A stretch of 64,000 nucleotides of DNA. It comes from Syncephalis fuscata S228 (Eukaryota; Fungi; Zoopagomycota). Positions 1-64,000 of this stretch are shown here, piece after piece. The stretch covers positions 1 through 64,000 of the forward strand of contig JAHLTZ010000054.1 in NCBI GenBank assembly GCA_025786725.1. The letters are read 5' to 3'. The position numbers were made by a program, and so were the translations under genes. The stretch's first letter is position 1; each line of letters starts with the position of its first letter. The notes beneath the pieces were generated by a model. The model did not search any database. It was given only the letters and a program-made list of their open reading frames with translations, and was not told where the DNA came from.

Positions 1-160
1 GCAAGTCCAGCTTGAACTCCAAACCAATTTCAAGAGAAATTGGTCTTCGTTTTGACCAAACGACGGGCTGCGATTGCGAACTAAAGGCGTATTAGGCAAG
101 TAAGGTTCTTCATATTGCGCTTTCGGCGAATAGAGCCGCCGCCATCATAAGAGTAGCCAT
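1..160 (-). CDS. 5' fragment of a Ste7/Fuz7-type MAP kinase kinase paralogue (runs off the window; frameshifted as given)
   Basis: Minus strand reads ATG(160)...IRRKRNMKNL / LPNTPL / LEIGLEFKLDL across three single-base frame changes. This matches [13 protein letters not shown]...[11 protein letters not shown] of the MAPKK at 41011. Confidence 0.75.
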
Positions 161-267
161 GATGCGAATGAAACTTAGACAAAGAAAGAGCAAGATGAAG
201 GCCAAAGTAATAAAATAAGTGGGCTATCCACGTAAGTTTTTACTTCAAAAATTACTTGATAACGGCA

Positions 268-283
268 GTAGTAGTAGTAGTAA

Positions 284-319
<36 letters not shown>

Positions 320-320
320 C
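268..320. repeat. (AGT)n microsatellite
   Basis: Near-perfect agt tandem run. Confidence 0.95.
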
Positions 321-1559
321 AGAGGAGAAGAAGACTAAGGACGAAGAAGAGGCGGAAGGAGAGTATTAGGAAGAGTGTGACAGTGGTAAAAAACGACCAA
401 GTTTAAAAGAAAAGTCAGAAACGATGATATTGCCAGCATTGGTGGGAATGAGCGTCAAGTCCTTCTGGCCCTGAAACGACCAATGTTGTGACGATAATGT
501 AATAGCTGAGCTATTACAACGAACTTGGAAGTTTCGGCCTTTTAATAATAGCGTTAATAATAATAACGATAATACCTGTAGTATTATTAATAACTATAAC
601 AAGAATAAAGTAACAACAATAGCAACAACAATAAAAATAACAACAATAGAACTAGTATTGATAATAACAAGTAACAGTTATATTAGTGCAAATGCTATAA
701 TTAATACAAATTACAGGCGCACCACACACACAAAGAGAAAGATGTGCACGCGTAAAGACCACATGTTCGCACATTTTAGTAATGTCTTCTATGATGGATA
801 TGGACATGCACACGATTCTAAAAGTAGAGAGGATCAAAAATGGTAGAGCCTTAGTTAACTAGTTCTATTGCTGTGAAAAAGGTTCGATGAACTGAGCCAA
901 GGAAGCGTTGATAATAGCAACGCTTGATAGACTGGTTTGAATAAGCAAGGTGCTAGCAACAAATGGCTGTTTTTTAACATTGCTGCCATTTAGTATAAGG
1001 CTGCCAAGGCGACTTGTAGTTTATTCGTGCCAAAAGTGGAATGAGTATTGCATGGACATACCGTGCAGGTGCATATGAATGAGTGAACAATAAGACTATG
1101 ATAGTTATGGATATACATTGTTTGAATATTAAACAATAAGTTTAGTTAACGTATCTTTATATATACCAGTAATTGAATTGTGCTTTGACTTTTACATTTT
1201 GAGTTATTAAAATAAAATTCACTTTAATAAAAGTCATGCGGCTATGCACAACATAGTTATATTAGTTTCTATTAAAATATTGTTAATAAATTGGTTTAAA
1301 TAAACAATGTAACATACTATTTGATTTTATTGAAACATTTGAGGTTGATTATTGTTGTTGGCTATGTGTAGAAAGATTGATTAAATATTAATAGAAGCCA
1401 TATAATTGCAACTCCATGTCATTCCGCATTTGCTGTTATTGCATCTATATACAACATGGATTTTTATGTCTAAATGGTCTCTTCTATTTTTTAATATTCT
1501 AGTATTGCATTTTGGGCATATTGTGCTGTAAGATCAATATTAATATAGTTATTATAAGT

Positions 1560-1625
1560 ATTGTTTATTAAACAGCCACTTTCCCTATAGTCAATCTGAC
1601 TAAATAAATGGCATTTTGAACAATT
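1560..1625 (+). repeat. Decayed fragment of the dispersed foldback repeat family
   Basis: gtttattaaaca...atagtcaatctgactaaataaatg...ttgaaca resembles 20641-20710 and the reverse complement of 14940-14960. Confidence 0.45.
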
Positions 1626-1987
1626 AATATCATAATGACAATATATATATTAAATAATAATAAAGATAACTAATTAATTACACAATTATACTGATAATTA
1701 AGCATAAATTAATTAATGTTAAATGCAATATTATACATGTTATAGTAATGAATAAGTATTTAATTATGTCTAAAGTGTTGAGGTGTGAAATGGATAAATA
1801 AAAGATGTGGAAGTAAATAGCCCCATACCAGTAATTGACACTGCATAATCCGTATTGTTGGTATGTAAAATCATTTCTTTATTTTGACCATGTGCATGAA
1901 TGTTGATACATGGCAACAAAGCTGTGAATCACAATAAAATGTAAGTTTTAACCTGCCAAAGCATTAACTCCGCTTATCATTTATCAA

Positions 1988-3075
1988 TTAACCGAAATGA
2001 GTCTCGCTATTCTTTGTGACAATAGGAATAAGGCTGCCACTAACGACGGATTCTTGATTGGCTGCCCAAGCGAACAGTTTTCTATAACAAATAGGTAGTT
2101 AGCTATGGTATTTTTCACTGTTTTACTATATTTACTGGTTGATGGCACTTAAGGGTGTCCATGCTGTGAAATCGGCATTGGGCATGGCAGCACGATTGGC
2201 CGGTGTATCTAGAGTCACACTAATAATACATAAAATGATAATTAAATAACACGTTTTTTAATACTGATGGTGACTTACGGTAGTATGGCTACGACACGGG
2301 TACCAGAGGGTAAACCGCTGCTAGCATCCGCAAAACTGGCTGTCAATTGGTGAACAGCTGCCTTAGCCGCGCCATAGCCCACCATAACTATACACCATTG
2401 TAATATAATAAGCAATTGCTAGACATATATTAATCTAATGATGTACTTACAGCCGGTTCCTTCCTTGGCAGCTAATGCTCCAGTCAATACCAATAGGCCA
2501 TCTCTATTTAATATTCATTAATAGTTTGTCTAGAGCAGAAAGAAGTGTAATGAGAAAGAGAGAGAATAGGCCAACTTACGGTTTCAAAAATTGGCTTGCA
2601 ATGTAGCCCGCAATCAAAGAAGAGTTGACACTTTGTTTCCACATCAATTCGGCATTGGTTAGTGATTCTATACGACGAAGAACAGGACCATTAGTAATAG
2701 AAGGGCCAACTATGTACTTTGCCATAGGCGAGCTAATAAGTACTACCTACCCAATGTTGCGATATTGCCACCTGCCCATCCACCTGCCACACAGAGTAGT
2801 GCATCAAGGCGTGTATCGGCCAATACTGCCGCGAGCTTTGCCGTTAATTGCTCTCCTTGTTGAGAGACCGATGCATCAAGTTCAGCTAGGACATTGATTT
2901 TTGCCTCGGCACTATTGCGTACATCTACCGATACCGTTGTCTAGTCATAGAATGCTATATAAGCAAAGCTTTATAATAAACGATTGTTACTTACCCAACC
3001 TTGTTCGTTAAAGTGCTTAATAATAGACACACCAAGAGCGCCGGCACCACCATAGACTAGTACAGTTGAAGGCAT
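1988..3075 (-). CDS. QDPR: Dihydropteridine reductase (SDR family), multi-exon
   Basis: Spliced translation MPSTVLVYGGAGALG...CVAGGWAGG...MWKQSV...YGAAKAAVHQL...LPVTLDTPANRAAMPNADF..WTP, the signature motifs of DHPR. Confidence 0.93.
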
Positions 3076-4118
3076 TGTGCAAGAACACTAGTAATAGCTT
3101 AAATGTAGCAGTAATAGCAACAGTAAAGAAAGAACGTGGGAAGCAAGCAATCAGACAGGTACACTACTCGTTACGTCACCTAAGCTTGTTACTAGATTGA
3201 TAGTTTCAAATTCAATAGTTTTTAATCAAGAAGCTACCATACTTTGACTCTCTAGCTTCAAACTGGGACAAAAAATCCATAACTTGAACAATAAATCGTT
3301 AGTCAGTTTTTACTACTGAAAAGTGGTATTTGTTGAAGCAGTGTCATATCAACTTCGATTGAATTAATCGGAGTTGAATTAATCAGTACTACTTTCAATA
3401 TCGAAATGGATATGAAATAGTATTTTCATGTCACTTACAATGAAATGTTACATTTGATTACGATATTGATGCAACAGCAGAATATTGGAAAATAAAAGAG
3501 GCCATTTAGACGCAAGAAAACCACACTGTACGTAGTAAAAACAATAACAACAGTGGAACAATATGGAAGCATAATCATATGGCTTTTATTAATATTTAAT
3601 CAATCTTTCTACGCATGGTCAACAACAACAATAATTGGCCTTGTGGATTGCATAGTCAAATGAGCATTATAACTATGTTTGCTGTGCATAACAGTACAAA
3701 TTGAATTGAAACAAAATTTGCTTTGAAGGCTCCAAATGTGGGAGTCAAAGTACAACTTAACCATAATAAAATCTAGATTACGTAAATGTTAATAATAATA
3801 ATAAGTAGATCGATCGTTAGTAAATTCTTTGTAAATCAGTGTGTTCATGTATAGTATTTATTATTAATGTGTTCTAATACTACTTATTAATTGGCTAATA
3901 AAAATAGTGAAATTCAATTATTAAACTGATGGGAATGATGATGGTGGATATCAATTTGCAGTCACATCAAGATCTGTATTAGTTTGATCATCATTTGATA
4001 GCAAATAAAAGGAGCGTATTTGATATGGGATGGACCGGGGCAGTTGGCCACGTCTTTCTGCTATCCCACGGCTGTTATAGCGTATATTTACTGGTTTTTC
4101 TATTGACAGACTACTACT

Positions 4119-6585
4119 ATGTCGTATGCTTCAATTGCACGTGGTGGCCGTATAGCCAGTACACGGTTGGCAACTTCGACCGGTAATGTTCATATGTAAG
4201 TATAGTGTCTATCGTCTAGTTATTAGCAGTAGCCAATACTGATGATATCAATGCCTATCACATTCGCTACCAGTTGGCCTCGCCAGTCGGTGCGTCATCA
4301 GTCCAATGGAAGTGCAAGTAATTCTGGAAAAGCGATACTTAATCGATATAGCGCGCGTATTACGCAACCAAAGTCGCAGGGTGCCTCTCAGGCTATGTGT
4401 AAGCTATAATAAATACCATTAATATTGATACTTATTATTATAATTATAGTATATGCCACCGGTCTAAAGGAAAATGATATGGCCAAGGCACAAGTGGGCA
4501 TTTCAAGCGTGTAAGTATAAGTGTTGTAATAAATTGTTATAATAATAGTATTTTCTAGCTGGTATGAAGGCAATCCGTGTAATATGCACTTGAATGAATT
4601 GGCCGCAAAGGTTAAAGAAGGTGTTGAACAGGCCGGCCTAGTAGGCTATCGTTTTAACACGATTGGTGTTAGTGACGGTATTAGTATGGGCACAACTGGT
4701 ATGCGCTATTCACTACAGTCACGCGAGATTATTGCCGACTCTATAGAGACGGTAGGTGGCCTATATTTACTTTATAGATAATCAGCCAACTAAAAGACTA
4801 TTGATTAGGTGATGGGTGCCCAGTGGTATGATGCCAATATTTCATTGCCAGGTAAATAGTCAAATATGGGTATTTTATGTTATATATCTAATGATTTACG
4901 TAATTAGGCTGTGACAAGAACATGCCTGGTTGTATTATTGCTATGGGCCGTATTAATCGACCATCATTGATGATTTATGGTGGCACGATTAAACCGGGCC
5001 ATTCTGCTTGCACTAACCAGCCACTGGATGTTGTGTCTGTGTTTCAATGTTATGGTGAATACATCTCTGGTAAAATAACCGAAGAAGAACGCCAAGACAT
5101 TGTTCGACATGCCTGTCCAGGTGCAGGTGCCTGTGGTGGCATGTATACCGCCAATACGAGTACGTATTAACACTTAACATTTAATGCTGTTATAATAACA
5201 ATAATACTAATGTATTATCCCAATCTATTAATCTGGACAGTGGCTAGTGCTATTGAAGCGATGGGTTTAACCTTGCCGTATAGTTCATCTATACCGGCTG
5301 AAGATCCACTTAAACTAGCAGAATGCGTAAAGGCTGGCGAGGCCATTAAACACTTACTTGAACTGGACTTGAAGCCACGCGATATTATTACACGAGAATC
5401 GTTTGAAAATGCTATGGTGTTAACCATTGCTTTAGGAGGTTTGTTTTCTGTTATAGTTATCATATTAGTCAGTCAATAACCGTATACTATCAGGTTCTAC
5501 CAATGCTGTACTCCATTTGATTGCCATTGCACGTGCATTTGGCATTAAATTGACATTGGATGATTTCCAAGCCGTGAGTGATCGTGTTCCATTTATTGCT
5601 GATTTGAAGCCAAGGTATAGTGACCATCAATAGTAGCAATCAAAACAATCTAATCTATTATTTATTATAGTGGTAAATATGTTATGGAAGATGTGCACAA
5701 TATTGGTGGTACTCCAGGTAAGACCATTGACTATTATATTATTATATTACCAACATATTGATCCATTAATTATGATTAGCGGTATTGAAACATTTACTTG
5801 CTGAAGGATTGATCAACGGCGGATGTATGACCGTAACTGGCCGTACACTAGCCGAGAATCTACGCAATCTGCCTTCATTGTCCAATGACCAGCCTATTCT
5901 CCGACCATTATCGGATCCTATCAAGCCTACCGGACATTTACAAATACTCCGAGGCAATCTTGCTCCCGAAGGATCTGTGGCCAAGATTACCGGCAAAGAA
6001 GGATTACACTTTGAAGGAGAAGCACGGGTATTTGATCGTGAAGAAGCTATGTTAATTGCTTTAGAACGAGGTGAAATTGGTAAAGGACATGTGGTCGTTA
6101 TTCGATATGAAGGTCCACAAGGTGGTCCAGGCATGCCAGAAATGTGTAAGCCACTATTTTTATAGCTATAGTAATGAACTAATAGGCCAATTATGTATAT
6201 AGTAACACCAACCAGTGCCATTATGGGTGCCGGTCTTGGTAAAGACGTGGCTCTACTTACTGATGGTCGCTTCTCTGGTGGAAGCCATGTAAGTAGCTGC
6301 CGATAATTAGTATTTGTATTAATCTGCATTGATATCCAGGGATTTATTATTGGTCATATTACACCAGAAGCGCAAGTGGGTGGTCCAATCGCCCTTCTAA
6401 AGAACGGTGACCGTGTTGTTATTGATGCAAACACACGTGAAATTACCATGAAGGTCTCAGATGAAGAGTTGGCCCGTCGACGTGCTAAGTGGCAAGCACC
6501 GCCTTTGAAGGCCACCAGTGGCACTTTGTACAAATTCATCAAAAATGTCTCATCTGCAACCGACGGATGTGTAACTGATGCATAA
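4119..6585 (+). CDS. ILV3: Dihydroxy-acid dehydratase, mitochondrial
   Basis: [68 protein letters not shown]; N-terminal Arg-rich presequence; many GT-AG introns. Confidence 0.98.
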
Positions 6586-7527
6586 TTGGCCATAGTTGTC
6601 ACTGTCGTCGTCATTAGTATTAGTAATAATGCCACTACTACTACTAATAATATACTATGACTGGAGTAGTTGATGGGTGTTTATTCTTTATCAAAGGATT
6701 GTTTGTACAGAGTGTTACCCATGTAACTCAAGTAAATCCATTCAAATAGGCCTGTGTCCATTTCTGAACAAATGAAAAGTATTTACAACTATTTTAGTAG
6801 AACGTGTGTGCATGTGTGAGTGTGAGTGTGTGGATGTGGATGTGTATGGATTGTAGTGTGAAAGAGTAATAACCAGACTTTTATGCATGCAGTAAAAAGT
6901 CGTGTGTGTAACAACAAGATTACCAATAATATCGAAGTGTCAATCCCGCCTTTCCTTTTTACTTTCTTATCAAGTTAGAACGCGTGTTGTTAGAGTGGAA
7001 TTGACTTTTTTGAACTGATTGATATTCCGATAATAAGTAGATACAAATGGAATAAAATGCTATTGGTAGTAAATAGTGGTTATTAAACTGGATAGTAATA
7101 ATAGAAATATAGTATTAATATACTAATATATTGATATACTAATAGTTGCTAAATAGTAGTATAAATACAGGTTTATTATTAACAATTCAAGGTGATTTAT
7201 ATATTTATAAGAAATAGGCACCATTAATGGAGTAGAATAAAAGTATATATAAATAGGCATCAATAGACAAAGCATCACAAATTTTCCTATTATTATTACA
7301 ACACACACACACACACTTTACTCATACGTTCACTCTCACACACGCACCCATCATTGAATCTTTATTCGGCTAGTTTCTATCGTTGTTTGTTACCAATTAT
7401 TTTCGTATTCTAGTGTTGAGTGGTGTAAAAAGTGCTTGAAATACGTTTTCTGTTATTCGAGTATGCAATTGCTTTGTTAAGACTCATCAGCTGATTATTC
7501 GTTATTTTACCGGCTGTATTGACACAG

Positions 7528-7924
7528 GTAAGTTGTATTTAGAGAAGCGCTGGATCTTGCGTATTTTATAATGCTGGTTTCTTGGCGTTACAAAATACAG
7601 CAAACAGCCATCAATCTATACGTGTTTGCGTGTATGTAGAATAGGCGAGTGAGTGAGTACAAGTTACAAGTTATGCTTTAACTTGTGCATATACTCGATA
7701 TATGCATCTATTTTTATTATGCATCATTTGAGCTATATCGTTATGCATATATGCTACTCGTGTTTTTTCTGCATATAATGGCTATATTATTCGTTTGATA
7801 TAACAGCATTATGCGTTATTATTGCCTTGATAGGCACAAATGGATATACACGCGTGTATCTTGCCTATTCTGTTATACTAACCGGCCATCTATGCTATCT
7901 ATTTGAATTTTTTATTGTATTTAG
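7528..7924 (+). other. Probable 5'-UTR intron of the TFIIB-like gene
   Basis: cag|gtaagt donor at 7528, tactaac branch site ~7876, tttag acceptor ~7924, about 60 nt before ATG 7984. Confidence 0.5.
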
Positions 7925-7983
7925 CCACGATTGTTATCTTCCATAACTTGATATCATCCGAATTACGGTGATTGTTTGCTGTA

Positions 7984-10900
7984 ATGAATGGGCGTGACCG
8001 TCAGATGTCGGGTGCATCTACGCTACCCGATGACCGTGGTGGTGGATCCTATGCTAACTATCCAACACCATCTTCTATGACACCATATGCCAATGGTGGA
8101 GGAGATGCTTTAGCCGAACAAGTAAGTTAAATATATAGCTATAATAGAATGATTAATAACCTATTATGAATAGGAGGCACATCGATATTATCAACAACAA
8201 CAACATCGATCTATGCATACATCGTCTCATACTACTTCACATCGACACGGTTATACATCTCAATCTGATTTGGAAGCATCTGCTTTACATTATCATCACC
8301 ACCAACAACAACAACAGCAGCAGCAACAGCAACAACAACAGTCGCACCATCACCACCATCAACAACAACAACAACAACAGGCAGCATCATATCATCAGCG
8401 TCCCTCGCATGGCTATCATACTTCGTCTTCATCTGGACATTCAGCCAATTATATGCAAAAGCCTTCAAGCTCACATAGTACGGCACATCAATATCCATAT
8501 CACCACAATTTGCATACAATGCACCATGGCTCTTCACTATCACCGGTACAGCCACCACGATCTGCTTATGCGTATACCGGCCATTCGTCTACGCATCATC
8601 CACACCAACCACAACAAACAGCTCAAACACCAGTGCAACATTATCGTGAGCCTGTAACACCGGTACAACAACACTTTCAATCTAAATATGCCGATAAACC
8701 AAATCATAATGACGCAGCTGATGCAATGAATGCCTATAGACATACACATCATGCCTATCATCCACACGACCGCCGTGGATCTATATCGCACTCGCATGCT
8801 CATATGACACATCCAACATCAAGCCCTGCTTACCATTCGGTTGCACGTCAAAGTGAATCCGCAGCCACGATGCATCATCGACAACAAGGCCTACCGAGTA
8901 GTGGCAGTACAGCAAGTAGACATATGATGGATCCACGCTACACATCACATAACTACATGGGCACTTCATCTGGCCGATCTGATTCTAGAGTAAGTTAATT
9001 AGAATAATTTATTGTATTTATAACAATATTAATGAATGATATAGTTGCACTATTCAGCCGATCATCGAGAATCGCACGTTAATAGTAGTGGCATGCCTAG
9101 TAGTCATGATCCAAATATGGCTTATACTGCTAGTTCAGCACATACAACCGGATCACACGTACATTCTAGTGGTGGTGGTGGTGGTGTACGTGAAGTATGG
9201 GAACGAGGTGACAGAAGAGCCCATAATGTACCAAATGATTGGATGGAGTCTAATCGACCTGGAACAAGTTATCATGATATACATGATGAACGAGCATATC
9301 GTCAAGTGCCACCAACATCTACAAAATCATCGGTAGTAACAGCAGCAGCAGCACCACCAAATACTACTACACCCACGATAGCCAGTGGACGTCATCGTGC
9401 TTCATCCATTTTATCAAATAAAATGATATCTACACGACAAGAACAGCATCCACATCATCAACACCACCAGCAGCATCATTCACAACAACAGCAACAACAG
9501 CCATCGTCACAGCAACAGCAACAGCATCAGCATCATCCATTGGCGCCATCAACACCAGCATCTGGATATTCATCGCATACACCCAATCATACATTACCAA
9601 GTCATGCTAAATCGTCACAAATAAGTCAACAGTCAGAATTGCGTCCTCGTTCAGCATCAACTAGTATTTATCCTACCAATGGAGATATGTTGCCTGGACC
9701 AAATGAATTAAAACGAAAAGTGGAACAGCCGCGTACAAGTTCTAGTATTGCACCTACACCGCCATTATCAAAACAAATGGCTACTTCAGAAGTGACAAAG
9801 CACGATACTATGCATAGCGCCAACACTGGCATAGAACGTACTCATGCTTATACGGCAGATACACATAGAGCGAGTCAGCATCAACATGTGCCAACAAGCC
9901 ATAGTCAAACGGAACAGCAGTGGAGAGATGCGCGATATTTACAGACTCAAGCTGCTTATCGACATATTGGACGACGTGCATCGAAAGATATGCTAGAACC
10001 CGACACGAATACACCTATGGAAATGACGCCATCTTCCCGAAAACTGTATGATAATTCGTCTTCGGCCAATGCTTCATCTGCACATAGCTCTTTATATTAT
10101 AATCGTGAAGATATAATGCATAATACACTGCCTCGTCGACGTCGTAGAAGTTCTGTTTATGCCATGGGCGACAAGCCATTAATACCACCATATTCAAGTA
10201 CAAAACCGGCCCCACTTGGCAATGACCATAGTGAGCATTTACCGCCAAAAGGACTGACTGAAAATGATGCAGCCAACATTCTATGTAGTCTTCATCATGT
10301 GCAGCCCTCAGCGGCCGAATTAGACACTGAAGCAGTCGATTCACCAGCAAATTTAATTAACATAGCTCGTGAAAAGGCCGCCAACGAACTAATCCACGTA
10401 GAATTGGATCCAGTTGTTGCAGCATGGGCAGCGGGTAAACGTGCAACATTACTTGCTTCATGTGAACCGGTCATGTCACCCTATGGACCACAACATATAG
10501 TATCGGAACCCGAGCTAGCCGAAGAGGAGGAAGAGGAAGAAGAAGAGGAAGAAGAGGACGTAAAAACTAATACAAAAGTGCCACTTTCACGATCCAGTAC
10601 ATTAAATTCAGATCGACAAGATGACGATAATGATCATAATGGTGGTGGTAATAATGGTGGTGCAGCTATTTCATCGCATTCATCTGCCGATTCGTATTCG
10701 ACCGCCAACGATACAGGTAAAGAACCAAATGGACGTGACCATACAAGTTCGGGCAACGACAAACAGCACACATATACGTCGAATAGGTATAACAATACTG
10801 CATCTACATCAAATGGCCATCAATACAATACAACAGAAAGAAGTACACAAAAACGACGAGCCTCTGAGGCTGGTTTAAAAGAAGGAGACAATGAGGATGG

Positions 10901-12406
10901 CACCATGTCAACCAAGCGTATTCTACTGCCAGAATCGACAGCTACCACATTAGCACCACCAATAATGATTGATATCAGCGATTCAGAAGAGACGAGCGAG
11001 CATAAGAAACCGCTTTCAACACTGCCTACGATGTCAGTGGCGGTAACATGTAATCAAACATCGCCCACTTCTACTTTAAATTCTGTCACTAGTGAAATGA
11101 ATGGTAAACATTTACCGGATATTGAATTACGCGCCACCACACCATCGACTGAATCGGATGAAAATGGCATAGAAGAACTATCGGATACATCAAAACATAA
11201 CGGTATAAGGACGTCTAATGGCGAGGACAGTCAGCAAAATACAGCATCACGTCGACTTCAAGCAACACGTATGAATGGTGATAAAACAAATGCCACATTA
11301 GGATCAAATGGCACACGCAGTTCTGTATGTCGACGACCCAATGTGTCACGTACCGACGATAACGGAAATAACTACAGTTTAATTGACTGGTCAGCATTAG
11401 AATTGCCAGAAATGATTAAAGTAAGTCATAATGATATAATAAATAGAGGTGTACTAATGATGATTAGACACAAGCCTACCAATTACTACGTGATGTATTA
11501 GCGACAAAGGATCTACAGCGCGTACGACCAACAACGCGACGACGAGAAGCGCTACTTATGGCCATTACACTTATTCTATGTCGACAGTCTAATATTCCTC
11601 GAACATTTGCCGAACTAAGCAAAGCGTCACAAGTACCAAAACGTGATATTGGTGCCTGTTACAAATGGCTTTGTTGTACACTTAATCCCGATATGGTCGT
11701 TGTTCGTCATATAGAACCTGATGAATTTATGGTAAGCTGATTTAATAAATAACGATATAACAACAACAACAACAATAATAATAATGAATAGAAACGATGG
11801 TGTAATACATTGCAGATTGAACCATTTATTCTACCTGCAGCTGTTTTCTGTTATCGGGCCACTGATCGATTGGGTGTCTTTTCAGGCAAATGTCCTACAA
11901 GTGTAGCAGCCGCGAGTATATGGTTTGTTATCTGGTCGATTAATCACGCGGCCACTATTCTTGAAGAGGTTAAACGGGGCAGTGATTTTGGCAAGATGCG
12001 TTGCTCATCTTCGGCAATTGTTTTTAATCATTTACATATACGTGACCATAAGCCACGCATTTTGTGTGATCAAAAAACAGTAGCCTCGGTGGCTGGTGTC
12101 GTTATTGCTACACTGATGAGCACGTATAAAGGAATGGTACCTTACGTACGGGCGTTGTCACCACCAGGCTTTTTAGAAGCCATTGTGGCGGATGATGTAC
12201 GTGTACTGCCTGACGACTCTACTGGATTTGGTAGATTGTATGTACTTGGTCAGGCAGTTGAAATGCTACCTAATGTATCGGAAAAGCGAGTTTTCAGCGA
12301 CATTATAGCCAATGCTAAAGATGATGAAGAGATCGATGATGACGAGGAAGTCGATGAGCCTGTTGTTATTAACGAGGAAATACTACAAACTGCCAAGGTT
12401 GAATAA
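7984..12406 (+). CDS. TFIIB-related protein: ~1,100-aa His/Gln/Ser-rich disordered N-terminus plus C-terminal tandem TFIIB cyclin folds
   Basis: Exons ~7984-8120, 8174-8989, 9045-11420, 11468-11731, 11791-12406. C-terminus LCRQSNIPRTFAELSKASQVPKRDIGACYK...FM/KRWCNTL...GKCPTSVAAASIW...QKTVASVAGV aligns with TFIIB core motifs (CRQ..VPRTFKEI, GRSPISVAAAAIY, QKEI..IAGV). Confidence 0.85.
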
Positions 12407-12628
12407 ATAGTCAGTAATGGTCGTAGTAGTACTGGTGTTAATAGCAATAACAATGATAGTAATCATACTTGGGACATAACATATATATGAATATATGTGA
12501 ATATATACAATTGTGTTTTTGTATTTTTCATTAAAAGCAGTTTAAATAAATTATACTTAAAATATTACAAATGGCCAACATTAATGGATAATAATGTCTG
12601 CAATACTACAAATTGTTTACTATTATTA

Positions 12629-14109
12629 TTATAATATTTCAAGTTTGTCTCCACAAAGCGAACGAGGTGAATGTAACCATGTACCAATAACACCAGTATC
12701 ATTCAGTGATTCTTCTATCTTTCGTATAGCTCGTTCATTTGCGGTGATGGTCGTGGCATTTAATGCATCACCAAGCCCGAATACCGTTTTCTGTAATGGT
12801 GTTAATCGACGATTTAGTGTTAAAATACGCCGACTAAGTACAATAGAATGGGCCGATGGATTTATTAGTACAGCTTCTGTATTCTCATGATCTGCTGTAG
12901 TCGTATTAATGATTGATAATTGACATGAATGTGGTAAACTTGGTATTATTGCACTTGTGCCGGGGGATGGGCAGACTAGCCATTCATTAAATCTATAGCG
13001 TATTGTTTCAGCGCGTAATTTCTCTTTTATTCCACCTAGCATATCAATAATTTGATAGAATTTATCCCATACTGACTGAGCAACAACGACACGAAATGAC
13101 GTTGCATGTTGCTGCTGTTCTTGTGGCTTGTAATAGTAACCAAGTAGAATGTAGCGTAATTCTTGTAAGCTATCTGGTTCATGTCGAGTCATTTTTATTT
13201 GTCGATCGAGCTCAACAACACCAGTTGATTTAATTAATGATAATTGATCTTTTGATAAATGTGACATGTCTGAACATAAAGCAATTAGTGTTGTTGTGTC
13301 TAAGTTAATCGTTGACGACCATGGATATTGAGATAGATTTCGAATTAGTGTACTTGAAGATTATTGCCAAGTAGCATTGGTTCACATGATGGCTGGGATA
13401 ATACTAAAATGCCAAAATCATTTAATCGTGCTAATAACCGGTTACTTAGTTTGTAATGTGACCAAACAGCAATAGATGGTATTTGATACTGACAAGGATG
13501 CAAGCAAGCCGCGTTTAAATATCTTTTTAATGTTTTTAACAGCGCCTCTAATTAATGAAATAATATTGAATTATTATTAGTAATAATCTACTATATTTAT
13601 ATTTACCTTCTTTTAATGTAGATAATGGTGATGAAGTCGGAGTAGACGCAGATAATGATTGTCGCGCGATAACTTTAATCCAACGAGTTCCCCAATTAGC
13701 AATAACATCAATTTGAAGTGGCGAGTCGTTATCATTTGTTGCATTTTACGATTAATAGCAAGCACTCCTGGTTGCGTACCAATACACGCGGACATAGCCT
13801 CAATAAATGGTATATTTGAGCATGTAACAAGGGATGCAATAGATGTTGTTGTATTATTATCATCAAGCGTCTATATAATTGCATAAGTTGGTATGCCTTT
13901 TGGTATGCTATAAATCATATATTTACATGTGATAATAATGCCATTTCCGTCTCAAGCATAGTTAATAATTGGCTAAAGCTCTGATGATAGCTGTGCTGTT
14001 CATTTGGTACCCAATCAACTATATTTGTTGTCAATGTATCTCGACAGTCTTTGAGATATTGTCGGGCTATTTTGGCTCGATTGAACAATATATTTAATTG
14101 TTCGGTCAT
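12629..14109 (-). CDS. UPF0415 / DUF1308 (C7orf25-like) protein
   Basis: SNIPFIEA, IDVIANWGTRWIKVIAR (after a 1-nt frameshift at ~13745), INLDTTTLIALCSDMSH, KFYQIIDMLGGIKEKLRA, VFGLGDALNATTITAN, HSPRSL. Confidence 0.8.
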
Positions 14110-14534
14110 AATGGCAGTGTTATAATAATATAGTAGTTAAATGTTTAATTGAGTGCAAATATGCTGTTGTGAGGATTCTGACTAAATAACGATAAAATAA
14201 TAATGGAATGGAGATAGATGTTTTATTAAAAAATAGGCAATCATGTGCGTATTTATACCGAGCGTACATTATCCGTGTACTACAAATATAGAAGTGACGT
14301 ATACCTTTAAGGCCTATGATTGATAGCAACGCGTGATAATGATTTCTTTTGTACAATTATTTACACTGTATGAATATATATTTATGACAGTATATAGATA
14401 GATTGTAATAAATTGCCAAATAATGTATATAATCTGCCATAACTTGTTATTATAATTCATTACATCAACTAGTGCTGTTATTACCATTTCTTGTAATTAG
14501 CAGCTTATTGTTAACAATTATTATTGTATTTATC

Positions 14535-14965
14535 TATGCCATTATTATTCAGTATGCATATGTTCACTACTCGCCTATTCACCTATATCATTTACACTGT
14601 AGACTCATATTATACCATATCACTCTATGATATATTAGTCACATTTTATTTGTTATATATAGCAATACGCTTTATTTATTGGATTATACACATGTTATAG
14701 CTTCGGCTTATTATTTGTACAATCCCTAGTATATATTAAATATACTGTATATTATTCTGGCATATAATAATTACACAGTATTCAAACTAATTTTATTTGG
14801 CACTAGTTTTATTGATTATAAATCCCAGTTTATATGGGTATACAATGGGAATGACATAAATAGAGAATAAATGCATATCGAATAATAAATCTATGATGAT
14901 AAGTATTTGATGATTGCTATCACTCACCATTCATCATTATGTTCAATACATTTATTTAGCTATTA
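14535..14965 (-). mobile_element. Degenerate foldback/MITE-like non-autonomous element, copy A
   Basis: Internal inverted arms (attattattcagtatgcata ~14542 versus atgcatatcgaataataaat ~14871). Reverse complement resembles 20700-20800 and 47520-47900. Confidence 0.6.
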
Positions 14966-15132
14966 GGCTAAACGACAAACTCATAAACTTTAGATTAAAT
15001 TAAAAATAAAGCCATTAATAAAACAACAGTTTAAACTGTTTTTATAACACAATGTAGTATTGGTCAATTAATATTATACAATTGCCTTTATTAATACATG
15101 TATGTGTGGTGTGTTAGAATAGAATATAATAC

Positions 15133-17476
15133 TTAGTATACACGTCTGCAACGCCGAATTGGTCGCTGATTGTTTATGTCACGTTCGACTATACTGGTAC
15201 ACGTCAGATGTTTATGTTTATGAATCGGCATAGTGGCCATCTTTCGATTCTGCTGTGCATCTGCTTCTTCTAAATGATGTTGCTCTATACAGTTGGATGC
15301 TTGAACTGATGGTGCTGTTTTGTTTATAGAATGATTGTTTGTATCACGTCGCTTGGCTTCTTTGTCTATTAACAATAATAATATTTAGTATGTGTTATTT
15401 GTATTTATATGCCTAATTACCTATATTTGACGCTCGTGTCTTTTTATTAGACACTGCTTTGTCATTAATCTTGACTGCATTATCTGCCTTTCTTTTCTTG
15501 CTTTCGTTACTAGTGTTTGATGCTGCTTTAGCAATAATCTTTGCCTTCTTTTTGCCTTCTTTGCTGCTGTTTGGCGCCATCTCATTCATAGCCTCCAGCT
15601 CTCTTTTACCTCTTCCTTTGCTAGTCGTTGACAAATGCATCTGTTTATTATGCAATGCTTCTAGCATTTCTTTTATTGCAGTCAATTGTTCTCGGTGACC
15701 TTTTTCCATAGCATCTATCTTGTGATTTAGCGCCTCGTTATGTTGCTTCAGTGTATCGTTGTCTTTTTTCAATACAGCAGTGTCTTGTTTCAATTGCTTA
15801 AACATATCAAATAAATCTGACATAAAAACCTCGTTCTCATTTCCCTGTCTGACAGATGCAACTGGTTGCTGAGCGTTTAATTTCCCTTTGTTAGTTACTG
15901 CCATTGATGCCGCTGCTTCCAGTTCACTTTGTTCCGATCGCATTGTTGACAGCAGCCTGAAAGCCTCTTTTGTACCAAATCGTTCATATGGGCTTGTTCT
16001 GGTCAGCATATCGATCATTGTATACATGTTTGGGCATATATTAGAATACTATGAACATTACAGGTTATTAGTAAAGCATGGCTAATTTCAGCTGCAGTAT
16101 GATCTTACTTTAAGCGTTTCTTCTATTGTCTTTCCAACAGAATACATATCCAAAGCAGTGGTGACATAATCCTTGTATTCTGGGGCCATGTATCCTTCAG
16201 TGCCGCCAGTAATCCCGTTAGCATTGGCATCAGCATACTCATCAGGTATCTGTGCATCTTCGGTGACATAAACCGATCCAAAATCGATTAACTTGACATC
16301 GTTGGTTTCTTTGTTAATTCGTACATTTTCAGGCTTAATATCGCCATGAATAATACCGATATTATGTAGTGCCTCAACAGCCTATTATAATATTAGCAAG
16401 ATATCTAACCATCCATCGCTGCCAGCATACCTTTATCAAACTTTCAACATACGTGATTTGCTCAGCAGCGTTATATTTGTAGTGCGTCTTTGCTTCGACG
16501 TAATCGGTTACCATGGCTGGCATATGAAGTAAAGTAAATCGCTGCTGAAATGCTGGTAGATACTTTGCAACATTTGGTACAGTACATAAATACTGGTACA
16601 ATGCAATTTCCCGCTTTCCAGCATCAATATTGGAAAATGCTTTAATAACACCCAGTGGCTTTCGCTCAGAATCAATTATTCGAATGACCCATGCACCACT
16701 ACCTTTTACCTAATCATATATATAATATTAGTAATTATGGTATATAACTGCACTATGCTTAATCCCAACTTACAGAACTTCCAGTTCTTTCAGGTCTTTG
16801 TTCAATCATAAACCAATTTTCTTCCAAAGTTATACCACTCAAATCTAATGCAACTTGAACACAGAAACTATTTTCGCCTGCAATTCTATGTGCTTTATAA
16901 ATAAATATGTAAGTTAATGAAACAATACTTATTATGCTTATAATACTTACCACGTATACGCTTAATGTCTTGAATTGCCGTACTTAGAGATTCCAACCTG
17001 TTGCGCTTATATAATGTAAGCAAATTCCGTGCCCAATGATGTGTCCATAGTTCTTTTTGAGTATACGCGTATTCACGATCTTCTTGGCTAACTCTGGCTG
17101 TTCCAACAGGACAACAATTGCATTCACAGCTGCCTCTTGTAATTTCTTATAAAGTTGCTTCAGTTCTTCCTTCAGCTTTTCAAAAGACTTTAAGCGATTC
17201 ACATTATCTGGCTCTTGTTTAGTCAGCTGCCTTATTCTTTCATAACATCTACTTTTGATTTCAATAACACCCTTAGGTACGTATATTGTCTCATCGTATT
17301 TTTCTATCCAGTCTGCGCCTTCTGCAACTTCTAAAGTCATGACTGAAATGATAACAAGCTGAATAAGCCTGAGAAACAAGGTAAGTTACAGAAAGCAATG
17401 AGACAAGTAAAGGTAAAGAAAAGAAGTATACGTCAGTTGATGGCTGTTTATATTCATTTGTAGACATTTGACACAT
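15133..17476 (-). CDS. Lineage-specific Ser/Thr protein kinase with N-terminal helical region and C-terminal coiled coil and basic tail
   Basis: GVIKAF, REIALY, IIHGDIKPENVRI, KLIDFG, GTEGYMAPE, DMYSVG in spliced exons. ORF 15133-15375 splices in as the last exon. One frameshift in an A-run at ~17055. Start codon uncertain. Confidence 0.85.
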
Positions 17477-18625
17477 TTTAACTATCTGTAAATCAATTAA
17501 ATTAAAAAACAAAACATGACATTTTACACAACATTGAAGGAATATGTTGATAACAGTGTAATGTTGAAAGTGGGTTGTGTTTTATACCCACTCTATTAAG
17601 ACAGATAGTTATAAATTATATAGTATCAATTAGTAAAACACATTATAGCGGTAGTGTAATAAGTTATTCAATTGGTGATGTTTGGTGGTCATATTATGGC
17701 GATTTTAGGCACATCGAAAGTATCTCAGTAATAGACAATCAGCGCATCTCAATGCTGTGTAAAATAATACATAAAAATACATTATTTATAATATCGAAAA
17801 GATGTGCTAATAGCAATGTACTAAAGTTGATTTACATTAACAAGTATTTTGTATTTACTTTTCTGATATTATAGCATAAATCTGTATAGTTATTTTGCTT
17901 TATATGTTTAAACTATATAAAGGGATGAACCCATTGAAATAGTATGTATTAGATCGTGCAAACAGTAGGTATTTTCACTGACTGGTATATGCAGTTCGAT
18001 GACACAACAAATAGTAACGCCTTTGCTTGTAGTTGTGATATTTCCGTTCATGTTATGCAATTGTATCATAATCAACTGATACAACTAAAAACGTCATAGA
18101 TTTGTGATTTTTTTAGCTTTTAAATGATATGCATGACGATAAAGTAATATTTAATATACGAGTAGAATCCAGGTGTATTGTCTCTATTACGTGATGGTGC
18201 GATCAAATTCGCTGCCATATTGGAATGTCTGTTTAAATTTGTATAACCAACGTAGGTGCTAATGTCCAATCAGCCTGCAGTTGGCAGTCGTTTGCACAAT
18301 AGCCTAAGACACTGCCAAAGGCTGCCGCTACTAGTAATACCTAGACGCATTAGTTTTGATTTTACATTGTACGTCATACCAGTTATTGCGCCTTATAATG
18401 TAGTCGATCATCCTTAGTTATCTGCACGCGCAATAAAACAACTTTCTTCAACTTTGCTCTGAACTAAGCTGTTTACTTTTTGTTTTTTAAACCAATATTT
18501 ATTGTAAGCTATTTTATATTCAACATGACCATCACTGTTCAAGATGAAATAAAGCCAACTTTTTAAAAGTAAAGAAAGAGTATGCAGATATTTGGGAAAG
18601 ACAAGAGGCGCTTGATTTACAATTA

Positions 18626-20155
18626 ATGGAGAATCCTGACGTCTCAGAGCAAGATAAGAACGATGCAATGTTTGAAACGGCTTATTTAACCAAAAAAACA
18701 TCACTTATGCAAGAAAAACTAGTAAATATTGTAGAATCTATTAGTTCACACCTGGATATTTCCTCGGCTAGTTTTTTATTGGATGATACTGAACTCTGGC
18801 CCATTAACTGGATGCTAAGGATTGGCGACGCGTTTTCTGCCAAGAGAAAAGACGAAGTCAAGTACATTATAAGTAAATATAGTATTTTTGTGGGTAAGTA
18901 AGCTTTATTTATATTATCTTAGATTACTGACATTGTGAATAATAGATATTGCTGAAGCATTAGCAAAGGAAATCAATTTAGTCACTCGTCACGTGACATA
19001 TACAGAGACTACCAGCACTCGATGGAGCTGGCATTTGGTGGTGTGGATGGAAAGCCATTTTATGGCGTAAAAGAGAAATATCATCATTTGTACCGTGTTA
19101 CCCATACACCACGCAAGTGTGAAAATGATGATGAATATAAGGTAAATAATAGTATTAAACTACAACAACACTGACAAGTATTTATTAGGACTTAATGAAA
19201 TACATTACTAGAAAAACAGTGGTATCATACCTCAAGATGCTATTGATGCTACCTTCCCGTTAAGAGGAGATGATAAAAACATTATTTCATCATTGGAAAT
19301 GGCTAAAGTCATGGGTGCCATTTTACTTTTATCTGCAGATAATTATCCCGTCGAAATGAATGAAATGGGCTACAGCTCACGCGTTCATAGCTTTTTCTAC
19401 GGTGCTATGAGCAGCGTATTTAAAGACAAAACTGAATCTAGTCTTTTTAATTTTAGTAATGGCGGTAAGCTACTTTTTTATTTTAGCGTTTAATTAAGCT
19501 TTAAACAGTGGGGTCAGTTGGGTACCAGTATGCGGCTACAAGGCTGGACAGCAGCCGTCTGTATATTATCCCGATTTCTCCTTTACCATGAAAGGAGTGC
19601 ATATGGTTTTGGGAGAGTCAAAGATAGACATAAAATCAGACATTGAAACCAAGAAGCATTTGTGAGTGTATAAATTTTATTGCAATTATGTTGGTTAATA
19701 ATCATTAATTCAGGGAAAAGCTAATGCTCCAATGTAGACATGCATTTTTGGAGCAAAAATACTTGTTGAATGACATTGAGCATTGCCAATCATCGCCATT
19801 TGTCTATGGAATCTATGCGAAGGCGTTCTGCTTCCGCTTTTTTCTTATGACCCAAGAATCAAGTAACCAATTGCAATTCCATGAAATTGCCAGCATTGAT
19901 ATTGCTTCTGACAGCGATGTAGGTTCGATATCCATCGAGCGTGCATTGTATGTATTCGCTACTTGCAACAACATCGCAAGTGCGTGTAAGCAGCGAATGG
20001 AGGAGTGGATGGAGATGGGTGTAGTTTTTAATAAACTAAAAATACTATCCGACTCGACAAAAACTGTTTCGTCAAAGGCCACCGCCCATTTTAAAAGAAG
20101 AAGCACCAGTAGTTGCAAAGATGACACTGAAAATTCAAAAAAACCAAGACTTTGA
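18626..20155 (+). CDS. PD-(D/E)xK restriction-endonuclease-fold protein (CRN/CR-REase-like), multi-exon
   Basis: Spliced reading YYPDFSFTMKGVHMVLGESKID...HLEKLMLQC...VYGIYAKAFCFRFFLM; ends KKPRL. Needs three 1-nt restorations in A-runs (~18965, ~19215, ~19540). Confidence 0.7.
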
Positions 20156-20619
20156 TTTATTTTTAGTAATCAATTTAAACTTGTATAACTAGTAATTAGT
20201 TAGAATAGATAAATAAAATACTTGAAACATTGCTTATAACCGTATATAGCTTTAAACATGGCAAATTGATTTTTAACAGTTAATGCCAGTAATCGGAATT
20301 ATACAGATGTCGAGTTAGCATATTGAATATTCAACAGTTCATCACTGCCTGCCACTTTATCTATGCAATATATCCTTGAGTTATTTGAATTGTGTGTTCA
20401 TATTGCAACTATTTACATTCGATACAGCTACGCTTATTAACCAACTCCATAATACTATCGATAGTGTACTTGTTAGTTGTTTGATTTATTATGCCCGTGT
20501 TAGCACACTAATAAATATGAACTCTGTTATTCCATGTTTTAACTTTTAATTTGAAAAGCTTATGGGCCTGACGTGTAATTATTGAAGCAACAACGTATAT
20601 TAATCATATAAAATGTTGT

Positions 20620-21620
20620 ATGTCATTTGACATTACAAACGGTTTATTAACACTTGATATGATTTAATAGTCAAATGACTAACATTAATAACATCCAATC
20701 TATTGAGCATGATGATGGGTGGTGAATGACATCAATCATCAAATACTCATTATTGTAAATTCATTATCCAGTATGCATATATTATCGCAGTATGTGTTAT
20801 TACTATATATATCCGTTACTTTGCTTGATTAACATTAAAATCATAACTAATTGACATGGCCTAATTTATTTATAAATAATCTTAATAAACATTGCTTTAT
20901 TCATATTCATATTATTTGTTTTATCAATATAACTCAGTGAACAAACTAAGTACAATATGTCAATTTTATTAATAAAAAAGTTGGAACCATACTGACAACG
21001 GCTATAGACAGCTTATAGTCAATGTATAATAAAATGATAAACATTATAATGGATACGCAATATTGAACGAGATTAGCTATGTCAAAGTTATTAAGAATAT
21101 ATGCATGATCAATGAGCGGAATTAGTCGACATTTGTTAATAATAAAGCTAAACCAAAAATAAAAGCAGCATTGGATAGAGAAAGGCTAGTTGAGTATATA
21201 ATGATATATGTGATGATGTGACGATTAAATAAAACTCACCACTTGTCCTCATGTTCAATAGATTGAATGTGTAGTTCAATTACACGAATGTTATTAAATG
21301 TAGTCATTTGACCCTCAAATTATAATAAAGCATTAATAAATTGTTTAATATACAAAAAAATAGTTATTTTTATTTAATTAATAAATAATGTAATATATAC
21401 AATCCATAAATCGAGTGGCATTGTATATAAAAAGACTATGAACAAATTGAATATAGATGAGGGAATTGTTTAAGTGGTGGAATAAAATAAAAAATAAAAT
21501 TAATAGCATAAAAGCAAATATAATTATAGAATATGCCATCAGTAAAACGATAAGTACAATAAGAAGAATAGATAACAAACAATAAAGACAAATATATTTA
21601 TAGAACAATGTCATCAGTAA
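20620..21620 (+). mobile_element. Degenerate foldback/MITE-like element, copy B
   Basis: Forward arm 20641-20800 and reverse arm 21235-21350 are inverted copies. 21300-21620 is a direct repeat of 32785-33080. Confidence 0.7.
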
Positions 21621-22327
21621 ATAAGAAGGATGAATATCAATGCATAAACAAGTGTCATTATCATAGAACATGATATTATCATTGACAGCTAAACTTTTAA
21701 GCATTAAATTCAGTATATAAGCAACAGTGTTTATTGAATGTTAAATAAAATACTTGTAGACATACCTATTCTAAACTACGCCTTGTATATATAATTAAAT
21801 AGTGATCCGCTAAGCGAAAAAAGAAAAACGGTTAACAAAAAATAGTATAAATGGTCATACCCAACACACCACCTGGGTAAAATAAATGTTTAAAATAGCA
21901 GTTGCTAATACAATGTTCTGTTACAATTAATCAATTTTATTTTATGAAAATAATAATAAACAATATTATTACGTTAATATTTACTGTGAATGATGATTTA
22001 AACACAATTTAATCTAATTAACGCATTAAAATTAATTGCGTAAAAAGATTTACTGCGTTGAATTAGGGGGGGGGGATTAAGGTAAATGTCAATCCATTCT
22101 TTCTATTGAACATAAGCCTGGGTGTTGAGTAAAGTAAAGATCAAAATAATAGCAATAGTAAATACTAATCAAACGCGTGTTATTATTTTGGGGAAAGGGG
22201 AAACATAAAATGATCAACGTCATTGTTATTAAATAAGATGTTAGTATTTTATTGCTTTAATCACTTTTTGCTCTTCATTTGCTATTGGCTTAACTTGTTT
22301 CCATTGCACGTAGATAATTTATACACA

Positions 22328-23939
22328 ATGGGCGATACTGGTAATTGGTGTCTTATCGAGAGTGATCCGGTAAGCACATCTATTTGTACTATATAAATGT
22401 AATGGTAACGTTCATTGCTATTAGGCGTATTCACCCAGTTGATTGCGGATATGGGCGTCAGCGGTGTTCAGGTCGAGGAGGTATGGGATTTCGATACCCT
22501 ATCGCAGGTAGAGTAGGTGGCGGTTCTATAACAACAAAATATAGAAGTATTTGTGGCAGTAAAGAATATTTATTTAAATACTTATCGCTTACATTATGTA
22601 GACCTGTATACGGACTTGTCTTTCTATTCAAGTACGAGTCGAATAGAGGCACAGGACAGCCATCGACGACTGCAGCAGCCAATGCTGATGATATGATGGA
22701 TGCAACCGATTCAATCTTTTTTGCGCATCAAGTAAGTAGTTTATTTGTATATTAATCGGCTATTGAACTTGTGGTCCTTCTAGGTCATTAACAATGCATG
22801 TGCGACGCAAGCTATTCTATCTATTTTAATGAATAGTCTTGATATCGAATTAGGCGAGGAGTTGACGCAGTTCCGCGAATTTACCCAAACATTACCACCC
22901 GATGTAAGTAAATCTAGCAATAAATTGATTAAATTGACCATTTTATCTTATATAATTAGATGAAAGGACTTGCGATATCGAATAGTGATAAAATACGCTC
23001 GGTGCACAATAGCTTTGCCCGGTAACGATAAAGCTATTTATTGAACATGTAACTACCGGCTTATTAAACAATTTGTTAGATCGGAATCATTTATTAATGA
23101 TGCTTCAGTGCCGGCCGGTGAAAACGACGACGTGTTTCACTTTGTAAGTTATATGCCAATCCATGGTGCACTCTACGAACTTGATGGATTACAGCCAACT
23201 CCAGTGTATTTGGGTAAGTCATTATAGTCAGTATACAATTAATAATAATCATAAATTATGTATAGGCCCTTGTACGGAGAAAGACTGGCTTGAAAAGGTT
23301 CGGCCAATCATTGAAGCACGTATGGCGAGGTAAGAAGTTGGAAAGAAAAAGAACACTAAATATTGAATGCAATAATAAACAAATGAGTAATATGACTAAT
23401 TATCATTATAATGATATATAGCTATAGCTCGTCAGAAATACGATTTAATCTTATGGCATTGTGTAAAGATCGTACAATGGTATTGACTGAGCAATTGACC
23501 ACGACAGATCGACGTCTTGATCTTGCTCAAAGGAAACTATCAGTAAGATGAGACTTAAATTAAATGAAATTACTTTTATTAATATATATATATATGTATG
23601 TATGTATATTAGGGCGAAGATATTAGTGGTGAGCAGAATAAGTTGGAGGGAGATGCAGCACTACCTGAAGATCCTGAAGCATTACAACGACTTGTGCAAA
23701 CACTGCACGGTGAACGCGATCTACTTGGTGTATTTCTTAGCGATGAACGTGAGAAGTTGGCGCGGTATCGTGTAGAGAATGCACGGCGCAAGCACAACTA
23801 TATTCCATTGATTCATACACTATTGCGCCAACTAGCCGCTAAAGGTAAATTGGCTGGTGCACTTGCTGAAGCAAAAGAGAAGGCAACAGAACGTGTAGCA
23901 CGTCAACGTCAGTTGAAACAACAACAACAGCAACAGTAG
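22328..23939 (+). CDS. UCH2: Ubiquitin C-terminal hydrolase UCH37/UCHL5 (Uch2)
   Basis: WCLIESDPG, PVYGLVFLFKY, FFAHQVINNACATQAILS, FHFVSY, LYELDGL, RFNLMAL, ENARRKHNYIPLI. Confidence 0.96.
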
Positions 23940-24110
23940 TAGCAGCAGTAGCAGTAGCAGCAATATTCAATTTCAATGTTTAAAATAAACAGTTTTGTAT
24001 TGTTTTTGCTTATAAATTTAATTATTTTCTACATCAATGAATTTATTACTATTATTATTAATGTCATCATTACTCAATAAGAAAGAATAACGAACTTGTG
24101 AGCAATACAA

Positions 24111-27003
24111 TTAGCGTCGACCACCTCGCACCACAAGACCAACATTAATTGTATCGCCATCATTTAAGTTGTAATAAGCAAGGCTAAATTGCGGCTTCAT
24201 CACCGATCCATTAGGGCCACCGGCTGGACAGGTAAGCTTTTGTCGATTGGCCGGAACGTCAAACAATGCTGAAATACGATCGCGTAAATCACCGACTGAC
24301 ATTGTCAATCAATATTCTGTAGCTTATGTGATTGACCAGTAAGTTTACCATCTGACTTCTCAGGCATATTAACAGCTTGTAGTGTAATGGTAATTGGCGA
24401 CTATAATACAGAAAGTGTTAATAAATGAATTTGTTGATAGTAAGCTTATTAATAAACCTACCTCGTGTGTATTCATCCATTCTTCAGCGGGAATGAATTT
24501 ACCCTCCACGCGTATCTTCTTATTTGTCGGTTCCTCTTCATGCTGTGCTTCCTCGGCTGGACGACCGTTCATATAGTCGTTTGTATGTAGTGTTGATTGA
24601 GGCATATGTGGTGACATATGATGCATCATACCCGAAGGCATGGGTGGTGGCGGCGGCATAGGAGGCATAGCACCATGAGGTACAGAAGGTGGTGGTGGTG
24701 GCGGCATATTACCATAAGACATAGGTGGTCCTTGAGAATAGCCATAAGGTGCACCAGGCATACCATGTCCAGGTGCTGTTGGTGGTGGCGGTGGGGGCAT
24801 TGTATTCTATTACAAATAAATAAGTAAATCACTGTCAATCAATCAAACAATCTTTATTTAATAATAACTTACCACCATTGTACCAGGATTGCCATAATTA
24901 CCACCATGAGGTCCAATGCGATTAGTTTCTTCCCTATTATAGATATTATTAATAAAAATGAAATATGTACTAATGGCTAGCTAACTTACACCATCATCTT
25001 ATTACGCTGAATAGCGGCCATTTGCTCGTCGATTGACATACCAATTGCTGCACGTTCATTAACTGCTGGTATACTGCCTGAATGTCCATCCCAAATGACC
25101 TTTTGTTTCTCGGCTGCCTTTAAGCGTTCTCGGTCTTGCATTACCTTTTGACCGATACCCACTTCATCTGTACCAAAAATATCTGATCGATAACCAGAAA
25201 TATTTTTTAAATACTTATTGATTTCTGAACCTGTATGAATGTATTAGTATCCATATTAATGTACAATTACATATATATATATAATTTCTTACCTTCCATT
25301 TGCAAGTTACTTTCACGGTTCTTTGCTTCGGCTGCTTGTTTCTGCTCCTTCCATCGTGGATCCAATAGTTCAATACGAACGTGTTCCTCAATCTCAGATA
25401 CAGGAATGGCTTTACGACAAAGTTGACAAATCTGAGTAGGCTCGTTAACTTTTGGTCCACCTGCGGCCAATCGAGCTATTAAATAAATGGTAGATTAAAC
25501 ACAATGATGAATTAATTAGTTCAATAATTGGTATTATATATATATATAAAATAACTACCTTTTGGGTTGTAATCTTTGACAATCTTCATTTTAGCTGACA
25601 TGTCAGGTTTTTTCTGTGTAGCTGGCATGGTTGGCTGTGCCATATCCTCAGCATCCGACTCGACCATATCCTCTTCAACCTATATTCATTAACGTCATTA
25701 TAGTAGCAAATTACTAAATAGCTAGCTATACTTACATCCATGCCATCATCGCCATTATTTTCGTCATCGTGTTTTGAAACAGTCGGTATCATGGCAGCCA
25801 ATCGTCGTTGTTCAAGTGTCATGTTCTCCAAGTCGCGTAGATTCAATGGCATTGGTAGATTGCTTTCTTCGTCAGCTTCTGTGAATTCAATTGTCTCTAC
25901 CACAACAAAATCGTGCCAGTCAATCGACAAAAATGCCACTATTGGTCATTATAATTAGTTAGTTGATTACATTGGTATAATCTGTGCCATGGTAATATAC
26001 CTCGTTCTTTCTCGGCCTCATCTTCAGCCTTTTTACGCTCTGCTTCTACATAAGCAGCATAGCTAACTCGTTCCATAACTCGATTCATTAACTATATTTG
26101 CCAATAAATTAATAATCTGTATCTAATAATACAACCATTTCCAATAAACATGCTTACCTGATGCTTATTATTAGCAAATTCATCTACATGTTTTTGTAAA
26201 CTACTGGACGGCATTAGTACTTTTGAGTATTGTTCGACCAGTTGGTTAAAGTATGGGAATAGACTGTGACTCGGTCTTAGGAAATCGAACTGATAATTAC
26301 GTTGTTCGCGCTGTGCTAACGAGTTAACAAATTGACGGCCATTACGGGCTACAAATTGGGCCGTTAACTTAATAATATCCCTATAATTAATCGATTAGTT
26401 AGCTTGTCAAACATTTCTATTGGTATTATTTAAATTTATTACTTACAAATCCTGTGCTGACAATGTTGGAATTATTGCAGAAAATTGATAAGCTGCTGGT
26501 TCTTTAGGAGGTGCACGGCGTTTTGCTGCTGTCTCTTGTGCACGATCTACATCGTCTCCAGTTGCTCCAGAACCACCAGCCACACTTTCCGGCTTTAATT
26601 CTAGTATAATTTAATAGCGTTACTACATCATAATAGACTAGTAACATATATCCTGCCTACCTCTTCCTGCTTGTATTTCCTCGATACAATGCTGATAATA
26701 AGGGTGATATGGGTCATCAGGTCGAAGAAAACAAAACTTTGGATTACTACGCTCGTTATCCCGAATACGCTCTTCAAACTGAAGACCGTTACGCGCCACA
26801 AACGTCGCCGTTTTATCAACAATACCTATCCAGGTGTAAATATAGTATGTCTAGCTCATTGAGTTGAATCTATCACACTTACTTCTAATCTCTGGCGGCG
26901 GCAACACTAACCCCGTTGTAGGCTTGCCATTGCTACTCGATCCACGACCAATTGTCGGGATCTCTGCCGATCCCGTGGTAATAATATCCAACTGGGCCGA
27001 CAT
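24111..27003 (-). CDS. PRP21: Splicing factor 3A subunit 1 (two SURP domains, PRP21 domain, Pro-rich region, C-terminal ubiquitin-like domain)
   Basis: PPPEIR..VDKTATFVARNG, IIKLTAQFVARNGRQF, FDFLRPSHSLFPYF, IDWHDFVVVETIEF, HVRIELLDPRWKEQ, SLAYYNL; one 1-nt deletion at ~24308. Confidence 0.96.
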
Positions 27004-27261
27004 GATAAGAATATAGATAGATAGATAGAGATAGAAGGGTAGAAGACAAGTAATCAAAGTGCGACGGAATCTACTGATTGTAAAACCGTGCAATAAAATA
27101 GATTTTAAATTTCTAACTAATTAGTTAGTTAATTAACAATTTATTTATTATTTGTTCAAATTATAAACCATCGCTTTACTTTTAAAATATATTAATATAT
27201 TACTTTCATCTATTTAACATAATTGACTGCAATATCATTTAATTTATTGTTATAATCATTT

Positions 27262-27755
27262 CTATCCTTTCCACGCTAATAATGTAGGAACATATTGAAG
27301 TAATAGAGCCATAATGGCAAATCTAGTTATACAGATTAATACCGTTACTTGAAATACAAACTCGCCGTTATTTCACTTCTATTCTACTTACAATAGACTA
27401 GTAAATGCCTGCATGCCCATGCCCATATCGCGTGTGCTAGTTTTCTCGTTCATAAGACCAAGAATACAGCAGAATAAACCGCCCCAGGCTGCCCATTTAT
27501 GCTATTCAATCCTATGTTCAGTATTGAATACCAATGTAAAATAAATAACTTACGCGTAATATAGCCGCTATCATGCCTACAGTTATTTAATAAATATATA
27601 TTGTCTTTTACAAGTAGAGCACGCTTACTTAGTATCATACCAAGGAATCCATAATAGTCGGGATCGACATCTTCGGGATCAATTTTTGGCTGATGGTACT
27701 TTACAATCGCTTCTGGCCGACGTGGATCCGCGACCGATCCGGTAGAACGACGCAT
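27262..27755 (-). CDS. PAT complex subunit Asterix (UPF0139/WDR83OS)
   Basis: DPRRP..IVKY..P, DYYGFLGMIL, KWAAW..LFCC, small 3-TM protein. Confidence 0.88.
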
Positions 27756-28328
27756 ATTGACCTATTGAGGCGAGAGATGACGCGTACAATACGACTGACG
27801 TGAGGAGGAGGATCGCCTTGTTATAAGAACAGAACAAAGAAAGAAAGAAGCACCGAAATAAGTAGGTAATACAATACTGTGTATTTTGAATGGTGATAAG
27901 GGCGATTTGAACAGCTAAATGTCTGTATGTACACCAATAGTTGTTGTAGTCAATGAACAATTCCACCATTAACAGTCGCATATTCAGCACAGACAGACAA
28001 TGATGACGTATAACTAATTACACAAAAAGGACATACGGCAGATAATAAATGCCACGTCATGCCTTGTATATGGCTATATTTGTGTGCTATATTATACTAA
28101 CATATTCTATCGATGGCGTGATAGCGTGTTAAGGCATATCATAGGTACCTGCTGTGTTGTGCATTAATGCTGGGGAATAAAATCCCGTTTAATATTTAAC
28201 TAGTAATATTTTCTCTTTTATCTCACGCTCCTTCATTTTCTATCAGAATACTGGGCTTTTGTCACTACCACTACTACCACTGCTTGCACCTACTCTATCC
28301 CCAGTTCACTATTACTCTAGTGTCTATT

Positions 28329-29245
28329 ATGAGCCAACCAGATCTTGCCCGTACAGAGAATGGCCATTACAGCAATGGCAGCGAGACAACTGAAAATGGT
28401 CAGTCCATAAACAAACACACCAAGGAACAGCCACCGGTGCCAGCCATTCCGCATATTAACTCTCATCCGATCAACCGGGTTGACTCGCCTATCGAGATTG
28501 ATGGACTAAGCTGGCCCAGTAAGTATACTACTACTATTTTACAGTTATACAATATGCCTAATGTGCCGTCAATTTAGGTATTGGTACTCGACAGCGTCGC
28601 AGTGAGGCAGCCTCTGAAAATCAAGAGCGCATGCAGAAGCTTTCTGGAGCCGTACGCACTCTTCTTGAATGCATCGGTGAAGATCCAGACCGCGAAGGTC
28701 TGTTGCGTACGCCAGAACGTTATGCCAAGGCTTTAATGTTTCTGACCAAGGGATACGAACAGAATATTAAAGAAGTCGTTAATGACGCTATCTTTAACGA
28801 GGATCACCGTGAAATGGTACTGGTGAAAGATATTGATATATTTGCGCTATGTGAACATCATATGGTGCCATTCTACGGCAAAATTCATATTGCATACATT
28901 CCTAATAATCGAGTGGTCGGCCTCAGCAAGCTAGCACGTATTGCGGAAATGTTTGGCCGTCGTTTGCAAGTACAAGAACGCATGACTAAGCAAATTGCAT
29001 CAACGCTGTTTGAGTTGTTGCAGCCTCAAGGTGTTGCTGTTGTTATGGAAGCAACGTAAGTAGCTATTTACTGTATACATTTAATGTAGATAATTAACTA
29101 TTTATACCCATTTATTAGACATATGTGTATGGTAATGCGTGGTGTACAGAAGCCTGGCAGCAAGACAGTCACAAGCTGTATGTTAGGCGCTTTTCTTGAT
29201 AATCCTAAAACTCGAGAGGAATTTTTATCGCTTATTAAGAATTAG
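28329..29245 (+). CDS. FOL2: GTP cyclohydrolase I
   Basis: [60 protein letters not shown]. Confidence 0.98.
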
Positions 29246-30450
29246 CTTTTATAATGTAATACAAATGGTTTGCTTTTATACACCTTATGACTATTTATTG
29301 TTCTTAATTGAATTGGAAAGCGTGCCAGAATGACGCGTGGATGTTGGGCAAAATCATGCCATAACCAGACATGGCAGCCTAGCTTCTCAAGTAGTGTTTT
29401 TATAGGTGCTACTTGGTGTGCACCACCAATTTCCATGACTAACTGAGGAATAGGCTCGACCGATTGTTGTTGTTTAGATGGATCTACGCGTGATGATGAT
29501 GATGCAGATATAGTATCGTTACGTAATAGCTGCGGTGCAAGTTGAATAATTAAAGAGTAAAATGAAATGGCTAATGAATCAATTGGTGCAATAGTCGTTT
29601 TTAATGGCGATGGAACTAAAGCATCTCGATCTTCCCAATCGCGTACTTCTGGAGCAAGATCTGAATATTCGGTCTGTGTAATGTAAGGAGGATTTGAAAC
29701 AATAATATCGTATCCAGGTCCAGTTGTAACCTCTTCTTTACTCGGTATTATTAGCTGTTGTAATTGTGTAGCTGTATTTGTATTTCGTAAATCTAATTGT
29801 GTAAATGTTATTTGATTATTACGTAACAATGAGTGGTGCAGATCGTAGTTTTGACGGGCTAGCTCAATAGCTATAGATGATTTATCAACACCTATTAATT
29901 CACTGCTCTGTACTGGCAAACTACTGGCCAATCCCAGAGCAATACAGCCTGTGCCTGTACATAAATCAAGGATACGTAATGGTTTTCTATTATAGTTACT
30001 AGAAGATGTCGAGTGTTGTCCTAGACGCTTGGATAACATGGTGGCCAGACGATCGGTCCATTCTTCGGTCTCTGGACTGAATTATCAACATTAATACTAA
30101 ATAATAAATTTGCTATTTGCTATTTACCGCGGAATTAGAATAGGTGGTTGCACGCGTAATTCAAGATTAAGGAATGGCTGTGTACCAAGAATATATTGAA
30201 GTGGTTTACGTAGAACAATACGGTCGTATAATAAATGGCGCATTCGTTTTAGCACTACGCGTGGTGAACTAGTAGGACACTGAACCGAAGCAATTCGCGT
30301 TGTTGCTTTTGCATGTTGTTGTAGCCAACGCCATTCAGAGCGTGCCGTATGCTGATCGCCACAAACCGTTTGTAGTCGGCCCAGCAAACGACGTGCACTG
30401 TCCCGTTGAACGATGGACACAGTAGCGCGACGTAGAACAAGGCGTGGCAT
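29242..30450 (-). CDS. MTQ1: HemK/PrmC-type release-factor glutamine methyltransferase (mitochondrial)
   Basis: [41 protein letters not shown]. Confidence 0.9.
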
Positions 30451-30841
30451 GAATATCAATAGAAAATGCAAGACAATAAAGTTATAATCTATTTTATTTT
30501 ATTTTATTTAGTATTTTTTATTTATAACAAAAATCACTAATGACTTAGTTCTGTGTTTAATGTATTTATGATGCCTTTATAGTGCAATCATTTGATGAAT
30601 TAACAGTAGTAATTATGATACGTATTCAGTTGTTGTATTTTAGGACCGCAAACCATGTAATATTAAATATATCGCACTGTTTACAGAAGTTAAAGATAGT
30701 AACAAAATAAAAATAAGCTGGATATCTAATGTAACTGCTCATAATCCCAAAAGCATTACTTTTTATATAAAACTTATGTTTGGCATCAGCCATTTAACTA
30801 CGCACCATTTATTCAAATATATTTTGGTTGTTATAAATAAT

Positions 30842-32086
30842 TTATTTTATATTAACAAATCCCAGTAAAGCCATGACCTCATTTGAAATTGCACAGTCAT
30901 CATAATTGCTTGAAGATAGCAATGTCATGGCTTTTAAAAGAGGATATAATGATTTAATATGTCCCCAATTTTCAAACTTTAGTTGCTTCACCGTAAAGCG
31001 GAACCCACGACTGCGCATTTTAGCAAATTCACTCTTGATTATATTGTAAAGATCATCTTGGTCTAGTTTTATGTTTAGTTTTATACTATCTTTTCCAGTG
31101 ATTGCATAATAGATTAAATGGCTAAATCTGTAATCATCCGCCCAACAGCTTGAGCCAGATTTAAACGGTCCATTGAATTTTTTTGGTTGGGATAAAGCCA
31201 AGTTTACAACCTCATCGACACTTTGATACATAAACTTGACAACATCGTAATCAACAATGGTTACCAAAACCTTGTTGGTTTTTGGATTAGTATCGACAAC
31301 AATATCTAAAAGCAAATAGTTAGTATGTTGTCATCAAACGTCATACAGCTTACTTCTGCCAGCTACGTCACTGTGTATAATACCAACATGGCGTAAATAC
31401 AGCATACCTATATTTGATTATAGCCATCCATACTTTATTATTCAAATAGAATAAAAACTTACCTTGCATCAATTGATAGAATATCTGGGGCAAGTATTCA
31501 GCCTTTTCATGCAATGTTTTATCGCCAATAAAATTGTAGAATAGTTCGCCTGGTGCAAACGTGTAAATAAAGCAGCTGGCCTGTTTTATCCCAAAAATAT
31601 TCTTAATATTAAACCGCTTTAACGGTTTTATGATATTATTTTCTCCTGGAATATCCAGCTTATTGTTAACTCTGGCTAGTATCTAAATAATATATAAGTG
31701 GCCTGGTACTTTTAGTATAAATTACGCACTTACATCAAAAGCTTTGGTCTCAATTTTAGTTGTACGGCCATTTTTTACGCATTTAATAAAAGCATTGATT
31801 CCATTCCATTTTGTAGAACCAACACTTATTAATTTAGCTGCTGCTCTCCATTTAACTGGCGCTGTCAATCCATGCTTTTTTCGTGTTTCTGGATTATCTA
31901 AATAAATCTTCCCAACTCCATTAGGCATGATGCCAGCTATCAAACGTGTAGTGTGTTAACATTGATAATTACTATGCCCTATAGCTTACTGTTAGAGGCA
32001 CCATTTAAAGCATTGCATGTCGGTATAGTAGATAATAATATGGTTGTACAAACAGTGACAACAGTAAATATACCAGCCTTAATCAT
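30842..32086 (-). CDS. Secreted divergent protein kinase-like protein
   Basis: Exon 1 MIKAGIFTVVTVCTTILLSTIPTCNA (signal-peptide-like); later AFIKCV, IETKAF, QIFYQLMQGMLYLRHVGIIHSDVAGRNIVV, VTIVDYD. Confidence 0.8.
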
Positions 32087-32668
32087 ATTAAAAGCGGTAT
32101 TTTGCTGTTTGTGTTTCGTTTGAAGTAGTAAAAAAAATAGAGAAGTTTATAGAACCTTGAGGATAACCATTAGCGCTGTAGAGTTTATAGCCAACTGAAT
32201 AAAAATAATTTCAACTCAATTGGCTTTGGTCCACGTTGGATATTTCACTGATAAAGAACATAAATAGTAAATTAAAAGCATTGGTGTTGCTTTTTAAACT
32301 TAAACTGCTATTAAACGCAATACAACATGACGATTTAACCAAAATAAAACAATAATGCATCAATTGGGCATTTCCATTTTTGTTTACACCAACAACCCAT
32401 TCGATGTGTGTAGCCATGATAGTTTAAAAACTGGTGCGTTACTTATTTTTTGCACTTGTGCTAAAACTTCTATATTATGTCTAGAAAGAGCTATTTACTT
32501 TGAGTTTATACTTTTTATTTTCAAAAAAATATGGACCCAAACTCCACTTCAGTCAAATTCAATGCAAGTATTATAAAATACCAACAAGCTTTACTATATG
32601 TTATTTAAGATTAGTGTAATGTTAACAATATGTTTATTATTCTACTCCGAGTAGAATAGTTTGGTGGC

Positions 32669-33080
32669 CAAATAACTATATTTAATAAAATCCAATTTAT
32701 TGAACATGATGATGGACGGTGAATAACATTAATAATCAAAATACTTATTATCATAGATTTATTATCATAGATTATTATCAGGTTTAGTCATTTGACTATT
32801 AAATCACATTAAATTATTAATGATTTGTTTAATGTTTGCAAAAGAATGCTTATCATTATTTAATTAATAAATGAGATAATATGCAAGCCATAAATTGAAT
32901 GGCATTATACATATAGAAACTATGAATATATTGAAATACAAATGGAAGAATTGTTCAAATGGTGGGATAGAATAAACAGAAAACAATAAAGTAATTTATA
33001 GAACAATGTTATCAGTAAATCAATAAGCGTAATAAGAAGTATAGATAACAAACAATAGATACAAGCATAGTTATAGAACA
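32669..33080. mobile_element. Degenerate foldback/MITE-like element, copy C (internally deleted)
   Basis: Forward arm tccaatttattgaacatgatgatggacggtgaat directly abuts reverse arm tagtcatttgactattaaatcac; the right part repeats 21300-21620. Confidence 0.7.
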
Positions 33081-33290
33081 TGAAACAATCTACAACTTAT
33101 TTTACTTTCAAATTTATTTGCTACCTACTGGCACATATACACACAGTATTAGTGGCTATATATAGATGCAGATTTCAAAGATTGCCCCCAGTAATGCTGC
33201 CGTGTCACCATTTGACCACACTTTTATTGGATTAATGTAAAATTCTTGTTTGTCCACAATATTTCTGTTTATCATCTGCATCCGTGGAGC

Positions 33291-34928
33291 ATGACTACCA
33301 ATATGGAGACTGTGGAGACGCCACTCGAGACGGGCAGTCCACTCGAGGCCGCCGTCAAGATAGGCGAGGTGGATCGCAGTCGCCGAGAGGCTGTCTATGT
33401 ATTTGAATTTACGGTAAGGAAAATCAAATACGGTCCTAGACCGATAGAAGACGGTCATTCGACGTTGATAGCCAAGCAGTACCTAACGGAATTTGCTATG
33501 TTTATACGGATGCGACGTCTTTAGACCAATTTACGGCAGTATAAGGAGTTGTCGTATAACAATGTTCGCCGAGAATACAGCGAGTTTGCCCGGCTATACC
33601 AGCACTTAGTGGCCGCCTATCCCGGCTGTATAACGCCGACTCTGCCCTCGCCTCGGTCAAGCGCGACCGATAGCGATTGGAACGACAAAGAAATGTGCGC
33701 GGTGCTTGAGCTATTTCTTAGCCGTATTGTCGTGCATCCACTACTTTCCAAAGATGTTTTGTTGCAGCAATTCATCGAACAGGAGGCAACGGTAAGCACA
33801 ATGACCAATATCACTTTATATTACGTCATACTTTGTAGCAGTACTAACACACGTTGCTAATTCACAGTTTTCGCCGCCAGTAACTATGCAGGAGGTGCGA
33901 CGACGTCCAAATAAGCTATTTAGCAATTTAAAGGCTCGAGTGGCGGCCTTTAGTCCATCGCCGGCAACGCCTATTAAAACAAAGCAACTTCCTAGTGCCG
34001 ATGACCCACTTTATGACAAATTACAGAAGCAAGCAACTGGCACTGAGAAAGACATGTCGATGGGCAGTCGTGCTGTTGAGAAAATGGCTCAAATGCGAAG
34101 GGGGCTAGTTGTAGCTCATGTGGATGTGGCCTCCAAAACAGTGCATCTAGGCGGTGCCGAGTCTGATCCACTTTTAGCCAAGTGAGTAGGCAATAATGAC
34201 ATAGAATAATATTATTAATGGTGTCATTTATACAGCGGTTTAAGAAAACTTGGTAAATGTTTGCAAGAAATCGGCGATATACACCAGACACAAGTAAATA
34301 AGCACAATATTTATTAGACATTTAGCTATATCTTTTTTCTTAGGCGGATGTCGAAGCAGTTGTATTAGGCGACTTTCTTAATCATCAAATGCACGATGCA
34401 CACTGTATTTATGTAAGCTACTGTTCTTGGCATTCAGCTGTGCTTATTTGTCAATATAGGAAGTACTGGATAATCGGAAACAGTTATTTGAAGATCACTC
34501 AGTTGCGGTAGATCGGGTAGAGAAACGAAAACAAACGGTACAGCAACTCAAATCATCTGTAAATGTACGACAGGAGCGTGTAAACGATTCAGTGGCCGAA
34601 TTGGAAGAAGTAAGCTGTGTAGTCATATGGCCATTGCTGCCGTGAAGTTGAAGCAATCATTTAACACTTATTGACTATTTAGGCCGAACGTTATGAGCAG
34701 TTTGTCGAGCAGCAGTGTCGACGTGTAACAGAACAGCTACGACAAGAACTGGCACTGCATCAAAAGCACGCTCTAGACGATACACACAGGAGATTTCGTA
34801 GATATGCCAATGAACAGTTACGTCTGGAACGACAAATGCTGCATTCGCTACAGGATTTGGAGCCTGATATTCAGGCTATGTTTGAGCCTCTTGGATCACC
34901 GACAAGGCAGCCTGCCAGTCCGGCTTAG
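33291..34928 (+). CDS. PX-BAR sorting nexin, Vps17/SNX5-6-like retromer subunit
   Basis: TNLRQYKELSYNNVRREYSEFARLYQHL...PTLP, RIVVHPLLSKD..LQQFIE (PX), followed by a helical BAR region. Confidence 0.85.
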
Positions 34929-35103
34929 TTTTTGCGCATGACTTGTTGTTTTCCAATTTTTATTATTTCTTCCAAGCATGTGAGATGATTATAAATGCAA
35001 TATTGCACCGGATTTATTGGTCAAAATGATGATACAGATAAGAGATGAATGGGATATACAATGATAACGCTTGAGGTACAAATATACTAAAGTCAATACC
35101 AGG

Positions 35104-35917
35104 CTATACACAAACATACTGATTAACATTCATTATTGAAGGCAAATGACCCATCATATTCGGTGTACTAAACGGACTGGAATCCATATCAATGTTGATC
35201 GGCAATTGTTGTAGTAGTGCCTTCCACTCGTGGAGTGCTTTTTTAGAACCAACACGTAAAGTAATGTTGATGGATTTTGACTTTTTTAATATAATGCCAT
35301 AGGTTTTTGTGCCATTGAAGTGGGTGAACTTTACATTGAGTTCATTGAACTTTATACAATACTAAGTATTAAAGAAAGCAGTATAATATTAGATGCGACT
35401 GTTTTATCAAATGTTTATAATTGCTTACCTTTACTTTAAATGGTGCATTGAGTTTCTTTCGACGAATAAGAAAGATTCGATCTGAAAGTATGACGGCCAG
35501 TAAAGATTTCCATGTGGCGGACAGCGATTTATTTCGCATGTCAACAATGGACATGTGTATAAGCCGCTGTTGCGGTCCTACGAGTGGCTCGGTTAGACCG
35601 TCAATGCGCTGTTGTAGCATGGCTGCATGCTGGATATCGGCAATGCGTTCCATACTATTAGATGTTATTTATCATTATTATGTTAATGATGTGGAAATAT
35701 TACTTACGATGGCCAAAGCTGAACTATAATCTTCTCGAGTCGATCAAGGCATGAACCAATAAGTTTGGCAGTGCGTTTCTGTGCCAGTTGGCGGCTAATG
35801 GTGTAAAGACTGTGTAGATCTTCAGAAAGTCGCCAGAACCAGCTGACGTGTATAGAAAACAATAAAGATCTAATATCTTGATGATCATCTGGTGCTTTTG
35901 CTTCTAAAATCTAATAT

Positions 35918-35949
<32 letters not shown>

Positions 35950-37233
35950 TAGTAGTAGTAGTCGTTAGTAATAATTACAAATTAGTTCATATTTAAAAAC
36001 TTACTGTAATAGCCTTCTTAACCTTCTTGTCGCTATAAACCAAGTTTTCAAAATTTTGCAAAGACCACAAATGTGTAAGTGTGAATTCTTTATAAAAATA
36101 AGACAGTCTTTGAATCTATAATGGTACATTATTAATTACTGCAATTATATTAATTAATTTAATAATGACTTACCTGATGAACAACCTCTTCAAAATCTAT
36201 CTTTACAGGTGTTGATGCAAATGTTCTAATAAAGCAGAATGATTATTATAATTTATAATAATAATTTAACTACTTACGTTGCTTCTAATGCACTCGCCAG
36301 TTCTTTGTGCTCACGAATTAGTTGCGGCAGATGGCTAAACAATTCAGCAATTGTTTTATTGGCCGATTTTGATAGCTGCATCTTTTTGGGTAATTCATCG
36401 CGATGATTTAATGTAACGCCTTGTTTTACTAGCATTTGACCAAGTTCGACATTCTCTTGAGCATCTTTAATGGCCAGACTAAGTAATGGTCGCACATAGG
36501 CATCACGTAAAATTGAAAGCCGATGAGAAAAAGCAAGTTGAGATGCACCCATTTTACGAATAAGCGAGTTATGGTTCATTTGAGTTAATTTCCTTAGCGA
36601 ACTCTTTGTTGACAGGGATTTCAAACGAGCAACATTTGTATTACGGGCATGTAAAGCTATTCAGATAAACAGGTTAGATGGTTATTCGTAGTATTATTGG
36701 GTGTTTTATTTACCTTGAGACATGCGTCGCATGTACAGCGGATTTTTCTTATTGCTTTTAGTAGTTGCTTCTGGTTCATGGTCATCGCTAACACCACTGG
36801 TGTTTAAATAGAGTAAACCAGTTTTATCGAGTGGTGTCAATAAATGTTGCCAGCGCTCCGAGTCATTTCTTTCCTTATATTGGCGCTGGTTGGTTCGAAG
36901 TAGCTCAGCATTCTTAGCACCTAGCAAAGTAAGTGACGACGATGATGAAGATGGCGATCTGGTCGCTGTTGTTGTTGCTGCTGGTATTGGTGGTGGTGTT
37001 GCAGGCAAGTTTGGCATTTTCTCAAACGAGTCTTGAATCGCAGGTCGACTACGCTTCCGGATTCGCGGACCTGATGTCTCACTAGTAACGATGGAGCTAT
37101 CGGGAACAGCATCGGCAAGACTAAGCACTACCGATGCCATTTCGCCCCTATCGTACACATGAGTTCTAGTAGGAATAGGTCTAATAGTGTTACTGTTGTT
37201 GTTGTTGTTAATAGTAGCAGCAGCGGCCATCAT
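35104..37233 (-). CDS. Divergent DH-PH (RhoGEF-like) protein
   Basis: AFSHRLSILRDAYVRPL, ELFSHLPQLIREHKEL (DH-like); LVGPQQRLI, LAVILSDRIFL, W-containing C-terminal helix (PH-like). Confidence 0.7.
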
Positions 37234-37640
37234 AGGCAATGGCAAGTAAGGCAAAAATAAAAAGAAGAATGTATGAATAAACAATCCAATGGGCGGATGA
37301 ACGAAGTAGACCGGTTAGTTATGCCATAAAACATGGCTGCTCATGCTTTATAGTTCCATGCGTGAACTAACCGGTCTTTGTACAGTAGAATATGGTTCAT
37401 CATGTTGGTGTTGACACACGCGCCTATCCGTCGCATGCAAAGGTGACTGCTTTTGTCGCCGACCAAAGGATGAAACATTGGCCAATTGTGACTTGGCCAC
37501 GTGAAAACATGCAGCCATCGCATTATTTACATTGTACGCATTGCAACAATCAATATGATAATAATAGTGGCCAATGGCAATAATAATGGGAATTCAAGTC
37601 AATTAATCGTTTATTATGGTCGATTCGGAGATTTATGTGA

Positions 37641-40431
37641 TTAGTGTGGTGATGATACCAACTGGTCAATACGATCCAATGCGTTATTCAACGCGAACAT
37701 AGCAACCAACGTTGACTATTTAACATATGAATTCACGGATTAGCCAATCAGTACTATTATGTAAAACCGCCTGCCCACCTTGACTCATTACTCGCCTCAC
37801 TATTTTATTCCCTCACTCATTCAATTACTCTACTTACCGTGTCACCTGTCTGCGGAGTAGTTTCACGATGTGCAGTCAAAATACTTGTTGCACATCGTCT
37901 AACTGGATCAAGTAACTGAGTCTGCACTTTTTGCATATGATCTGGTTGGCAAATGCCCAGCTATTTATATACTTAGTAATTGATAAGTAACATCTAAAGC
38001 CTTACTTTCTGTTCGGATTGGTCTCGTATAAGCAAATAAATGTAAAGATTTAGTACATGAATAATAAATTCTGTATATTCGATAAACCAATCCTCTTGCC
38101 AAGTAGCGCTGTTACATGCCAACACTGTAGCTGGCAGGGTGTCTTGATTAGGGAGAAACAGTAGAGGACCGAATATTTCCCAAAAAACATTGGAGTTAAA
38201 TATACTTTCTTGCTACAAATAAATTATTGTTACCAATAGTACTATTGACATAGTTATTGTTGATAAAAATACGTACGGTATTGTTCAAGGATTGACTTCT
38301 ATGAACGGCTTCACGAATTAGACCTACAGTTGCAGCACGCATCATAGGGAATGGGCAGTGACGTAGTATAGCCCCAAGTAGTATAGCCTCTCCTATATCA
38401 TCGGCAGTGGCTACCGTCATGGCAAGTGTACGAAAAGCGACAAAGCGAATCTTGGCATTAGGCGAGGTTGAAGCGACCGTTGTAAGGCTCTAGATCAACT
38501 AGAGTGTAAATATAATGATAATGTTCTGTTTAATATTAATAAATGCCTGCTTACTTGAATTAATTGAGCCACAGTGGTTGGCTGAACACATAAACGATGT
38601 GTACAAGCATCGTGTTCAAATGTATTAGGATGAAGAAGCTGTAGTGCAGGTAGTAAAGCGGCCAATGCAATATCCGAGGTTGCTTCTTCTAAATGCCCAC
38701 CTTTACCGGCCATTCTATAAAAAACAATAATTGAATTGTCAACAGGCAGTATCGTAGCCTATATCGATTAAACCTACAATTCTATGCCTTGGTAAGCAAA
38801 ATACATCGCATGAACAAATAGCCAACGTGGTGTAATAATCCAAGGAATCCAGTTTGTATTCGACTTCAATGTCGAATTATCATTGAAAATATCTCGTTGT
38901 GCTATATTCGCATAGGCAAATAGAGCAAGCATGCCACGTACAGGGAATCGCTTTATTCTATCTAACTCTGTTTGTTCACTAATGGTATAGTTCTGTTCAT
39001 CTATCAACTTTAATTACAATATAAACTACTAGTACATATTTATTAACAAATCTACCAACTTACTTGTTGGTGGTCATTGACAGTATCATCTTTGTACATA
39101 CGATATTCTAATAGTTGACAAACATCTAATCCACATGTAATACTTGTGTTCTACAGTAGTTAATTAGCCAATAAAATATTACTATACTATTGTTATTGTT
39201 ATTATTACCAGAATAGATTGCATTATTTTACGCCATTCAGTTATCATATGTGATAGGTGAGTATCCATGGTATCAGCGCCATTAACTCTTGATGTCATGG
39301 CGTATTTTGGATATTGTTTATAATAGAATGCAGTAGATAATCCCAAATTACGCTGTGTTGTATACTTGTCTGCAACAATTAATAAAAGTCGCACAGTTAA
39401 CAAACGTAAATAATTAGTATCATTTTGTAAGTGGTAAACATTGTCTGATGTAGACTAATTACACATTGTACCATTATTAAATAAAATCTCATGTTAATTA
39501 AACTATATCTTACTTGCTGAGTAGACCATTGGTGTAAACGAGTTGCATATTTTAGTATAGCTTTTACTATAGCCTGACTACAAGTAAATGGCCATGAATC
39601 GTCAGTATCATTAAGTGGAACTTTGTCCTCAAAACAAGTCAGTGCCACCACTGAAATAAGGACACGCTCAAATGTATCGCATAAATCAATGACAAATTGC
39701 CACAATCGTGCAGTCTTAATCTTCGGTAATACTAATCAACTATTGTTAATGTCATTATTAACATTAATCGTATACTTTAACTTACCCATAATAAATAAAT
39801 CAACAAGTAAATTGATTTCCATACTTGCTAATTCAAACTTTAAACGATATTCTGTCATTTTTTCTTTTTTCTTTTCTTTAGTATGACAACTATCTTCTTC
39901 GTTTTCCTCTTCTTCAGATGCAATTGTATCTGCAGTTGTAGTTAGTTGAGTAGCATCACGCGCAATCCATCCTAATCGTTCTAATAACAACATATACATC
40001 TCACGCGCATTACCGCACTCGGCTATTGCTAACAATAATGCTGTGGCTATCCGAGATGTTTCAGTATTGTACTCCATTGTTCGAGTAGCTATTGGAAATA
40101 ATGGATGTAGTAAATCCCATCCAATACGTGCTAAGCGTAATGAACCTGTTGTAGTGTTATCTTTGTTGCCACCAACTGTAGACGAGTCGAGCAACTCGTT
40201 GTGTAGCAATTCAAGTACTTTTGTTAGTTGCTCATTCTTTGTATGTTCAAGTGCTTGCTGTATTGCTGACGTCAGTTCAAGTAGTAACCCGTCGTCTCCA
40301 GGTTGCTATTATTACGTAGACGTTAGTATTTTAACACTAAGAACCACTACCACTACAAGTCATTATACCTCTCGACTAGATTCTAGCGTCTTCTTTAATG
40401 TTTCCATAATGATACTAGATTCTGTAGACAT
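37641..40431 (-). CDS. YAP-binding (Ybp1/Ybp2) / ALF4 / glomulin family protein
   Basis: IGWDLL, AIAECGNAREMYMLLLERL, STSPNAKIRFVAF, HCPFPMMRAATVGLIRE, VLNLYIYLLIRD. Confidence 0.8.
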
Positions 40432-40785
40432 GATTGAATATTTATAATAAAACAAATAAAACAACAATAGCAATAACAATGGTAACAACAATAATAGTAA
40501 CAATAACCACAATACTGATAAGGACACTATTGTTTATCGTCAACTTTTAATAATGTCAAACTTTAAATAAAACGACAATATGTTCGGATACCGCGTGCTT
40601 TACCGTATTTACTATATTGATACTCTATAATACCAGTTTCGTCCTTGCCCTTGTCCGCGTGTTGCTTTTTATTCACGCGCCATCTTTAGTACTGAATAAA
40701 TTGAATAATCGTGGCCCTGTCAAGTCGGTTATTTCCCTTTTCAGTCCACGCTCCGACTTGGTCTCTATTGCAACCTTCTTCTCTT

Positions 40786-40823
40786 CACTCACTCACTCAC
40801 TCACTCACTCACTCACTCACTCA
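40786..40823. repeat. (TCAC)n microsatellite upstream of the MAPKK
   Basis: Tandem tcac run. Confidence 0.95.
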
Positions 40824-41010
40824 TTAAACACACTATCTTTCGTTTAAACCATTGTACTGTAAGCTATAACTTGCAGGTGATCACTACGAATCCCTAGTAC
40901 ACTATTACTTGCATTAGTCTGATTGTTGCTACACTGTCACCACCACCAGCACTACTACTGAATAGCCACGGCCATAGCAGTTTAAATTTGACACTTTTAC
41001 CATTAACACA

Positions 41011-42441
41011 ATGTCATCTGTCTCCGATCGTATTATGGCTGCCGCGCCGATGCGCCGTAAGCGTAACGTAAAAAATCTCGGTCTACCAGCACCCAAGGAC
41101 GATGCGCCTGCATCTGGCAAGCCAGCACCGATTGGCGACAAAAAAGATGTAAAACAATTGTCTGCAAAAGGTCGCCGTCCTGCCGAAGATGATCCCTACG
41201 CCGGAGGCCAACTAGAGATTGGCGTCGAGTTCAAGCTTGACATTCGTCCAGAGGATCTTAAAATGCTGGAGGAGTTGGGTGCTGGTGCTGGTGGCACAGT
41301 AAGTCGTGTACTTCACGTGCCCACCCGTGTTATTATGGCCAAAAAGGTGAGTAATATTAAGCGTGGAGCAATAGCTGATGCTAGAATCTACTTGACGGTT
41401 TTAATAAGTGCAGTATATTAATTAATGTTATTGTTGTTATTGTTATTGTTACATGGGCATTATTTGTAGAACATTCACGTTGAAATGCAGCCACAAGTCA
41501 AGAAACAAGTTTTACGCGAATTAGAAATTCTTCACCACTGTGACTCGCCGTATATTGTGACCTTTTATGGCGCTTTTCTTTCAGAACCGGATGTGTGCAT
41601 GTGCATGGAACACATGGATATTGGGTATGTATTTATCAATCAATCGAATCTGTTAATTAATAATTAATCGGTTACTATTAGTTCGTTGGATGGTATCTAT
41701 CGTAAACATGGAGCTATTTCACCACCTATTCTTGGTAAAATCACTGCAGCAGTAAGTATTAATGACAATAACACGATATGTAGTATTTACCATGTTAATA
41801 TTGTGTATTAATAGGTACTTAGTGGTCTAGTCTATCTCTATGAACAACATCGTATTATTCACCGAGGTAATTAATAAGCTTGAATGGTGAATTCTATGAC
41901 TTACCCACTACAGATGTTAAACCGTCAAATATTCTGGTTAACTCGGCCGGTCAAATTAAAATCTGTGATTTTGGCGTGAGTGGCGTGTTGATTAACAGTA
42001 TTGCCAATACATTTGTGGGCACAAGCAATTATATGTCGGTAAGTAATTTATTATTTAATCAAGTAATTAATCAATTGTAATGTTATATTAATATTAACGT
42101 ATTGTCAATCATTATAGCCTGAACGTATTAAGGGTCAGGAATACTCGGTCAAGTCAGATGTATGGAGTTTAGGAATTACACTACAAGAATTGGCCCTAGG
42201 TGCTTTCCCCTTCCCTTCAGGATTGGCCATTTTTGAATTGCTACAGTATATAGTTAATGAACCAGTGCCGACACTTCCGGCCGACAAGTTCCCCGAGGAT
42301 CTTAATGACTTCGTTAACCATTGCCTAGTCAAAGATCCACAGAAACGTATGACGCCTAAACAGTTGATGCTCCATCCATTTGTTCAAATGTCTATGATGG
42401 AAGAATTAGATTTGGAAGAATGGGCGACAAGTGTTGCTTAA
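41011..42441 (+). CDS. STE7: MAP kinase kinase, Ste7/Byr1/Fuz7 type
   Basis: N-terminal docking motif [67 protein letters not shown]. Confidence 0.95.
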
Positions 42442-42592
42442 TGTGCATACATTGCTATCTCTATTAGTTTACATTCTTTTCTACCATGCATGCCAACTAG
42501 TACTTCTACAATTACTACAAAACAGTGATAATTACCCACATTCACTGCTTAAATACACATTCTTTTATTTGACTTTTTTGTAACACAAATAT

Positions 42593-43705
42593 TTAAATGC
42601 ACTCTTGTTTTTCCTCTGTTACTACTAAATCGTATAGATTGCGGAAATATTGAGTCTTTTCTTCTCGTGAATAATTAGCAGCTAAACCACTTGATGAAGG
42701 CATACAATAAGTAAAGGCATATTGACGGCGTTCTATTTTGGCAATTAGATCAGGTGACAGTGCTTGTTTATCCACATAATTGCCAAGATCAGTAAATATC
42801 GCTTCATCAGGCCGTAGAGCAGTAGTGGTAGGGACGGCGGATATAGCTATACTACCATTGCTACTACTACTACTACTACTGCTGCTGCTGCTATTATCTT
42901 CTTTATCTTCATTAGTAAATTCAATCTTTTCTGGTTGAAGTCCTAGTGTATCACACGCACGGCCGGCCCAGTGTTCAAAAATACCTTTGCCGATAAAGCA
43001 AACAAAATGGGGCCGCCATTGCCGTATTTTGGCATCTAAAACGGGTCGACCTGCACGGAATTCAGCTGGTCGAATCTCTGAACTACTTCGACTTGGACGA
43101 GCCACCAAATTGGTTAATCCTAAGCGAAAATCACGCGGTAATCGCTGGTCATCCACGCACGTTACCGTCTCCGAAACAAACCTAGCATAAAAATGAATAA
43201 ACATTCGTATATTAGTTATTTGTACTATTAATAGCAGTAATAGTAACTTGCCCGAAGCACTTAGACAAGGCCAAAATGCATTTGTTTTATTGGCATAATG
43301 ATGTTGGTTGGCCGATGAAGCAACACCTGGATTAATACCAACAAAAAGTACTCGCATACCATAAGCAAGATGATCCGATACAGTTGATAGGTGAGCATAA
43401 GCAGATGGAGCACTATAGCCCGTTGATTTGCCCTTGGACCGGCGTGGCGATGCAACCGTTGTCGTGACGACCTTTTTCCTTGATGTTGTCGTCGTTTTTT
43501 TACTCGTTACTGCTGTATCATTGCCACTAGTTGGTTCACGATAACGCTTACGTAACTGCCGACCTGCCACTGCTGTTGTTGTATCCGAACCAGTATAGGC
43601 ATATCCAGCAATCAATGTGGCAAATCGTTCACTAGATACTGTTGCATCTTTTACAGTGGACTCCACCGTCTCATTGGGCTTATTAGTGCTATTTTCAGTA
43701 TTCAT
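42593..43705 (-). CDS. Mismatch-specific thymine/uracil DNA glycosylase (TDG/Mug family)
   Basis: VLFVGINPG, HHYANKTNAFW, GLTNLVARP, MPSSSG; one intron read through in the ORF. Confidence 0.93.
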   Translation of the reverse strand: MNTENSTNKPNETVESTVKDATVSSERFATLIAGYAYTGSDTTTAVAGRQLRKRYREPTSGNDTAVTSKKTTTTSRKKVVTTTVASPRRSKGKSTGYSAPSAYAHLSTVSDHLAYGMRVLFVGINPGVASSANQHHYANKTNAFWPCLSASGKLLLLLLIVQITNIRMFIHFYARFVSETVTCVDDQRLPRDFRLGLTNLVARPSRSSSEIRPAEFRAGRPVLDAKIRQWRPHFVCFIGKGIFEHWAGRACDTLGLQPEKIEFTNEDKEDNSSSSSSSSSSSNGSIAISAVPTTTALRPDEAIFTDLGNYVDKQALSPDLIAKIERRQYAFTYCMPSSSGLAANYSREEKTQYFRNLYDLVVTEEKQECI

Positions 43706-43819
43706 TTAAAGTAAAACAAAAATCAAATGAGAATACGAGATGATAATAATAGTAACACTGTAATTATTGACGTCTTTTTCATTTTTATCTTTTTATTATT
43801 GCAATTCCATTGTTACACT

Positions 43820-44933
43820 ATGGATTTGGACAATGCCGATACTGCAGCTATAGTATTGAGTCAAGATCGGTCATTCAGTGGCAATAATGATAGTAGTAAT
43901 GGTCATAATGACGATGACGAAGTATTATGTGAATTCGACGTTCATTTAGCGACGAGTCTTGCTGGTCGATTGCATCTCTTGCAGCATCCAGTACGTACGC
44001 GACGCTATGGTCGAGGCTTAGAACCGATAGAGGCGCAATTCAAGCCAGAAAATTGTCGTTTACAATTTGCTTTGCCAATTAATATGGCACAACCTGCTTA
44101 TGACGAGGACCGGGGACGTGAACTTGCTAAAGCCGAAGAAGAGCACCGTAAACGCGAACAGGCAGCAAACGCGCCAGCACCACTGCTTAAAACAAATGTT
44201 ATAAAGGAGCGTGATTCTAAAGATACTCTACTCGATCGTGTTATTGTTGGATCAACACCTATGCCACTACTTACCAATTATATGGCGGGCGTATTACGTA
44301 GTGGTAAGTACCAGAATATATAAATACATAAATACATAGATAATACTATTAATATTACTAATGGACAATTAACTAACTAACTAATTATTTGTTTATCTAT
44401 TTAATATATTATAGATGGATTACATTTGACACCCGTAACAGCAGCACATCAATTACGGCCAACACTACAACATCTAGATATGTTGGATGAGCAAGTAAAA
44501 CGACCAGGTAAAATGGCCGATGATGGCATGGATGATAACGACGACGACGACGACGGCAATGATAACAAAGAGGCAACAAAGGCACGTTTGGCAGCATCAA
44601 AAGCCGTTCAAATTAAAGTGAAATCAAATCAAGATATGGAACAGGCTAAACAGGAACGCAATGCATCGCAAGCCTATTGGCAACAAAAGATTGATGAAGA
44701 GCCTTGGATTCATTATAAATATGCAAATGTTGAGGTAAATGAGCCACTAATCAATATTGTTTTTTGTTATTAATTAATACAACGTGACTATTGAATAGAC
44801 GGACATAGCATATGATACATTTGGCGAGTTATTTTCATCAGGTTCAACAGAAACACCATTGACTTGCACTACAGTGCCATCCGAGTATTTGGATCAATTG
44901 CTTGCTGAACCATGGCCGATGAAGATCCCGTGA
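43820..44933 (+). CDS. RPC37: RNA polymerase III subunit RPC5 (Rpc37/Sin-like)
   Basis: DDEVLCEFDVHL, LHLLQHPVR, FKPEN, NYMAGVL, LHLTPV...QLRP..HLD; the stop could be 44959 if a C is missing near 44910. Confidence 0.88.
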
Positions 44934-45036
44934 CTACACGGCTTCCTATTCGACCATAGGATGCTTTTTAATTTTATTGTTATTAAACTTGAACAATTTC
45001 TCTATGCCTATTAATAATAAAAATGTATCCAAATAA

Positions 45037-47168
45037 CTAGGGCAGCTCTAAAACTGCCTCATTCTCAATGGGCATAATGATTAATGGTGCTGCGGGTCGT
45101 TGTAGTGCGGGTAGGAAACGGAATGCCCTTTCGGTTAATCGTAGCCAGAAACGCAATAGACGACACGTAGTTTCGGCTACGAAAAAGTGCCACCAGCAAC
45201 GCAGTTGCCCCCAAGTTCGTTTTATAGCATTATCGTTACGTAGAGTCGATACAACTTGTGCGTTATGTTGATCATCTTGTAAAATAGCTCGATTGCAGGC
45301 CGACATCATAATAGCCATTCCATAGGCTGGATGACGTGTTGTATTAAGCGATGCATCAACACTTCTTAGTAAATCGTGTGTTTTGATTAATAAAAGTACT
45401 TCGCGCGGTACATGACGTAGAATGTGTGCTATATCGGCAAGGAACTTTGGCAGTGTGTCACGGACATGGCGTCGTTCTTCCTCGGAACGTGATTGTGTTA
45501 AATCAGACTCCACAGCCGACCAAGAACGACCAGTCAGTATACAGGCAAATAGACGATGTGTGTTAAATCCACCAATACGTAGAGCATAGGTACGCATATC
45601 TTTTTCGTTCCTTTCAAGAATAGAGCGCCATAAATGAGCATAGTCAGTTTGTAATTGTCGTGGTAGCGATTTATACAATCCGTGATCCAATAGCACAAGA
45701 TCATAATTACGATCAAATAAATTCTTTTTTTTACGAGGTCTAATTAGAATATTACCTGGATCTAATCGATATTATAAGTTATACTAGTTAATTAATACAA
45801 TATATTACTTACGTGGATCGCAATGAACCCATCTGTAGAATAATTGTATTATTATTATTATTATTAAATTATATATATATATATATCATTAAATAGCATA
45901 ACTTACCCATATTTAAATATCATATCAGAAAATATACGCGATAGCTCGCTAGATACATCATTAACATCAACACAATGTTGGCGTAAAAACTCTCGATCAT
46001 CAATATAGGAACCTTCGATAACTATTACAAATAATTATGAGTAATTATAAGCAACTACATTAGATTAATGACCTACATTCCATACATAATACGCGTGCAG
46101 TTGCCCAGTTTACTGCAGGGACAACAAGTGCACCACGGTCATGAATAAAATAGTTATCTAGACGCTGAGCATTACGCTGCTCTACGCGAAAATCCAATTC
46201 AAGTGGCAAGTTTTCTTTCATTTCTTCGGCCAGCCAACCAAATTCAAATTCTGGAAACAGCCGCTCAACTGTACGAACAAGCATACTAGTCGTTGCAATA
46301 TCTATCATTGCATGATCCTGAAGTGGCGGATGCTGCACTTTAACGGCAACTACATCGCCATTTAACAAAGTTGCCCGATGTACTTGAGCCAGTGATGCAA
46401 CGCCTAATGGTTCTGAATTAAAGTCTAGAAATAGCTCATCCATCGGTTGAGCCATTTCCTCTTCAATTAGTTGTTTAACCTGATCGGTAGGAGTAGGCGG
46501 ACAATGAGCATGAAGTGGCCGCATTGTCTCTGTCCATTCTATTGGCAGTATATAAGTCATGGCGGCCAAATGCTGTCCCTGTACATATATATTGATACAC
46601 ATGTGTTATTAAGTGACAAATAAAGACGCCTATTGTAGTTTAACATCTAGGCATTAATACGTCAATTAGTTCCTACCAGTTTAATGTAAACACCGCCATT
46701 TGTGCGACAAAGCTCCAATAATCGTTCGGCAGATCGTTGATGCCAATCCGACCAAATGGCCTCACACGCCGGGTTTGCTTCGTCGAGGTGAGCACATGTC
46801 CGTTGGTAGTCTATGCCTATGCGCATAGCAACATAGGCTGCACGACTCGAGCGTACAACACCGCTCCATGCATGGCTGATATCCCTGCGAAAGCGATAAT
46901 AGCCACTGCCAAACAGCAGTGTGCTACCGGCCAATATACCAATAGCCATTCGGCTCCGAAGTGCCGGTAGTGGTTTGCCATAACTACGCAGACCCCAGGG
47001 AGGCCAAGTACGTGTACGTCCTGGAATAATATTACTTGCACGCGTTGTCGTTGTATTTAATAGGCGCGAGCAATTAATCATTGACATTGCTGTCGTTGCA
47101 GCGGTTACACTATGTACTAGGGGCCATTTTAAGCGATAGTGTTTATATTGTGCGTAATGGAGAAGCAT
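45037..47168 (-). CDS. ABC1/UbiB atypical kinase, ADCK1/Mcp2-like
   Basis: NGGVYIKLGQH, PLGVASLAQVHRA, VAVKVQHP, LPLELDF, VHCDPHPGN, LLDHGLY. Confidence 0.95.
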
Positions 47169-47459
47169 TGTTACGCTGTAGCATACGCGTATACATATAC
47201 AGATTTCGTTAGCGACTACGAGTATCGGTATGTATATAATTTATATGAAAATAGGAATAATAAAGCGTAGTAGTAAAAGTAAGAAAGACCCTTTTATTTC
47301 TAATAGTCTGTGGGCCAATACTTTATTCGTCGGATGTGCTTAATAATATCTCTCAACATTATCTTGGCACCGGCGTTTATGATGCCGAATTTGGCCTCTA
47401 CGTATTTACATGGACAATTTAGAAGCAGTATCAATGATTTATTTACACCTGCTGTTATT

Positions 47460-47945
47460 AAATTAATATTAAACATTTTACTAACAATTCGATGTGATTT
47501 AAGTGTCAAATGACTAAATTTAATAACATCCAATTTATTGAACATGATGATAAATGGTAAATAACATCAAAGTTTAAAATACACATCATTGTAGATCTAT
47601 TATCCAATATATATATATGTATTATTTTATGATATACTAAACACATTTTATTTTGATATGCTGCAAGTATGTATAGTTTGATTAATAAAACAAGCAAATT
47701 TATAAATAATATAGAATAAAATAGATATGCAATGTCAAAGCCATAGTCCAATATGACGCAATGAGTGGAAAAAGTAAGATGCGTTGATTTATATAAAAAA
47801 GTGATGTATCTAGTATGTCATAAAATGGTATTTACTAGTATGGATAGTATGGAAATGATATAAGCGATTAAGGATATATACATATTGGATAATAAATCAA
47901 GGTGTAATAATGTTAAATGACATAGTAACCGTTTTTATAATAGTA
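47460..47945 (+). mobile_element. Degenerate foldback/MITE-like element, copy D
   Basis: gtcaaatgactaaatttaataacatccaatttattgaacatgatgat arm; partial inverted arm catattggataataaatc at ~47881; interior matches the reverse complement of 14540-14690. Confidence 0.7.
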
Positions 47946-48229
47946 AAGTTAATTAATTAAGACAATAGATAGGCTGTAGCTAAACAGTATAATCCTATCG
48001 GTTACAGGTACTTTTATTTAATAGCATCTAAAGGCTTTACAATAATCTAGTTAATAAAGGATTATTATATCTTTCATCTATTTATTTGCCCATTGGCGTT
48101 AGTAATAAGTGCCTACTAAATGTAACAAAATCTTCTCCATAAATCTATTATTACCTTTTGGTATTATGTTTTGTTTGTTTTTGTCTTTTTTATTATTATA
48201 TCCACTAGCTCCAGTATAGATAGCTGAAG

Positions 48230-48700
48230 TTAATTGAATGTAAAAGAAACACATATTTTACATACTAATAAACGGCAGCTCATTTTCAATTCTTTTTGAT
48301 CATACAATTCACTGTATTGTGTGGCGAATAGCAACCGTAGCTGTATCCAGTATCTCTCGGTTAGACTAGGCGTGGTTATAATTGTCACATAAACGTTGGC
48401 TTTTTGAAGTATCTCACTTTTAGCCATTCATTTGCAACTTTATACTCTTTAGTGGTGTAGTCTTGACTGACGTCTATCCGTCTTCTTTCGTTTAACTTGT
48501 TTGCAATTGCCATCACCACGAAAATCATGCTGTTGTTTCGCGTCACAGGCACTGCCACACACTTCGTTTTCTCTCGCTGTTGTTTTAGAGCTTCGGCTTT
48601 TTTCTCAGCCAGCTCTCTCACTGTCGCTTTAGCATGCGTCGACGCTAAAAGTCATCTGTCTTTTCCATGCTGTCTTTTCAGCTGTTTTAAACTGTTTAAT
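48230..48700 (-). pseudogene. Fragmented orphan coding-like segment (frameshifted ORF pieces)
   Basis: Overlapping ORFs 48385-48621 and 48230-48427 in different frames with protein-like helical sequence; no recognisable family. Confidence 0.35.
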
Positions 48701-49179
48701 ATTTTTTTGAAAAAATAAAAAATAAATTAACTTCTGCATAAAGTGACCAAAGTAAAAATACATAAATAGTGTGATGGCGATAATGATTTTATTCAATGCT
48801 AATATGTGCATATTTAAATAAAGCCAATGTGGGCAAGTTGAAGTGTATATGTAATACTATCATATATACATGGAAATATATAACGTGATAATATTAATGT
48901 ACATAACGTAATATGTTTATCATTCAACATATATATATATTACAACTATATGAGAAAGATACAAGAAGCATCATACGGAATATTATATATTTATCGCTGA
49001 TTATCCATACTGCTACGCATGTACTAGTTTATGCATATAAAAATAGTAAAATTTGTAGTGTCCAAGACTAGACTATCGCTATTTAAGAGTTTTATCCAAA
49101 GTAGCCAAAGTACGGCCTAACATGCTTGTATTTGCTATAAAATAGCTTTATTGGCAGCATATTGTTGTAGCTTTGAATA

Positions 49180-49585
49180 CTAATCCTTTTTGTTAAGTTT
49201 GGTCTTTAGTGATGCATTGCGTATTTCTTCGTCTTCTTCAGGATCGTGTACAGCAATCGTTGAGCGCCAACGTCCCGTCGCCTTGCTTGCCCAGTTGCCT
49301 GCAAGCTCTCGGAATGAGCAACCCGACGCACGCTGCTGATCTCGTTCATAGAGCACATATGCAATTGCACCTACTGAGACCGAAAAGACCACATCACCTA
49401 CACTAGCAGTTATGTCGTTATTGCTGCTGTTCGGCTATAGCACACACACACACACACGCGCACGTTGCACAACCCTATCAGCACTCGACGATGATACGAC
49501 AAATGCATGCTGCGTGTTCATGCAAGCTCAGTACTTACGGTGATATAAAATGTGTAAACACGCGATTGCGTATTGGTTGTGCCAT
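49180..49585 (-). CDS. NCE101: Non-classical export protein 1 (small membrane protein)
   Basis: Two exons give MAQPIRNRVFTHFISPVGDVVFSVSVGAIAYVLYERDQQRASGCSFREL, matching the NCE101 pattern (D.....VG...Y..YER...R..G..L.EL). Confidence 0.75.
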
Positions 49586-51050
49586 GACAATAATAACAAC
49601 GACAAAATGCTAGTAACAATAAAGTATCAAATTAATTATAGAAAAGCGAAAAAAATAAATAAAACTTGTTATTGTACCATTTGCACACTGGGCTTGGCTC
49701 GCCTTAACATGAAATCGCATATTAGTCAGTGCTACCTATCACATGTAACTGTTGTTCAATGGCGGTAGATCAAACGGCTATGAGTGTTTGTACACACCTC
49801 ATGACCTTCCATGCGAAACGAGGCCCGTCATCTGATACTATGTGGCTGTAACAAGCATTGATTAGTGCCACTATTCTTTGCCCAACTTTTCAGAACAACT
49901 GCTCTGTGCCACAGTCTTTGGAATGTTGTTCAATGGCAGAACGAACACCCGTTCGTCATTCGTCACTTTCGGGCTGACTGCAGTAATAAATAGTGTTTAA
50001 AGTAATAGACTGTAATAATTATGAAATATATATGTTTATAGACCGTGTATTATTAAGCTATTAAAAGCTATTTAATTTGTATAGTTTTCCTTGTTTTAAT
50101 GGAAAATAGCAGTGATTACGAATGAAAAGTGGGAAAACTGAATAGTTTGTATTACTAAATATAGCTGTAGCAATTGCCGTGCACGGCGGAATTGGAAATA
50201 GCTGCTTGCAAAATTAATCATGAGCATCAATGGCTGATAAGCCTCTTTTGCAGGAATTACCGCTTGCAGTTTTTAAATCGGCACCAGTGGCCAATGGAGC
50301 AGCGTGGTTGCAACGCCATCATGTAGATGCTTTTGGTAGAAACGCAGAAAAATGGGCCCGCTTCACATGACATAAGCTCATAGTGGATGCCATATGGCAG
50401 GCAATCATGAACATGTGGTGGTTAAGCACGTCGGCAATCGCGTGGACAACAGTTGGCAGATGCAGATTCCTGTATTGCGTACTATTTTTTTGCCAACATA
50501 GCAGCCGAGGCAAGGTAGGGACTTAACACTATATGTGTCTATTAAGCACTGTAACCAATAGCAAATTACCATGGACTGAAACATGTATCTAATCAACAGC
50601 AATGCCTGTTTCTTTTATCACTGCTGTCGCCTTACTACTGGTTCTACTTCTACGGTGGCGACCGTTAGGTACTCACATGATTTGCATTATAGATCCCGAA
50701 GCGTAAATTGACTATTAAAAGAGCGGCTTTTCGCTGTCGCCTATTTTGTTCGTCATTGTATTGCCTGTGACTGTTTGTATCTATTGACACTATTAAATAC
50801 CATTCTACTCAACCTTATAGCGCCATCTTTCTTCTCTACCAGTCCTCTCTAACAAGCACACATTGTACTAACAATAGCAACCGCTATAATAACAGTAATT
50901 AGTGCCACATTGCCTATTCTTTTCATTTTTATTCATTTTTACTCCTTTTCACAATCAACTAAACCACCCATACAAATATCATAGTTACTATAACAACAAC
51001 AGCAACAGCAACAACGGTGCTATCGCTATTACTGCTATTTGATTGACACC

Positions 51051-52180
51051 ATGAACAACTTTATTCAAGATGTTACTCAGTTGGTGGCACCTTCTGCTGG
51101 TGCCTATGCACTATTACACGTTTTTGCCAAAACCTGTCTTATACCATTGTTGAAGCAACAGCGTCGTATTGATGCACTTTCCATTTCTGATCGAATCAAT
51201 TTGGATGGATTGTAAGTAACAGAATAAGTAAATTGTTGGGCTAGTTATGACTGCTACTGCTATTAGTATTGCTACTGTTGCTACTACTACTACTACTACT
51301 GTCGTGCAGTAATAGTGGCTTGGTGCATATGCAGCTGTTACTATACCTTGTATTTGTGCTTCATTTGGTTGCTGACTTGTATTTGCTTATTAGGGCATCC
51401 TCTACGGTCCATGCTTTGCGTACGGGTATCGGCGCCATTCGCCTTATTATGATGGCACGCGCCTGGTCCAGTGATGCCCTTCATCCATATCCTGAGGAGG
51501 CAAGAAATCTGTTGGCCGAACACGCGGGCTATACACTTTATGATCTTGCAGCTATGAGTATGCAATCATACAACCAAAACGCAATGTGGACTCACCATGG
51601 CCTTGGCATTGCTGGATCCTTGGCTATGCTTTATTATCGCCGTGCCTCGTTCTTTCCGGTAGCTTTTCTTGCTACTGAAATGACCGTGCCAATTGTCAAT
51701 GCTCTTTGGCTTGTGGACAATGTTTTCAGCACGAAGAAAACACGCTATGAGGGCCGAGTTGGACAAATAAGAATGGCACTTGTTTGGCTTCGGGCCGCGG
51801 CCTTTGTCGTTTTCCGTTTGCTACTTGGTCCACTTTCCCTTTGGTATGCAATGGGACGACCAAGTGTAACACCGAGTCTTAATACGACTAATGCGAGAAC
51901 GACAGCATCGTCGTCCTCGATGCTGACAGACCCCACTGGCCCGCTTGATGGATCGGTGGGCGGCAAAGATGCCATAAACCTTTACTTGCCTGTCACAACG
52001 GCATCAACAGCGTGGAAAACATTCTGGCAGCAGATGTTGCAGCTTCCTGTACCGCTTTGGGCGGGTACTGCGACTAATTTGTTTATCTTCTCCATTCTCA
52101 ACGTTATTTGGACACGGGGGGCAATACGCGCACTTCAACGCGAGCTTGCCCGTTACCGATTGGCCCAACGTACTCGTTAA
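51051..52180 (+). CDS. TLC-domain (TRAM/LAG1/CLN8; TMEM56-like) membrane protein
   Basis: SSTVHA, GYTLYDL, MWTHH, FLATEMTVPIVNALW, FVVFR, LNVIW; exon 1 51051-51211. Confidence 0.85.
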
Positions 52181-55005
52181 ACAAGGGATGAAACTGCACA
52201 ACAAAGTCAACGTTATAACTTATGCCTTTGACCTATAACAAAATGGCTACACTTCTTTTAGTTCTTACAAAAAAGCGCCCTTCTATTACCCTGTAGTTGC
52301 AACAAAGAAAAAAGACACATCTCACAAAGATCACATTAATAACAATGACAACGGCATAAAAAACAGAGTTCTTTCTATCAAAAACACCACCTTTACATTT
52401 ACATCCCCCCTAACAAAATGATAATAATAGCACGTCTGAATGGCTATTATTGCTATTATTAGTGCTAATGATGCTATTACTCCGCCATTATGAGTAAACT
52501 CTATTACTACACCATTCATTCATTCATTTACGCACTTGTTCACTTAATGTGTAAATATTTTCTTCTTTGGCTATTTAGTTATTATTAATATAAACTATTT
52601 TGATATATATGTATTTATATACATGTACATTGTTGCAATTATAAATGATACTATAAATGCCCAGTTCACTCTGTTACAGGTATATCAAACACTTTTATTG
52701 ATACTCCTAGTGCAATGTTCCATTTACACAAAAATAGCAATAAAAGCTAGATGTCTTTCTCAATAGGTTATTAATTCAGATTTCTACGTAAAAGTATTTT
52801 ACAATTGCTACAGTCATTGGTGTTTAACCAGCATCATTTGTTATACTACAATCAATAGCCATGCTCATTGGCAATTGCCGTGTTTCAAATAACAAACTGC
52901 GCTTACAACTCCTTCCTTGCCCCTTCTTTCTTTTTTTGATGGTACACCTATATATAAATTTCTGCTTGCCAATTCGGGAACCAGTCGTATTAAATCGACC
53001 ACTGTAGTGGCAACGACTACTTTTATCTGTTTTACACTTTTAAACAATACAACCCGTGCCACACTATTTTTTTACATTCAAGCATTCTACTAGGTGCACA
53101 TTAGCATATACGTAGCATAGGCAAACAGAAAAACGAGCCGACCAACCGACTGATAAATAGACATATACACGTAATTCGTATTCACATTATCGTCGTAATA
53201 GTCGCCGTTACTGCTGTTGTTGCCACCATTGTTGCTATCATTGTTACTTTCTACCGCCTCCTTCTTGCTACTCCTTTCTTCTTCCCCGTCTAAATCAATT
53301 CTGGTAAGTGATCGTTCTATTCTTTGTTGTTTAACAAAGAAAGTCGGGCCGTTATCATGTTTTGCTTCTGAACCATGTAGGGCCCACCAAAAAAGGCGAT
53401 GAATGCGTGCTTATCCACATGTTAATGAACTACAAAGCATTGTTGTTGTTATTATGCATAGCAATTGTACTAGGCCAGTCATAACTACTTAGGGCCAGGT
53501 ACAACCTCCTCGTACTTGTCCTCCTCTAGCCCGTCTATTATTCATTATAGCCTGCTTGTGCGCAGTCTCCTCATCCTCCTCATCCTCATCCTCCTCCTTC
53601 TAATTTTTTTCTTTCGAATAATAGTCTCCTTCTTTATGAACCATCTGTTTTGACAGTGTTCTGTTACACGACTTTCCTTACACACACAACACAAAGTGTA
53701 AGAATAGTGTAGTGAGGAGTTTAGTCTTTACTGCCTCTCTTCTCTCTCTTCTCTCTCTATTACTGGTCGCCTCTACTCCCCTTTTGCTGCTCACTTAACT
53801 TTCCGCCTATCTTATTCGACCTTCGTCGTTTCGTTTCCCCTGCGCCTCTCATAACCAACCATAGTAGCCACAGCGCCATCTACTTATTCATTTACTTTAC
53901 CGGTGATTAGTTAGTCTTTACACTTTATACTTACGTAGTCTTATTTATGCTGGTGTGGCCGCACCAGCAACAATCTATTAGTTTATGTAAGGAATGCAAA
54001 TATTGCTATGTTTGATATGCTGGCTATTATTATCAATGGATACTGCCATATGATAGGAGCGGACATGAACTGTCGGCAGGTCGCGTGTCTTGATTCCTTC
54101 GTTTTGCTATGCTTGGTAATTCGGCGGGCGGTGTTATGAACGCATTTGCCTTTAACGGCACGTTTATCTATCGGCCACGTTTTTTTGTGTCCATTTGGCG
54201 TGGCGTTCTTTAGTTAAGCGCAAATATTTTGCTTAATCTATGTTTCTTCGCTTCTTCGTTTCTTTCCTATCAAGCTTTATATTCGTTAAACACATTGACT
54301 AGATCTCTTTAAAGATTCTACTTCGTTTAAACCAGCTCTTTGTTACACATAACACAGCATATCCATTTTGGGCGGTACGCTGTCTGTCCCACGTCGTTTT
54401 CAGCTTGGCATACGATTGAGTTGCATTCTATGACATTATTGGTAATCATTTATTAGATAGATAATTGCCTTTCAATTTGTAGCCATTGCATTGGATTGGA
54501 CATAGAACTATCTAAAAGACGAATCGTATTGAGTTGAATTTGTCTTTATTTAATGATAGACTAGGATAGATGCATATTATTTAATAATTATTACAAAGGA
54601 ATCATCTAATCTACGCACTATTACGCTTTTTTTATTCCTTCTATTAACAAAAAAGGCTATTATTATTATTATTATTATTTTCCTATTTTATAGTTTGACA
54701 ATTTTAATTAACTATTGAAATAGCAAATTAATATTATTTCATTAATTAGTATTTACATAAATTTGCTAGTTTATTAATCAATTGATTTAACAATACGTTA
54801 ATCAGTTGACTAGCCTAATTTAGACGGAATAACAAAGTATGTACACACATACCTGTACACGCGATAATAACTATTAGATAAATACAATTGACTAACATTT
54901 TGTTGTTGTTGTTGTTCTTTCCTATTAGCAACAGCATATTGAACAAGTAGCACGCGCTACTTTCACTTTTAATCTGGTGTGGTTGATTTATTATTTAGCC
55001 GTGGC

Positions 55006-56646
55006 ATGGCGTTGAAATGCCTATGGACTATGCCTCTGCAGGTATCTAGCCGTGCCATGCAACTAAAATGGCAACATTTTAGTCTGCTTCTTTTTATACT
55101 GGCTATATCTACGATCTCAGTTGTTTCGGCAGGTACAATAACTTCTGGTAAGTAAACGATAATGGATAGAGCATTTGGTTGAAGTCAATGATAAGCCAAT
55201 TTAGCATCTATAGTATCTATGATGATTTTGAACCAAATACAACTATTAGTGGCTTGTAATGTATGCTAATTTATGATATTGATTTAATTTATAAATCTAT
55301 AGATCGTCAAACACTTTTACGACGTGCCGATTGTCCGGCTGGCCAAACCTTTTGTGATAAGTTTGGCTGTGTTGCCGGTATTCGATGCCCACACGGTAAG
55401 CTGAATGACAACTATTGCATTTGATACGCATGGCTAACTACTACTCAATTCTACTAGCTTGTGCCTACTTTGATAGCATGCAGGCATGCGACCGTATCCA
55501 GGTTAATGGCAACAAGTGCGTTTGGTGGGGATCACAATGTATTCCAAGTAAGTTATTAAAAACAGTTTAACAAAGGATTGTTCTAACGCTTGTTACTTAT
55601 TCTGCAAACTACATTGATGTCTGTAATAGATGTCCAGTGCTCCATGGTTAATGGTCAATGTTCTGATGACTGCAATCTATGCGGCGTTTACGGTTGTGTG
55701 CCACGCGGCAATAAATGCCCACAAGGTAAGCTGTCAATTTAATACACGACAACGATAATAACTACAACATTTGCTAATTTATACAACTAGCCTGCGAAGC
55801 GTTTACCAACACTAATAATTGCAACCAGCATTTAGCTAGTAATGGTATTAATTGTCAATGGAATACACAGCGGAATATGTGTGGATATGGTAAGTAGTTG
55901 CAGCGATAATTATAGCTATTAAATTATTGGATTTACTAACAGTTTATCATTTAGCTGTTGGTGCTACACCTCTCGACCAACTCCAGTTTTCACCTAGTGC
56001 AATTGGTGGATCGCATCGCCTGCACCGAACCCATTGGAATTATTACGAATGATGCGTAACAATAGATAGCCAATAGTCCATCTCGATCCCCTGATGGTAT
56101 TCCAATTTCAGCGGTCAAATGGCCGCCTTGTCTGGCTCACCTACTGCAATGCCCAATTCAGTGGCCGGCAACAGTGCTGTCACTGGTGGAGGAGAGAAGC
56201 TTGGCAGTACTTCCGTTGATAATGCTGGATCTTCTAACAGCGCCAATTCAGCTACAGGTATTCCATCTGCAAAAGAAAGTAATCCTTCTGGTACCACTGC
56301 TACTCCCAATGCCAGCTCAAGCCCCTCACCACCTAATAGCAGTGACAATAGTTCGAATAATGAAGCACAAGATGGCAATATGCTGCAAACGTCATCCAGT
56401 GGATCCATTAAGATTTGGGGCGCATTTTGTGGCGTGGCGGTAGCATTGGTCGCTATTGCTGGTATTGCCTTTTTAGTTGTACAACAGCGTATGCGTGCAC
56501 GTCGCGAACTACTCGCTGAGCAAAGAAATGCAGAAATGCATAATGTACATCCAGAACATCGACGTGAATCATTGTTACCTTATGTACAAAATGTACTTGG
56601 ATCTAATAATGCTATTCAGCCTCCACCTGCCGCCGTTAATCATTAA
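55006..56646 (+). CDS. Type I membrane protein: signal peptide, two tandem Cys-rich modules, Ser/Pro/Asn-rich stalk, one TM helix, short tail
   Basis: Hand-spliced exons 55006-55147, 55303-55395, 55459-55547, 55630-55725, 55791-55889, 55955-56646. TM segment IWGAFCGVAVALVAIAGIAFLVV followed by QQRMRARR. Indels at ~55970-56120. Confidence 0.75.
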
Positions 56647-57357
56647 TTGTAGTGTATTGGTCACTGGTCATTACTAATTGCTACACTACTTTGTTGTTGC
56701 TGTTGTTATTTTTGCTGTTGTTGTTATCAGTATCCTCTTTATTACAATATTGAAGCTCTACTTATGGCTTCCATTGAACCATAATGATGATGACGATGAA
56801 AACTATAGCAAAAGACAACAAAATAATAAGGATTTATCCATTGTTTGTTTTGTTTTTTTGGCATAGATTACGTACATTGCTGCCATCGCAATTATACTAT
56901 TACTTTACTATTAGTTTCTCTGTTCTTTTTTACGAAAGAACAACTACCGCTTCTACATTGTCACGATCAGTGTCACGCTTGTCGTTTAATTTCTTTTGAT
57001 CGTGTATTCCTTCACTTTCTTGCCGTATATGTGCATGTTGCCAATGAGACTGAACATTACTACCTTACTACGATGACATTATCATATATTCTACGTGTTC
57101 AGCCATGTTACTGTGTTGTATGTCACATATATTTCTGATCAACAAAAGTATGCAGTTTTATTCATTAACAATCGTTGTCTACCTATATTATATAAGTTTG
57201 TTGAACACAATTATGTTTAATTATTTGATGTGCAAATTTAAAATGGCTTTATAATGCATTGCTGATATAGATTATTGAAATTGACATGTATTATATGACT
57301 AATGTATTTCAGTAATTGTCTGTTTATAATTTCAATATCAATAGTTTTATATTATTA

Positions 57358-58339
57358 TTATTGCTCCTCTTGTAGGTTCTTTTGGTGTGCCTCTAGTGTA
57401 CGCGCCAAATCACTTGGTACACGTTCCAATAGCGAGGTTAGTTGCTGTGCCGGTGCTGAAAGCAGTGCTAGCAATTCTGCACGCAATGTTTGGATATCTG
57501 GCAAGTCTGAGACACGGCGGATACCATCGGCACTGAACCATTGGGCGTCAAACCGGCCACCTAGTAAAATAAGCTTACGGTTCTTTTGTAAAGCCGCAAG
57601 TACACGTTTTATAGTGGCTGGATCCGCAGCGTTTGGCACCGGATCAGTCGTGGCCGTAGCGTCATTTGATGCATCGATAGGTGCAGCAGCCAAACGTACA
57701 AGACATGTTGGACCACAAAGCCAGGCCCGTAATGCATCGAATGACGGCTGACGTGGAATAGCAGCACGCATAATGGCCACACGCGCTACTTCAAGTATTG
57801 CATTAGGATCAGTTGTATCGGTGCTCATCGGCACCATGGCCGTTGTATTGGCAAATGCTGCTCGTAACTCAGATCGCAAATTTACAAGTTCAGCCGATGT
57901 CATATTATTGTGCTGCAATACAAGAACACCTCCGGCAGCCAATCGACTATTAGAGCTCATGATATCGCGATAATGCGTAAAAAGATATTCTTTTCGCTCT
58001 GGAAACGGTTGATTTGGTCGTCGTACAGCAAATGCCGGTTTATATTTCTTATTGCTGCTTGATGCAGTCGCTGCAGAAGAATCTAAAATAGACGCTGATC
58101 AGTAATCTGCATACAAGATTCATTTAAACTAACATGTTCTTGCTACTATAGACGTGAATCTAACGATATGCGGCTTTGCTGTTACATTGTTGGCTATTGT
58201 CGCTAATAGAAATTGCGCGTAATAATAAAATAAAAAGATTAGACAATATATTTAAATCATTCAGTTACTTACAATAACTAGACCGGTGCTGTGTCTTTGC
58301 GGCAGCACGCAGCGTAGTGGCCAAAGTACGCGACCACAT
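57358..58339 (-). CDS. Mitochondrial ribosomal protein uL10m
   Basis: Presequence MWSRTLATTLRAAAK; LQHNNMTSAEL..LRSEL, LCGPTCL, KLILLGGRFD, LPDIQTLRAELLALLSAPAQQL. Confidence 0.85.
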
Positions 58340-59160
58340 ACTGAAAAAGCGTCAAAAAGTGTTAACGAACCAAAAAAAAGAGTAAGCTATTACAAGCTTA
58401 TAATATGTATCTTTGTTTATGTGTAAGTTTGTGTGTATAAGTTAGTGTGTGTGTATATATAATAATAATGGGGACGAATGAATTGATGAAATGTATTCAC
58501 ACACACACACACACACAATGAGTCCCCACACACTGACACACACACTGACACACAATACACAGCCATCAATAAAGGATCCACGTAGTATTACTGGTGGGGT
58601 GGATTCACTCTCGTCCAAACGTACGCCACGTCTACATCCATTGTACTGGCCGCTTTAACGCGTATAAGCGCTTATTCACAGGTAGGATGACACTTGGATG
58701 CCCAGACATCTAGATGCAGTAGATGGATGGATGGATGGATAGTTGACATTGTAGCATGGGTGTGTATGCATATCGATGGAAAGCGGCTGCTTTGACAAGT
58801 AGAAGCCACAACAGTACATGGCATTAGTGCAAGACAACACATTTGAACAGAACATTGTCTTGAACACTAATATAATAGCCATAGATATGGTTTTTATTTA
58901 AATACACAATAATAGCCATTGCTATTGCTGTTGCTGTTATTGTCATTATTACTGTTATTGTAATGCCGGCTTGGCTTTACCGCTAACGTCAGCGTTGACG
59001 TCGACAGTATTGATAGCAGTAGCAATAGTAATAACAATAACAACAACAAGCTATTGCTACTATGCGTCACTACTTACTCATCTATTATAATACCTTTGAT
59101 ACTTTCTTAATACTTATGTACTAACTATATGTTTTATTGTTGTTGTTGTTGCAAATAGCC

Positions 59161-60370
59161 ATGGCCAGCGTCGCATCTGTAAACCCATTTACTTATCTTA
59201 ACGACGACGACGAGGGCAACAACACTGCCCCAACTGTCGTCGCTCCAGCAGCACCAAAAGATAAGAAGCAGGCTGCCAAGGACAAAAAGGCCGCTGCCGC
59301 TAAGGCTGCCGCTGCTCCAGCTGCCAAGGCTGCTGCTGCTCCAGAAAAGAGCCGCTCCAAGCCAACTGGTCCACGTACCGGTGCTCCAGCTGCTCGCGCC
59401 ACTGGTGAAGGTAAGTGTAGATCATAATGATAGTTAGCTATCTATAGACTGACCTGTATGCCTATAACTTACAATAATCATTATAATGATTGTTATAACT
59501 ACTTTCTAGGTCGCAACTATGAGGCTGAATCTCGCGATGCTAATCGCACACGTCGCGGTGGTGCCGCCCCTCGTCGTGGAGCTCGTGGTGCTGGTCGCGG
59601 TGGTCGCGGTCGCGAACACGATCGCCATAGCGCCACTGGTCTAGTGTAAGTGTCGATTGCGGTTATATGGTGTACTATAGTTACTTACATGCATGCATGA
59701 ATAGCGACTCCAAGAAGAAGGTCGAGCAAGGATGGGGCCATACCGGCGCTGACTACAGCGAGACTGACAAGCCTGCTACGTAAGTGCATATAGCGTGCCA
59801 CAGCTAACAGATAGATATTAATACACTATGCAGCAAGGCTACTGAGGAAACTGTCGAGGAGGTGTCCGAGGAGGACCAGGAACCACCTGTGAAGACACTC
59901 GATCAATACATCAACGAGCGCGCCGAAAAGCTCAAGTCAGCTGGCATTGAGTCTCTAGAGGCACGCAAGGTCGAGGCTGCTTCGCAGTGGAAGAACACCA
60001 CTGTACTTAAGACCGAAGAGACTGACTTTTTCATTGGCAAGGTAAGCAGCTAGCCTTGGGTTGATTAATCAACAAACCACGGCATAAGCGACTATATGCA
60101 CACTATATGCAACTACAGCTTATTAACAAACAAACAATTTTACATTAGTCTCAATCTACTACCCAGAAACAAAAGAAGAAGAAGCAAAACAAGGTTGTTG
60201 TCTCAATTGAGCAGCGCTTTGAAGAAACTTCATCATCGTTCTCTTCTCGCAGCACCCGCGGTGGTAGCCGTGGTGGTCGCGGTGGTCGCGGCGGTCGTGG
60301 TGGCAGCAGCCGCTCCGGCTCCGGTGCCATGAACGTTGATGACCAGAGCGCCTTCCCCGCTCTTGGATAA
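59161..60370 (+). CDS. STM1: Stm1/SERBP1 (HABP4_PAI-RBP1) ribosome/mRNA-binding protein
   Basis: SVNPFTYL, RGG boxes, GREHDRHSATG, QGWG, KTLDQY, C-terminal NVDDQSAFPALG. Confidence 0.9.
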
Positions 60371-61090
60371 ATCGCCACATTCTTTTCTACGGGAGGGCCA
60401 TAATGAGCGACGATCAGCGAGTGTAGGAATGCCGTTGTAGAGCATAATGGCTACACCTACGTGCACCACAATCAATGATTGCACTCATTTGCGGCCCTTT
60501 TTTATCCATGACCAACTATTACTACAACAGCAGCGGCACAGTGAATTCTGAATTGAGTGGTTTTAACAATTCGTGATTAAATACTGGAATCTTAAACTGT
60601 AGTAATGAATTTATTGATAGCCAAATTCAAAAAGTGTATAGTTTAATTATATGGCAATGATGATAATTAATGTTATTACCAGTGTCTATACCAACAATGT
60701 TACAATACAAAGTATACGAATGTTTTTACGTCTTTTTATTCGTTTATAACTTTACAGTGTTTATAGCTATTTGTAGTAATCAATAAATCATTGAACACTT
60801 TTATACAATAAATATAGTCTTTCCTCTCCTTTTCAAAGTACTGCGCTATTCTATACTACTTTTCTTTATCACACAGTGCGCTCCTTAACGCCCACACCAT
60901 CCCACGCCTTCGTTGCCTGCCTCTCTCTCTCTTTCTCTCTCTCTCTCTTACTTACTCTCTTACTTGCTCACTTGCTCACTTGCTCTTCCCTTCTCCTTCT
61001 GTTCTGTCGTCCAGTACCCATTGGGTGTGCTTGATTGCGCGCTTGAACTCTAATTGAAATCGAGATTCCTTTTCATCTATTCGTTCTTCA

Positions 61091-63247
61091 ATGGCCGAGA
61101 TCAACGATGGGACGGCAGCCGACCCTCCAGGCGGGCATCTCCCCGACATTGATCGCGGTAGCGGCAATCTACTTCATACACAGCATAGTATGAAGCCAAA
61201 GGCCATTGCGATGACACCTAACGCGACGGCAACCTCCACAGCGCTATCGTCACCTCAGTAAGTACAGCTTTGGGATTGTGGATAGTTGGCAGTGATTGGG
61301 CCAGCAATCGGATTAGTATTTGGCTTTTAGTAAACACGCTTGAGCCTGCGAAGCTTCTAGACTTTATTATTATGCGTTCGCTATGCTCGATTCGTACGAT
61401 CGGGCAGTTGCGTTGAGAATGGACATGCGAATCTTGCTATTGATTCTTTAATATTGTTTATTTTTCTTTTTTCTCTGCCATTCTCATCTACCACCAATAA
61501 CTTTGGTCGTAAAGCACATGTAAACGACATGGACACATAATATATGTTTAATAAGCTTTTTCATTTTATGATTATATATTTGTTGTTATTTCTCTGTGCA
61601 CACACTCTCTTACGTTCTACTTTCTTTCCCTCTGTGTGTGAGTGAATAATGGTGATACCACAATTATTGGATTGCCTTTTTGGGACTAGTTTATTTATAG
61701 ACTTTTAATTATTTACGCTGTTGAACAGCACTGTACGCATAGTTTTATCACAATCATTAGTGGCCGCTTTGCTAAAGCACGTCTGTAATGACTCCATACT
61801 ACCAGTATTTGGCTATCTTGGTGGACATACTGGCCAGGTGGCGGTAGAGGTGATGCACAAGGCCGTCGACATGAATATCTAGTTTGTCATGTCAGTGACT
61901 TTGTGGCCTCTGAGCGGTAAGTTAGGCGATAGTATTAATGATTTGTGGCTGATGGACTATGGCTATTTAAAGTGCCGTTGACACAGTACTTAATGAATTG
62001 CCTGAAGAGACGATTGGTTCATTGGAACGGGCAACTTTGCTTTTCCGTGATCGAGGACTTGATTGTATCGGATGGTATCGCAGGTAAGTAGAGACTGATC
62101 ATTAATTGTATACACTATAGTATTTACTATTTTTATGTGTAATAGTGCGCCTGGAAAGCTGACCTTTCAGCCTACATTGATGGATTTTCAACGACAACGA
62201 CATATGCAACGTCAAGTAAGTGGTGTTAATTACCATTAACATATACTTTATATTCTAATTTATCCCAGTTTCCTTGGTCGGTAGGAGCACTGTTGACACC
62301 ACCACCCATTGAAGATGGCGGCTATTTAGGCGATATTTCTCCTTCTTTTACTATTTTCCGAGTCCTTTCCAATTTTCTTAATGATCGATACGATACTACT
62401 TGTAATAACACACTATCATCTATCTCACGGCCAATTGACGTGCCAAGTGCCATTGTCCAGGTGCCGTTTGCATTTGCATCGCGAACGGTGACGGATCCAG
62501 TGCTATTTCGTAGACATCAGCACGTGCTTATGGTAACGAAGATTTGCAACTGGTCATTTAACACTGACGACTTACAACTTGACGGCAGAATACACTGGCT
62601 GAGTCTAGAAAGGCCCATGCTTTGCAACTGGCCGATAATGAGAACCGACGGGGCGCGTGTACAATTGCCGATACAGAATACGATGCCTTTTTGACGGATT
62701 TTTGGAAATCAAGTGTTGTAGAGGTAAATAAGCTATTATAGCTTGTCTATGCTATCTAATAATATAATGTCTAGTTAAGCAAATCTATAGAACATGATTT
62801 CGGTCACTGGCTGTGCATAAAGTACAGCTAAAGCAGCAAGTTGCTGACCGTATCCGTTCGCTGACCTATCTACGAGCCAAGCAGCAGTTGCAACAGCAAC
62901 ATCAGCATGCAATGCTAAACGAAAATGGTGCAGACCAAATGGCTGCTGCATTAGCATCAAGTGCCCATGACATTGAACAGCTATTGGCCATGGTAAAAAC
63001 TACATAGTTGTAAATATAGTGGATAATTAATTGCTGTATTATAGTTAATGAAACCTGTAAAGGCAAATCCTGATTATGGATCATTGGTCACTACGACAGT
63101 ACCACCGTCCACAGTACATCGATCCTTGCCACATCGTTGGTATACTCATGCTGGCATGCCACCATCATCGGCTGATGTGGATAGTAACAAGAAAGTCAAA
63201 CAGCATCGATTTCAAAATCAATTATTACTGATTTAGACACGGTATGT

Positions 63248-63292
<45 letters not shown>

Positions 63293-64000
63293 GACGTCTA
63301 TTTAATATTAATCTATTACTGTTATAGAAACAAATGACTAAAACTTCAAATCACCGCCGTGGTAAACAAGCAGTAAACCGACTATAGCTACCATCAATTC
63401 AACAACGATCGGCAATGGTTATTCAAAACGGGCCAAATTATCGACTGGTAAGAAAATAGTAAATTCTTTGGTGTCACTTCAATGAAACCCATCAACAGCC
63501 TACAGTATCGACAATCATCACTAATCCCACCTTCCGTAACATTGCAGCTATACCTGAAAATACAGCGGCTACATTAAACACGCACACAGCACCAATAGCT
63601 AGTCAATGGAAGAGAAGAGACGAAGATGAAGAGAGATTAATAGAGGGTGGTATAAGTTGCAACACTTTATTAACTAGTAATCTATTAAGAAAGTCCTCTT
63701 TACCATTGCCACCAGTATCAGCTCTATTTGATGATACTAACACTAACACTAATAAGCCTAATGGGTCAGTAATCGAAACAACGACAACCGACATTATTCC
63801 AACAGCAACTAAGAACGATCATTCATTGATTAGCCAGCCTGTGTTATCTGATACATCGCAACCAATACCGTCCATAGTATCGCCACCCATCCTTAATGGC
63901 GATTCTTTAGCACATCACCTACCAACTGGTCCGGCACGTCGAGAATCGTTTACTGACGTTGATATTTATCGCTTTACACAGCCTAGTCATTCTAGTTTAA
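61091..64000 (+). CDS. MPN (JAB1/Mov34)-domain protein with degenerate JAMM motif, then coiled coil and low-complexity region; runs off the window, several indels
   Basis: VRIVLSQSLVAALLKHVCNDSILPVFGYLGG...RGLDCIGWYRSAPGKLTFQPTLMDFQRQRHMQRQFPWSVGALLTP parallels MPN consensus H....EVMGLLGG...VGWYHSHP....PS..D...Q..YQ...FVG.I.SP. Confidence 0.7.
63250..63290. repeat. (AAT)n microsatellite in an intron
   Basis: Perfect aat run. Confidence 0.95.

What the first reader, a model, noticed from the sequence alone, without database searches (positions are those of the whole stretch)
14535..21620. Repeat-bracketed head-to-head kinase + PD-(D/E)xK nuclease cassette: candidate mobile toxin-antidote or effector module
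Seen: an ~8 kb AT-rich gap between housekeeping genes (DUF1308, UCH37) holds only two genes, transcribed divergently across ~1.1 kb. One is a kinase with all catalytic motifs (HGDIKPEN, DFG, APE); the other has a PDF...GESK nuclease motif. Neither shows a signal peptide, and both end in basic NLS-like tails (KKRK, KKPRL). A copy of the same foldback repeat sits on each side (14535-14965, 20620-21620), like a composite transposon. Known: REase plus kinase is the domain pairing of Crinkler/CR effectors, and of Podospora Spok meiotic drivers, where the nuclease domain kills and the kinase domain gives resistance. Inference: this could be a two-gene version of such a poison-antidote system, or a nuclear effector pair, moved by the flanking repeats.
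Basis: partly seen in the sequence, partly recalled or inferred. Interest (0 to 1): 0.85.

Follow-up and report, generated by a model that had tools for sequence, protein, structure and literature searches.

The report
Orphan kinase–nuclease gene pair in mycoparasite
In a fungus that parasitises other moulds, a spliced protein kinase gene and a predicted DNA-cutting gene sit back to back and recur together on a second contig; they likely form a poison-and-restraint pair of the Crinkler/Spok kind split over two genes, while the repeats around them belong to a common repeat family and probably do not form a dedicated transposon.

Summary
The two genes are real. The window matches a Syncephalis fuscata contig. 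A run guessed as RNA holds one contig that splices the kinase over five introns. The model has 640 codons, all ePK motifs, a helical N-terminus and a coiled coil. The partner has a PD-x13-E-x-K motif, but no family, structure or usable fold was recovered, and only one outside relative was found among 1.84 billion proteins. The frame breaks look like assembly indels: they also hit DUF1308, and independent contigs fill most of them. New here: a 93-99% identical nuclease and kinase pair has consecutive accessions on another contig; a haplotig is not excluded. The composite-transposon reading is weak. The flanks are only 68-79% alike, the left outer arm is missing, the family recurs across the window, and an ordinary reductase-like gene is bracketed in the same way by a related repeat. 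Best reading: a two-gene, Crinkler/Spok-like nuclease-plus-restraining-kinase module (0.4). Toxicity and rescue are untested.

The parts
14509..14952 (.). Left repeat copy: a decayed foldback (28-nt inner arms at 14542 and 14861) plus a long arm on the - strand (14860-14952); the outer long arm is missing
15132..17340 (-). Protein kinase gene, 6 exons, 640 codons: helical N-terminal region (about 1-130), non-RD ePK-like domain with a short C-lobe (about 150-390), coiled coil (about 430-490), basic tail. Introns 16893-16950, 16710-16773, 16382-16430, 16049-16108, 15366-15420. One frame break near 17091
   Evidence: spliced 1884-nt contig of run X3 skips all five introns and carries one extra letter at the break; model with X at the break; Pfam
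17341..18524 (.). 1184-bp divergent spacer (GC 0.315), inferred to be a shared promoter region
   Evidence: function inferred
18525..20155 (+). Predicted PD-(D/E)xK nuclease gene, 5 predicted exons, about 480 codons, ending KKPRL; frame breaks near 18552, 19000, 19210 and 19460
   Evidence: annotated model P0002; DNA contigs add one letter at 19210 and 19460/19462 and show gaps across 18483-19009; introns predicted, not shown spliced
19570..19623 (+). PD-x13-E-x-K motif (PDFSFTMKGVHMVLGESK)
20598..21607 (.). Right repeat copy: foldback with arms at about 20600-20790 (+) and 21190-21383 (-), plus a tail shared with the copy at 32.9-33.1 kb; member of a dispersed family
   Evidence: up to 13 different contigs of one run pile up at one place here, with loose ends into unlike sequence
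22095..22163 (+). Further decayed arm of the same family just upstream of UCH37
   Evidence: 67-75%
12629..13870 (-). Left neighbour DUF1308 gene (context); it also carries one-base gaps that run X3 fills
22366..23939 (+). Right neighbour UCH37-type ubiquitin hydrolase gene (context)

Best explanation
Two divergently placed genes, a spliced protein kinase and a predicted PD-(D/E)xK nuclease, recur together on a second contig and likely form a two-gene conflict module in which the nuclease would cut DNA in the nucleus and the kinase would restrain it, as in Crinkler-type and Spok proteins. Shown: the kinase is spliced and carries all catalytic motifs; the pair is linked in two places of the assembly; both proteins lack a signal peptide and carry basic clusters. 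Inferred: nuclease activity (motif only); most frame breaks being assembly errors; restraint by phosphorylation or binding (analogy only); action in the fungus's own nuclei, where loss of the kinase would be harmful and so keep the unit. The flanking repeats are best read as independent old insertions of a dispersed foldback family into an accessory island. They may have served as recombination ends for the duplication, but they are not shown to be transposon ends.
For: Second linked pair: nuclease P0001 (KAI9590927.1) and kinase P0003 (KAI9590928.1), both on a 25,003-bp contig, while the window's own models lie on a 100,838-bp contig. The DUF1308 search returned one S. fuscata cluster with 1 member on 1 contig, and none on the 25-kb contig (132-422 aa searched). 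Run X3 lists no changed letter between 23.5 and 36.7 kb (all 12 rows shown), so a haplotig is not expected on that side. A DNA contig with 13 other letters runs from the kinase 3' part into the left repeat arm (14893-15851), so a second version shares that flank. Contigs of run X3 carry both versions at 15283 and 15312. Of the 15 listed coding differences in the two genes, 9 are silent, against 21-33% expected (P 0.001-0.03); only 40 of 116 rows were shown. The literature documents the domain pairing: REase toxic and kinase regulatory in about one sixth of CR C-termini, and helical headers exist (PMC5289972 section 11); nuclease kills and kinase resists, also in trans (PMC6660238 passages).
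Against: No tool recovered the nuclease fold: Pfam 0, NCBIfam 0, PHROGs best E 0.34, PDB 0, AlphaFold2 pLDDT 32 and 37. The only outside relative (P0004, 147 aa) does not cover the PD...ExK motif, so its conservation is untested. Co-occurrence rests on two near-identical copies in one assembly, which may be alleles: DUF1308 shows 3 changed letters in run X3, and UCH37 was not searched. Nothing links the two proteins biochemically. A shared N-terminal header was tested and was not significant (828 of 10000 shuffles). There is no sequence link to CR or Spok proteins.
Confidence: 0.4

Rival explanations
1. Two unrelated, fast-evolving accessory genes happen to share a repeat-rich intergenic island, and the second copy is the other allele or a plain segmental duplication. 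The kinase is a lineage-specific signalling kinase and the nuclease-like gene is a relic or has its own job.
For: Seven repeat loci lie in 64 kb, and a short-chain-reductase-like gene at 2.2-3.1 kb is bracketed by inverted copies 76% alike. Another orphan kinase-like gene lies beside the copy at 32.7 kb. Diploids are reported as common in these phyla (PMC10386755 passage). There is no functional link between the two genes.
Against: No DUF1308 copy was found on the 25-kb contig, and no allelic differences are listed over 23.5-36.7 kb. The head-to-head pairing of exactly the two domains that CR and Spok proteins fuse is unlikely as a random draw, though this was not quantified.
Confidence: 0.3
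2. A nuclear effector pair delivered through the haustorium into the host mould: the nuclease damages host DNA and the kinase tunes it or protects the parasite.
For: Zoopagales mycoparasites form haustoria in Mucoromycota hosts (PMC10386755 passage). Most Rhizophagus CRN-like proteins lack a signal peptide (PMC6131194 passage). CR headers can be helical. Basic clusters are present.
Against: No signal peptide and no LxLFLAK-like or HVLxxP motif. No expanded family: 2 hits for the nuclease exon and 1 for the kinase exon in the 5.8-billion collection. A gene in the same window shows that this fungus does use ordinary signal peptides.
Confidence: 0.15
3. One reading: a composite transposon in which two foldback elements carry the pair from site to site. 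In a bolder form, the nuclease is itself the enzyme that mobilises the foldback family.
For: The same family lies on both sides. The second version shares the left flank at least as far as the repeat arm. Mobilisation of a Crinkler-like gene by flanking non-autonomous elements is reported in fish (PMC12957317 section 8). CR nucleases are traced to transposon-linked proteins.
Against: The left outer arm is missing. The arms are 68-79% alike, while the gene copies are 93-99% alike. The arms next to the genes face outwards. No convincing target-site duplication was found: only AT-rich 9-10-mers. No transposase ORF lies in the interval.
Confidence: 0.12

Closest known systems
CR (Crinkler-RHS-type) proteins with REase + kinase C-termini, e.g. 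CRN8 (Zhang et al. 2016, seen only through the review PMC5289972)
   Same: A nuclease of the REase type paired with a protein kinase; helical N-terminal regions; no signal peptide; basic clusters; repeat-rich setting.
   Different: Two separate divergent genes rather than one polypeptide; no LxLFLAK or HVLxxP header; no sequence hit to any CR protein; two copies found rather than a large family.
Podospora Spok spore killers (PMC6660238)
   Same: PD-(D/E)xK nuclease plus kinase, coiled-coil segments, intracellular; the Spok kinase is reported to act in trans, so a split form is mechanistically possible.
   Different: Spok is one protein with a C-x3-C-x13-C-x5-H cluster and an ELK-like kinase. 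Here the cluster is absent, the kinase keeps ePK motifs (HGDIKPEN, APE), the host is a zoopagalean fungus without asci (own knowledge), and no homology was detected.
AACRNL, Crinkler-like selfish gene of fish (PMC12957317)
   Same: A toxin-like gene proposed to be copied with the help of flanking non-autonomous elements.
   Different: An ADP-ribosyltransferase and a single gene, with recognisable hAT or mariner ends; here the flanks are decayed and unclassified.
MITE/foldback non-autonomous DNA elements (label recalled, from no call)
   Same: Non-coding, AT-rich, long inverted arms, many dispersed copies.
   Different: No superfamily, target duplication or partner transposase could be assigned.

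Membership tests
Eukaryotic-type Ser/Thr protein kinase | Gly-loop, VAIK Lys, alphaC Glu, HxDxKxxN, DFG, APE, subdomain IX Asp | tested here: met
   All present in the 640-codon model; Pkinase 70.9 bits against a cut-off of 31.7 for P0003. Non-RD (HGD).
PD-(D/E)xK nuclease superfamily | PD...(D/E)xK catalytic motif | tested here: met
   PDFSFTMKGVHMVLGESK; 60 of 20000 shuffles match a pattern written after the fact.
PD-(D/E)xK nuclease superfamily | alpha-beta-beta-beta-alpha-beta core fold | tested here: inconclusive
   AlphaFold2 pLDDT 32.0 and 36.9; no profile or PDB hit. The helix and strand order fits by eye only (recalled pattern).
PD-(D/E)xK nuclease superfamily | Nuclease activity | not testable with these tools
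   Needs an assay.
CRN/CR effectors | Ubiquitin-like header with LxLFLAK and HVLxxP | tested here: not met
   No match in the kinase model, P0001 or P0002.
CRN/CR effectors | Alternative alpha-helical header | tested here: inconclusive
   Both N-termini look helical and hit only coiled-coil-like profiles; CR header profiles are not held; likeness to each other is not significant.
CRN/CR effectors | REase and kinase in one polypeptide | tested here: not met
   Opposite strands, 1184 bp apart; the kinase transcript is complete on its own.
CRN/CR effectors | Sequence homology to CR-REase families | tested here: not met
   phmmer over 1.84 billion representatives found the protein itself and one 147-aa fragment. 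A single-sequence search can miss remote families.
Spok | Single protein with nuclease and kinase domains | tested here: not met
Spok | C-x3-C-x13-C-x5-H cluster before the kinase; QxxxY after the catalytic motif | tested here: not met
   No cluster; the only QxxxY lies before the PD; features taken from PMC6660238.
Spok | Killing by the nuclease, resistance by the kinase | not testable with these tools
   Needs expression tests or crosses.
Composite transposon | Copies of one element on both sides | tested here: met
Composite transposon | Intact, matching outer ends | tested here: not met
   Left outer arm at background level; arms 68-79% alike.
Composite transposon | Target-site duplication | tested here: inconclusive
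   The ends cannot be fixed; only AT-rich 9-10-mers were found.
Composite transposon | Same unit at other loci, or an empty site | tested here: inconclusive
   Second linked pair on another contig; its DNA could not be read (no genome held).

The most novel reading that the evidence does not exclude
A split Spok: a self-maintaining two-gene poison-antidote element in an early-diverging fungus, with the nuclease and the protective kinase on separate, divergently driven genes, copied as a unit between foldback repeats. It would be an independent origin of nuclease-kinase drive outside the ascomycetes.
Probability: 0.15. Interest if true: 0.8.

Novelty: new variant of a known kind. Interest (0 to 1): 0.45.

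Why it matters
If the kinase restrains the nuclease in trans, this natural split would make an open question directly testable: how a kinase domain cancels a REase domain in Spok and CR proteins, which PMC6660238 leaves unresolved. It would also extend such poison-antidote elements to Zoopagomycota. If it does not, the locus remains an example of orphan conflict-like genes in repeat-rich islands of a mycoparasite, and shows that repeat bracketing in this genome is common and says little on its own.

Tried and rejected
No whole genome is held, so genome-wide tblastn and synteny were not possible. No RNA holder was listed; run X3 is only guessed to be RNA. X3 contigs cover the nuclease gene only in part (about 19.0-19.4 kb); the tool rules out ranking genes by this, so it is not used as evidence of low expression. 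Cover contrast in three DNA runs of one sample: unique bins inside the interval had cover in 14 of 15, 14 of 15 and 9 of 15 cases, against 6 of 36, 3 of 36 and 2 of 36 in flanks and a control stretch, with the repeat bins left out and bin sizes unequal. This would fit extra copies bounded near the repeats, but the runs were found with this stretch and holes prove nothing, so it is a lead only. Shared N-terminal header: rejected (one search used a wrong frame). Nuclease relatives: none in metagenome contigs (P0002; P0004), viral contigs, prokaryote genomes or plasmids. The ESM Atlas was not available. Two AlphaFold2 jobs gave unusable models, so no fold search was run. No complex prediction was run, because only partial or mis-spliced models without alignments were at hand. 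The best PDB hits of the kinase are generic (PknG 41.7 bits, eukaryotic kinases up to 37) and do not show a bacterial origin. Zhang et al. 2016 is not held. Paper searches that found no description of this pair. The library lacks most subscription papers, and no supplements were read; the Zhang 2016 supplements could list Zoopagomycota CR families.
Full report
Setting. The window is eukaryotic, with short GT-AG introns. Protein hits name Syncephalis fuscata. The window's own DUF1308 product lies on a 100,838-bp contig, the same length as the contig of nuclease model P0002. Zoopagales mycoparasites attack Mucoromycota hosts through haustoria (PMC10386755, passages seen). No whole genome was held.

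The genes. Between DUF1308 and UCH37 I found two genes with starts at 17340 (-) and 18525 (+), 1184 bp apart. A 1884-nt contig of run X3, which is guessed to be RNA, skips five GT-AG introns of the kinase. Read with X at the single frame break, the kinase has 640 codons: a helical N-terminal region, a non-RD kinase with every catalytic motif and a short C-lobe, a coiled coil and a basic tail. KKRK is internal, not terminal. The second gene has five predicted exons and about 480 codons, carries PDFSFTMKGVHMVLGESK and ends in KKPRL. Neither protein has a signal stretch or CRN header motifs.

Are the genes broken? Probably not. One-base gaps also interrupt DUF1308 (13358, 13742) and a gene at 24306, and independent contigs add one letter there as well as at 17091, 19210 and 19460/19462. 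For the breaks near 18552 and 19000, contigs show gaps in the right stretches, but 26 rows of that table were not shown. Nine of the 15 listed coding differences between versions are silent, more than the 21-33% expected (P 0.001-0.03). Only 40 of 116 rows were listed, so this is weak support for purifying selection.

The nuclease call rests on a motif. A pattern written after seeing it appears in 60 of 20000 shuffles and only once in the window. Pfam, NCBIfam, PHROGs and PDB gave nothing. AlphaFold2 failed twice (pLDDT 32 and 37). phmmer over 1.84 billion representatives found one outside relative, a 147-aa metagenome fragment, 41% identical over the C-terminal half and not covering the motif. 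The kinase N-lobe exon found only the second copy among 49 candidates. Both genes are therefore near-orphans.

A second linked pair. P0001 (nuclease) and P0003 (kinase C-half) have consecutive accessions on a 25,003-bp contig. Contigs show a second version about 1.4% different in the kinase 3' part, reaching into the left repeat arm (13 letters in 959), and about 7% different at the nuclease 5' end (20 in 284). It may be an allele. Against that, DUF1308 gave a single S. fuscata cluster on a single contig (only 132-422 aa searched), and run X3 lists no changed letters over 23.5-36.7 kb. UCH37 was not searched. I put a separate locus at about two to one (judgement).

The repeats. The same arm occurs at 14860-14952, 20600-20790, 21200-21383, 22095-22163, 32657-32869 and 47466-47616. 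Up to 13 different contigs of one run pile on the right copy, with loose ends into unlike DNA, so the family is dispersed. The two flanks are 68-79% alike, no more than other pairs (79-83%). The left copy has lost its outer arm, the arms beside the genes point outwards, and no target duplication stands out. An internal control weakens the bracket argument further: a short-chain-reductase-like gene at 2.2-3.1 kb (adh_short E 0.002) lies between inverted copies, 76% alike, of a distantly related repeat.

Mechanism. Best reading (0.4): a two-gene module in which a nuclear nuclease would be held in check by its partner kinase. The steps from motif to activity, from linkage to partnership and from partnership to restraint are all inferred. 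The analogy is documented: REase with kinase makes up about one sixth of CR C-termini, with toxicity ascribed to the REase (PMC5289972, passages and section 11), and in Spok3 the nuclease kills while the kinase resists, in cis and in trans (PMC6660238, passages). Rivals are chance neighbours with an allelic or segmental copy (0.3), a host-delivered effector pair (0.15; PMC6131194 passages), and a true composite transposon (0.12; precedent in PMC12957317, abstract and section 8).

Membership. It is not a Spok (separate genes, no cysteine cluster, ePK-type kinase, no homology) and not a canonical CRN (no header motifs, no fusion, no homology). It may work like them. It fails the intact-ends test for a composite transposon.

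Novelty. No paper describing this pair or a split nuclease-kinase pair in fungi came up (listings seen only). Zhang et al. 2016 could not be read. The scan's own index held no look-alike; one note on the same genome describes a palindromic repeat array. Verdict: a new variant of a known kind, with a real but thin evidence base; interest 0.45.

Noticed in passing
window 30845-32086 (-): Orphan gene with a clear signal peptide and degenerate kinase-like motifs (LRHVGIIHSDV; IVDYD where DFG is expected), next to the repeat copy at 32.7 kb; no Pfam hit for three of its exons. Possibly a secreted pseudokinase effector.
   Followed up: partly
window 1348-1510 and 3469-3632: Inverted repeat copies (76%) bracket a short-chain-reductase-like gene; the dihydropteridine reductase label is recalled, not from a call.
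   Followed up: partly
window 14.5, 20.6-21.6, 22.1, 32.7-33.1 and 47.5-47.9 kb: A dense, unclassified foldback repeat family with arms of about 190 nt and nested inner arms. A review passage says Zoopagomycotina have very few transposable elements (PMC10386755), so the family may be undescribed.
   Followed up: partly
window 13358, 13742, 17091, 24306: The assembly has frequent one-base gaps in coding regions, which distort the public gene models (P0001, P0002, P0003 and P0005 are truncated or spliced around them).
   Followed up: yes
window 8174-12406 (+): A long low-complexity gene ending in a TFIIB/cyclin-like repeat (PF00382, E 0.002).
   Followed up: no
window 36.7-39.0 kb: A block in which runs X1-X3 show changed letters, next to 13 kb without any: patchy heterozygosity or another duplicated stretch.
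   Followed up: no
P0004 (JGI/IMG, 2.8-kb contig): The only outside relative of the nuclease; its contig was not found in the metagenome scan, but its upstream part would test conservation of the PD...ExK motif.
   Followed up: partly

What the first reader, a model, noticed from the sequence alone, without database searches (positions are those of the whole stretch)
30842..32086. Secreted kinase-like protein with a tyrosine-kinase-style catalytic loop (HSDVAGRN)
Seen: a signal-peptide exon, conserved beta3 Lys (AFIK) and alphaC Glu, catalytic loop HSDVAGRN split by an intron (~31354), DFG replaced by DYD, and no Gly-rich loop. Known: Ser/Thr kinases carry HRDxKxxN, whereas tyrosine kinases carry HRDLAARN; classical tyrosine kinases are absent from yeasts and most Dikarya. 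Secreted kinases serve as host-directed effectors in other parasites (apicomplexan ROP/FIKK). Inference: a candidate effector delivered to a host, possibly with convergent Tyr specificity or a pseudokinase role. It sits in an AT-rich island next to repeat copy C.
Basis: partly seen in the sequence, partly recalled or inferred. Interest (0 to 1): 0.7.

Follow-up and report, generated by a model that had tools for sequence, protein, structure and literature searches.

The report
Secreted kinase family of fungus-parasitising fungi
This intact gene encodes a predicted secreted kinase from a large, fast-diverging family that we found only in fungi that parasitise other fungi; it likely acts on the host fungus, and its tyrosine-kinase-like motif is likely a coincidence of a highly variable loop.

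Summary
The gene is real. It has five exons (minus strand, 32086-30842) and encodes 345 aa with a signal-peptide-like N-terminus. A spliced contig confirms the intron that creates HSDVAGRN. A public record named Syncephalis fuscata is identical from Met36 on but lacks exon 1.

It is not a tyrosine kinase. It nests in a 63-member family whose basal members have Ser/Thr hallmarks (HxDIKPxN, GTxxYxxPE, DxW). Grouping it with tyrosine-kinase-like domains is rejected (AU p 5e-6). The TK P+1 motif is absent (0 of 61), and the 'Arg' position is hypervariable (Arg 8 of 62, seven changes on the tree).

The larger finding is the family. All 32 named members are Syncephalis or Thamnocephalis mycoparasites, and 41 of 44 N-complete members have a signal-like peptide. 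A derived clade of 33, including this gene, keeps the catalytic K/E/H/D/N/D. It has lost the catalytic-loop Lys, the APE motif and the subdomain-XI Arg, and has gained a Cys pair (candidate disulfide). Best reading: a likely active, non-canonical secreted kinase aimed at the host, analogous to Toxoplasma rhoptry kinases. Secretion, activity and host delivery are untested.

The parts
31990..32086 (-). Exon 1: start codon and predicted signal peptide (Met1-Ala26, 32086-32009; candidate cleavage after C-N-A)
   Evidence: hydropathy 2.22; homologous N-termini in P0002-P0004; missing from public model P0001; not covered by run X1; SignalP not available
31937..31989 (-). Intron 1, 53 nt, GTAAG...TAG, phase 1
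   Evidence: inferred from frame and paralogues, not bridged by contigs
31734..31936 (-). Exon 2: N-terminal helices, Gly-free beta1-beta2 hairpin, beta3 Lys84 (31784-31782), Cys85, alphaC Glu95 (31751-31749)
31683..31733 (-). Intron 2, 51 nt, phase 0
   Evidence: same in P0001; 13-letter loose end in X1 matches exon 2
31463..31682 (-). Exon 3: beta4-beta5 (Cys137 at 31574-31572), hinge, alphaD, alphaE
31408..31462 (-). Intron 3, 55 nt, phase 1
   Evidence: same in P0001; not bridged for this gene in X1
31354..31407 (-). Exon 4: end of alphaE (Arg179 at the Ser/Thr-kinase His position) and catalytic loop H-S-D-V-A-G-R (31375-31355) plus the first base of Asn192
31306..31353 (-). Intron 4, 48 nt, splits the catalytic-loop Asn codon; contains in-frame stops
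   Evidence: Spliced out in one contig of run X1; same in P0001; only one acceptor candidate nearby
30842..31305 (-). Exon 5: DYD (31252-31244), remodelled activation segment without APE, Cys245 (31147-31145), alphaF to alphaI, Cys329 (30895-30893) in place of the subdomain-XI Arg, stop
32656..33080 (.). Degenerate dispersed AT-rich repeat upstream of the gene; no evidence that it belongs to the gene's function
   Evidence: 75-83% matches at 21274-21622, 20654-20768, 14882-14952 and 47465-47604; frames full of stops

Best explanation
This is an intact, spliced five-exon gene for a protein-kinase-fold protein with a predicted cleavable signal peptide, one of dozens of related kinases in Syncephalis and Thamnocephalis mycoparasites, and it likely is secreted and likely phosphorylates targets of the host fungus by a non-canonical substrate-docking mode. 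SHOWN: the gene, its splicing at the catalytic loop, the kinase fold, descent from Ser/Thr-type family members, retention of Lys84, Glu95, His185, Asp187, Asn192 and Asp210, and loss of the Gly-rich loop, the HRD Arg, the catalytic-loop Lys, the APE/P+1 loop and the subdomain-XI Arg. INFERRED: (1) The signal peptide sends it through the ER. Two co-conserved Cys pairs (85/137 on beta3/beta5; 245/329) would form disulfides there, the second replacing the lost APE-Glu/Arg salt bridge. (2) As a non-RD kinase it would need no activation-loop phosphorylation. (3) It would bind Mg-ATP and transfer phosphate using the retained residues, and would recognise a folded protein or non-peptide substrate rather than a linear peptide. 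(4) It would be released at the parasite-host interface. The A-G-R-N loop is one state of a loop that became free to vary once the Lys was lost; it is not inherited from tyrosine kinases.
For: Gene and splice. Fold: AF2 pLDDT 88.3, pTM 0.88; best structural matches are protein kinases, Sky1p Z 18.4, rmsd 4.0, 263 aligned, and CHK2. Family: 98 phmmer hits, 63 aligned; family one clade, SH-aLRT 96; derived 33-clade 96; closest 8-clade 99. Of 33 members looked up, 32 are named: S. fuscata 20, S. plumigaleata 9, S. pseudoplumigaleata 1, Thamnocephalis 2; one is unnamed. Signal-like N-terminus in 41 of 44 N-complete members vs 1 of 37 non-family hits; no internal TM stretch and no KDEL/HDEL in 63. 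Catalytic residues in the 33-clade: Lys 26 of 27, Glu 27 of 27, His 30 of 33, Asp 30 of 33, Asn 30 of 33, DFG-Asp 29 of 31. Basal vs derived: loop Lys 24 of 30 vs 2 of 33; xPE 26 of 30 vs 0 of 31; subdomain-XI Arg 28 of 28 vs 0, with Cys in 18 of 23. The C-lobe Cys pair co-occurs 17/2/1/4 in 24 scorable derived rows, Fisher p 0.0065. Cys85 in 50 of 51 and Cys137 in 61 of 61. Analogy: the expanded secreted ROPK family with a C-lobe disulfide (PMC3682881, passages).
Against: No secretion, activity or localisation data. The signal peptide is from a home-made hydropathy rule and not SignalP, so a signal anchor is not excluded. Exon 1 is not in the public model and not covered by X1. Loss of the Gly loop, the loop Lys and the APE together could cripple catalysis, and at least three clade members (P0013, P0014, P0024) have lost the catalytic Asp. 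The Cys co-occurrence is not independent of phylogeny: only 1 independent pair on supported branches, sign test p 1. Cys-Cys distances could not be measured, because the model's coordinates are not returned. Disulfides would be reduced in host cytosol, and free ATP outside cells is scarce (general knowledge). 30 of 63 family rows were not looked up for organism. The family rows were picked by me from the hit list using motifs and N-termini (after).
Confidence: 0.55

Rival explanations
1. Secreted pseudokinase or nucleotide-binding scaffold (ROP5-like): the fold is used to bind and block host proteins without phosphotransfer.
For: No GxGxxG (0 of 27), loop Lys lost, APE lost (0 of 31), DFG changed to DYD, alphaF Trp lost. 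A related subclade has lost the catalytic Asp outright (P0013, P0014, P0024).
Against: Both catalytic Asp residues plus Lys, Glu, His and Asn stay about 90% conserved in the 33-clade at mostly 20-50% overall identity. By the criterion in PMC3682881 this is not a pseudokinase.
Confidence: 0.2
2. A secretory-pathway or cell-surface kinase acting on the parasite's own secreted proteins, wall or small molecules (working like Fam20C, VLK or CotH; names recalled), not on the host.
For: Candidate disulfides and a signal peptide suit an oxidising lumen or extracellular space. Loss of the peptide-binding P+1 loop with retained catalytic core resembles atypical and small-molecule kinases (general knowledge). 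Weak Kdo and APH Pfam hits in 13 and 9 of 63 members.
Against: Dozens of fast-diverging paralogues restricted to biotrophic mycoparasites fit host interaction better than housekeeping. No TM anchor or ER-retention signal. Structural neighbours are protein kinases.
Confidence: 0.15
3. Convergent tyrosine (or dual-specificity) kinase: in the closest subclade the basic residue moved from D+2 to N-1, as in HRDLAARN, and contacts a substrate Tyr hydroxyl.
For: A-x-[R/K]-N in 7 of the 8 closest paralogues; Ala at D+2 in 7 of 8. In PTKs the AAR Arg hydrogen-bonds the Tyr hydroxyl (PMC4771162). A mussel JAK-like domain carries the same AGRN ending. PF07714 scores slightly above PF00069, 40 vs 37.3 bits. 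Loss of the Ser/Thr P+1 loop removes a barrier (inference).
Against: Arg only 3 of 8, Lys 4, Glu 1. The PTK activation-loop Trp motif is absent in 0 of 61 rows, and PMC4771162 says activation-loop residues are needed together with AAR. The alphaE position is Arg, not the PTK Ala/Ser/Glu. Arg at N-1 is scattered, 8 of 62 with 7 changes, including KPRN, HPRN, TPRN and an Asp-less AGRN. Common ancestry with TK-like domains is rejected: AU p 4.65e-6 for the 8-clade and 8.6e-5 for the 33-clade. PF07714 covers Ser/Thr kinases too.
Confidence: 0.1

Closest known systems
Toxoplasma/coccidian rhoptry kinases (ROPK family)
   Same: Lineage-restricted, expanded, fast-diverging family of signal-peptide-bearing ePK-fold proteins in a biotrophic parasite; mix of predicted active and dead members; co-conserved Cys pair in the C-lobe (PMC3682881, passages).
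   Different: Works-like comparison only. No ROPK was among the listed top PDB sequence or fold matches. The Cys pair sits elsewhere (before alphaF and at subdomain XI, vs end of alphaF and the alphaG-alphaH insert). Delivery to a host is shown for ROPKs, untested here.
Eukaryotic Ser/Thr protein kinases (CAMK-type CHK2 and DAPK1; CMGC Sky1/SRPK as best fold match)
   Same: Best PDB sequence match is CHK2, E 3.4e-6. The family profile's best match is DAPK1, E 1e-25. Basal family members keep HxDIKPxN, G[TS]xxYxxPE, DxW and the subdomain-XI Arg.
   Different: Signal peptide; non-RD; DFG replaced by DFD/DYD; no Gly-rich loop. In this protein also no loop Lys, no APE and no subdomain-XI Arg. TM-scores only about 0.5-0.6.
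Protein tyrosine kinases (HRDLAARN)
   Same: Ala at D+2 and Arg at N-1 in the catalytic loop.
   Different: No HRD Arg, no DFG, no P+1 Trp motif, wrong alphaE residue, and separate ancestry.
Expanded host-exposed kinase families of microsporidia
   Same: Two microsporidian species have expanded kinase families among predicted host-exposed proteins (PMC5423893, passages), a precedent among fungal relatives.
   Different: Different lineage and hosts; sequence relationship not tested.
Fungal protein kinase FunK1 (PF17667)
   Same: Fungal, lineage-expanded, divergent kinases; 27 of 63 family members hit the profile weakly.
   Different: This protein scores 11.1 bits against a cut-off of 24.1.

Membership tests
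Protein tyrosine kinase (PTK) | AAR-type catalytic loop (HRDLAARN/HRDLRAAN) | tested here: inconclusive
   HSDVAGRN has Ala and Arg but no HRD Arg; the position is hypervariable in the family
Protein tyrosine kinase (PTK) | PTK activation/P+1 loop with conserved Trp (PxxW-type; motif pattern recalled, role from PMC4771162) | tested here: not met
   0 of 61 family rows, this protein included
Protein tyrosine kinase (PTK) | alphaE Ser/Thr-kinase His replaced by Ala, Ser or Glu (PMC4771162) | tested here: not met
   Arg179 here and in 8 of 8 closest paralogues; His in 23 of 30 basal members
Protein tyrosine kinase (PTK) | Phylogenetic placement with PTK domains | tested here: not met
   AU p 4.65e-6 and 8.6e-5. 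The 8 TK-like domains came from 5 hit proteins chosen by loop motif: one named JAK-like, one shark hypothetical protein, one labelled Ser/Thr kinase by its source, two not looked up
Protein tyrosine kinase (PTK) | Phosphorylates Tyr | not testable with these tools
   Needs an enzyme assay
Eukaryotic protein kinase (ePK) fold superfamily | Bilobal kinase fold | tested here: met
   AF2 pLDDT 88.3; Z 18.4 to Sky1p; Pfam above cut-off
Eukaryotic protein kinase (ePK) fold superfamily | beta3 Lys, alphaC Glu, catalytic Asp and Asn, Mg-binding Asp | tested here: met
   K84, E95, D187, N192, D210
Canonical Ser/Thr ePK | GxGxxG loop; HRDxKxxN Lys; APE motif with subdomain-XI Arg | tested here: not met
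   All absent in this protein; Lys, APE and Arg are present in most basal relatives
Canonical Ser/Thr ePK | alphaF DxW Asp | tested here: inconclusive
   Asp248 aligns there, but the Trp is lost and Asp is only 14 of 30 in the derived clade
Pseudokinase (criterion of PMC3682881) | Lacks the HRD Asp or the DFG Asp | tested here: not met
   Both present
Secreted parasite effector kinases (ROPK/FIKK-like, by analogy) | Signal peptide | tested here: inconclusive
   Hydropathy rule positive here and in 41 of 44 N-complete members vs 1 of 37 controls; SignalP not available
Secreted parasite effector kinases (ROPK/FIKK-like, by analogy) | Lineage-restricted expansion in a parasite | tested here: met
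   32 of 33 looked-up members are Syncephalis or Thamnocephalis; at least 20 in S. fuscata
Secreted parasite effector kinases (ROPK/FIKK-like, by analogy) | Delivery into or onto the host and action on host targets | not testable with these tools
   No localisation or infection data
FunK1 / Pkinase_fungal (PF17667) | Pfam gathering score | tested here: not met
   11.1 vs 24.1 bits

The most novel reading that the evidence does not exclude
Zoopagales mycoparasites independently evolved a rhoptry-kinase-like arsenal of dozens of secreted kinases delivered to host fungi. One branch rebuilt its substrate-binding lobe: it swapped the near-universal APE-Glu/Arg salt bridge for a disulfide and freed the catalytic loop. 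That let paralogues explore new specificities, including Tyr or non-protein substrates in the A-x-R/K-N subclade.
Probability: 0.3. Interest if true: 0.8.

Novelty: new variant of a known kind. Interest (0 to 1): 0.52.

Why it matters
Almost nothing is known about how biotrophic mycoparasites control a living fungal host. A large family of secreted kinases gives concrete, testable effector candidates and would be a fungus-on-fungus parallel to apicomplexan ROPK/FIKK. For kinase specialists, the derived clade is a natural experiment: the catalytic residues are kept, while the APE-Arg salt bridge, P+1 loop and catalytic-loop Lys are lost together and a Cys pair appears. Practically, the public model of this gene lacks its signal-peptide exon, and 19 of 63 family records are N-terminally short or gapped at beta3, so secretome counts probably miss members. 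The tyrosine-kinase claim by itself is weak.

Tried and rejected
Whole-genome paralogue count: no genome held, so family counts are lower bounds from a library clustered at 50% identity.

Pfam on single exons found nothing (0 families for 4 of 4 exon frames); the joined public protein was needed. The word-indexed search with the family profile added no new family members (11 hits). The metagenome locus scan could not run on the divergent alignment.

No RNA holder is on record. X1 is a guessed RNA run, its contig depths cannot rank expression, and its lack of cover over exon 1 and most of exon 2 is no evidence.

Viral origin: giant-virus kinases top the viral fold search and the Atlas feature search with homologue P0014. 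Identities are 11-18% and E-values are like those of cellular kinases, so no donor is claimed.

Phylogenetically independent co-variation of the C-lobe Cys pair was not shown. GTAAG enrichment is not significant. A role for the upstream repeat was considered; no conserved frame or link was found. A complex prediction was not run, since no partner is known. Three look-ups in earlier scan findings returned nothing.

Rows left out: 36 of the 99 proteins then held were not put in alignment A2. Of these, P0056, P0067 and P0075 score like family members and were also left out of the control set; 11 rows were skipped in the Cys count for gaps or short C-termini.

Full report
OBSERVATION. The minus strand holds a five-exon gene, 32086 to 30842, with four short GTAAG...AG introns (53, 51, 55, 48 nt) that give one open frame of 345 aa. 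A database protein, P0001, named by its source as a Syncephalis fuscata hypothetical protein, is identical over residues 36-345 but starts at the internal Met36. One contig of run X1 (RNA by guess) skips exactly 31306-31353, and a loose end matches the exon 3/exon 2 junction. So the loop is made by real splicing, on the evidence of one low-depth contig. Exon 1 is not covered, but paralogues P0002-P0004 begin with a homologous peptide. The gene sits singly between a HemK-like methyltransferase and GTP cyclohydrolase I on one side and a PX-domain gene on the other. It is only modestly AT-richer than these neighbours.

FOLD. P0001 passes the Pfam cut-offs for PF07714 and PF00069. AlphaFold2 with a 63-row alignment gives pLDDT 88.3 and pTM 0.88 with a bilobal kinase topology. 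Structural neighbours are protein kinases of many groups with no single close match: Sky1p Z 18.4, PIM1 Z 17.4; CHK2, JNK1, JAK2 and others at similar E-values.

FAMILY. phmmer over 1.84 billion representatives gave 98 hits. I aligned 63 proteins (62 of these hits plus P0002) that looked like family members by motif or N-terminus. Of 33 looked up, 32 carry names, all from Zoopagales mycoparasites: S. fuscata 20, S. plumigaleata 9, S. pseudoplumigaleata 1, Thamnocephalis sphaerospora 2. One (P0060) is unnamed, has odd composition and may not belong. That these genera are biotrophic mycoparasites is stated in PMC6784888 (passages). A hydropathy rule finds a signal-like N-terminus in 41 of 44 N-complete members against 1 of 37 non-family hits, with no internal TM stretch and no ER-retention signal. 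In a tree with 20 outgroup domains the family is one clade (SH-aLRT 96, quick search).

TWO TIERS. Thirty basal members look like non-RD Ser/Thr kinases: loop Lys 24 of 30, xPE 26 of 30, DxW 27 of 30, subdomain-XI Arg 28 of 28, alphaE His 23 of 30, DFD in place of DFG. The family profile's best PDB match is DAPK1. A nested clade of 33 (support 96; all 21 named members are Syncephalis) contains this gene. It keeps Lys (26 of 27), Glu (27 of 27), His, Asp and Asn (30 of 33 each) and the Mg-binding Asp (29 of 31). It has lost the loop Lys (2 of 33), the APE (0 of 31) and mostly the alphaF Trp (3 of 31). The subdomain-XI Arg, which in canonical kinases pairs with the APE Glu (general knowledge), becomes Cys in 18 of 23 rows, and a new Cys appears just before alphaF in 24 of 29. 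The two co-occur (17 both, 4 neither, 3 mismatched of 24; Fisher p 0.0065), but this is not shown to be independent of phylogeny. A second pair, Cys85 on beta3 and Cys137 on beta5, is nearly invariant family-wide (50 of 51; 61 of 61). From recalled kinase topology these would be cross-strand neighbours. Both disulfides are inferred, not measured.

THE TYROSINE QUESTION. PMC4771162 (passages) says the AAR Arg acts together with PTK-conserved activation-loop residues, and that PTKs replace the alphaE His with Ala, Ser or Glu. Here the PTK-type P+1 motif is absent from 61 of 61 rows, and the alphaE residue is Arg. Trees forcing the 8 closest paralogues, or the 33-clade, together with TK-like domains are rejected (p 4.65e-6 and 8.6e-5; the groups were named after seeing the tree, and branches are long). 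Arg at N-1 is found in 8 of 62 rows and needs 7 changes. It also occurs in KPRN, HPRN, TPRN, NERN and in P0014, which lacks the catalytic Asp. In the derived clade the three middle loop positions carry 3.2-3.4 bits of entropy. Lys (4) is as common as Arg (3). Convergent Tyr activity is not excluded, but I put it near 10%. PMC4342544 (passages) supports the premise that metazoan-type TKs are absent from fungi.

MECHANISM. Most likely: ER entry by a cleavable signal, disulfide-stabilised folding, release at the host interface, then constitutive Mg-ATP-dependent phosphotransfer onto host targets recognised without the canonical peptide groove (confidence 0.55). Rivals: pseudokinase scaffold 0.2; kinase of the parasite's own secretory pathway or surface 0.15; convergent Tyr kinase 0.1. 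Secretion, catalysis and host delivery are all inferred.

WHAT IS KNOWN. It works like the coccidian ROPK family as described in PMC3682881 (passages) but is not a member of it. PMC5423893 (passages) notes expanded kinase families among predicted host-exposed proteins of two microsporidia. I found no description of this family in ten library searches (listings and abstract starts). Term searches in main texts also found none: PMC13188720, on mycoparasite effectors, has 0 occurrences of 'kinase'; PMC9391592, on zygomycete secretomes, has 0 'kinase' in the listing and 0 'Syncephalis'. PMC10386755, PMC10079182, PMC6784888, PMC6733946 and preprint 10.1101/2023.12.22.573025 showed only unrelated passages. 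PMC7586955 (passages) was read for motif definitions. Supplements were not opened and could list these proteins, and subscription papers on Zoopagales genomes are outside the library.

VERDICT. The real interest is an apparently undescribed, mycoparasite-restricted family of secreted kinases with a remodelled substrate-binding lobe. New variant of a known kind; interest 0.52.

Noticed in passing
window 31990-32086 vs public protein P0001: The public gene model omits the signal-peptide exon and starts at Met36. 19 of 63 family records are N-terminally short or gapped at beta3, so the secreted fraction is probably undercounted.
   Followed up: partly
window 31374-31408, run X1 record 3: A 568-letter contig matches exon 4 with 3 differences. 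Its loose ends, translated by eye, read as paralogue P0003, so that paralogue appears to be transcribed and spliced too.
   Followed up: partly
protein P0004: Its model has five extra residues inside the catalytic loop at the same intron position, resembling a read-through of the donor; probably a gene-model error.
   Followed up: no
proteins P0013, P0014, P0024: A supported subclade (99) that has lost the catalytic Asp: predicted pseudokinases; the two named ones come from two Syncephalis species.
   Followed up: partly
window 32656-33080, 21274-21622, 20654-20795, 14854-14952, 47465-47604: Degenerate dispersed AT-rich repeat, 75-83% alike, both orientations, no intact frame. Long X1 contigs match part of it, so it likely occurs elsewhere in the genome.
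   Followed up: partly
window about 15416-17400, minus strand: Another kinase gene with a non-RD loop (HGDIKPEN), DFG and an APE, followed by a coiled-coil-like tail; 41.6 bits on the family profile, membership not tested.
   Followed up: no
window 29245-30498 (-), 28565-29245 (+), 33525-33857 (+): Neighbours: HemK/PrmC-like methyltransferase, GTP cyclohydrolase I and a PX-domain protein; introns 29056-29118 and 30077-30127 are skipped in X1 contigs.
   Followed up: partly
window 1348-1463 and 3517-3632: 116-nt inverted repeat, 74% complementary, 2053 nt apart; could be a decayed transposon end pair.
   Followed up: no
protein P0060: Unnamed JGI/Logan protein with HNDIKSQN and DFD, sister to the rest of the family, with odd composition; the family's origin is unresolved.
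   Followed up: no
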